From assembly GCA_963709345.1 (NCBI GenBank), contig CAVPVX010000007.1, positions 220,881 through 252,880 of the forward strand: 32,000 nt of DNA, read 5' to 3'. Numbering within the stretch: the stretch's first letter is position 1; every line of letters begins with the position of its first letter. Both the position numbers and the translations under genes were made by a program. The DNA is from an uncultured Actinomycetes bacterium (GTDB taxonomy: Bacteria > Actinomycetota > Thermoleophilia > UBA2241). The notes beneath the pieces were generated by a model, which was not told the origin of the DNA, ran no database searches, and saw only the letters and a list, made by a program, of their open reading frames with translations. Shown piece by piece: positions 1 to 32,000 of the stretch.

Positions 1-71
1 GCGCCCCGTCCCCTCGCCGCATCGGCTGAGCCCGCCGCGGCGGCCCCCGCTCGGCCTCTTTGAGCCGGCAA

Positions 72-1910
72 TCAGCCTTCTTCGGCCCTCGGCTTGCGCC
101 GCAACAGAAGGAGGATGACGGCGACCACGACGACCACTGCGACCACGATCACGATGATCAGCGTCGTACTTGAGCCGCCGGAGCTCTCCGTCGCGGCGAC
201 CTTGGGCCCGACGTTGTAGTAGTTGCTCACGTTATCGCTGATGTAGGCGATCGCGCCGCTGCCCTCCGGGATGCGCCGCCAGCCGTCCCACCTCTCCGTG
301 TTCCACGCCTGCAGCGTCTTCGGATATGTGAGGTTGATGTACGGCGACTCCTCGTAGAAGAGCTCCTGCATCCGGTACGTGATCTCCTTGCGCTTCTGCG
401 GGTCGAGCTCCTGCGACTGCTGCTGCCAGAGGTCGTCGTACTCCTTGCTGGACCAGCAGGCGTCGTTCTGGTTCTCGATCTGCTCCGTGCGGAAGTAGCC
501 CAGGCGACGGCCGGGATCCGAGCCGCTGGGCTGCCACTGCCAGATGTAGATGTCGTAGTCGGGCTTGTAGGTGTCGCCCGCGTAGTTGTAGCCACCGTCG
601 ATGAGCGTGCCGTTGTCCTCGACGGAGTACTCTATGTCGAGGCCGAGATCCTCCCACCAGCCGGTTATGAGCTTGCCCATGACCTGGCTCTGCGGCGACT
701 CGACGCGTGACCAGAGCCGCAGCTTGATGTTCTTGCCGCCGTTCTTGGGATCATTGAGTATGCCGTCGCCGTCGGTGTCCGTGTAGCCGGCGTCGGCGAG
801 GAGCTCGCCGGCCTTCGCCGGGTCGAACGTGTACTCGACGTCCGCCGGCGGCTGCCAATGCCAGTCGAGCTCCGGGTCGTAGAAGTCGACCTCGAAGATC
901 GAGGTCGCCGGATCCGCGTACCCCTGGTACGCGAGGTCGGCCATCTTCTGCTTGTCGATGCCCCAGTTGAGCGCCTGGCGGAACTTGACGTCCTTCAGCA
1001 CCGGATTGCCCAGTGACGGACCCTCGTAGCAGTTGAACGACAGGTAGTCGAAGGCCTTCTGCGAGCACGCTTCGGCCTCGATTCCCGATTCGCCCTGCAA
1101 CGCTGCGACCTGGGCCGGCGGGATGTTGATCGCCAGGTCGATGGTGCCCAGCTTGAGGTCCTGAGCCAGGGTGTCCTGGTTCTTGTAGACCTGGAAGATG
1201 AGCTCGTCGACCTTGGGCGTCCCGCCCCAGTACTCCTTGTTGGCGACGCAGCGGACGAACTTGCCCTTCTGCCACTCGACGACCTGGAACGGCCCCGAGC
1301 CGACGATCGGCGGCCGGTTCAGGTACTTGTTGATCTGTTCGTAGCTTGTGAACTTGCCCCAGACGTGCTCGGGGATGATCGGCGCCCACATGGCGAGGAC
1401 GTCCGCCTTGGGCCGGTCGCACTCGATGACCAGCGTGGTGTCGTCCGGAGCGGTGGCCTGCTTGATGCCGTCGAGCGCCGAGAGAAACGCGCCGAGCTCG
1501 TACTCCTTCTGGAAGTTGTAGGTGAAGGCGATGTCGCTCGCGGTCAGCGGCTCGCCGTCCGACCACTTGACGCCCTCGCGGATCTTGAACGTCCAGGTGA
1601 GACCGTCTTCGCTCGTGGTCCAGCTCTCGGCGAGGCCGGGCTCGGTCTGCAGGTAGTCGTCGCCGTAGTTGGTGAGGAAGTCGTAGCTCACGTGGTAGAG
1701 CTCGTAAGACGACTGCTCGATACCGACGAACGGGTTGAGGTTGTCCGGGTCGGTCGTCCACCCGACCTTGAGCGTGACCGGCCCGCCGCCGGGCGAGGCG
1801 CTCGGGTCGGAGGCGGCCGCGGCGGCGAGCCCCCAGACGAGCCCGGCGGCGAGCACCGCCACGACGGAGAGCAAGAGCACTCTCGACATGAACCGTGAAC
1901 GCGCAGCCAT
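72..1910 (-). CDS. ABC-transporter substrate-binding protein, family 5 (DppA/OppA peptide/nickel type), Sec-type signal peptide plus C-terminal TM anchor
   Basis: Track ORF 72..2069 reads as a family-5 SBP throughout. I moved the start to the ATG at 1910 (MAARSRFMSRVLLLSVVAVLAAGLVWGLAAAAAS, a signal peptide with no lipobox Cys), which is preceded by AAAGGAAGG. The 53 upstream codons are Arg/Pro-rich filler. The C-terminus is SSGGSSTT plus about 22 hydrophobic residues plus RRKPR. Confidence 0.85.
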   Translation of the reverse strand: MAARSRFMSRVLLLSVVAVLAAGLVWGLAAAAASDPSASPGGGPVTLKVGWTTDPDNLNPFVGIEQSSYELYHVSYDFLTNYGDDYLQTEPGLAESWTTSEDGLTWTFKIREGVKWSDGEPLTASDIAFTYNFQKEYELGAFLSALDGIKQATAPDDTTLVIECDRPKADVLAMWAPIIPEHVWGKFTSYEQINKYLNRPPIVGSGPFQVVEWQKGKFVRCVANKEYWGGTPKVDELIFQVYKNQDTLAQDLKLGTIDLAINIPPAQVAALQGESGIEAEACSQKAFDYLSFNCYEGPSLGNPVLKDVKFRQALNWGIDKQKMADLAYQGYADPATSIFEVDFYDPELDWHWQPPADVEYTFDPAKAGELLADAGYTDTDGDGILNDPKNGGKNIKLRLWSRVESPQSQVMGKLITGWWEDLGLDIEYSVEDNGTLIDGGYNYAGDTYKPDYDIYIWQWQPSGSDPGRRLGYFRTEQIENQNDACWSSKEYDDLWQQQSQELDPQKRKEITYRMQELFYEESPYINLTYPKTLQAWNTERWDGWRRIPEGSGAIAYISDNVSNYYNVGPKVAATESSGGSSTTLIIVIVVAVVVVVAVILLLLRRKPRAEEG

Positions 1911-2164
1911 GAGACCTTCCTTTCTGCGCACGACCGATGAGCCGACCACCCCGCTCCCGGGAGAGTCGCGCGGCGCCCCCCGGCCCCGCGATGGAAGAGT
2001 ATGCACTCCCGCGGTCGCGGCGCAAGGGGCCGCATCGCCACGCCGGGCAGACTCCCTGAGTGATGACACGGTTACGGCCGCACCTGACGCGGATAGACTC
2101 CGGCAACAAGGGAGCGCACGGGTGTCTACTTGCGCCGGTCGGCAGCGTCATCCCGGGAGGTGGC

Positions 2165-2818
2165 ATGACAATCGAAGAGCGCGCGCGAGATTTCGCCGTC
2201 GCGCTTGTCGCTATGGACCGCGTGCAAGCTGAGGAAGCGCTCCGCGCAGCCGCGGAGGAATCTGACGCCCCGACCGTCACCGAAGATGTCGTCACGCCCG
2301 CTCTCGAGAGGATCGGCGGTGACTGGGAACAAGGGGTGATCTCTCTCGCCCAGCTGTACATGGCCGGCCGGATCGCCGAACAGGTGGTGAGCGAGAAGCT
2401 GCCCTCCATGGCGACGCGCAAGGGCGAACGCCCTCAGCTGGCGATCGCCGTCCTCGAGGACCACCACACTCTCGGCAAGAGACTCGTACTCTCGGCTCTG
2501 CGCGCTTCGGGGCACGCCGTCGCCGACTACGGTCACGGCGTGCCCGTCGAACGCCTGGTACAACGATGCGACGCCGACAAGCCACGCGTGCTCCTCATCT
2601 CGACATTGATGCTTCCGGCGGCCCTCCGCGTGCGCGACGTCGTCCGTCAACTGGCGCTGCCCGGATCGCCGCCGGCCGTGGTCGTCGGCGGCGCCCCCTT
2701 CCGTCTCGATCCCGACCTGTGGCGAGAGGTCGGCGCCGACGCCGCCGGCCGTAATTCGACAGAGGCCGTTCGATTGGTCGACCATTTCCTGGGAGGTACG
2801 CGATGCCGGCGGAGATGA
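2165..2818 (+). CDS. Corrinoid (cobalamin-binding) protein, MtaC/MtbC-like, with B12-binding_2 helical cap and B12-binding Rossmann domain
   Basis: DxHxxG cobalamin lower-ligand motif EDHHTLGK at nt 2459-2476. N-terminal cap motif TPALERIGGDWEQGVISLAQLYMA. ATG at 2165 follows GGGAGG (2152-2157). The track ORF start at 2060 adds non-coding-looking residues. Confidence 0.85.
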   Translation: MTIEERARDFAVALVAMDRVQAEEALRAAAEESDAPTVTEDVVTPALERIGGDWEQGVISLAQLYMAGRIAEQVVSEKLPSMATRKGERPQLAIAVLEDHHTLGKRLVLSALRASGHAVADYGHGVPVERLVQRCDADKPRVLLISTLMLPAALRVRDVVRQLALPGSPPAVVVGGAPFRLDPDLWREVGADAAGRNSTEAVRLVDHFLGGTRCRRR

Positions 2819-3849
2819 CGTCCCTCGAGCGCGTCCTCACCACACTCGGTCACCGCGAGCCCGACCGCGTGCCCCTCTTCCTCCTCGTCACGATGCACGG
2901 CGCGAAGGAACTGGGCATGGGTCTGCAAGAGTACTTCTCGAAGGGAGAGAACGTCGCCGAAGGTCAGCTGCGCCTTCGCGAGAAGTACGGGCACGACTGC
3001 CTTTACGGCATCCTCTACGCCCCGCTCGAAGTCGAGGCTTGGGGCGGCGAGGTGATCTTCCGCGAAGACGGACCTACGAATTCCGGTGAACCGTTGATCC
3101 TCGACGTCGAGCAGATCCGCGCTCTGGAGCCGCCCGACGTGGCGACGAGCCCGGTGCTCGGCCGCGCCCTGCGAGCCATCGAAATCCTCAAGGAGCGCTC
3201 GCACGACGTGCCCATCGTCGGCTCCGTCGTGTCGCCCTTCTCCCTGCCGGTCATGCAGCTCGGCTTCGAGGCCTATCTCGACCTCATGGTCGAGCGCCGC
3301 GACTTGTTCGACCGCCTGATGGCCGTGAACGAAGAGTTCTGCGTGGCGTGGGCAAACGCCCAGTTCGCAGCCGGGGCCACAGCCGTCGCCTACTTCGACC
3401 CGGTCTCTTCCACGACGTGCGTCACGCCGCAGATGTATCTGGGCACCGGCTTCAAGGTGGCGCAGCGCACCATCGCCCGTATCCAGGGCCCCACGGCCAC
3501 GCACTTCGCCTCCGGACGCTGCGCCGGCATCATCGACGACGTGGCGCAGACCGGCACCGCGGGCGTCGGGGTGAGTGGCGAGGAGGATCTCGCCGCACTC
3601 AAACGAGCCGCCGCCGGCAAGCTCACCTTGCTCGGCAACCTCAATGGGATCACCATGCGCAACTGGACGGCGGAGCAGGCGGAGGCCGAGGTCAAGGCGG
3701 CCATCGCCGCAGCCGCTCCCGGCGGCGGGTTCATCCTCTCGGACAACCACGGCGAGATCCCCTTCCAGGTGCCCGACGAGGTCCTGCACGCGATCGCCGC
3801 AGCGACGCGCCGCTGGGGACGGTACCCCATCGACTGGGTCGATGACTGA
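2803..3849 (+). CDS. Uroporphyrinogen-decarboxylase (URO-D) family methyltransferase, MtaA/MtbA/CmuA-like (methylcorrinoid-dependent)
   Basis: 348 aa. The N-terminus (SLERVLTTLGHREPDRVPLFLL) and overall length are typical of MtaA-type URO-D proteins. GGGAGG at 2791-2796 lies 6 nt before the ATG at 2803. The gene overlaps the corrinoid gene by 16 nt. Confidence 0.8.
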   Translation: MPAEMTSLERVLTTLGHREPDRVPLFLLVTMHGAKELGMGLQEYFSKGENVAEGQLRLREKYGHDCLYGILYAPLEVEAWGGEVIFREDGPTNSGEPLILDVEQIRALEPPDVATSPVLGRALRAIEILKERSHDVPIVGSVVSPFSLPVMQLGFEAYLDLMVERRDLFDRLMAVNEEFCVAWANAQFAAGATAVAYFDPVSSTTCVTPQMYLGTGFKVAQRTIARIQGPTATHFASGRCAGIIDDVAQTGTAGVGVSGEEDLAALKRAAAGKLTLLGNLNGITMRNWTAEQAEAEVKAAIAAAAPGGGFILSDNHGEIPFQVPDEVLHAIAAATRRWGRYPIDWVDD

Positions 3850-5848
3850 CGGCAGACTCAGGATCCACGTCTGCACGAACTTCGCTCCCGATGTGCGCGC
3901 GGCGCTGCCAAAGCAACTGGAAAGCGGCGTCGAGGTCGTGGAGTTCGCCGCCGACTGCGTCGGGTCGCAAGCCGACTGCGAGGCGTCCTGCGAGCGGATG
4001 CTCGATCCGGACGCCGCGCGCACGCAGTCGATGGCCGGCGACTCGCGGATCACGATCTCGCACACGGCCGGTGGAGACGACGTCTGTGCCCTGCGCTGCA
4101 CCGGCCCCGCCGGCTACCGGCTCGTCAACCACGAGATCGCCGAGCAGCTCGTCGCCGACGGCGCCTACCTTCTCACCCCAGGCTGGGCGCAGCGGTGGCG
4201 GAGCTATCTGCGAGCCCAGGGCTTCGATCGAACGCTCGCAAGGCAGTACTTCCACGAATTCGCCTCGCAACTGGTACTGCTCGACACCGGCACCGACCCA
4301 CAGGCGCTGGAGCGTCTCCACGAGATGGGCGTCTTCCTCGACCTGCCCACACGACGGCTGCCGTGTGGCCTCGACTACCTCCGGCTGTTCCTCACCGGCC
4401 TGGTGCTCGAATGGCGGCTGGACTCCCGGGGCGCGGCGCGTGACGGGGTCGATGACCAGGCCGCGGCCCGGCAGGCCGAGTACGCCGTCACACTCGACAT
4501 GCTGGGCACCCTGACTGGTCTCACCGACGAGGACGAGGTCGCCGACCGAGTGCTCGACCTGATCACGCTGCTCTTCGCGCCCGGCCGGCTGCATCTGCTG
4601 ACCATCGAGGGTGGGCGGCCGGGCGAGTTGCGTTCCCGTCCCTCGACACCGACGCCTGCGGCCCGGACGATCGCGGCACGGCTTGCTGCGCTGACCGGAG
4701 ACTTCGAGCTCACTGACGACGGATTCCTCCTGCTCGTCGGGAACGGCGACGACCGCGCCGCTGTCGAGCTCGGCGACTTCGCCCTGCCCGACAAGCGCGA
4801 TGATTACCTCAATCTTGCGCTCACCCTGGCCGGCGCCTTCGACCTCGCCCTGGCGAACTCGCGCAGCTTCGGGCGCCTGGAGCGCGCCCGCCTGGAGCTG
4901 AGCGCTTCCGAAGAGCGGTATCGCGCGCTCATGGAGCAGGCCACCGACGCGATAGTGCTCGTCGACGTCAAGGGGTCGGTCCTGGAAGCGAACGGTCAGG
5001 CGCTACGCCTGATGGGCAAGCCCCGCGACGAAGTCGTGGGGCTTCCTGCAGAGGCTCTGCACGCCGGCGCCATCCAACACGCGATGCACGGCTGTCTGGA
5101 GGGCCTCCTCAGAGACGGCGTCGCCGCCGTCGACGACATTCGCCTGACGCGACCAGACGGTGAAGAGGCCGTCATCGACGCCAGGTTCTCCATGGTCAGC
5201 GTCGCCGGCCGGCGCATCGCTCAGGGTATCTTCCGCGACGTCACGGAGCGTGAGCGCTCGGCGCGGATGCTCGAGGCGCTGTCGCTCGAAGACCCCCTGA
5301 CCGGGCTGCGCAATCGGCGCGGCTTCACGATTCTGGCCGAGCAGGAGCTCAAAACGGCGGCCCGTCTCGGTCGGCCGCTTCTCCTGCTCTACGCCGACCT
5401 CGACGGGCTGAAGCCGATCAACGACGGACAGGGCCATGCGGCCGGCGACAGCCTCCTGCGAGAGACGGCGGAAGTGCTGTCCGGCTGCTTCCGCGACATG
5501 GACGTCGTCGCCCGGGTCGGCGGTGACGAGTTCGCGATCCTGCAGATCGACGCCGCCGCCGGAGCGGAAGCGTCCGTCCGCAGGCGGCTGGAGCTGGCGA
5601 CCGCGGCGGTCAACGCGAGGCCGGACCGCCGCTACATCCTCTCGCTCTCAGTTGGCGCCGTCGCGTTCGACCCGGCGGCGCCCGCGGCGCTTGATGACCT
5701 GCTGCGGCTCGCCGACGCGCGCATGTACGCGGACAAACGAGCCCGGAAGGCGGGCAACACAGGCCGCGACCGGCAGCGAAGAGGCGTCGCCACGGCCCGA
5801 GAGCCGGGCGGCGCGCGCACGGAGGGCCCCGCCGCGCCTGGTCGATGA
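3842..5848 (+). CDS. Multidomain diguanylate cyclase: N-terminal DUF1638-like domain, GAF-like region, PAS, GGDEF (with I-site)
   Basis: The ATG at 3842 overlaps the stop of the methyltransferase gene by 8 nt; the track ORF start at 3575 is a shadow extension. The N-terminal ~195 aa (RIHVCTNFAPDV...AYLLTPGWAQRWRSYL...LVLLDTG...CGLDYLRLFL) resembles DUF1638. PAS begins near SEERYRALMEQATDAIVLVD. GGDEF lies at nt 5519-5533, and RDMD (RxxD, nt 5492-5503) sits five residues upstream, as in PleD-type I-sites. Confidence 0.8.
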   Translation: MTDGRLRIHVCTNFAPDVRAALPKQLESGVEVVEFAADCVGSQADCEASCERMLDPDAARTQSMAGDSRITISHTAGGDDVCALRCTGPAGYRLVNHEIAEQLVADGAYLLTPGWAQRWRSYLRAQGFDRTLARQYFHEFASQLVLLDTGTDPQALERLHEMGVFLDLPTRRLPCGLDYLRLFLTGLVLEWRLDSRGAARDGVDDQAAARQAEYAVTLDMLGTLTGLTDEDEVADRVLDLITLLFAPGRLHLLTIEGGRPGELRSRPSTPTPAARTIAARLAALTGDFELTDDGFLLLVGNGDDRAAVELGDFALPDKRDDYLNLALTLAGAFDLALANSRSFGRLERARLELSASEERYRALMEQATDAIVLVDVKGSVLEANGQALRLMGKPRDEVVGLPAEALHAGAIQHAMHGCLEGLLRDGVAAVDDIRLTRPDGEEAVIDARFSMVSVAGRRIAQGIFRDVTERERSARMLEALSLEDPLTGLRNRRGFTILAEQELKTAARLGRPLLLLYADLDGLKPINDGQGHAAGDSLLRETAEVLSGCFRDMDVVARVGGDEFAILQIDAAAGAEASVRRRLELATAAVNARPDRRYILSLSVGAVAFDPAAPAALDDLLRLADARMYADKRARKAGNTGRDRQRRGVATAREPGGARTEGPAAPGR

Positions 5849-6266
5849 AGGCGAACCCCCGCTCGAACACCCGGCCGCAGGCGGCGGCCACGCCCGGGTC
5901 GTAGAGGCGGCCGGGCTTGGTGAGGATCTCCGCCGGCGCCGCCACCTCGCCGATGTCGTGGACCTCACCGGCGAGGATCAGCGTCTCGAGGGCCTCGCCG
6001 TCGATGCCGGGCTCGACCGCGAGCGCCACGGCAAACTGCGTCACGCGGCGCTCGTGGCCGTCGGGGCACGGGTCGCGCGTCTCCACCAGCGCGCCGACGG
6101 TGTCGCGGACCAACTCGCCACGCGAATGCACAGACCGGATCTCGCCGTCGTGATCCACTACTGCAGACGAGAACGAGAAGGCGTCGTTCAGGCCGTCGAA
6201 CAGATCGTGGAGCTTGAGAGCGTCCAGCAGGTCCCCGAGCTTGCAGCGCGACGGCACGGTCATCAT
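5610..6266 (-). pseudogene. HD-GYP-type phosphodiesterase domain remnant, C-terminally truncated
   Basis: ETRDPCPDGHERRVTQFAVALA and GEVHDIGEVAAPAEILTKPGRLY match the first half of HD-GYP domains (RD-x-YT-x-GH-x-RV and HDIGK...KPG-x-L). The HHE...GYP half is absent. Beyond about nt 5876 the frame becomes Arg/Ala/Pro filler with mixed third positions, and it overlaps the GGDEF gene tail by 239 nt. Confidence 0.45.
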
Positions 6267-6540
6267 CCCTCACCCGTCATGACGGTCGATCGCCTCTCTC
6301 CGCACGGTCTCGTGTCCCCCAAGAACCGCCGCGCCGGCGGTCGTCTCGTGAGCTTCGCCCAGACATGATGCACCCACCGATCGTGCATCGGCACGCACTG
6401 CCGCAGACTGTGCTGCGGCCCGTCTGCCCTGTGCTGCCGCAGAGCCGTGTCGAGCCATCCCCTCTAAGGTAGACTTGCCCCGCGCCACTCGCGGGCCGCG
6501 CACAGGGCGCGGCCCGCCGACACGAGGGAAGGAGGGCGAC

Positions 6541-7410
6541 ATGACACTCAAGCTCGGTCTACCCAAGGGGAGCCTCGAGCACGCGACCATCGACCTCTTC
6601 CGCCGCGCCGGCTTTCTCATCACCGTCGCGGAGCGCTCCTACTTCCCGGCCATCGACGATCCGGACATCGAGTGCATGCTCGTGCGCGCCCAGGAGATGG
6701 CGCGCTACATCGAAGATGGCGCGCTCGACTGCGGCCTCACCGGCCGCGACTGGGTGGTCGAGAACGAGGCGACCGTCCACACCGTGAGCGACCTCGTGTA
6801 CGCCAAACAGAGCTTCGGCCGGGTCCGCTGGGTGCTCGCCGTCCCCGAGGCGTCCCCCGTCCGGACCGCCTCCGACCTCGAAGGCAAGATCGTCGCCACC
6901 GAACTCGTCGGCGTCACCAGGCGCTGGTTCGCCAAGCGCGACGTCGGCGCCAAGATCGAGTTCAGCTGGGGCGCCACCGAAGCCAAGCTGCCCGAGCTCG
7001 CGGACGCCATCGTGGAGGTCACCGAGACGGGCAGTTCCCTGCGCGCCAACAAGCTGCGCGTCGTCGAGACGGTGCTCGAGAGCACGACGCAGCTGATCGC
7101 CAACGAGTCCGCGTGGCAGGACGCGGACAAGCGCCGCAAGATCGAGGACGTCGCCATGCTTCTGCAGGGCGCCATCGCGGCTCTCGACAAGGTCGGGCTG
7201 ATGCTGAACGTCCAGGCCGGCGACCTCGACAGGGTGCTCGCCGTCCTCCCCGCGCTCCGCAACCCGACCATCTCGCACCTCAGTGACGAGGGCTGGCTCG
7301 CCGTCAACACGATCCTCGAAGAGAGCGTGGTGCGCACGATCATCCCCCGCCTGAAGGAAGCCGGCGCCGAGGGCATCGTCGAGTTCCCTCTCAACAAGAT
7401 CGTGATGTAG
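6541..7410 (+). CDS. hisG: ATP phosphoribosyltransferase, long form with C-terminal regulatory domain
   Basis: [25 protein letters not shown]... and ...[14 protein letters not shown]... are classic HisG motifs. The ATG at 6541 is preceded by GGGAAGGAGGG. No other his genes are adjacent. Confidence 0.9.
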
Positions 7411-7428
7411 CCGCCGGCCGCAGCGTCC

Positions 7429-8190
7429 TCAGGCGCCGGGGAGCCGGCGAGCCGCCGCGAGCGCATCGCGCTCGCTCAGGCGGCCGTACGTCGGCGCCAG
7501 TTCGTGCGCCGTCACCGGCAGCCAGATGAACCCGTCGCGCTCGTCGCCCACCGGCGTCGCAAGGCCTTGGGCGAAGCGCCGGGCGGTGAGAGCGGCCGCG
7601 AGCGCATCGAGCGAGTCGTGGTCGAAGTAGCCGTCCCAGACGAGACCGGCCGCGCGGAGTGCGGCGACGCGCGCGTGCAGGCCGGCGCGGCCGGTCTTCG
7701 GCGGCGGGGTACCGCCGAGCAGGGTCACGAAGGTGGCGTGCGGGTACACCTCGAGCGCTGCCGGCGCCTGCCCGAGCGCCGCCGGCAGGGAGCCGGGGGC
7801 CGGCGGCTCGTAGCCGTGCCGGCCCAGCTCCTTGAAGTAGTCCCAGCCCGTCTGCATCCAGCCGTAGCGCGCGCCGGCCGCGACGGCCGCGGCGCGCGTC
7901 GGCACCTGGTAGATGGAGATGCGCCGCCCGGCGAGATCGGCGTCGCATGCCCGCGGGCGCGGAGCGCCTGCGGCGCGCGCCCGCCGCGGCCTCTGCGGCG
8001 CGTCGACGCCGACCGCGACCGCTCCAAGGCCGTCAAGCCACTCCAGCAGACGACCCCGGTCGCCGGCGATGCGCTCGTCGGACTCCCGCCAGCTCTCGAC
8101 TTCGAGCGTGCGCCCGCAGCGCAAGGCAACGGCCACGCATGGCCGGCTGGCGGCGATGTCGATCCCGACGACGACCTGCCCCGTATCCAT
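7429..8190 (-). CDS. DUF429 family protein (predicted RNase H-like fold)
   Basis: N-terminal VVGIDIAASR...GVDAPQ...CDADLAGRRISIYQVP pattern is typical of DUF429. TAGTCT lies 7 nt upstream of the ATG with no RBS, so the start looks leaderless. Confidence 0.6.
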   Translation of the reverse strand: MDTGQVVVGIDIAASRPCVAVALRCGRTLEVESWRESDERIAGDRGRLLEWLDGLGAVAVGVDAPQRPRRARAAGAPRPRACDADLAGRRISIYQVPTRAAAVAAGARYGWMQTGWDYFKELGRHGYEPPAPGSLPAALGQAPAALEVYPHATFVTLLGGTPPPKTGRAGLHARVAALRAAGLVWDGYFDHDSLDALAAALTARRFAQGLATPVGDERDGFIWLPVTAHELAPTYGRLSERDALAAARRLPGA

Positions 8191-8271
8191 ACGGGCAGAC
8201 TAGCAGACCCGGGAGCGGGGGCGAAGAGCCGGCGCCGTGACAGAAGGCCGAGAGCCCCAGCCGCCTGTGGA

Positions 8272-9568
8272 TCAGGGAGCCTTCAGCGTGACGTCGCGCA
8301 CACCCCAGACCGACCAGTTCGGGTAGTTCCCGCGCGCGACGAAGCCGATCACGTTGCGGCTCTTGGCCTTCAACGCGGCCGCCGGGATCGTCACCTCACG
8401 GAACGGGCTCCACTTCTTGACGGCGCCCGCGGGTAGTCTGCCCATGTCCTGCCAGTTCACGACGAGGCGCACCTCGCTCGCCTGGACGTCGTAGAGCCTG
8501 AAGCGAAGGACGCGCTCACCCGCCTGGCCGGAGGTCTGGTAGAAGACCTCCTTCGGGTGCGTGCGGTCGGCGGCGCAGTACCCCAGTCGGGCCGCGTGCG
8601 GCAGATCGAGCGGCAGCGCCTTACGCTGCCGAGGGTTGACGCGAACGTTGCGCAGAGCGGTCCAGTCGGCCTTGTTGGTCGTCGCCCAGTCGTACATGCT
8701 GCCGCCCAGCGCGCCGTTCTCACGCAGGGCACGGACGTACGCCTTGGTCTCGGTGCCCGACGACTTGGCGGCGTCGCCGGCGATCACGTGGATGGGGATG
8801 GACGGCCGGCCGGTCTTCTCGCGGATGATGCGTATGTTGTCGCGCGTGTCGCGGTACGCATTGGCGTAGCCGTCGCCGTGGTACGTGTAGTACCCCATCG
8901 GCACGAAGACGTTGTAGATGCCGGCCAGCGTCTTGTACGGGAAGTTCGGCCAGTAGCCCGTGTGCATGGCCATGCCGGCCGGCGACGGGGTGATGGCTCC
9001 GAGCGTGTAGCTCGAGCCGACGGCCGCACGGATCCTCTTCGACAACGTCTTGAGCCGACTGTTGCGCACCTTCACGCTTCTTGACGATGCTCGCCTCGAT
9101 GTCGAGGGCGAACGAGTCGAACTTCTGCCCGTCGGACGTGCGGAAGCGGATCGCCGCCATGCTGCGCTTGTAGTCTTTGGCGACATCCTTGAAGCCCGGC
9201 AGATACCAGGCCACGACCTTGATGCCACGGGCGTGGCACTGCCGGATGAGCGCCGCGACCGCGTCACGCCGGAAGATCGTGTCGGCGTTCTCGGGCTTGT
9301 GGTAGTTCGCCGTCTCGAGATACAGGGTCCGGACGCCCTGCGCCTGCATGTGCTTGGCCGCGGCGGCCGGGTTGTCCAGCGCCTTGGCGTCGTACATGTC
9401 GACCCAGGTGCCGAGGCCACGGTAGGCGTTGATCGAGACTCCGGCGGCCGCCTGCGGCAGCGCTGCGGCCGCGAGCGCCGCGAGGAGCACGAGCGCCGCG
9501 AGCGAGACTGCGAGGCGGCGGCGTGGAGCCCGGCGCCCGGAGGATCCAAAGGAAGGAAGGACGATCAC
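8272..9568 (-). pseudogene. Secreted TIM-barrel glycoside-hydrolase-like protein with C-terminal beta-sandwich domain; reading frame broken once (frameshift or assembly indel)
   Basis: The N-terminal half is in the frame of track ORF 8720..9760: signal peptide RRLAVSLAALVLLAALAAAALPQAAAG, then ...WVDMYD...LYLETANY...FALDIEASIVKK. The C-terminal half is in the frame of ORF 8272..9549: VKVRNSRLKTLSKRIRAAVG...IHVIAGDAAKSS.... The frames switch at about nt 9067-9085. The start is uncertain (GTG 9568 or 9574). Confidence 0.6.
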
Positions 9569-9691
9569 GTACACACCCCCACGGTGGCTGTCGGTGCGAG
9601 CCCAAGTATACGACGTCGGCGGCCGAGACGCCTGCGGCGGCCGGCCCCGACCGTGGTACTGTGCACCGGACACCGTCGCGAAGGAGGTCCC

Positions 9692-10210
9692 GTGAGCATC
9701 GACTACGTCCTGCAGCAGCTCGGCGCCACCGAGGATATCCGCTACACCGAGCGCCACCACTGGGTCTTCTTCGTCGCCGAGATGATCCGCTGGATCCTGT
9801 TCGCGGTGGTCGTGCTCGCCCTCATCATCATGCTGCGGGTCTGGTGGCTTCCGGACGCCGGCTGGGTGTGGTGGCTGCTGCTGCTCTTCCTCGTGCCGGC
9901 CGGACGCATCGCCTGGGGATTCCTGTCGTGGCGCATGAACGTCTACGTGCTCACCAACCGGCGCGTGATCGAGTCGACGGGAGTGCTGAGCAAGCGCGTC
10001 TCCGACTCGTCACTCGAGAAGCTCACCGACATCGTCCTCAAGCAGTCGATCCTCGGCCGCATGCTGGGCTACGGGGACATCGTCGTCCTCACGGCGGCGG
10101 CCGGCGCAGGCGTCAACCACCTCAAGCAGATCCGTAAGCCCATGGAGTTCAAGACCCAGATGCTCGACGCCAAGGAAGAACTCGAGCGCGAAGTCGGCCG
10201 CAGCGACTGA
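9692..10210 (+). CDS. Membrane protein with bacterial PH domain (bPH_2, YdbS/YdbT-like)
   Basis: GTG at 9692 is preceded by AAGGAGG (9681-9687). Two TM helices are followed by YVLTNRRVIESTGVLSKRVSDSSLEKLTDIVLKQSILGRMLGYGDIVV, the bPH_2 signature. The upstream part of the track ORF (9050..) is antisense to the neighbouring gene. Confidence 0.8.
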   Translation: MSIDYVLQQLGATEDIRYTERHHWVFFVAEMIRWILFAVVVLALIIMLRVWWLPDAGWVWWLLLLFLVPAGRIAWGFLSWRMNVYVLTNRRVIESTGVLSKRVSDSSLEKLTDIVLKQSILGRMLGYGDIVVLTAAAGAGVNHLKQIRKPMEFKTQMLDAKEELEREVGRSD

Positions 10211-10378
10211 CGCCGCGGCCGCCGGACGTCTGCTGTCGCGTGCGCGACGAGTTCGGCCGCGCACATCGAGGAGTACGTCGCCGGGCACTGACCGCCGCTG
10301 TCGGCCGGCGCGACGCGGCCCGCGCGGAGCAGGTCCGTCAGCACCGGGGCCGGTCCGCACGACGCACCCTGCCGGGGC

Positions 10379-10798
10379 TCAGGCTCCGAGAAGCCGATCG
10401 AAGGCGAAGAGCGCAGCGGCGACGGCCTCACGATCGATCGTGTAGAAGGTCCACTTGCCGCGCACCTCGGCGCGCATCAGGCCGGCGTCGCGCAACACCT
10501 TCAGGTGATACGACACCTTGGATTGCGCCAAGCCGAACTGCTCCTGGAACTCGCAGACGCAGATGCCCCGAGGCTGCCCGGCTCCCGGAACGCCGCGAGA
10601 CGCGGGGTCGGGCAGCTCGCAGCAGCTTCTCCCCTGTTCAACGACGTCGAGCATCTCGAGCCGGATCGGATCGGAGAGCGCCTTCGCCACGAGGGCCAGC
10701 CGCGCCAGGTCGCGCTGGCCGAATCGCGCGCGGCACGACGACGGAGGGTCGCTCGTCCGCCCGTGTCGCGCGTCCCTGATCCCCGCCTGAGCACTCAT
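10379..10798 (-). CDS. arsR: ArsR/SmtB-family metalloregulator with CVC motif and an extra Cys-containing insertion
   Basis: ALSDPIRLEMLDVV...ICVCEFQEQFGLAQSKVSYHLKVLRDAGLM is a wHTH of ArsR type. It is divergent from arsM. TACGAT lies 8 nt upstream of the ATG with no RBS. Confidence 0.85.
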   Translation of the reverse strand: MSAQAGIRDARHGRTSDPPSSCRARFGQRDLARLALVAKALSDPIRLEMLDVVEQGRSCCELPDPASRGVPGAGQPRGICVCEFQEQFGLAQSKVSYHLKVLRDAGLMRAEVRGKWTFYTIDREAVAAALFAFDRLLGA

Positions 10799-10834
10799 GG
10801 CCGCGATCGTACCACAGCTTTTCTTGATTTGGGG

Positions 10835-10862
10835 TTGACCGCAGTCCCTGCCGCCGTATGAT
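10835..10862 (+). promoter_or_regulatory. Sigma-70-type promoter for arsM (TTGACC - 16 nt - TATGAT)
   Basis: TTGACC at 10835-10840 and TATGAT at 10857-10862, about 40 nt upstream of the arsM ATG, within an AT-enriched divergent intergenic region. Confidence 0.5.
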
Positions 10863-10902
10863 AGTAACGAAACAAGTTGATTTGACGAAGCGAGAGGACG
10901 AC

Positions 10903-11754
10903 ATGAGCGAACGACCGGCCGAGGGCCTCAAGGATCAGATCCGCAACCACTACGCGGAGCGCGCCGTCGCGGCTGCGCAGCCACAGCCGTGCGGGTGCGG
11001 CTGCAGCTGCGGCCCCGCCGCCGTCGAGCCGCGGGAGGATATCGCGCGGGGACTCTACGCGATCGACGAGACCAGCGCGCTGCCGGCCGAGGCGGTCCTC
11101 GCCAGCCTCGGCTGTGGCAACCCGACGTCGCTCGCCGACCTGCAGCCCGGCGACGTCGTCCTCGACCTCGGCAGCGGCGGCGGCATCGACGTGTTGCTCT
11201 CGGCCCGGCGCGTCGGCCCCACCGGCAAGGCCTACGGGCTCGACATGACCGACGAGATGCTCGCGTTGGCTCGTGAGAACCGGCGCAAGGCCGGCGTGGA
11301 CAACGTCGAGTTCCTCAGGGGCGACATCGAGAACATCCCGCTCCCCGATGCTTCGGTCGACGTCATCATCAGCAACTGCGTCATCAACCTCTCGCTCGAC
11401 AAAGACCGGGTGTTGGCCGAAGCCTTTCGGGTTCTCAAGCCCGGCGGGCGCTTCGCGGTCAGCGACATCCTCTTCCAGGGCGACGTAGGCAGGATCCCAC
11501 AGAGTCTGCTCGACGATACGGAAGCGTGGGCCGGATGTGTCGCCGGCGCGCTCGAGGAAGAGGACTTCCTGGCGCGCCTCGGCACGGCGGGGTTCGTCGA
11601 CGCCGGCGTCGAGGTCACCGCCATCTACGACGGCTCACCTGACAACAGCGTCTGCGGCGCGCCGGCGCTCCCGGACGGCGTCCGGCTGATCAGCGGCTTC
11701 GTGCGCGCCGTGAAGCCGAGCGCCGGCGGCTGCTGCGGCGGCTGCTGCTGCTGA
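10903..11754 (+). CDS. arsM: Arsenite S-adenosylmethionine methyltransferase
   Basis: SAM-binding [12 protein letters not shown], ArsM-typical LGCGNP and SNCVINL motifs, and Cys-rich N-terminal (CGCGCSCG) and C-terminal (CCGGCCC) segments. ATG at 10903 follows GAGAGGA. Confidence 0.9.
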
Positions 11755-11796
11755 AGCGGCGCGCGACACCCGGCCACACGCAATCGGACGTCCACC

Positions 11797-12996
11797 TCAG
11801 AGAACGAGGTTGAACAGCAGGCCGACGAACATGATGCCGACCCCGACGACGCCCAGGAACGTGGCGATGAGCGGCCACTTCAGAACCTTGCGCAGGATGA
11901 TCGTCTCGGGCAGCGAGAGCGCGATGACCGCCATCATGAAGGCCAGGACGGTGCCCAGAGCGGCGCCTTTCTCGAGCAGCGCCTGGACGATCGGGATGAT
12001 GCCCGCGGCGTTGGAGTACATGGGGATGCCGAAAAGGACCGCCGCCGGCACGCTCCACCAGGCGTCGGCTCCCATGATCCCGGCCATGAAGTTCTCAGGC
12101 ACGTAGCCGTGGATGACGGCGCCGACGGCGATGCCGGCGAGCACGTACGGCCACACCTTGCCGACGATGTCCTTCACCGACTGCCATGCGTAGGCAATGC
12201 GCCCCGACCAGTCGAGCTCCTCGCCGTCCTCGGCATCGCCCATGCGGATCTCGCGCACCCAATCCTCAACGTAGCGATCCATCTTGAGCCGGCCGATGAT
12301 CCAGCCCGCAACGATTGCGATGAGCAGGCCCGTGACGAGATACAGGCCGGCCACCTCCCAGCCGAACAGGCCGTAGAGCAGCACCAGCGCGACCTCGTTG
12401 ACCATCGGCGCGGCGATCAGGAATGAGAAGGTGACGCCCAGCGGGATGCCCGCCTCGACGAAGCCGATGAACAACGGCACGGCGGAGCAACTGCAGAACG
12501 GGGTCACCGTACCGAGGCCCGCGGCCATCACGTTCCCCGTGGTCTCCCGACGGCCGTGGAGCAGGGCGCGGGTCCGCTGCGGGCTGAAGAACGTGCGCAC
12601 GATCCCGACGCCGAAGACGACGATGGTCAGCAGCATCAGCACCTTGACGGTGTCGTAGATGAAGAACTCGAGCGAAGACCCGAAGCGACCGTCGCCCAGA
12701 TCGAGGAGGCCCTGCGTGAGCCACGTGGCGATCGGCAGCCAGTAGTGGTACGAGACCGCCCACGCGCCGACGCCGAGCACGACCCTCGTCCACAGCGGGA
12801 GACGCAGCCAGAGACGCACGAGCACCTTGTGCGGCGCGCGGCTGGGCGGCGCGCCGGGAGCCGGGGATGGAGTGGCCTCCGGCTCCGCGACGAAGGCGGC
12901 CGGCGGGGTGCCGCACTCACACATGGGCACGACGCGCTGCGCCTCCGGGTCCTCCTCGGCCGCGGAAGGCACAGCGTCGATCGTCTGCCGGGTCAT
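11797..12996 (-). CDS. arsP: ArsP-like permease (predicted permease family, formerly DUF318/UPF0718) with TPFCSCS vicinal-cysteine motif
   Basis: Polytopic membrane protein with GTVTPFCSCSAVPLFIGF, the C-x-C motif described for the organoarsenical efflux permease ArsP. The RBS lies inside the 3' end of the upstream phosphoesterase gene (7-nt gap), so the two form an operon. Confidence 0.7.
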   Translation of the reverse strand: MTRQTIDAVPSAAEEDPEAQRVVPMCECGTPPAAFVAEPEATPSPAPGAPPSRAPHKVLVRLWLRLPLWTRVVLGVGAWAVSYHYWLPIATWLTQGLLDLGDGRFGSSLEFFIYDTVKVLMLLTIVVFGVGIVRTFFSPQRTRALLHGRRETTGNVMAAGLGTVTPFCSCSAVPLFIGFVEAGIPLGVTFSFLIAAPMVNEVALVLLYGLFGWEVAGLYLVTGLLIAIVAGWIIGRLKMDRYVEDWVREIRMGDAEDGEELDWSGRIAYAWQSVKDIVGKVWPYVLAGIAVGAVIHGYVPENFMAGIMGADAWWSVPAAVLFGIPMYSNAAGIIPIVQALLEKGAALGTVLAFMMAVIALSLPETIILRKVLKWPLIATFLGVVGVGIMFVGLLFNLVL

Positions 12997-13003
12997 GAGC
13001 GAT

Positions 13004-13753
13004 TCATCCTTCCCGAGCGTCCGCCGGCGCGGCGAAGCTGGTGATCAGTGGTGTCTGCGCAAGCCCGTCCAGGAGACGATCGTAGTCGTAGGGGACGCGC
13101 ACGAACTCGACGAGGCCCTCACCTGCGCCGAGCCCGGCCGGATCGACGATCGCGTAGCACGCCCGCCAGTCGCCATCCTTGGGCCGCCCCCCGCTCCCCA
13201 CGTTCACGAACGTCGTGTCGCCGACTCGCCGCGCGTAGGGCAGGTGCGTGTGTCCGAAGAGGATGGCCGGATACGGGTACTCGCGCGCCATGCGCTCCAT
13301 CGCCGAAGCGGGTCTGTCCTCGAACAGGTACTCGTTGATGCGTCGCGGGCTGCCGTGCACGGCGAGGATGTCACCGCCGGGCGTGACAAGCGTGAAGTGA
13401 TCGTCGAGCGTGCGCAGATATGACTTGACCTCGTCGGACACGGCCGTCTGGGTCCAGGCGAGCGACGCGGCGCCCTCGGCGCGCTGCTCGTCGGTCTTGT
13501 AGACGCAGCCGCAGTCGCCGGTCTCGAAGCCGATGCCTTGGTCGTAGTTGCCCATGAGGCTGGGTATGCCGCGGTCGCGCACGAGCAGAGCGACCTCGTT
13601 CGGCCAGGGCCCGTAGCCGACCAGGTCGCCGAGAGAGAGCGCCAGACCCAGGTGGCGGGCCTCGACGTCCGCCAGGATCGCCTCGAGGCCCGGCAGATTG
13701 CCGTGCACGTCGGCGAACACCGCAAACGGCTCGGCGGTCCGGATGGTCTTCAC
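13004..13753 (-). CDS. Metallophosphoesterase (calcineurin-like, YfcE/MJ0936-type)
   Basis: Motifs FADVHGN, GDLVGYG, GNYD, FGHTH. I chose the GTG at 13753 (VKTIRTAEPFAV...) because GGGAGGAG lies 7 nt upstream; the track ATG at 13804 has no RBS. Confidence 0.8.
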   Translation of the reverse strand: MKTIRTAEPFAVFADVHGNLPGLEAILADVEARHLGLALSLGDLVGYGPWPNEVALLVRDRGIPSLMGNYDQGIGFETGDCGCVYKTDEQRAEGAASLAWTQTAVSDEVKSYLRTLDDHFTLVTPGGDILAVHGSPRRINEYLFEDRPASAMERMAREYPYPAILFGHTHLPYARRVGDTTFVNVGSGGRPKDGDWRACYAIVDPAGLGAGEGLVEFVRVPYDYDRLLDGLAQTPLITSFAAPADAREG

Positions 13754-13812
13754 GCGGTGGCTCCTCCCTGAGGTTCTGGTCACGGGCGACGGCATGTCAT
13801 ACAATTTATATC

Positions 13813-13849
13813 AACGTATCTTGACCATAAACGATTGTCAATGTACGGT
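13813..13849. promoter_or_regulatory. Interlocked divergent promoters and probable ArsR operator between the phosphoesterase/arsP operon and the acr3 operon
   Basis: Plus strand: TTGACC (13821-13826), 17 nt, TACGGT (13844-13849). Minus strand: TTGACA (13841-13836), 17 nt, TACGTT (13818-13813). The two -35 boxes form the inverted repeat TTGAC-N11-GTCAA. The site is embedded in an AT-rich patch at 13793-13847. Confidence 0.45.
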
Positions 13850-13890
13850 GCGCCACGTCAGCCCACGCCGGCGCCAAGGAGACGACCTCG

Positions 13891-15006
13891 ATGCCCCGGA
13901 GCACTATCAAGCGACTCTCGTTCCTCGACCGGTACCTCACCGGCTGGATCTTCCTCGCCATGGCCGTGGGCGTGTTCCTCGGCTGGGCCTTCACCGGTGT
14001 GCCCGACTTCATCAACCAGTTCAACGTCGGCACGACGAACATCCCCATCGCCATCGGGCTCATCGTGATGATGTATCCGCCACTCGCCAAGGTGAAGTAC
14101 GAGGAGCTCGGCGACGTCTTCCGCGACTACAGGATCCTGGGCCTCTCTCTGGTGCAGAACTGGCTCATCGGCCCGTTCCTGATGTTCTTCCTCGCCATCA
14201 TCTTCCTGAGCGACTACCCCGAGTACATGGTAGGGCTCATCATGATCGGCCTGGCGCGCTGCATCGCCATGGTCATCGTCTGGAACCAGCTCGCCAGGGG
14301 CGACGCCGAGTACGCCGCCGGGCTGGTCGCCTTCAACAGCGTCTTCCAGGTGCTCTTCTACAGCCTCTTCGCCTGGATCTTCGTCACCAAGCTGCCGCCG
14401 CTCTTCGGCCTCGAGGGCGTCGCCGTCGACATCACCATCGGCCAGATCGCCGAGAGCGTCGCCATCTACCTCGGCATCCCGTTCGTCGCCGGGATGATCA
14501 GCCGGTATGTCGGCATCAAGACGAAGGGTCGTGAGTGGTACGAGCAGAAGTTCATCCCGCGCATCAGCCCGCTCACACTCATCGCCCTGCTGTTCACCAT
14601 CCTCGTCATGTTCAGCCTCAAGGGCGACCTCATCGTGGAGCTGCCTCTCGACGTCGTGCGCATCGCCGTGCCGCTGCTCATCTACTTCGTCGTCATGTTC
14701 TTCGTGAGCTTCTTCATGGGCCGCAAGATCGGCGCCGACTACTCCAAGACCGCGACCCTGTCCTTCACCGCCGCCAGCAACAACTTCGAGCTGGCGATCG
14801 CCGTGAGCGTGGCCGTGTTCGGGATCGGCTCGGGCGTCGCCTTCGCCGCGGTCATCGGGCCGCTCGTGGAAGTCCCAGTCCTGATCGGCCTCGTCAACGT
14901 GTCCCTGTGGCTGGGACGCAAGTACTGGGGCGTGACCGACGAACCCGTGCCGGAGGCCGTGGCCGCCGGCGTCGACGAGGTCGCCTGCGACCCCCGGAGG
15001 AGCTGA
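13891..15006 (+). CDS. acr3: Arsenite efflux transporter, ACR3 family
   Basis: [20 protein letters not shown]...[21 protein letters not shown]...LIGPFLMF... is a full-length ACR3 signature. AAGGAG lies 9 nt upstream of the ATG. Confidence 0.92.
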
Positions 15007-15007
15007 T

Positions 15008-15394
15008 ATGGACATCGCCAAGGACTCGCCGGACGCCGGGAGCATCACCGCCTTCGTCCCGTTCTTCAAGGCGATCGCCAACCCGACGCGCGCCCAGATC
15101 ATCGAGTTCCTGCTGCGTGGCGAGCGCTGCGTCTGCGAGATGACCGGCCCGCTCGACCTCAGCCAGCCTCTCGTCTCGCACCACCTGGCGCTGCTTCGCG
15201 ACGCCGGGCTGGTGCGCATGCGCAGCGAGGGCGCGCGCACCTACTACTCGCTCGAGTGGGAGACGTTTGACGAGGGTCTCAAGGCCTTTGTCGGCCACGT
15301 CGAACAGCTCCACGCCGCCCCACCGATCCCCAGCAACGCCGATGAGGCGTGCGCAGCCGCCGCGAAGAAGCCGGCGCGCCGCAACGCCTCGTGA
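15008..15394 (+). CDS. arsR: ArsR/SmtB-family regulator (second copy) with CVC motif
   Basis: FKAIANPTRAQIIEFLLRGERCVCEMTGPLDLSQPLVSHHLALLRDAGLV. It starts 1 nt after the acr3 stop. Confidence 0.88.
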   Translation: MDIAKDSPDAGSITAFVPFFKAIANPTRAQIIEFLLRGERCVCEMTGPLDLSQPLVSHHLALLRDAGLVRMRSEGARTYYSLEWETFDEGLKAFVGHVEQLHAAPPIPSNADEACAAAAKKPARRNAS

Positions 15395-15430
15395 CCCGCG
15401 ACGACTGACAGTCGAACGAAGGAGATACCC

Positions 15431-15685
15431 GTGAAGCTCGAGATCCTCGGTTCCGGTTGCGCCAACTGCCAGAAGCTGATGGCGCTGACCGAAGAGGTCG
15501 TGCGCGAGCTCGGCGTCGCCGACGCCGAGCTCGTCAAGGTGGAGGACTTCCCCACCATCATGGCCTACGGCGTGATGGCGACACCCGCTCTGGCCATCGA
15601 CGGCAAGCTCGTCATGAGCGGCAAGGTGCCGTCGAAGGCCGAGGTCACCGGGCTGGTCACCACGGCCCTGGCGGCACAGGGATGA
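15431..15685 (+). CDS. Small thioredoxin-fold protein (redox-active disulfide protein 2 type, CxxC = CANC)
   Basis: 84 aa: MKLEILGSGCANCQKL...ATPALAIDGKLVMSGKVPS. GTG start preceded by GAAGGAG. This family is commonly paired with ArsP-like permeases under ArsR control. Confidence 0.8.
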   Translation: MKLEILGSGCANCQKLMALTEEVVRELGVADAELVKVEDFPTIMAYGVMATPALAIDGKLVMSGKVPSKAEVTGLVTTALAAQG

Positions 15686-16059
15686 CGAGAGCGCGGCGCA
15701 CGCGCGGCCGGCGCGCCGGAGTCACGTTCGTTGAGCTCGGCTCGGACAAGTGCATCCCCTGCAGGGAGATGCGCCCCGTCATGGACGCCGTCCAGGCCAC
15801 CTTCGGCGAACAGGTCGAGATCGTCTTCCACGACGTCCGGGAGGATTCCACGCCGGCAGAGGAGTACGGGATCCAGATGATCCCGACCAGGTCTTTCTGG
15901 ACGAGAGCGGCGAAGACCCGGATCGCGCGCTGGGTCCGCCGTGCGTGCGGGACTCTCGCCTTCCTCGCGGGAGTCTATCTCCTGCTTTCAGAGGAGCGCG
16001 AGCCGGCGGCGCTCCCCCCGCCCCCGCTGCCGTTGTCGTCACCGGCGACAACGCTTTAG
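15682..16059 (+). pseudogene. Thioredoxin-family protein (CIPC active site), C-terminal third out of frame or decayed
   Basis: The ATG at 15682 overlaps the preceding stop (ATGA). VTFVELGSDKCIPCREMRPVMDAVQATFGEQVEIVFHDVREDSTPAEEYGIQMIPT is a normal thioredoxin fold. The expected continuation QVFLDESGE is in another frame from about nt 15888, and no single frame restores a thioredoxin C-terminus. Confidence 0.5.
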
Positions 16060-16189
16060 CTTTCCCTCTCCGCGCCCGATACAGGTTGCGGACGCACGAC
16101 CTAGACGAACCACCCAGTCGGGGGTCGCGCGTCCGCGGGCAGAGTAGGTCTGACGGCGGGCAGTCGTCAGCCGACCGGGGAGAGAGCAG

Positions 16190-16783
16190 ATGCGCAGCAG
16201 ACGGGCAGACCAGCACGGTTTCGCGTTCATCGAGCTTCTCGTCGTGATCATCATCATCGGCATCCTCGCAGCCATCGCCATCCCCATGTACATCGGCGAG
16301 CGCGACAAGGCCAAGGAAGTCTCGCTCAAGGCCAGCAGCCACATCGTGGCGGTCGAGGTCGCCACCTGCCACACGAACAGCAGCCTCAGCAACATCTACC
16401 TCGCCAGCGGCGGGTCACCCACCAAGGCAGCGTACATCGCACGAGCGAAGACGAACGTGAGCAACGCGCTTGAGGCCGCGCTCGAGAACGGCGTTCAGAG
16501 CAGCAATGGGGACAGCATCGTCAATCCCTACTCGCACAAGAAGGCGATCCTCAACTCGGCATCCATACCCTCAGCGGCGAACGCCGGGGCCGCGGTATGG
16601 ATCACGGGCCAGAAGAGCACAGGCACATACTGCTACAACAGATTCCCGACCAACAGCACGACGAAGGCCAGGCTGGCGGGCAGCGTCGTCGCCTGCGTGA
16701 ACAGCGGAACCAGCAACATCGAGATCTTCTTCGTCGACAAGAACGGCAGGAAGTCCGCCGCCTGCACCTACATCAGATTCTGA
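16190..16783 (+). CDS. Type IV pilin / pseudopilin-like protein with prepilin-type N-terminal cleavage-methylation signal
   Basis: MRSRRADQHG|FAFIELLVVIIIIGILAAIAIP: Gly at -1, Glu at +5 and a hydrophobic alpha1-N helix. C-terminal Cys residues suggest a possible disulfide loop. GGGGAGAGAG precedes the ATG. Confidence 0.8.
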   Translation: MRSRRADQHGFAFIELLVVIIIIGILAAIAIPMYIGERDKAKEVSLKASSHIVAVEVATCHTNSSLSNIYLASGGSPTKAAYIARAKTNVSNALEAALENGVQSSNGDSIVNPYSHKKAILNSASIPSAANAGAAVWITGQKSTGTYCYNRFPTNSTTKARLAGSVVACVNSGTSNIEIFFVDKNGRKSAACTYIRF

Positions 16784-17406
16784 ACGGCGGCCGGCGGCGG
16801 CGCAGCCGCTCCGCCGGCCGGCGCCGCCGCGGCCTCCCGCCGGCTCAGCTCTTGCGGCGTGTACTCCTTACCGACGCTCCAGCACTTGGCCACCGGCTCG
16901 CCCAGCGACCAGTACTTCTTGCTCGACATGTCGAAGAGCAGCGGCTTGACCTTGGCGATGTCGACGATGCCGTTGGTGAGCACGTCGACGTCTGCCCAGG
17001 TGCCCACGACCTCGCCGACGAAGAGGTCGTGGGTCGGCATCGCGATGTGCTCGATGAGCTTGCACTCCATCGTGACCTTGCACTGCTCGATCATGGGAGC
17101 GTTCTCGAGCTCGCCGTAGAAGACGTCGAAGATCGCGCTCTTGTCCTCCTTGGTGCCGCTCACCATGCCGATGTGGTCGGTCACGGCGACCAGATCCTCC
17201 GAGGGCAGGCTCACACTGAACGTCTTGTTGGCGATGATGCCCTTGTTGGTGAGGTGGATGTTGCCCATGCCGAGCGTGATGCCCTTGAGGTGAGCGATGC
17301 CGACGTGGGCGATGGTGGCGAAGTCCGCCTTGCCGTCGACGTCCGCGCCGATGATGGCGGTGACGAGCGGGTAGAGAACGTTGGTGGCGCCGAGCTTCTC
17401 CTTCAC
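16768..17406 (-). CDS. Flavin reductase-like FMN-binding split-barrel protein
   Basis: VLYPLVTAIIGADVDGKADFATIAH...VSGTKEDKSAIF... matches the flavin reductase-like domain. GTG start preceded by GAGAGG. The 3' end overlaps the pilin gene by 16 nt (convergent). Confidence 0.7.
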   Translation of the reverse strand: MKEKLGATNVLYPLVTAIIGADVDGKADFATIAHVGIAHLKGITLGMGNIHLTNKGIIANKTFSVSLPSEDLVAVTDHIGMVSGTKEDKSAIFDVFYGELENAPMIEQCKVTMECKLIEHIAMPTHDLFVGEVVGTWADVDVLTNGIVDIAKVKPLLFDMSSKKYWSLGEPVAKCWSVGKEYTPQELSRREAAAAPAGGAAAPPPAAVQNLM

Positions 17407-17554
17407 GGTGGCCTCTCTGGTCGCGGTGATCTGGTGCGTGACGGTTCCATACCCACGAGCAGGCCTGCGGTAATCGGGACCTCGTCGATGCGGGACGCAC
17501 CGGCTCGCGACGCCCGCGGTTCACAGCGGCGCCGCGAGCCGTCATCATGGGTGC

Positions 17555-18664
17555 ATGCCGCCCACCTCGGAAACGACGGCGCGTCGCCGCAGGCGGCCGC
17601 GCCGGCGCCGCATCCCCGCCCTGTTTCTGATCGTGGTCGCCGGCGGGCTCACGATCGCTCTCGCGTTCGCCCTCGCCAGCGCCCTGGACGACGACCGCCC
17701 CCACGGACCGTACCTCATCGGCGGCTGGACTTTCGGCGATCGCGCATCCCTCGAACGAGCCATCGACGCCGGCGCGATCGACGAGGTGAGCGTCGACTGG
17801 CTGCAATCGCGCCCCGACGGCAGCGTCGTGGCGCCCAAGCTCGACACGGGCTTCATCGCCGAGGCGAAGCGGCGGGACTGCAGGGTCTTCGTGACGCTGA
17901 CCGACTACGACGAGACGCGGCACACCTTCGACGCGGCGATCTCCGCCGCGATCCTCAAGACCGCGGAGTCGCGGCGGCGCCACGCCGCCGCCGTCGCCGC
18001 GTGGTGCCGCGAGTACGACGTAGCCGGCGTCGACATCGACTGGGAGGCGCTGAAGGCCTCCCAGCGCAATGCCTTCTCGGCCTTCGTCGAGGCGCTGGCG
18101 CGACGGCTGCACGACGACAAGCGCCTCATCGCCGTCGACGTCTACCCCAAGGTCCGCGAGCCCGGCGGATGGGACGGGCCGCGGTCGCAGGACTGGAAGC
18201 GCCTCGGCAGGGCGGTCGACCAGTTCCGCATCATGACCTACAACTACTCGGGCTCCTGGTCGGGTCCGGGGCCGCTCTCGCCCCCGGACTGGATGCACCG
18301 GGTGCTCGCCTTCGCCGAGACGCTGGTGCCGCCACGGCGCATCGTCATGGGCCTGGGCTTCTACGGCCGCGACTGGGTCGGTGACACGACAAGCGACCTC
18401 GTGTGGGGCGACGTGAGGGCCATCCGCGCCGCTCGCGATCCACTCCAGACCCGCACGGATTCGGGGGAGCTCCGCCTCGACTACCGGCGCGACGGCGACC
18501 GGCACATCGCGTACTTCCCCGACGCCGTCGCGATCGACGCCAAGCTAAGGATGCTTCTCGAGAAGCACCCGCAGGTACTCGGCGTCTACGCCTGGCACAT
18601 GGGCCAGGAGGATCCCGCCGTCTGGCGCGTGCTCAAGGAGTCACTCCACACTCGCGTTCCGTAG
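17555..18664 (+). CDS. Membrane-anchored glycoside hydrolase family 18 (chitinase-like) protein
   Basis: GH18 catalytic motif YDVAGVDIDWE (DxxDxDxE). N-terminal Arg-rich segment followed by a TM helix (IPALFLIVVAGGLTIALAFALASAL). Confidence 0.8.
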   Translation: MPPTSETTARRRRRPRRRRIPALFLIVVAGGLTIALAFALASALDDDRPHGPYLIGGWTFGDRASLERAIDAGAIDEVSVDWLQSRPDGSVVAPKLDTGFIAEAKRRDCRVFVTLTDYDETRHTFDAAISAAILKTAESRRRHAAAVAAWCREYDVAGVDIDWEALKASQRNAFSAFVEALARRLHDDKRLIAVDVYPKVREPGGWDGPRSQDWKRLGRAVDQFRIMTYNYSGSWSGPGPLSPPDWMHRVLAFAETLVPPRRIVMGLGFYGRDWVGDTTSDLVWGDVRAIRAARDPLQTRTDSGELRLDYRRDGDRHIAYFPDAVAIDAKLRMLLEKHPQVLGVYAWHMGQEDPAVWRVLKESLHTRVP

Positions 18665-18714
18665 AGCGCCCCAGGCATCTGCCGGTGGCTCCCACCCACG
18701 CGTCTCGCCATACA

Positions 18715-18753
18715 CCGGGGCTCCGGTGCGGTCTGTCCGCACCGGAGCCCCGG
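18715..18753. terminator. Bidirectional hairpin between the convergent GH18 and fasciclin genes
   Basis: Perfect 17-bp stem CCGGGGCTCCGGTGCGG / CCGCACCGGAGCCCCGG with 5-nt loop TCTGT. There is no strong U-tract on either side. Confidence 0.55.
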
Positions 18754-18780
18754 AAGGTGACGCGTCGTGCCGGAGCCGGA

Positions 18781-19308
18781 TTACGGGACCAGCACGGTGT
18801 CGATCACGTGGATGACGCCGTTGGAGGTCTCGATGTCGGCGGTAACGACCTTGGCGCCGTTGACCATCACGGTCCCGTCGTCCTCGATCGTGATCTTGAG
18901 CGACTCGCCATTGACGGTCTCCGCCATCATGCCGTCACTCAGATCGGTCGACAGTACCTTGCCGGGCACGACGTGATAGGTGAGCACGTCGGTCAGGGCG
19001 CCGCTGGGATCCGCGAACAGCGCGTCCAGCGTCTCCTGAGGCACCGCCGCGAAGGCTTCGTCCGTCGGGGCGAACACGGTGAACGGGCCTTCGCCCCTCA
19101 GAGTCTCCTCGAGACCCGCAGCCTGGACGGCGCTCACGAGGCTCGTGAACGATCCGGCCTCGACGGCGGTATCGACGATGTCCTTCTGAGCCATCGTCGG
19201 TTCCGGGGTGGGCGACGCGGCTTCCTCTTCCGTACTGCCGCACGCGACGATGATGAACGGCACCGTCAGTACGGCGACCACGGCCAGTACGAGCGACCAG
19301 CGTTTCAT
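18781..19308 (-). CDS. Fasciclin (FAS1) domain lipoprotein
   Basis: [23 protein letters not shown]|GS is a lipobox. FAS1 motifs are [10 protein letters not shown] and [11 protein letters not shown]. The ATG at 19308 follows GGGAGG by 6 nt; the track start at 19344 was rejected. Confidence 0.88.
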
Positions 19309-19416
19309 TGGTACCTCCCAAGCTTTGCTGTGGCTCACCGGCACTCTGACGGCCGGGGCCCCTCTGACGGAGCCGGAAGCGTTCTGGTGGAACCGCTCCG
19401 GACAATACGCCTGGAG

Positions 19417-19480
19417 GTATTCTGCCCTACTTCATAGAAAAGTAATCACTTCTATAGAGTAACTCTCTAGATACGCCTAA
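19417..19480. promoter_or_regulatory. AT-rich island with TCTATAGA-like inverted repeats (likely promoter/operator upstream of the fasciclin gene)
   Basis: TTCATAGAA (19431-19439), TTCTATAGAG (19450-19459) and CTCTCTAGATA (19464-19474) form imperfect inverted repeats inside the only AT-rich stretch of a 583-nt gap. Confidence 0.35.
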
Positions 19481-19810
19481 TCGGGCGTCTTCGCCCCGCA
19501 TTGCGCGCTCCGCACGCGAACTCGGTCCTCAGCCCGCGACCGCGACTGCGGCAGGTGGGAGACGCTGCGGACGACGAGCCCGGAGGGAGCGCCGGCCGGC
19601 GAGCAGACGCCCGCCGGCCGGCCGACACGACTGCCGCGCGGCGGACGCCGCGCGGCGTCCGCCGGGCGCCTGAGCAAGCTCCCGGCGGGAGGCCGGCGGA
19701 CCCTCGGCGCAGCGCGGCCGAACTGCGGGAAGCCGGACCACAGTCGCTTGGACTCCTATCGCGCTACAAGGCGGAAGAATGAGCACTATCTTTCGTCAGG
19801 TCTGAAGACG

Positions 19811-19854
19811 ACGACGCGGACCGGCGGCGCCGTCGCGCCGCCGGTCCGCGTCGT
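19811..19854 (-). terminator. Strong hairpin terminator downstream of the membrane/zinc-ribbon gene
   Basis: 18-bp perfect stem GACGCGGACCGGCGGCGC / GCGCCGCCGGTCCGCGTC (19813-19830 / 19835-19852) with a 4-nt loop, extendable to 20 bp. It lies about 40 nt after the stop at 19892. The trailing sequence on the minus strand is GTCGTCTTC. Confidence 0.6.
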
Positions 19855-19891
19855 TCACTCGGTTCTGCTGAGGCGGCCCTTGCGAGACCCG

Positions 19892-21151
19892 TCAGGCGTC
19901 CGGCGGTCGCGGCGGCTCGGGAGCTTCCGGCGCCTCGGGGGCCGGCGGCAACGAAGACCCGGCGGGCGGCGCCTGCGTGGCCGCCGTGTGGCCGCCGCTC
20001 ACCTCGAGTGCGCAAGCCTGACAGTACTCGTCCGAGCCCTCGATCAGCGCGCCGCACTGGGCGCACTGCTTCTCGAGCCGGCCACTCGAGGCGTCGACGG
20101 CCGGCCTGTGCGCCTGCGGCGCCGCGGGAGGAGGAGCCGCCGCCGGGGAACCGGCCGCGAGCGGGTCGGCAGCCGCCTTCCACGCGTCGGGTCCGGGCGG
20201 CGGCGGGCTCGGCGCCACGGGTGTTACGACCCCGGTCGCCGCCCCGGTCACCGGCGCCGACATCGGGACCGGTGGCGGGGTGCCGTAGATCGGAGCGCCG
20301 GGCGGAGGCGGAAGCGGTGCGCCCGGCATCCCCGGAGCGGGAACCGGCTCCACGGCGCCTCCGGACCCAAGATACATGACGCTGACGTAGCAGATCGTGT
20401 AGGGAGGCACGAGTACGGCGAAGACGAGGAAGAGGACGAGGCCGAGAAGGATCCCCGCCCAATCGCTGCCCTGACCCACGCCGATCGCGATCAGCAGGAT
20501 GACGACGGCCGCCGCGGCGACGACCAGACCGAGGACGACGACCATGCCGAAGGTTCGCCACCAGCCGACGCCCTTCACCATCTCGAGGCTGCGCTTGGCC
20601 GCGTCACCGAAGCCGACACCCTGATCGGCGATGAGCGGCAGGACGTACAGCCAGATCACCCCGATCCAGACGCTGATGACCAGACCCGCAAGCCACCCGA
20701 TGAGCGGGATGACGTTCAGGAGCGATGTCCCGATCGAGATGCCGAACAGCACCAGCGCGTACACCACGTAGGCGCCGAACTTGCGAAAGCCGCTGAACAG
20801 GTCGCCGAACTCGACGCCACGGTTGCCCCTGGCCGCGCCGATGACCATCTCGAACATGCCGCCGTAGAAGACCATCGCGACCACCTGCACCAGGAAGACG
20901 ACGATGATGTAGACGACGATCGCAAGAAGGATCATCCCGACGCCGAGCGCGCCGAGCGCGCCGGAGTCGTCGGCGGCCATGTTGGCCCCGATGGTGATGC
21001 CGGCCCCGGCGAATATCGCCCCGAAGACGGCCAGCGCCGCCCCCAGGATCAGCACCATGATGAGGCCGACGACGAGCCCGGCGAGGACCAGCCACCCCAC
21101 GTCACGCCGCCAGAGCTCGAATGCCTTGGCGAACACGTCGCCGATTCCCAT
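19892..21151 (-). CDS. Polytopic membrane protein (DUF975/GDPD-membrane-domain-like topology) with Pro-rich linker and C-terminal zinc ribbon
   Basis: MGIGDVFAKAFELWRRDVGWL..., at least 6 predicted TM segments, then a PPPPG-rich linker and CAQCGALIEGSDEYCQAC (CxxC-x10-CxxC). The ATG at 21151 is 6 nt from a G7 RBS-like run; 21157 is an alternative start. Confidence 0.7.
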   Translation of the reverse strand: MGIGDVFAKAFELWRRDVGWLVLAGLVVGLIMVLILGAALAVFGAIFAGAGITIGANMAADDSGALGALGVGMILLAIVVYIIVVFLVQVVAMVFYGGMFEMVIGAARGNRGVEFGDLFSGFRKFGAYVVYALVLFGISIGTSLLNVIPLIGWLAGLVISVWIGVIWLYVLPLIADQGVGFGDAAKRSLEMVKGVGWWRTFGMVVVLGLVVAAAAVVILLIAIGVGQGSDWAGILLGLVLFLVFAVLVPPYTICYVSVMYLGSGGAVEPVPAPGMPGAPLPPPPGAPIYGTPPPVPMSAPVTGAATGVVTPVAPSPPPPGPDAWKAAADPLAAGSPAAAPPPAAPQAHRPAVDASSGRLEKQCAQCGALIEGSDEYCQACALEVSGGHTAATQAPPAGSSLPPAPEAPEAPEPPRPPDA

Positions 21152-21239
21152 GTACATCCCCCCCGTTCGCCTGAAGGCCGGTCGCCCCGAAGGGCCTCGT
21201 GCCGCCAAGGTTCTCGCACCCGAGCGGCCTTGTCACGCG

Positions 21240-22109
21240 TTAGCCGGTGGTCGCCATCCCCGTGTCGTCCGGTGCTGGCGGAGGCGGCGGACTTCCCGCG
21301 GCCAGGGCCGCAGCGATGAGCCAGTCCTCGCGCCGCGATTGATAGTACATCGCCAGAAGGTAGGTGAGGCCGTAGGGACCCGTCACAAGGCCCACGGCCA
21401 TTCCGGCGAACGGGATCATGGCCGCGGCAAGAGCCGCGGCCATCAGCGCCAGCTGCAGCACGAAGAGAGCCAGGAACGTCCACCACCAGCCGACGCGATG
21501 GACGAGCGCACGGCTCTCGCGCAGCGCCGCGGTCACGCCGACGCCGCGGTCGATGACGACGATCAGCGCATACGTCCAGCACACCGACAGGTAGGCGATG
21601 ACGAGTCCGGCCAGGACGGCGAGCATGATGCCGATGACGATCGCCGGGACCCAGAGGAACGCGATGCCGAGCCCGATCACGACCACCGGTGTCGCCGCGA
21701 CCGCCAGTGGCACCAGTAGGAAGGCGACGGTGTACACCCCCACCACGCGGCCCAGGACCCGAAACCCCGTGAAGAGGTCCCAGTAGCCCATCACGCGCCC
21801 CTCGCGCACGCGGCGAAGCGCCCCGGTGAGGACGCCTGCGTACAGCGGGATCGCCACGAGCACCATGACGGCCACCGCCGCCAGGTAGCCGGCGACCAAC
21901 GCGACGACGCCGGCGACACTGAGGCCCGTGATCGCGCCGGCCTCGGCGCCGGAGACCAGACCGGGCAGCGCAACGAGCATCGCCACCAGGATGACGACCG
22001 CGACTGCCGCCCCCGGGATCAGGCCGGCCAACAGCAGCCCGACGATCAGCTGACCGATGTCCTTGAGCAGCAGTCCCCAGGCATCCTTGAAGAGCTTTCC
22101 CAGATCCAC
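21240..22109 (-). CDS. Polytopic membrane protein, paralog of 19892..21151 without the zinc ribbon
   Basis: Same N-terminal pattern (LGKLFKDAWGLLLKDIGQLIVG...), the same central G-x-x-F-x-GFR motif (YWDLFTGFRVLG versus FGDLFSGFRKFG) and GWWWTF versus GWWRTF. The GTG at 22109 follows GGGGGGA by 6 nt; the track start at 22151 is also GTG. Confidence 0.7.
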   Translation of the reverse strand: MDLGKLFKDAWGLLLKDIGQLIVGLLLAGLIPGAAVAVVILVAMLVALPGLVSGAEAGAITGLSVAGVVALVAGYLAAVAVMVLVAIPLYAGVLTGALRRVREGRVMGYWDLFTGFRVLGRVVGVYTVAFLLVPLAVAATPVVVIGLGIAFLWVPAIVIGIMLAVLAGLVIAYLSVCWTYALIVVIDRGVGVTAALRESRALVHRVGWWWTFLALFVLQLALMAAALAAAMIPFAGMAVGLVTGPYGLTYLLAMYYQSRREDWLIAAALAAGSPPPPPAPDDTGMATTG

Positions 22110-22195
22110 GCGGCGTCCCCCCGGTCCCTCGACACGATCAGGCTGCAACACTCAGCGGGTGCCCTCGACCCGCTGCGCTGCTACCCTTGACACAT

Positions 22196-23164
22196 ATGCG
22201 CGACTGTACCCGCAGGGACTTTCTAAGAATCGCCGGCGGCGCGGCGGCCGGAGCCGCACTGGCGGCCGCAGGCTGCGGCACGCAGGTTCCATCCGACCCG
22301 CCGCAGGAGGGGCGCCTGGCGTCTCCTCCGGCATCGGCGGCAGCCGGGAACCGCGTCCCGCCGCCGCTGGCGGTAGCGCACGGCGGCGGCGCGGAGGCGC
22401 TCACCGAAGCGGCGATCACCGCGCTCGGCGGCATGAAGCGCTTCGTCAAACAGGGCGCCGACGTCGTCATCAAGCCCAACATCTGCACCGGCTATCACGG
22501 CCCCGAGTACGCGGCCACCACCAACCCCGCCGTCGTCGGCGTCCTCGTCGGTCTGTGCCGCGCCGCCGGCGCGGCTCGCGTGCGCGTCATGGACATGCCC
22601 TTCGGCGGCCCGGCCGAGGAGGCGTACCGCACGAGCGGCATCCAGGCCGCGGTCGAACGGGCCGGCGGAGAGATGCACATCATGGCCCCCACGCGCTTCC
22701 GCGAGTACCGCATCCCGGACGGCCGCGACCTCACCTCGTGGCCGATCTACAGCGACGTGCTCTCCTGCGACACCCTGATCGACGTCCCGATAGCGAAGGA
22801 CCACGGGATGACCAGGCTGACGCTTGGAGGCAAGAACCTCCTCGGCGTCATCCTCGACCCGGGCGACATCCACGCGAACATCGGCCAGCGGACGGCAGAC
22901 CTGATCAGCGTGTGCCGCCCTACCCTCACCGTCGTCGACGCCGTTCGCGTGCTCACCGCCAACGGCCCCACCGGCGGCGACCTCAACGACGTCGAGACCT
23001 TCGACACCGTCGTCGCAAGCGCGGACATCGTGGCCGCCGACGCCTTTGCGGCCACGCTCTTCGACCTCAGCGGCGCCGACATCCCGTACGTCCAGGCCGC
23101 CTACGACATGGGCCTCGGCGAGATGGATCTGGACCGCGTCGACATCCGCCGCGTGCGCGCCTGA
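22196..23164 (+). CDS. DUF362 domain protein, Tat-signal lipoprotein
   Basis: MRDCTRRDFLRIAGGAAAGAALAAAGCG has a twin-arginine motif plus a lipobox Cys. The DUF362 core is VVIKPNICTGYHGPEYAATTNPAVV. The start may instead be the TTG at 22187. Confidence 0.75.
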   Translation: MRDCTRRDFLRIAGGAAAGAALAAAGCGTQVPSDPPQEGRLASPPASAAAGNRVPPPLAVAHGGGAEALTEAAITALGGMKRFVKQGADVVIKPNICTGYHGPEYAATTNPAVVGVLVGLCRAAGAARVRVMDMPFGGPAEEAYRTSGIQAAVERAGGEMHIMAPTRFREYRIPDGRDLTSWPIYSDVLSCDTLIDVPIAKDHGMTRLTLGGKNLLGVILDPGDIHANIGQRTADLISVCRPTLTVVDAVRVLTANGPTGGDLNDVETFDTVVASADIVAADAFAATLFDLSGADIPYVQAAYDMGLGEMDLDRVDIRRVRA

Positions 23165-23279
23165 GCCTACGCGTCTGCGGCGCGGCGGGCGGCCGCGGCG
23201 GGGCCGTGAGCCGGCGCCGGGACCTGCCGGAGCAACCGCTGGTGGGCCGACGCGCCGGCCCTCGGGGTAGAATCGCCGG

Positions 23280-24206
23280 GTGATGGACGAGCACGCCACC
23301 TCCCGCCTTCGCGACGCCGCCCTCGACGCCGCCCTGACTCGCCACGAACAGCTGATGGCGGAGGCCCGGCGCATCATCGACGCCGGCAACGACCGCGGCG
23401 TGACCCTCCGCCTCACCGGTGGGCTCGCCGTGCGCCACTACGCGATCGACCTGGAATTCGCCGAGCGCCACTACAGCGACATCGACCTGATCGGCCTCAA
23501 GCGCCAGGCGGCCGACGTGGGCGGTGTCTTCCGCGACCTCGGCTACCTCGAGAACCAACACGTCTCGATGGCCACCGCCAACGGCCAGCTTCAGTTCTTC
23601 ATGCCGGCGCGGTCGCTGGAATCACGGGCTCACATGGGCAAACGTGGCCATGCTCTCCCCGTGATCAGCGCAATCCCTCCGAGTGACCACATCGACGTCT
23701 TCCTCGACGCGATGCGCATGGATCACGCGATCGACTTCCGCGGCCGTCTCGAGATCAACACGTACGCCATCGACCCTGCCGACCTCTTCCTCAGCAAGCT
23801 CCAGATCGTGAACCTGAACGAGAAGGACGCCCACGACATCATCACGCTCTGCAAGGATGTGTACGTCGACTTCCGGCCGCACCCCGGCGTGCTGGACCTG
23901 CAGCACGTCGCCGAGGTCTGCGGCAGCGACTGGGGTCTCTACATCGATGTCATGAGCAACGTGGACACGGTCATCGACCATATCTCCGACTACGACCTCA
24001 GCCCGCGCGACGCCGCCCGCGTGCGTCGCACGCTCGAACTGGCACAGGACATGATGACCGAACACTCCAAGACGCTGCGCTGGAGGCTGCGTTCGCGCAT
24101 CGGCAAGCGCCTCCGCTGGTACTCCGAAGTCGAGGAGCAGTTCGGCGGCCGGACCGAGGAGACGGCGCTGGCGGTGCGCACCAAGGCCGGTCGCGCCGCG
24201 GTCTGA
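23280..24206 (+). CDS. Polymerase-beta-superfamily nucleotidyltransferase-fold protein (family uncertain; resembles uncharacterised NTP_transf_5 / AbiEii-type folds)
   Basis: LRLTGGLAVRHYAIDLEFAERHYSDIDLIG has the G-G...D-x-D NTase motif. A downstream acidic motif HIDVF and the helical motif SKLQIVNLNEKDAHDIITL follow. TAGAAT at 23268-23273 lies 7 nt before the GTG at 23280 (ATG at 23283). Confidence 0.6.
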   Translation: MMDEHATSRLRDAALDAALTRHEQLMAEARRIIDAGNDRGVTLRLTGGLAVRHYAIDLEFAERHYSDIDLIGLKRQAADVGGVFRDLGYLENQHVSMATANGQLQFFMPARSLESRAHMGKRGHALPVISAIPPSDHIDVFLDAMRMDHAIDFRGRLEINTYAIDPADLFLSKLQIVNLNEKDAHDIITLCKDVYVDFRPHPGVLDLQHVAEVCGSDWGLYIDVMSNVDTVIDHISDYDLSPRDAARVRRTLELAQDMMTEHSKTLRWRLRSRIGKRLRWYSEVEEQFGGRTEETALAVRTKAGRAAV

Positions 24207-24249
24207 TCCGGGCGTACGAGAGCGCCGCACCCGGGGCTCCCCGGCATCC

Positions 24250-25065
24250 TCAGGGAGCCCCTCCATCCTCTTCCTCCACCAGTTGGTACCAAGGGCGCCG
24301 GGTGCCCACCCGGGCACGCAGTCGCCAGCCGACCGTCTTGGGAACCGCGTCGATGGCCCCGGTCAGCACAGCGACCCGCGCGCGCACCCGCACGAGATCT
24401 TCGGGAGTGAGGCCCGACGAGCCTCCCGCCTCCACGCAGCGCTGCAGATTTCGTGTCACGTCGTAGAAGAGGCCCCAGTCCCCGGCGCAGAGCCCCGCGA
24501 TGTACTCCGCGTCGATCGCCCGCGGCCCGGCCTCGTCGGCGTCCGCCGAGACCGCCAGCAGATGCAGCGCGTCGTGCACGTCGCGCGGCTCCGCGCGCGT
24601 GATGAGCAGCTTGGTGACCAGCAGATCGCTCGCGGAGAGCGTGTAGGGATGCAGCCCAAGACGATCCCTGAGATCGATCTCGTGCTCCATCCTGAACCGG
24701 TCGAAGAAGACGTCCACGTGATCGTCCTCATGTGCGCGGCCGCCGCCGGCCGTCACGTGTTCGCAGGGCCGCACGAACTGTGCCTGCCGCCCCATTGTGG
24801 CCATCCTCACGTGGTCGCGCTCGCCGTACCCGAGATCCCCCAGGATGTCGACCACCCCGACCGCCTCGCGGCTCAGCCCCGCGAGATCGACGTCCGCGTA
24901 GTCCCGCTCGCAGCTCGCAAGCCCGTCGCAGTGAGTGGCCACGGCGAGGCCCCCGAGCAGGCGCAGCGTCACACCGCGCGCTCGCGCGGCATCGACGATG
25001 CGCCGGCCCTCGGCGACCATCCTCAGCCGAAGTGGGCCGCCAGCAGTGTCGGCGGATCCTTCCAT
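24250..25065 (-). CDS. Nucleotidyltransferase-fold protein, paralog of 23280..24206
   Basis: This is the C-terminal 272 aa of track ORF 24250..26181. It aligns with the paralog along its full length: LRLLGGLAVATHC...YADVDLAG, HVDVFFDRFRMEHEIDL, TKLLITRAEPRDVHDALHLL, GDWGLFYDV, WRLRARVG...WY. Own ATG at 25065 after GAGGGGGGAGTGGGGG. Confidence 0.6.
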   Translation of the reverse strand: MEGSADTAGGPLRLRMVAEGRRIVDAARARGVTLRLLGGLAVATHCDGLASCERDYADVDLAGLSREAVGVVDILGDLGYGERDHVRMATMGRQAQFVRPCEHVTAGGGRAHEDDHVDVFFDRFRMEHEIDLRDRLGLHPYTLSASDLLVTKLLITRAEPRDVHDALHLLAVSADADEAGPRAIDAEYIAGLCAGDWGLFYDVTRNLQRCVEAGGSSGLTPEDLVRVRARVAVLTGAIDAVPKTVGWRLRARVGTRRPWYQLVEEEDGGAP

Positions 25066-25115
25066 GCCGGCTATGTGCCCCCACTCCCCCCTCACCAAGC
25101 GCGCCGCGGCGCCGA

Positions 25116-26142
25116 TCAAGCCTGGGGCCAGGCGGGCGGCGGGGCGACGAGGCGCCACTCGACGCCGTCCTCGAGTTCCCGCACGACGGCCCAGTCCCCG
25201 CGCGAGAAGTGCCGCAGGGCCAGCGGCTCCACGACCCGCTCGTCCTGGGCCAGGAGGTCGCCCAGGGACCGCACGAGACGCGCCCCGCCCTCGGCGACCG
25301 ACGTCGTGTCGTCGCCGGCGACCGCAAGGCGCAGGCGGCGCAGCGTCTCCAGCGCGTCCGCTTGCGGCTGCGCGAGCAGCGTCTGCGGCCCGTCGACGCC
25401 GTGAACGGCCAGCGCCGGGAACCACGCCTGGCGCAACCGGCGAAAGCGCGCCTCGATGCCTCCGAGGCGGTCGACGAGACGCGCCACGAGGGCACGCTCG
25501 TGACGCCACCGACGCCGCGTGGGCGAGCCGCCGAGTCGGCTCAGCGCCGCCTCGAGGTCTGCGCAGAGCCGCCTGATCAGGACGGCCTCCCGGCGAAGCG
25601 TGTCCAGCGGGTGTCCCCCGGGAACAGCCGCCACCAGAGACTCGTCCGACGAGCTCGTCGGTCGAAGGTCCCTCGGGGTCACCGGTGCGCGCCGGCGCGC
25701 CGGCCGCGACGGAGAGCGCCTTTTCGAGCGCCGCCAGCTCCGCTGGGTCGAGACCGTCGCTGACCGCCGCCCAGCGCTCCGCCAGCTCCGGCAGCGGCCC
25801 GCCGCCCTCGAGGGCGGCGGCGATGGCGCGCAGCTCGCAGAGCCGGCTGTCGTCGCCCGCGATCCCACGAGAAGCGAAAGCCGTCCGCGCCGGGCGGCCG
25901 GTACCGCGGGCCACCTCCGCGGCGACCTCCCTTACCAGCTGCGGGCAGGTGACGTCACGGCACGCGGCGACGTCACCCAGTGTCGTGACCCGGGCCCACC
26001 GTGAAAGGGCGAGCGGCCGGTCGAGCGGCGCAACGCCGCCGCACCGGCGCAAGTACGGCTCGATGAACGGGTAGGCGTTCACGAGCGCGAACACGGTGGT
26101 GCGCGAGCCGATGAGGATGTCGGATGACGGCGCTTCGGTCAT
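25116..26142 (-). pseudogene. DUF1858 + DUF438/hemerythrin-like domain protein, reading frame broken once (frameshift or assembly indel)
   Basis: N-terminus (frame of ORF 24250..26181): MTEAPSSDILIGSRTTVFALVNAYPFIEPYL...WARVTTLGDVAACRDV is DUF1858-like. C-terminus (frame of ORF 25116..25868): VPGGHPLDTLRREAVLIRRL...FPALAVHGVDGPQTLL... is DUF438-like with strong GC3. The frames switch at about 25640-25690. The stop at 25116 lies 50 nt upstream of the paralog-2 ATG. Confidence 0.55.
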
Positions 26143-26285
26143 GGTGGCCGGACCTCTCCGTTCTGGCCGGTGACACCCCAAGCGTAGCAGCCACGCGGCG
26201 CGGCACGCACGCTGGCGGTCGCGGTGGAGCGGTGGTATCCTGCCGCTCCCGTCCCTCCACGTTCGCGCTCGCGAGTCCCCACTGC

Positions 26286-28268
26286 ATGAGCATCGTCACC
26301 TTCAATAACGTCGAGAAGTCCTTCGCGGGACAACGGCTCTTCACAACGGTGACGTTCACCGTCGACGCGCACGACCACGCCGTGCTCGTCGGCCGCAACG
26401 GGACCGGCAAGACGACGCTCCTGCGCATGATGTCGGGCGACGAGCAGCCGGACTCGGGCACCATCGCCCGGGCGCGCGGCAGGCGCGTGTGGCTCCACGA
26501 GCAGACCCCCGAACTCGAACGCGACCGGCCGGTGCGTGACTACCTCATCGACGCGTTCGGTGAAGCGGTAGGGCTCGAGGCAGCCTTGCGGGAGACGGAG
26601 GAGAGGCTCTCCGGCCTGGCCGAACACAGTCCCGACCTGCGCGACACCATGAAGACCTACCAGCAACTGCAGCGCCGCTTCGAGGCAGCCGGCGGGTACG
26701 GCTACCGCGACCGTCTGAGCGGCGTCGTCGAGGGCCTCGGCCTTCCCGAGCACATGCTGGACCGCGGACTCCTCTCACTCTCCGGCGGCGAGCTCACACG
26801 GGTGACCCTGGCGCGGGCGCTTCTGGCCGACGCGGACCTGCTGCTCCTCGACGAGCCGACGAACCACCTCGACATAGACTCGGTGGAGTGGCTGGAGGGC
26901 TTCCTCACCGAGTACCCGCGCGCCTTCATACTCGTCACCCACGACCGCCGGCTCCTTGAGAAGGTGGGCCGCCGCGTACTCGCCGTCGAGCACGAGCACG
27001 TGGAGACGCAGGGCGGCGACTTCGCCACGTATCTCCGCGAGAGCGAGGCTCGCCTCGACCTGATGCGCCGCGAGTACCAGCAGGACATCGAGAAGATCGA
27101 ACAGCTGCAGCGCTTCTACGACCGCTTCCACGCGAAGAAGGACAAGGCCAAGCAGGCAAAGGCCAAGCTCACGCAGATCGAGCGCATCAAGGCGGGGCTT
27201 CGCGAACCGCCCCGCCAGAAGCGCGACTTCAAGCTGGGGCTCCCTCAGCCCAAGCCTTCCGCCCGCGTGGTGCTGGAGTTGAAAACGCCGGCCGTCGGCG
27301 TCGGCTCGGCCGACGACCCCGTCGGCATCCACACGCTGGTGCGCGACGTCGACGTCGTGCTCGAACGTGGAGAGAAGGTCGCCCTGCTCGGGCCGAACGG
27401 CTCCGGCAAGACCACGCTGGTCGAGACGGTCGTCGGCCTGAGGAGCCTGCTCGACGGCGCCGCCCACCTGGGCCACAACGTCCGCGCGGCGTACTACTCA
27501 CAGCAGGGCCGGGAGCTGCGCGAAGACGACACCGTGCTGCTCACCGTCCTGCCGCTCGTCGGCCACGACGAAGAGGCGGCACGGCGCCTCCTCGGGCGAT
27601 TCCAGTTCGGCCCCGATGAGGTCGAGAAGAAGGTCGGGATGCTGTCGGGCGGCGAGCGCAGCCGCCTCCGCCTGCTCGCGCTGCTCGTCGGCGACGCGAA
27701 CTTCCTGCTGCTCGACGAGCCTACGAACCACCTCGACATGGGCTCGGTCGAGGCGCTCGCCGACGCGCTCGAGGACTACACGGGCACCATCCTGCTCGTC
27801 ACGCACGACCGGCACCTCATCGACCGCGTCGCCACCCGCGTCCTCGAGATCCACGACAGCGGGCTGCTCAATCACCTCTCGGCGGGGCGCTACTGGGAGG
27901 CGCGAGCCGCTCGGGCCGGCGACGCGGGCGATGGCGCCACGGGCGGCGATTCGGGCGGCGGTCGGTCGGCCGTCAGAGCCGAGTCCGCCCGCGGCGGCCG
28001 CCCCGCGCCCGCGGGCGCCGCCACGACCCGCCAGACGAAGGAGAGCGCGGAGGAGTCGCGCCGCAGGCGTGCGCGTGTGCGCGGCGCGGAGGCCGCGATC
28101 CTTCGCGCCGAGAAGCGCCTCGGCGAGATCGACGCCGAGCTCGCCGAGCCGGCCACCTACGCCGACCGCGACGTCCTCAACCGCCTGCTCGACGAGCGAG
28201 GTGTCGTCGAAGGTCAGCTGCAGCGCGAGTACAAGGAGTGGGAGAAGCTCGTCGACGCCGCCGGCTGA
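26286..28268 (+). CDS. ABC-F family ATPase (two ABC domains, no TM domain, Uup-like C-terminal coiled-coil tail)
   Basis: Walker A GRNGTGKTT and GPNGSGKTT, signatures LSGGE and LSGGERSRL, and an inter-domain linker. ATG at 26286 (MSIVTFNNVEKSF). The upstream part of the track ORF is antisense to the neighbouring gene. Confidence 0.88.
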   Translation: MSIVTFNNVEKSFAGQRLFTTVTFTVDAHDHAVLVGRNGTGKTTLLRMMSGDEQPDSGTIARARGRRVWLHEQTPELERDRPVRDYLIDAFGEAVGLEAALRETEERLSGLAEHSPDLRDTMKTYQQLQRRFEAAGGYGYRDRLSGVVEGLGLPEHMLDRGLLSLSGGELTRVTLARALLADADLLLLDEPTNHLDIDSVEWLEGFLTEYPRAFILVTHDRRLLEKVGRRVLAVEHEHVETQGGDFATYLRESEARLDLMRREYQQDIEKIEQLQRFYDRFHAKKDKAKQAKAKLTQIERIKAGLREPPRQKRDFKLGLPQPKPSARVVLELKTPAVGVGSADDPVGIHTLVRDVDVVLERGEKVALLGPNGSGKTTLVETVVGLRSLLDGAAHLGHNVRAAYYSQQGRELREDDTVLLTVLPLVGHDEEAARRLLGRFQFGPDEVEKKVGMLSGGERSRLRLLALLVGDANFLLLDEPTNHLDMGSVEALADALEDYTGTILLVTHDRHLIDRVATRVLEIHDSGLLNHLSAGRYWEARAARAGDAGDGATGGDSGGGRSAVRAESARGGRPAPAGAATTRQTKESAEESRRRRARVRGAEAAILRAEKRLGEIDAELAEPATYADRDVLNRLLDERGVVEGQLQREYKEWEKLVDAAG

Positions 28269-28313
28269 GGCACCGGCGTCTTCCCACACGGCATCCGTGC
28301 TAGGCTCCGGAGG

Positions 28314-29165
28314 ATGCCCGCACCCCCCTCGGTAAGCCGCTCCGCCCCCACCCCCAGTCGCTCACGCCTCCGCCGCCTGCAGGTCCGCATCCTCGGCTGG
28401 TACGCCGAGAACGCCCGCGACCTCCCGTGGCGCCACACCACGGATCCGTACGCGATCCTCGTGAGCGAGGTCATGCTCCAGCAGACGCAGGTGGCGCGCG
28501 TCGTGCCGCGCTTCGAGGAGTGGATGGCCGCCTGGCCGGATCTCGAGGCACTCGCGGCGGCGTCGCTCGCCGACGTCCTGCGACGCTGGCAGGGGCTCGG
28601 CTACAACAACCGGGCGGCCCGCCTGCAGGCTTGCGCCGTTGCGGCAGTCGCCCGTTGTGCGCCGGAGCGGACCGCGGAGCTGCCGCGCTCTCCGGCCGGG
28701 CTCATGGACCTCCCCGGCGTCGGCCCCTACACGGCCCGGGCGGTGCTGGTCTTCGCCCACAACGACGATCTCGCGGCGGTCGACGCCAACGTGCGGCGCG
28801 TACTGACACACGAGCTCGGTCTTCGACCCGACCTGGGCGACGGCGAACTGCAGACGGTCGCCGAGGCGGCGCTCCCGCGGGGTCGCAGCCGCGAGTGGCA
28901 CAACGCCCTCATGGACTACGGCGCTCTGGTCCTGACGGCCCGCGCCACAGGCATCTCACCGCGCACGCGCCAGAGCGCGTTCGAGGGATCCCGGCGTCAG
29001 AAACGCGCCCTGCTCCTGCGCGCTCTGCTGTCACGGAGCCCACTGACACCGGCCGAGCTGGCTGACGAACTCGCACTGCCCGCGGAGGACGTCGACGATC
29101 TGATTCGACTGCTCCAGCGTGACGGGCTCGTGAGCGTGGATTCGGGCAAGGTCTCCGTGGCGTGA
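28314..29165 (+). CDS. HhH-GPD DNA glycosylase of MutY/Nth type lacking the 4Fe-4S Cys cluster, with a C-terminal winged-helix-like tail
   Basis: YAILVSEVMLQQTQV (catalytic Glu context), LPGVGPYTARAV (HhH-GPD) and VDANVRRVL (catalytic Asp context). The protein has only two Cys residues and no CX6CX2CX5C motif. The tail is PLTPAELADELALPAEDVDDLIRLLQRDGLVSV. Confidence 0.75.
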   Translation: MPAPPSVSRSAPTPSRSRLRRLQVRILGWYAENARDLPWRHTTDPYAILVSEVMLQQTQVARVVPRFEEWMAAWPDLEALAAASLADVLRRWQGLGYNNRAARLQACAVAAVARCAPERTAELPRSPAGLMDLPGVGPYTARAVLVFAHNDDLAAVDANVRRVLTHELGLRPDLGDGELQTVAEAALPRGRSREWHNALMDYGALVLTARATGISPRTRQSAFEGSRRQKRALLLRALLSRSPLTPAELADELALPAEDVDDLIRLLQRDGLVSVDSGKVSVA

Positions 29166-29507
29166 GCGTGCCGGCCGCCGAGTAGTCTGGGCTCACGCCA
29201 CACCGCCTCGGGAGGCACAGACGACGGCTCGGTGCCCGACTCCGTCGGCGAAGCGTACGGCGAGTGGCTGCCGCTGCACCACGCTCTGGAGGCGGTCCGT
29301 CGAAGGCCTCGCGACGACATGGCCGGCGACTGGGCGGCCGCTCGCGAGGCCGCCGACGCGCTGGGGTGCACGCCAGCGGGCCCGGTGACCGGAGTCCACG
29401 AGCTCAGCCGCACGGACGGGGCCCCGCCGACTACGTCACCCGCATCCGTCTGCCGTACGCTCGCTGAGAGCAGGGCGGGCGGGCCGCGCAGCCGCCCCGC
29501 GCGCGCC

Positions 29508-29827
29508 TCACGTGCGGAACATCGTCAGCAGGAAGACGAGCTCTCCCTGCGCCTTCACGGCGTGGCGCAAATCGGCCGGCATGTAGTACAGCTTGCCGGC
29601 GCTCGCCTCGTGCGCCGTGCCGTCGAGCACGACTTCCCCTGCCCGCCGAGCACGTGTATGACGGCAGGAACGCTGGCCGTGTGCTCGCTCAGCTCCTGGC
29701 CCTGAGCCAGCGTGAAGTGGACGATCTTGTGATGCGCGTTCTCGACGATCGCCTTGCTCACGATCCCGCGATCGGCGACCTCGACCATGCCGTCGAGATC
29801 GACGACCAGCGGTTCGGCAGTCTCCAT
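29508..29827 (-). pseudogene. Cupin_2 domain protein, reading frame broken once at a C4/G4 run
   Basis: N-terminus (ORF 29555..29827): METAEPLVVDLDGM...FTLAQGQELSEHTASVPAVIHVLGGQG. C-terminus (frame of ORF 29508..29963): GEVVLDGTAHEASAGKLYYMPADLRHAVKAQGELVFLLTMFRT. One extra G at CAGGGG (plus-strand CCCC 29636-29639) would restore VLGGQGEVVLDG. Confidence 0.6.
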
Positions 29828-29939
29828 GTTCGACCTCCGTCGGTGTTTGCCGTCTTACAACCGACGGTACCCCGGAGCCACCGCTCCTCATCTTGACTTT
29901 CGTCAGGCCCGCTTCTCGTGCGCGCCACGTGAGTTCAGT

Positions 29940-29968
29940 TTGACACCGCCGGGCCTTGGTCATATAGT
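29940..29968 (+). promoter_or_regulatory. Near-consensus sigma-70 promoter (TTGACA - 17 nt - TATAGT) for the small-ORF pair
   Basis: TTGACA at 29940-29945 and TATAGT at 29963-29968, about 50 nt upstream of the ATG at 30020. Flanked by two copies of CACGTGAG (29926-29933 and 30002-30009). Confidence 0.6.
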
Positions 29969-30019
29969 TTGTGAGGCGTTACACAATATCGAGAAATTAG
30001 ACACGTGAGGAGGGTCGCC

Positions 30020-30169
30020 ATGACTGATCGGATCTCCAGGCTTAAGCGCTTCTTCGAGGGCACGGCCAGCGTCGTGGCCTCCCCCATGGGCGACGCCAGG
30101 AGTCACCTGCGCGGCAAGGACTTCATGAGGATCGACCTTACCGGGAGCGCGCGCTCCTACAGGGTCTGA
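30020..30169 (+). CDS. Small protein, 49 aa (not in ORF track): MTDRISRLKRFFEGTASVVASPMGDARSHLRGKDFMRIDLTGSARSYRV
   Basis: The ATG is preceded by GAGGAGGG with a 5-nt spacer. Paralogous to the next ORF (shared R-FFEGT-xxV-xxx-P-x-GDAR-x-H-[LI]-R core). GC3-rich codons. Sits between a dedicated promoter and terminator. Confidence 0.6.
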   Translation: MTDRISRLKRFFEGTASVVASPMGDARSHLRGKDFMRIDLTGSARSYRV

Positions 30170-30189
30170 ACAGAGAGGCGGTGGGCACC

Positions 30190-30327
30190 ATGCAGCATCG
30201 AATCTTTCGCTCCATCGGCCGTTTCTTCGAGGGTACCGGCGGAGTTCTCGGGACCCCCTCGGGCGACGCCCGCGGCCACATCCGTGTCACCGTCAAGACC
30301 GTGCACGACGGCGACTCGTCAGCCTGA
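30190..30327 (+). CDS. Small protein, 45 aa (not in ORF track): MQHRIFRSIGRFFEGTGGVLGTPSGDARGHIRVTVKTVHDGDSSA
   Basis: Starts 20 nt after the ORF1 stop, with AGAGAGG/GGTGGG upstream. The conserved core is shared with ORF1 at the amino-acid level while the nucleotides diverge, which argues for selection on the protein. Confidence 0.6.
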   Translation: MQHRIFRSIGRFFEGTGGVLGTPSGDARGHIRVTVKTVHDGDSSA

Positions 30328-30410
30328 TTCATGGGAAGCTGACCCAGCCCGCCAAACTACAACACCCCCCTCCCGACAGCGGCCCCCCCAGCCGCGACCG
30401 GTGAGTCAAA

Positions 30411-30481
30411 GGGCCTCTCGCCCCCTGGTTCCGGCCCCCCATACGGCCAGGGATACGGCGAGGGGCCCTTCCCCTTTTCTC
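30411..30481 (+). terminator. Intrinsic terminator after the small-ORF pair (possibly bidirectional)
   Basis: Outer stem GGGCCTCTCGCC (30411-30422) pairs with GGCGAGGGGCCC (30457-30468), 12 bp with one G-U. Inner stems are CCCTGG/CCAGGG and CCG/CGG. It is followed by CTTCCCCTTTTCTC. Confidence 0.65.
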
Positions 30482-30564
30482 AGTGCGACCACCACGGCCG
30501 ACAGCGACGCCCGAAAGAGGTGCGGTCGGCGTGCAACGCCGCCCGGACCCGCGTCGCCCTCGGC

Positions 30565-31929
30565 TCAGACCGGGAAGCAGGCGGGGTAGCGGCGCGGCTT
30601 CTTCTTGCGCCGCTGGTACGTGCGCGCGAGCTCGATGAAGATCCCGACGTCGCGCTCCAGGTCGCCCTGCGTACCGTCGAAGTAGAACGTGCGGATCGGC
30701 ATATCGTCGAGGTCCTTCTGCAGACTCGGGTACACCGCCTCCGTCACGATGCCGTTCATGCAAGTGAAGGGGCTGATGTCGATGATGCCGTCGGCGCCCT
30801 TCTGGTACAGGTAGATGGCCTTCCCGCTGCTCAGCACCATCTCGCCCAGGGCGCCCGTGTACGGCAGATAGGGATAGCTCATCTGCAGGACATCGCGCAC
30901 GTCCACGGGCTCCTCGTACCCCACGAAGTCGTCGTGGAACGGTCCGTACAACGCATGCTCGTCGCGGCGCATGATCTTGTTCTTGAGGACTCGGACGAGG
31001 CTGTCCTTGCTGATGCGCCGGCCTTCGTCGATGAGCCGGCGACGCTGCTCGTCATCGGTGTACCAGACCCACTCCCCGATGTCCGACAGCCAGCACTCGC
31101 CGCCCTGCTCCTCGACGACGCGGATGAGGTCGAAGTTCGAGAAGGTGTTCTGGCGGCAGAAGATCTCGCCGACCACGCCGACCAGGGGGCGCGAAGCGTC
31201 GTAGTCGGCGGGCAACTGGCGGAAGCGGTCGCGGGCGCGCACCATGGCCGGCACGATGGCCTCCAGGCGCTGCCTGTGCGACACGCCGTTCAGGCTGACC
31301 GCCTCGCCCACCTCTTCGAGGCTGAGCGTGTAGGCGGCGTCCGCGGCACCCTTCTTGCGCTCGTAGGGCCGGGTCTTGAGCAGGAGCTTCATGAGGATGT
31401 CCTGGCACAGCACCGCCCGCCAGGCAGTGCGCACGAGATCCTGTGAATAGTTGCCGATCGACGAGTACCCGTCGCCCGACGTGATGCTGATCACCGGGAC
31501 GTCGCTGTAGCCGAGCTCGTCGAACTTGCTGCGGATGAGGTGCAGGTACTGGCCGAAGCGGCACGGCCCGTTGGCCGACGGCATCAGGAAGGCGACGTTG
31601 TCGCGGCCTTCGTCCTCGATGATGCGCAGGAAGTCGCCGAGCGTGATCTTCTGCGGGTAGCACTCGTCGCCGGAGGTCACCCGACTGCCGAGCTCCAGCG
31701 TGCGCTCGTCCGAGTCGCTGGTCGGCCAGCAGTCGAAGCCGATGGATCTGATCGCCGCGGCCAGCAGGTAGGAGCCGCCGTACGGCATCTGCGGCAGGTA
31801 GAGCGTCCGGCCCTCGAGACCGTACGCGGCGATCGCCTGCTTGATGCCTTCATCCTGGACGGCCGCGCCGGCCGACGCGACGGCGTCTCCCGCGGCGGCT
31901 CCGCCCTGGGGACTAGGTGGCGACGACAC
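30565..31929 (-). CDS. Acyl-CoA dehydratase activase-related protein (DUF2229-type, CoA-enzyme-activase uncharacterised domain)
   Basis: LYLPQMPYGGSYLLAAAIRSIGFDCWP...GDECYPQKITLGDFL...GPCRFGQY...SPFTCMNG motifs are typical of this family. I prefer the GTG at 31929 (GAGGAGG 6 nt upstream) over the track start at 31944. It overlaps the upstream gene end by 17 nt. Confidence 0.65.
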   Translation of the reverse strand: MSSPPSPQGGAAAGDAVASAGAAVQDEGIKQAIAAYGLEGRTLYLPQMPYGGSYLLAAAIRSIGFDCWPTSDSDERTLELGSRVTSGDECYPQKITLGDFLRIIEDEGRDNVAFLMPSANGPCRFGQYLHLIRSKFDELGYSDVPVISITSGDGYSSIGNYSQDLVRTAWRAVLCQDILMKLLLKTRPYERKKGAADAAYTLSLEEVGEAVSLNGVSHRQRLEAIVPAMVRARDRFRQLPADYDASRPLVGVVGEIFCRQNTFSNFDLIRVVEEQGGECWLSDIGEWVWYTDDEQRRRLIDEGRRISKDSLVRVLKNKIMRRDEHALYGPFHDDFVGYEEPVDVRDVLQMSYPYLPYTGALGEMVLSSGKAIYLYQKGADGIIDISPFTCMNGIVTEAVYPSLQKDLDDMPIRTFYFDGTQGDLERDVGIFIELARTYQRRKKKPRRYPACFPV

Positions 31930-32000
31930 CGGCCACCTCCTCACGGCACTCGCGCGCCTCGTCGGCCGCGTCCTGGGACCACCAGCGCAGGAAGCCCTTG
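31913..32000 (-). CDS. 3' end of an upstream gene (partial, runs off the window), probably the partner ATPase/activase subunit
   Basis: The in-frame reading ...KGFLRWWSQDAADEARECREEVAGVVAT* ends at TAG (31913-31915). GC3-rich. Function is inferred only from operon context. Confidence 0.4.
   Translation of the reverse strand, partial: KGFLRWWSQDAADEARECREEVAGVVAT

Follow-up and report, generated by a model that had tools for sequence, protein, structure and literature searches.

We propose that three overlapping genes, carried in a 32,000-nt stretch of DNA from an uncultured Actinomycetes bacterium (the window), form a conserved sensing unit, widespread in bacteria and apparently undescribed. 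They encode a corrinoid protein, a URO-D-fold protein and a 668-aa sensor beginning with a DUF1638 domain. In our preferred reading, to which we give a probability of about 0.55, the DUF1638-GAF part of the sensor would read the state of the corrinoid protein's cofactor, which the URO-D enzyme would set.

Gene layout and conservation of the cassette

The features of the locus are as follows:
2155..2160, + strand: Shine-Dalgarno-like GGGAGG, read from the sequence, 4 nt before the corrinoid protein start
2165..2818, + strand: corrinoid (B12) carrier protein, 217 aa (Pfam, PDB matches)
2803..3849, + strand: URO-D-fold, MtaA/CmuA-like putative methyltransferase, 348 aa (Pfam, NCBIfam, 4AY7 alignment)
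3842..4441, + strand: DUF1638 domain, residues 1-200 of the 668-aa sensor (Pfam, alignments, AF2 model)
4457..4786, + strand: GAF-like middle domain, residues 206-315 of the sensor (AF2 model, Foldseek)
4787..4912, + strand: long signalling helix, residues 316-357 of the sensor (AF2 helix 316-359, alignments)
4913..5251, + strand: PAS domain, residues 358-470 of the sensor (Pfam)
5288..5749, + strand: GGDEF diguanylate cyclase domain, residues 483-636 of the sensor (Pfam 3e-31; motif positions)
5847..6266, - strand: decayed remnant of a convergent PocR-PAS-PAS-HD-GYP phosphodiesterase gene (weak HD/HD_5 match)

The corrinoid protein gene runs from ATG 2165 to TGA 2816-2818, the URO-D gene (with GGGAGG at 2791-2796) from ATG 2803 to TGA 3847-3849, and the sensor gene from ATG 3842 to 5848. 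The ORF coordinates bear out the overlaps of 16 nt (corrinoid protein/URO-D) and 8 nt (URO-D/sensor) given in a preliminary description of this DNA; another possible URO-D start, at 2815, would make the first of these an ATGA 4-nt overlap. No terminator-like sites were found between the three genes on the + strand.

The convergent remnant was recognised by comparison (tblastn, BLASTP) with its intact counterparts in loci L011 and L012, whose domains were assigned by Pfam. What survives is about 35 aa at the N-terminus, the HD domain's first half and the last 20 aa; the half with HHE..DG.GYP has been lost.

Of 80 genome loci spread over more than 15 phyla, 76 share the order corrinoid protein, URO-D, DUF1638-GAF (80 species genomes, including Actinomycetota, Coprothermobacterota, Desulfobacterota, Chloroflexota, Verrucomicrobiota, Acidobacteriota, Myxococcota, Betaproteobacteria and others), and five metagenome loci have the identical gene order and strand. 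Because synteny holds in 76 of 80 independent loci, chance is excluded as the source of the arrangement. The URO-D gene is missing from the other four loci, where the corrinoid protein gene still adjoins DUF1638; what is always kept, judged by gene content, is thus the pair of corrinoid protein and DUF1638, and methyl transfer is therefore not essential to sensing everywhere. Pairwise identities of these two correlate at r = 0.81, the other pairs at 0.49-0.60, all uncorrected for phylogeny. Beyond the three genes, all-against-all ORF clustering of the 80 loci found no further co-conserved genes, and neither an MT1 nor a RamA-type activase nor a methyl acceptor pathway was co-conserved in them. 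Likewise, the ORFs of the window that were tested, up to 26 kb, include neither an MT1 nor a RamA-type gene, in keeping with what had been said of the window before.

Three protein families in a signalling context

The 217-aa corrinoid protein is predicted to bind cobalamin. It has a four-helix cap (Pfam B12-binding_2, 5e-13) followed by a Rossmann B12-binding domain (B12-binding, 1e-18), with the motifs DHHTLG (DxHxxG, His-on), S-T-L and GG; DxHxxG is kept across 65 orthologues. Its nearest solved structures are MttC 7xcn (1e-15), MtmC, D. hafniense 4jgi and MtaC, and PDB 8j2y is a weak match. However, it scores 66.9 bits against TIGR02370 (MtaC/MttC/MtgC type; cut-off 215.3) and lies far under the cut-off of every NCBIfam equivalog model. 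Nor did it fall within the CarH class, scoring 41.6 against the CarH model (cut-off 400) and having no MerR domain; across the 65 orthologues its cap motif is W..G..ALSQVYM rather than the Wx9EH of CarH, with the Trp kept and with Leu/Val and Tyr at the E-H positions.

The URO-D protein (Pfam URO-D, 1.4e-50), for which methyl transfer is the predicted activity, has MtaA 4AY7 as its best PDB match (1e-17) but reaches only 100.8 bits against NCBIfam mtaA_cmuA (cut-off 235.4) and 79.8 against MtaA_Meth (cut-off 400). Alignment with 4AY7 confirmed an earlier suspicion that its zinc-ligand positions are atypical: H-I-C of MtaA is H-F-A here (H234-F-A236), and the Cys of P-G-C-G is replaced by His316 in D-N-H-G-E. 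Ala236 is found in at least 90% of orthologues and His234 is kept; His316 is invariant, within an invariant HGE.P. The Cys ligands of MtaA are thus missing family-wide, the zinc site H-x-C...C being absent, and cross-phylum orthologues share 55-71% identity with the protein of the window. The preliminary description had called the first two genes the standard metabolic pair of methyl-transfer pathways; their family assignments stand in Pfam, but with scores far below the NCBIfam cut-offs, no MtaA Cys and no MT1 or activase, the two proteins are, on these comparisons, a dedicated subfamily and not a "standard" metabolic pair.

In the sensor, the suggested N-terminal DUF1638 was recovered by Pfam (PF07796, 33.3 bits; cut-off 27), over only part of the model: residues 104-181, model positions 77-158 of 161. 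The AF2 model (pLDDT 87 overall, >90 in residues 206-315, poor at residues 50-100) gives this domain an alpha/beta Rossmann-like fold, and the motifs GAYLLTPGW and LVLLDTG are kept. Four Cys (columns 11, 39, 68 and 90) are conserved across the DUF1638-GAF family at 99, 97, 81 and 92%, and probably form a metal centre in most members. The domain of the window has C11 and C39, with S68 and A90 in place of the other two, and clade-specific C82 and C86 common to L011 and L012. Because it is without two of the four Cys, and because residues 50-100 are poorly modelled, this DUF1638 clade may work differently.

The remaining domains were largely as first described. PAS and GGDEF are found by Pfam at residues 358-470 and 483-636, and the GGDEF motif, the metal/GTP-binding residues and the RxxD I-site are intact (RDMD-x5-GGDEF at 551-564, the I-site five residues upstream, with DLDGLKPIND at 519), so that this predicted diguanylate cyclase domain would synthesise c-di-GMP. 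The "GAF-like" region fared less well: residues 195-355 gave no match to the Pfam GAF profile, and the GAF-type fold modelled by AF2 at 206-315 has only weak Foldseek matches to phytochrome, Lcd1, and PDE5 GAF and PHY domains (E 1e-2 to 1e-3, target TM ~0.5). This region and DUF1638 are conserved together as an input module of two domains, and the signalling helix is co-conserved with them; tblastn matches to the sensor in the 80 loci extend to about residue 350. The helix carries the conserved motif YLNLAL...ANAR and joins the input module to the downstream domains.

What lies downstream varies. About 1,066 50%-identity clusters match the DUF1638-GAF module (E ≤ 1e-30), and among 72 full-length sensors, all of which match the Pfam model and have DUF1638 at the N-terminus, the output is HATPase_c (histidine kinase) in 44, GGDEF in 8, SpoIIE in 1 and none in about 19; STAS and HD-GYP outputs were also seen behind the module, and PAS occurs in only about 12 of the 72. 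The GGDEF versions are polyphyletic among the kinase versions, and some have kinase versions as nearest relatives. This pattern, with DUF1638 always N-terminal, outputs swapped and some GGDEF versions nearest to kinase versions, is the signature of an input module, as far as domain architecture can tell. Fusion of DUF1638 to signalling outputs is common, and its commonest partner is a histidine kinase, not GGDEF, which corrects the initial view of the fusion as unusual. The possibility raised at that stage, that such fusions were common and already characterised, turned out right in its first half; as to the second, we found no paper describing the cassette.

A proposed cobalamin-state readout and its rivals

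In the mechanism that we prefer, the three genes would work together as a single sensor and not as a pathway of metabolism. The corrinoid protein would carry cobalamin with His-on ligation, and the URO-D-fold enzyme would add a methyl group to that cobalamin, or remove it, using a small-molecule donor or acceptor. The DUF1638 and GAF-like module would dock on the corrinoid protein and tell apart methyl-Co(III), Co(I)/Co(II) and apo states. A conformational signal would then pass along the long helix, here also through PAS, to the GGDEF domain, so that in the window's system cofactor state would set c-di-GMP synthesis; elsewhere the same input unit would drive histidine kinases or PP2C phosphatase, STAS or HD-GYP outputs. 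The signal could be a methyl donor, the redox state, the supply of B12, or light. The sensory or partner-binding role for DUF1638 proposed beforehand gains support from the cross-phylum gene order, the N-terminal module with its swapped outputs, the polyphyly of the GGDEF versions and the r of 0.81.

Two precedents support this readout. Genetics ties DUF1638 to B12-protein function: in Phaeobacter inhibens the split methionine synthase depends on DUF1638 and a RamA-like protein (bioRxiv 10.1101/192971), and in Ruegeria DUF1638 is induced together with RamA on methylated substrates (PMC12478193). MtpA and MtpC, an MtaA-type enzyme and a corrinoid protein, are a substrate-specific methyl-loading pair in a stable complex, showing that one enzyme can suffice (bioRxiv 10.1101/548461). 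Also in favour of the readout are the gene overlaps, with good ribosome-binding sites and no terminator inside the cassette, the four conserved Cys, a Kiritimatiellia genome in which even a stand-alone DUF1638 comes after the corrinoid protein and URO-D genes, and the adjacency of corrinoid protein and DUF1638 where URO-D is missing. Against it stand the URO-D protein, which is without the MtaA Cys ligands, the four loci without a URO-D gene, the two Cys missing from the window's DUF1638, and the 80 loci, which show no co-conserved reductive activase or MT1. Co(I) chemistry normally requires a reductive activase.

A bolder version, which we hold only tentatively and regard as rather doubtful, is that the three genes encode a receptor of a new class, which detects a small methylated compound by catalysis, not binding. 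The URO-D enzyme would move the compound's methyl group onto the protein-bound cobalamin, whose methyl-Co(III)/Co(I)/Co(II) state would be the internal signal relayed by DUF1638-GAF to kinases or c-di-GMP enzymes. If true, this would be the first molecular function for DUF1638 and could explain C1-substrate sensing in some bacteria; in Azoarcus sp. KH32C the cassette is part of a methylotrophy island, with fae/fhc on one side and a PQQ methanol dehydrogenase cluster on the other.

Other signals have to be weighed. Light breaks the Co-C bond of methyl- and adenosylcobalamin, and DUF1638-GAF might detect the photolysed state, which the URO-D protein (perhaps with a redox centre in DUF1638) would re-methylate and reset. 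B12-binding domains are proven photoreceptors, among them the photocobilin AbDPcob, fused to a diguanylate cyclase (PMC10979010); the corrinoid protein matches 8j2y, if weakly, its cap has the Trp and Gly of CarH type, and the phototrophs Oscillochloris, Viridilinea and Rubrivivax carry the cassette. We nevertheless think this unlikely: the Wx9EH of CarH is absent, the sequence is nearer to the corrinoid proteins of methyltransferases than to CarH, no photoglobin, bilin or MerR partner was seen, and many carriers are, going by their record titles, anaerobes from dark habitats (deep mine, groundwater, sediment, sulfidic cave). Much the same low weight falls to a redox, oxygen or oxidant sensor, in which the corrinoid would cycle between Co(I) and methyl-Co(III), oxidants would trap Co(II), and DUF1638 would recognise the Co(II) protein as reductive activators do. 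The four conserved Cys are compatible with a metal or Fe-S site, DUF1638 is found alongside RamA-like reactivators, a part in Co(II)->Co(I) recharging has been proposed for it (bioRxiv 10.1101/192971; PMC12478193), and the MtpA/MtpC complex was isolated as Co(II) (bioRxiv 10.1101/548461); but the putative Cys site is half-missing in the window's DUF1638, the ATPase partner is absent, and the carriers include both aerobes and strict anaerobes.

It is also improbable, in our judgement, that cobamide availability or homeostasis is sensed, DUF1638-GAF separating apo from holo protein and the URO-D protein being a corrinoid-handling or loading partner, not a methyltransferase. The URO-D fold family does bind tetrapyrroles, the minimal conserved pair consists of the corrinoid protein and DUF1638, and the URO-D protein has a HemE-type His-Gly motif where MtaA has Cys; in addition, DUF1638 mutants resemble B12-function mutants (bioRxiv 10.1101/192971). 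However, no B12 riboswitch, transporter or cob genes were found associated with the cassette, and the protein is nearer to MtaA/CmuA (the 100.8 bits above) than to HemE (42.5). Least of all do we expect a methyltransferase operon that serves metabolism and has an unrelated regulator attached; DUF1638 would then do no more than maintain the corrinoid protein, much as it would in split methionine synthase, while GGDEF/PAS answered other cues. For this speak a Kiritimatiellia genome, where the corrinoid protein and URO-D genes are followed by a stand-alone DUF1638 without an output domain, and the alternative input that PAS offers in the window's sensor. Yet the 80 loci co-conserve none of the other genes of such a pathway (MT1, methyl acceptor pathway or activase), DUF1638 is as a rule fused to signalling outputs in about 1,000 clusters, with PAS lacking from most members, and it is conserved together with the GAF-like domain and the signalling helix.

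Comparison with known systems

The best sequence matches of the cassette's first two proteins are the corrinoid methyltransferase families of methanogens and acetogens. In MtaC+MtaA, MtpC+MtpA, MtsA and CmuA, as here, a corrinoid protein of about 210 aa with cap, Rossmann domain and DxHxxG adjoins a URO-D-fold enzyme. In contrast, the cassette scores far below the cut-offs of these families, lacks MtaA's two zinc Cys, has no MT1, activase or acceptor pathway, and is coupled to signalling, not catabolism. Split methionine synthase (Phaeobacter inhibens; Ruegeria pomeroyi) likewise links a stand-alone B12-binding protein to DUF1638, functionally and positionally, but there DUF1638 is a separate, enzyme-supporting protein of about 200 aa, whereas in the cassette it stands at the N-terminus of a signalling protein, ahead of the GAF-like domain, and no RamA-like gene is nearby.

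Control of a regulatory output by the state of protein-bound cobalamin is known from CarH/LitR, AerR/PpaA and the photocobilins; AerR acts on a partner regulator as a stand-alone B12 protein, and AbDPcob controls a diguanylate cyclase (PMC10979010). These are light sensors, however, whose B12 domain is either fused to the effector or binds it directly, and none has a methyltransferase or DUF1638. Although DUF1638 is unrelated to them in sequence and has no ATPase or ferredoxin domain, and its redox role is suggested only by the four Cys, RamA and RACo (RACE-type) would be precedent for recognising one oxidation state of a corrinoid protein.

Gene coupling and neighbourhood in the window

The three genes of the cassette lie on the forward strand and are coupled by overlaps; the preliminary description had their positions, overlaps and domains right in every detail that ORF coordinates, Pfam and motifs allow to be checked. 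A fourth feature directly downstream was recognised by comparison with the closest related loci, L011 and L012:

2165-2818, plus strand: corrinoid protein, 217 aa (Pfam B12-binding_2 and B12-binding)
2803-3849, plus strand: URO-D protein, 348 aa (Pfam URO-D, 1.4e-50)
3842-5848, plus strand: sensor, 668 aa (Pfam DUF1638, PAS and GGDEF)
5610-6266, minus strand: ORF with the remnant of a decayed PocR-PAS-PAS-HD-GYP phosphodiesterase (remnant 5847-6266, homology 5847-6242)

Genes one and two overlap by 16 nt, with the TGA at 2816-2818 falling within the second gene, and genes two and three by 8 nt, with the TGA at 3847-3849 falling within the third. A GGGAGG box precedes the start codons of the corrinoid protein and URO-D genes, and no terminator-like site was found between the three genes on the plus strand. 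Our promoter scan of the window gave no match, which is uninformative because the DNA is about 68% GC; Rfam searches of the window and seven related loci detected no B12 riboswitch and no other RNA.

L011 and L012 are Thermoleophilia/Actinomycetes MAGs, whose sensors are 67-72%, and URO-D proteins 88-90%, identical to those of the window. Both carry an intact PocR-PAS-PAS-HD-GYP gene of 652-668 aa convergent to the cyclase gene (L011 6679-8682 and L012 8973-10928, both minus strand). The window remnant has suffered three deletions, leaving three short pieces from which the catalytic HHE..DG.GYP half is gone; its ORF has lost its stop and reads on for some 240 nt into the 3'-terminal part of the cyclase gene. 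This comparison rules out the reading of the ORF as a chance HD fragment. Given the intact gene in L011 and L012, these relatives pair the cyclase with a phosphodiesterase, a partner that has decayed in the window genome. Small HD_5 proteins are also found near the cassette in Azoarcus, L051 (twice), L068 and L075; the match in L071 is weaker. No common effector gene stands beside the cassette, the downstream genes being mostly more kinases and receivers.

Elsewhere in the window, an arsenic-resistance-like cluster (10379-15006), apparently unrelated to the cassette, comprises:

10379-10798, minus strand: ArsR-type regulator
10858-11754, plus strand: ArsM-like SAM methyltransferase with Cys-rich N- and C-termini
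11797-12996, minus strand: ArsP permease
13004-13804, minus strand: metallophosphoesterase
13891-15006, plus strand: SBF/Acr3-like transporter

Between 16597 and 26181 lie a number of long ORFs, 344-643 aa and on both strands, that match nothing in Pfam at E<=1e-3; many of them may be spurious, the DNA being 68-76% GC.

Distribution of the cassette and exchange of sensor outputs

A single-sequence protein search returned 17 relatives, among them DUF1638 fusions to GGDEF or HisKA-HATPase; this number is an undercount caused by the word pre-filter, and the rarity that it suggested was overturned by profile and genome scans. Five metagenome loci, with sensors 31-38% identical to that of the window, all hold corrinoid protein, URO-D and sensor, in this order, in overlapping genes; in one of the five a sigma-54 response regulator follows the cassette. 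Scanning one genome per species gave 80 loci from many phyla, with cultured carriers including several Geomonas species, Desulfatitalea alkaliphila, Dethiosulfatarculus sandiegensis, Candidatus Viridilinea mediisalina and Rubrivivax sp. A210. By tblastn, the genes for corrinoid protein, URO-D and DUF1638-GAF, the N-terminal module of the sensor, are adjacent in this order on one strand at 76 of the 80 loci, with identities to the window proteins of 38-54% for the corrinoid protein, 55-71% (most loci) for URO-D and 25-40% for this module. When all ORFs at these loci were clustered all against all, no further family appeared in more than nine of them, except antisense shadows, and neither a substrate-specific methyltransferase (MT1) nor a RamA-type reductive activase travelled with the cassette.

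URO-D is missing at four of the 80 loci, where the corrinoid protein still adjoins the sensor, and in a Kiritimatiellia genome a stand-alone DUF1638 protein without an output domain accompanies the corrinoid protein and URO-D. Pairwise identities across 54 loci correlate at r = 0.81 for the corrinoid protein and DUF1638-GAF, a value which is only suggestive because it has no phylogenetic control; the two pairings with URO-D give 0.60 and 0.49. The invariant pair is the corrinoid protein and DUF1638, with URO-D a near-universal third member. An apparent URO-D-DUF1638 fusion (P0118) was set aside as evidence, as it lies on a single 1.5-kb contig and has an internal deletion. At L067:6992-7603 and L093:7001-7624 the layout is kinase, stand-alone DUF1638, corrinoid protein and DUF1638-kinase, without URO-D, a single corrinoid protein being flanked by two DUF1638 copies.

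DUF1638 was matched in all 72 complete sensors, whose outputs are HATPase_c (44), GGDEF (8) and SpoIIE (1); 12 have additional receiver domains. Some 19 are proteins of ~410 aa without a known output, such as P0051 and P0057 (Geomonas) and L074:6977-8209. The alignment consensus (A6) of these short forms has a conserved C-terminal CxxC...W...YL...HGxCPxC, which looks like a small zinc-ribbon; the CxxC...HGxCPxC motif is not visible in the full sequence of P0051. Profile searching added STAS (P0041) and HD-GYP (P0091) outputs, together with stand-alone DUF1638 proteins, and the DUF1638-GAF profile had 1,066 matches at E<=1e-30 among 1.84 billion cluster representatives. Among the 150 best of these matches (310-1,403 aa), the module nearly always begins in the first 20 or so residues, the exceptions being a handful of N-terminally truncated entries. 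The nearest relatives of the GGDEF-type members L038 and L040 are kinase-type members, and therefore outputs have been swapped repeatedly.

One module kept at the N-terminus while the effectors behind it vary is the pattern typical of an input domain. The earlier proposal that DUF1638 has a sensory or partner-binding role, linking corrinoid status to c-di-GMP, is thus supported, with corrections, by independent comparative evidence from the 80 loci and the swapping of outputs, and DUF1638 may be taken as a candidate input on these grounds. As to whether the fusion is common and already characterised, it proved common, with 1,066 clusters, and our search of non-subscription literature found nothing alike.

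The sensor module and its partner proteins

In the window sensor, Pfam matched DUF1638 at 33.3 bits (cut-off 27; match limited to residues 104-181), PAS at 358-470 and GGDEF at 483-636, upholding these assignments for the 668-aa protein; the GGDEF domain is intact, with RDMD-x5-GGDEF and DLDGLKPIND. An AlphaFold2 model of residues 1-360, built from 105 homologues (mean pLDDT 87), has an alpha/beta Rossmann-like DUF1638 domain (1-200), an antiparallel sheet capped by helices (206-315) and a 44-residue helix (316-359). With Foldseek, residues 206-315 found the GAF domains of phytochrome, Lcd1 and PDE5 at weak E-values and a target TM of about 0.5, and no solved structure was convincingly like DUF1638.

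Four cysteines of the DUF1638 domain, at positions 11, 39, 68 and 90, are conserved across the sensor family at 99, 97, 81 and 92%, and all four occur in five of six stand-alone forms checked (P0117 has Arg at the third). Lying at or directly past successive beta strands of the model, they would fit a predicted metal or Fe-S site, which we consider probable. In the window DUF1638, where residues 11-90 correspond to nt 3872-4111, and in L011 and L012, the third and fourth are replaced by S68 and A90, while C82 and C86 are common to the clade, and the region of the missing cysteines is the lowest-confidence stretch of the model; for these reasons the putative site may have been relocated or lost in this clade.

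The corrinoid protein has intact DHHTLG (DxHxxG), S-T-L and GG motifs. Its best solved relatives are MttC (1e-15), MtmC, D. hafniense 4jgi and MtaC, with methionine synthase and the photocobilins ranking lower, and it falls far below all NCBIfam cut-offs (e.g. TIGR02370, 66.9 vs 215 bits). The URO-D protein is nearest to MtaA (4AY7, 1e-17) and the MtaA/CmuA subfamily (100.8 bits, cut-off 235), HemE being much more distant (42.5 bits). The H-x-C of MtaA aligns with H234-F-A236 and its second Cys with H316, bearing out the preliminary remark on atypical zinc ligands. Of 70 orthologues, at least 90% have A236 and all have H316-G-E-x-P, and therefore the loss of the thiol-type zinc site is a family trait, not decay.

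Cobalamin state as the candidate signal

We propose, with a probability of roughly 0.55, that the cassette is a sensor of cobalamin cofactor state. DUF1638-GAF would dock on the corrinoid protein and read its cobalamin as methylated, reduced, oxidised or absent; the URO-D enzyme would shift this state by methyl transfer with a small molecule; and the helix, in the window also PAS, would relay the signal to GGDEF. A precedent for such pairing is MtpA/MtpC, in which a corrinoid protein has a single MtaA-type enzyme as its substrate-specific partner and the two form a stable complex (bioRxiv 10.1101/548461).

DUF1638 (PF07796) is seldom mentioned in the literature open to searching without subscription. 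In Phaeobacter inhibens, according to Price et al., a DUF1638 gene adjoins the B12-binding piece of a split methionine synthase; DUF1638 and a RamA-like protein, co-distributed in Alphaproteobacteria, are both needed for methionine synthesis, no mechanism being proposed (bioRxiv 10.1101/192971). A 2025 study reports DUF1638 and RamA, as predicted cobalamin-recharging proteins, to be induced on methylated osmolytes (PMC12478193).

B12-binding domains known to be coupled to signalling sense light, one example being a photocobilin fused to a diguanylate cyclase (PMC10979010). A resettable light sensor is an alternative that we consider unlikely: the cap motif of the corrinoid protein, W..G..ALSQVYM, lacks the E-H pair of CarH, its sequence places the protein nearer to the corrinoid proteins of methyltransferases, and many carriers come from dark habitats (deep mine, groundwater, sediment), although none of these points is decisive. 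That the cassette reports B12 supply seems similarly improbable to us, and so does a redox sensor. A metabolic operon with an attached regulator is disfavoured because pathway partners are absent from the 80 loci.

One lead to the signal comes from Azoarcus sp. KH32C, where the cassette on plasmid pAZKH (NC_020548.1 271288-276437; L094/L095), consisting of corrinoid protein, URO-D, DUF1638 kinase and hybrid kinase, is flanked by fae/fhcABCD and a PQQ methanol/ethanol dehydrogenase cluster, in a C1 island that also has cbb/RuBisCO and methanofuran/H4MPT biosynthesis genes. The signal may thus be a C1 compound; this methylotrophy context was not repeated within 7 kb in the other 80 loci.

The window gene set is one member of a large, apparently undescribed family of putative cobalamin-protein-dependent sensor cassettes; it belongs to the rarer GGDEF type, has a PAS domain and departs from the usual cysteine pattern. 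DUF1638, known by its genetic phenotype, can be tested directly here, where its partners are defined and its output is easy to measure, and Azoarcus sp. KH32C, Geomonas species and Oscillochloris trichoides are cultured carriers open to genetics.

To our knowledge, the only forms of cobalamin-based signalling described so far are light sensing (CarH, AerR, photocobilins) and riboswitches, and our search of non-subscription literature on corrinoids and MtaA in connection with sensor kinases and c-di-GMP brought up nothing like the cassette. The cassette suggests a protein route in which a B12 carrier would be acted on by its own enzyme and its chemical state passed on to two-component and c-di-GMP pathways in many phyla. 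Signalling by cobalamin state as such is already known; sensing by catalytic methyl transfer, if true, would be categorically new, and, were the signal a methyl donor, the cassette would represent a previously undescribed kind of enzyme-coupled chemosensor.

Follow-up and report, generated by a model that had tools for sequence, protein, structure and literature searches.

Of the described systems, AzuC, a 28-aa protein of E. coli, is among the closest to the one treated here. Its function resides in an amphipathic helix, its gene is repressed by CRP, the protein is membrane-associated and binds a partner, GlpD, and the AzuCR mRNA doubles as a regulatory RNA. The two proteins considered below, A and B, resemble AzuC in being small and cationic and in having a predicted amphipathic helix of comparable hydrophobic moment (0.70-0.72, against 0.69 for AzuC). 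In contrast, AzuC is the product of a single gene, belongs to another phylum and has no sequence similarity to A or B, which are paralogues whose tails carry a long conserved motif predicted to be disordered. Binding and CRP-type control, known for AzuC, are for the A/B pair inferred only.

The pair is found in a 32,000-nt stretch of DNA (the window) from an uncultured member of the Thermoleophilia, a group abundant in soils and sediments and almost uncultured. ORF1 (30020-30169, + strand) encodes the A-type paralogue of 49 aa, with an N-terminal helix followed by FFEGT, GDAR.H and KDFM..DLTGSAR. ORF2 (30190-30327, + strand) encodes the B-type paralogue of 45 aa, MQxRxFRSIGRFFEGTGxVxxTPSGDARGH.... 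The two share 18 of 32 residues (56% over 32 aa, BLASTP E 2e-11). A first-pass annotation had proposed a self-contained operon of two paralogous small proteins under protein-level selection, with a near-consensus promoter, a ribosome-binding site for each ORF and a strong terminal hairpin, and each of these elements was recovered where it had been placed. Conservation of homologous ORFs in related genomes, which that annotation had set as a test, was also observed. About 170 homologue clusters (40-52 aa by one count, 44-72 aa by another) are detectable, nearly all from uncultured Thermoleophilia MAGs, and the reading frames are maintained throughout the 170 clusters at identities down to about 40%. 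The carriers are 41 species-level genomes, again nearly all Thermoleophilia MAGs; the clade is probably anaerobic.

Purifying selection clearly acts on both proteins. In the B-type core, divergence at the three codon positions is 0.22/0.12/0.50, the third position varying most, and the median dN/dS is 0.19 (599 orthologue pairs). The A type evolves faster, with dN/dS of about 0.45 across orthologues; for example, ORF1 and its orthologue in the related locus L005 differ by pS 0.29 and pN 0.04. Because of the 170 homologue clusters, the codon-position divergence and the dN/dS of 0.19, the ORFs are beyond chance. ORF1 and ORF2 are genuine related small-protein genes of an unnamed family confined to one group of uncultured Thermoleophilia.

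The family has a conserved N-terminus, a near-invariant tail motif, TPSGDARGH, and C-termini of three flavours. Full-length members carry a second motif, D(F/T)M..D(L/V)(T/S)GS.R(F/W).GR. Comparison with L005, where the ORF2 TGA (30325-30327) reads CGA, shows that ORF2 in the window has been shortened by a nonsense change; the ancestral stop is at 30340-30342, and five conserved C-terminal residues have been lost. Expected tryptic peptides include FFEGTGSVLSTPSGDAR and FFEGTASVVASPMGDAR.

The first-pass annotation recognised no family for these proteins, and the same holds for the libraries. Neither ORF matched a Pfam-A (hmmscan) or NCBIfam family at E ≤ 10, four family members had no PADLOC match at E ≤ 10, the proteins had no match in PHROGs, and a profile search of the PDB gave nothing below E 0.25. 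An exhaustive HMMER profile search of 1.84 billion representatives returned 36 proteins, about 25 of them small family members and none bridging to another family. A few large multi-stretch matches in that search resemble low-complexity matches. Literature searches for the family motifs and for Thermoleophilia small proteins produced nothing relevant. The genes had been called unannotated, which is true of the ORF track used at that time; in public collections, however, both exact proteins are already present, nameless, and their relatives are labelled 'hypothetical protein'. A phage origin was considered and rejected, with no PHROG match and chromosomal housekeeping genes on the flanks.

The control region is unusually complete. 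A sigma-70-type promoter (29940-29968, + strand) consists of a -35 TTGACA, a 17-nt spacer and a -10 TATAGT, matching the consensus at 11 of 12 positions. It is the sole such site within 29000-31000, where shuffled sequence gives 0.2. The pattern GTTTGACA-N16-ATAyAsT is invariant in related loci, with variable spacer and flanks. A palindrome, TTGTGAGGCGTTACACAA (29969-29986), of the form TTGTG-N8-CACAA, follows the -10 box directly and spans the predicted transcription start; its left half-site coincides with the expected start or precedes it. This form matches at a single place in the window, and essentially one copy is seen in each 20-kb locus. All 18 bp are matched exactly by the window and by 42 of the 45 loci fetched, no related locus that contains the region lacks the core TGTG-N8-CACA, and 44-61 nt (median 49) separate the palindrome from the start codon. 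Across 36 aligned loci promoter and palindrome are invariant while the neighbouring non-coding DNA shows many substitutions and indels. Some of the conservation could be plain inheritance, the carriers being close relatives, although the interleaved variable segments argue otherwise. The first-pass annotation had missed this element and proposed as regulator site two CACGTGAG boxes, at 29926 and 30002. That proposal finds no support, as neither position is conserved in the 36 aligned loci; the sequence has 5 copies in the window (1.75 expected), and only L005, 92% identical, shares the copy beside the ribosome-binding site.

A second palindrome, TTGACTTTCGTCAG (29893-29906; TTGAC-N4-GTCAg, FNR/HcpR-like), lies in the non-coding DNA that the unit shares with the divergent cupin gene. 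Most of the 36 aligned loci keep it, reading TTGACCTTCGTCAG or TTGACCTTGGTCAG, at fixed spacing to the cupin side and at an indel-variable spacing to the -35 box; it may belong to the cupin promoter.

More than one regulator family could read the start-site palindrome. Operators of the CRP/FNR type have the form TGTGA-N6-TCACA, and the HcpR-type variant is TTGTGA-N6-TCACAA. The TGTG and CACA half-sites at 29969-29986 are set at exactly the CRP spacing (TGTG-N8-CACA), and in two related loci, L031 and L002, the TGTGA-N6-TCACA consensus is matched perfectly. Most copies instead read TGTGC...ACACA, and neither the window (Pfam, 20 window ORFs) nor the annotated flanks in relatives revealed a CRP/FNR-family regulator gene. 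Half-site and spacing point to a CRP/FNR-type regulator. The palindrome could serve another dimeric family, e.g., LacI-type; LacI-type operators also contain TTGTG...CACAA, with spacing 1-2 bp shorter. Part of its conservation could also reflect a role as initial transcribed sequence. A site overlapping the transcription start is in the classical repressing position.

The leader (29987-30019, + strand) is short, A/U-rich and unstructured, with the ribosome-binding site GAGGAGGG at 30007-30014; GAAGGAGGGTCGCC-ATG is conserved on the ORF1 side across related loci. A test for RNA structure conserved across loci, be it a thermometer or a fold that masks the ribosome-binding site, was negative for the leader (RNAalifold consensus -0.47 kcal/mol), so the palindrome is conserved at the DNA level and not as RNA. 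The 20-nt gap between the ORFs contains neither promoter nor terminator; within it lies the ORF2 ribosome-binding region GAGAGG / GGTGGG (30173-30185, + strand), and relatives carry an equivalent GGAGGGGTGAGCACC-ATG before the second ORF. Start codons and ribosome-binding sites are kept in related loci. Among 40 operator-led units, 33 contain a pair of family ORFs separated by 8-22 nt, and 6 contain a single one.

The surroundings are those of an ordinary chromosomal locus. The divergent gene is a cupin, as stated in the first-pass annotation (frameshifted in the window), and the convergent gene encodes a protein of 459 aa; the acyl-CoA-dehydratase-activase protein (BcrAD_BadFG + DUF2229, TIGR00241) is the operon partner of that gene in relatives. 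Genes called by Pfam within 8 kb on either side in the window and in loci L001-L003 include hemerythrin, ABC-F, peptidase M28, HhH-GPD, cupin, BcrAD_BadFG/DUF2229 and Amidase_2. All 38 compared loci have the ABC-F gene, the HhH-GPD glycosylase, the cupin, the 459-aa gene and the activase as neighbours. Since the neighbour proteins are 75-97% identical across these loci, the clade is too tight for synteny to be informative as a functional clue. From these comparisons, the locus is inherited vertically as a single locus.

AlphaFold2 predicts a helix at residues 3-19 of ORF1 and 2-13 of the B type (pLDDT about 79). The remainder is of low confidence and predicted disordered, and overall pLDDT is low (54 and 62 in two runs), which leaves both models too poor to serve as fold-search queries. 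The helix, about 13-19 residues long and ending in FFEG(T)G, has net positive charge, a mean hydrophobicity of 0.35-0.39 and a cationic face; none of 500 shuffles matches its hydrophobic moment. The identical calculation gives 0.65 for the FtsA-MTS, 0.69 for AzuC and 0.64 for SpoVM. The predicted cationic, high-moment helix is a trait that A and B share with membrane-targeting small proteins (AzuC, SpoVM, MinD/FtsA MTS-like), which are a functional class and not a homology family. A predicted amphipathic helix alone cannot tell a membrane from a protein partner.

Taken together, the best explanation, to which we give about an even chance of being right, is that A and B are small binding proteins whose expression is gated by a signal through repression at the start site, with function and regulation read from sequence and model. 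In size and predicted order the proteins fall short of enzymes, and a binding role would be the most likely one. The near-consensus promoter, constitutively strong by itself, would drive co-transcribed A and B genes, and a dimeric CRP/FNR-type regulator on the palindrome would keep transcription shut off in the absence of the releasing signal. After release, translation would be fast and high, owing to the unstructured leader and strong ribosome-binding sites, and the two-hairpin 3'UTR would end, and probably stabilise, the message. In the proteins, the amphipathic helix may bind either the surface of the membrane or a partner protein, while the conserved tail motif contacts the target. B is the conserved copy; A, which evolves faster, may have diverged into its partner or modulator.

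The same control unit has been detected before other small ORFs. A scan of public metagenomes with the promoter + operator pattern gave 110 matches, of which 92 precede the A/B family, 9 precede two further small-ORF types and 3 are cut by a contig end. The C type (52 aa; 8521-8679 in L002) and the D type (40 aa; elsewhere in the genome) share promoter, operator and leader with A/B and have the same N-terminal register. Profile-profile comparison supports homology to A/B weakly (hhalign probability 37% for C and 8.5% for D), and the suggested kinship rests on the promoter, operator, leader and N-terminal register. It is rather unlikely that a duplicating cassette of promoter, operator, leader and small ORF spawned an A/B/C/D superfamily under one dedicated regulator, which together with a regulatory C-rich 3'UTR RNA would form an unprecedented small-protein/RNA regulon.

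The message ends in a structured 3'UTR of 118 nt with two hairpins (30364-30481, + strand), defined by fold and covariation. From 5' to 3' it contains a C-rich single strand (CCUCC...), hairpin 1 (30379-30395, loop CCCCCCA), a linker, a long hairpin 2, the putative terminator (30409-30470), and a weak U-tract. The terminal hairpin folds at -46.6 kcal/mol (z = -3.0) and is G+C-rich, as in an intrinsic terminator. A consensus terminator scan (≥ 5 T in 8) made no call on the tail, CCCCTTTTCTC, the U-tract being weak; actinobacterial terminators often lack long U-tracts. In related loci 94.9% of cells are paired and 18 of 26 pairs show compensatory changes (14 of 19 in hairpin 2); none of 500 shuffles equals this, and slid controls give at most 54%. 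A covariance model (R1) matches once per locus, on the + strand only and directly 3' of the B gene, with 65-123 bits compared with at most 37 on the reverse strand.

This degree of conservation raises a reading that would add to the one above and not exclude it: that the message has a dual function, its C-rich 3'UTR being also a regulatory RNA. The 118 nt are conserved in sequence as well as structure, more so than the protein C-termini. The unpaired segments are nearly invariant (CCUCC, the UCCCCC loop and a conserved apical loop, UUCCGGCCCC), and CCUCC is complementary to GGAGG. Once processed, such an RNA could target G-rich ribosome-binding sites in trans; alternatively, it could work in cis on those of its own message. 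The hairpins would then be more than a terminator. The 6C RNA (RF01066) and other C-rich-loop regulatory RNAs of Gram-positive bacteria offer a parallel, with two hairpins, C-rich loops and single strands and a high-G+C actinobacterial genome. However, the window has no Rfam match at gathering scores, and at E ≤ 10 the region 29900-30560 gave two chance-level matches to unrelated families only, 6C not among them. Unlike 6C RNA, the element belongs to a coding operon and never stands alone, with no free-standing copy in 1.2 Mb. A bidirectional terminator between convergent operons would be under structural selection too, and C-richness is ordinary at 69% G+C. We regard the regulatory RNA as possible and rather unlikely.

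Other readings concern the proteins themselves and fare less well than the signal-gated binding pair. The first-pass annotation had left open that A and B are modified-peptide (RiPP) precursors. The N-terminal part would be the leader and the rest the core. Tandem paralogous genes for 45-50 aa, conserved at the N-terminus and of three kinds at the C-terminus, would suit such precursors, and a lasso grammar can be read in them (Thr at -2, T15; core start at Ser17; Asp at core position 9, D25), with T15, S17 and D25 nearly invariant or invariant. That grammar is short and could arise by chance, the supposed core is the most conserved part and unusually long (29-33 residues), and there are no Cys residues. 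The annotated loci contain no lasso cyclase, leader peptidase, RRE, radical-SAM, YcaO or LanM-type gene and no exporter within 8-10 kb; instead they have identical housekeeping neighbours in all 38 compared. Strictly vertical, single-locus inheritance is also unlike that of biosynthetic clusters, and this reading is improbable.

A slim chance likewise attaches to a toxin-antitoxin-like module, also raised in the first-pass annotation, or a leaderless two-peptide bacteriocin. Enterocins L50A and L50B are such a case, being cationic, amphipathic paralogues of about 44-50 aa that lack a signal peptide and are encoded in tandem, and a strong promoter under putative tight repression would be in keeping. 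The A/B locus differs in being chromosomal, conserved and vertical, fixed across 41 species, and in having no immunity, export, transporter or toxin-domain genes in the annotated flanks. The adjacent ABC protein is of the ABC-F/EttA type (NF000355; Pfam ABC_tran + ABC_tran_Xtn only) without a matched transporter-permease domain. No type II toxin-antitoxin or defence family was matched in PADLOC, Pfam or NCBIfam, and six genomes retain a single gene. Helix is predicted for the N-terminal third alone (the first 13-19 residues), and there is no hydrophobic membrane-spanning segment.

The faint resemblance to CsbD (PF05532) suggested earlier does not stand up. Like A and B, CsbD is small, hydrophilic and probably stress-linked, with a Gly/Asp motif (G-x-V...GD), and the promoter here is likely stress- or signal-gated. 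The amphipathic N-terminal helix and TPSGDARGH are foreign to CsbD, and the library and PDB searches above, down to the 36 proteins from 1.84 billion representatives, link A and B neither to it nor to another family; it is very improbable that A and B are CsbD-type or other known general-stress proteins diverged past recognition. Finally, the notion that the ORFs are not genes and that the conserved part is a non-coding RNA or promoter region, which could appeal to the frequency of chance small ORFs in high-G+C DNA and to the highly conserved UTRs, is effectively refuted by the codon-position divergence, the dN/dS, the conserved starts and ribosome-binding sites and the frames kept in 170 clusters.

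No part of bacterial genomes is less well charted than the small proteins. Here a family lacking library relatives is under clear purifying selection and comes with an unusually complete conserved control unit, which makes it tractable for study. The operator sequence can serve as bait to identify the regulator and, with it, the signal; the promoter-plus-operator pattern picks out the regulon directly from metagenomes, and the 3'UTR is a candidate new structured RNA. If A and B are signal-gated modulators of a membrane or partner protein, they would be an actinobacterial counterpart to the few cases characterised in E. coli and Bacillus.

The two small open reading frames of the operon are real genes of an unnamed protein family under purifying selection. 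ORF1, the upstream or A-type gene, lies at 30020-30169 on the forward strand (49 aa), with GAGGAGGG upstream of it at 30007-30014. ORF2, the downstream or B-type gene, lies at 30190-30327 on the same strand (45 aa), and the 20-nt gap between the two contains GAGAGG and GGTGGG. Both genes, with ribosome-binding sites of their own, had been proposed in the first-pass annotation and were found in the sequence. ORF1 starts at the ATG at 30020, which is conserved among relatives; the ORF tool lists a GTG at 30005, which overlaps with the ribosome-binding site. The proposed paralogy of the two peptides is also borne out, with 18 of 32 residues identical (E 2e-11), and the A and B genes are paralogous over their full length. 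Codon-position bias of substitutions, which the same annotation had put forward as a way of judging the ORFs, favors coding genes. In pairwise comparisons of orthologues, the ORF2-type core diverges by a mean of 0.22 at codon position 1, 0.12 at position 2 and 0.50 at position 3, with a median dN/dS of 0.19. For the ORF1 type dN/dS is 0.45, and comparison of ORF1 with its closest relative (locus L005, 92% identical) gives pS 0.29 and pN 0.04. The ORF2 stop TGA (30325-30327) reads CGA (Arg) in L005, the ancestral stop being 15 nt further on at 30340-30342. Because TGA replaces CGA ahead of that stop, the window ORF2 lacks the conserved C-terminal RF/WxGR residues; its early end is due to a nonsense mutation or else to an error in the assembly.

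A profile built from ORF1 and ORF2 matches 170 protein clusters of 44-72 aa, none of which contains a Pfam domain; those with names are all 'hypothetical protein'. The pair had been called unannotated. Both were indeed missing from the ORF track then used, but both proteins are already in public collections, nameless, so the label reflects only a size cutoff. The family was not recognized at first reading, and its proteins have no match in Pfam, NCBIfam, PADLOC, PHROGs or PDB. When 1.84 billion representatives were searched exhaustively with HMMER, 36 proteins were returned, about 25 of them genuine small members, and no distant relatives outside the family were detected. A faint resemblance to CsbD had been mentioned; membership in that family was rejected on its defining test, since there is no Pfam match. 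When one genome is taken for each of 185,579 species, the family occurs in 41 genomes. Nearly all carriers are MAGs of uncultured Thermoleophilia, with wetlands, lake sediments, permafrost and anaerobic digesters as their sources. One contig (L017, JADGRD010000585.1) comes from a MAG labelled 'Proteobacteria bacterium' yet has a Thermoleophilia-type operon, 3'UTR element and neighbors, and is therefore probably a binning contaminant.

The operon is preceded by a sigma-70-like promoter, TTGACA-17-TATAGT, at 29940-29968. This near-consensus promoter, already noticed by eye, has 11 of 12 matches and is the only such site in a scan of 29000-31000, where shuffles expect 0.2. An alignment of 36 loci over the 150 nt that precede the first gene yields invariant islands parted by indel-rich, freely varying DNA. 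In order, these are the promoter GTTTGACA-N16-ATAyAsT, followed at once by the operator TTTGTG-N8-CACAA, a T-rich stretch, and GAAGGAGGGTCGCC-ATG. In the window the palindromic operator, TTGTGAGGCGTTACACAA at 29969-29986, is the sole match in 32 kb, and related loci of ~20 kb have one each. Of 45 loci, 42 have the 18-bp operator without a mismatch, and all loci holding the region have its core TGTG-N8-CACA. The operator directly adjoins the -10 box and hence spans the expected start site, and over this predicted start it would be placed for repression. No RNA structure is conserved in the leader (consensus energy -0.47 kcal/mol), so the operator is conserved at the DNA level. CRP-type sites have the same half-sites and spacing, and L031 and L002 contain exact TGTGA-N6-TCACA; LacI-type operators also have TTGTG...CACAA, but at shorter spacing. 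This suggests a regulator of the CRP/FNR type or similar; no regulator gene was found near the operon in the window or in the annotated flanks of relatives. The CACGTGAG boxes earlier taken for a regulator site are present at 29926 and 30002 (5 copies per window against 1.75 expected), but they are not conserved across the 36 aligned loci, and the copy at the ribosome-binding site is common only to the window and L005.

Some relatives have a tandem -35 duplication, with two TTGACA boxes ~10 nt apart (CGTTTGACAGGTTTGACAC or CAATTGACACGTTTGACAG); it has been observed in L018, L019, L033 and L036 (about 9740-9760), and also in L001, L021 and L026. The only other CRP-like site in ~800 kb of related loci, at L011 3036-3051 and L028 4038-4053 (TGTGACGTGGGGCACA and TGTGACGGCGGGCACA), lies some 6-7 kb from the operon, with the conserved start of a gene ~75 nt downstream. 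To judge by this site, that gene could be a further regulon member.

Public metagenome contigs scanned with the exact promoter-plus-operator pattern gave 110 matches. An A/B family member lies downstream in 92 of these, a 40-aa D-type ORF (MFDRTITAIGTVFSGVSSVVLGTSEVSGE...) in 8 and a 52-aa C-type ORF (MNTRLGRMIDRLFFGG...) in 1; contig ends cut off 3, and ~6 look unrelated. Small ORFs of this kind thus come together with the promoter, operator and leader. The C type, absent from the window, is also found directly after the A/B pair in L002 (8521-8679; unit 8440-8790), L003, L008 and L090, where the promoter, TTTGTG-N8-CACAA operator and leader are repeated in front of it and a strong terminator of its own follows. 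The D type, seen in L081, L092, L097 (10235-10420), L109, L125, L132, L140 and L145, is a tiny family of 10 protein clusters, and its genomic context differs from that of A/B. By eye, from translated ends, the gene that ends before it resembles carbamate kinase or ornithine carbamoyltransferase, and the gene convergent with it codes for an amino-acid ABC ATPase. Both types have an N-terminal register in common with the A/B family, and profile-profile matches to it are weak (C type, E 3.5e-4, probability 37%; D type, E 0.004, probability 8.5%).

The 118 nt at 30364-30481 on the forward strand form a 3'UTR element whose sequence is kept across loci better than the protein C-termini. From 5' to 3' it has a C-rich single strand with CCUCC, then hairpin 1 (30379-30395), which is capped by a C-run loop, and, across a conserved linker, the long hairpin 2 (30409-30470), whose apical loop UUCCGGCCCC is conserved. 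Hairpin 2, earlier picked out as a strong terminator, folds at -46.6 kcal/mol (z = -3.0). Across 35 sequences, 94.9% of cells are paired and 18 of 26 pairs have compensatory changes; 0 of 500 shuffles reach the observed values, and slid controls stay at or below 54% pairing. A covariance model matches one copy of the element in each locus, directly 3' of the B gene and only on the forward strand (65-123 bits against at most 37 on the reverse strand), with no free-standing copy in 1.2 Mb. It has no Rfam match. Its minimal role is that of a terminator and stabilizer under selection, common to convergent operons. The unpaired C-rich segments (CCUCC, the C-run loop and UUCCGGCCCC) are nearly invariant, and they may have a regulatory role beyond termination; the transcript might then be a dual-function RNA, in addition to coding for the proteins.

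B is the conserved one of the pair, with the core MQxRxFRSIGRFFEGTGxVxxTPSGDARGH and either of two C-termini, VPIDTMxDVSGSxRWxGR or VYxxxTVTRGRNF. A retains IKRFFEGT...GDARGH...KDFMxxDLTGSARFYxR in the sub-lineage of the window; in other sub-lineages the FFEGT and GDARGH motifs are lost and IKR...GRDFMLDDLTxGA is kept. Operator-led units contain two family ORFs in 33 of 40 cases and one in 6. The lone gene at L013 2251-2388 joins an A-type N-terminus (MRVRFLPTLKRFFEGTASVVA) to a B-type C-terminus (RVYTQETVTRGRNF), which suggests a deletion through recombination between the paralogues. In AlphaFold2 predictions from family alignments the sole fold is an N-terminal helix, at residues 3-19 in ORF1 and 2-13 in a B-type member (pLDDT ~79), the remainder being of low confidence. 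The predicted helix is cationic and strongly amphipathic, with a hydrophobic moment of 0.70-0.72 that is matched by 0 of 500 shuffles. Moments computed for the FtsA membrane tether, AzuC and SpoVM are in the same range.

Gene order in nearly all of 38 loci is ABC-F (EttA/Uup-like), a MutY-like HhH-GPD glycosylase, an opposite-strand cupin, A and B, followed convergently by a 459-aa protein and a BcrAD_BadFG/DUF2229 activase-type protein; the cupin and activase-type neighbors had been recognized at first reading. From locus to locus the neighbor proteins have 75-97% identity; the clade is therefore a tight one, and the common order is uninformative on function. The 459-aa protein (30565-31944, reverse strand) is without Pfam or NCBIfam match; in relatives it is followed by the 1036-aa activase-type protein (BcrAD_BadFG + DUF2229), which would here lie beyond the window end. 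This pair may be a PlsA/PlsR-type (anaerobic) plasmalogen synthase. The cupin (29508-29827, reverse strand) is split over two frames, an N-terminal part at 29555-29827 and a C-terminal part with a Cupin_2 match at 29511-29699. It is intact in relatives (106 aa; L002 7498-7818), and the frameshift points either to a pseudogene or to a homopolymer error of long-read sequencing. Between the cupin gene and the operon there is another conserved palindrome, TTGACyTTsGTCAG (29893-29906; TTGAC-N4-GTCA, FNR/HcpR-like). It keeps a constant distance from the cupin but not from the -35 box, so it probably belongs to the cupin promoter and may be an activator site for it. Elsewhere in the window, a possible arsenic-detoxification cluster at 10858-15006 comprises a SAM methyltransferase (10858-11754) whose C-terminus is rich in Cys, an ArsP_1 permease (11797-12996, reverse strand), a metallophosphoesterase (13004-13804, reverse strand) and an SBF/ACR3-type transporter (13891-15006).

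The earlier suggestion that the peptides are precursors of modified products is intriguing because T15-x-S17...D25 fits lasso grammar, but it fails: maturation genes are completely absent from the annotated flanks of the loci, and the conservation pattern is against it. A toxin-antitoxin pair, also suggested earlier, or a bacteriocin pair is not supported, with no accessory genes in the annotated flanks and a vertically inherited locus.

The finding is real and tidy, and for the function of the proteins we infer a candidate. A dimeric repressor of the CRP/FNR type, or similar, would silence a very strong promoter and release it upon a signal; the A and B proteins would then build up fast and act by binding. 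The amphipathic helix would dock on the membrane or a partner and the TPSGDARGH tail would touch a target, A being a putative diverged partner of B. None of the libraries queried recognizes the protein family, and a regulated small-protein operon is a familiar kind of thing.
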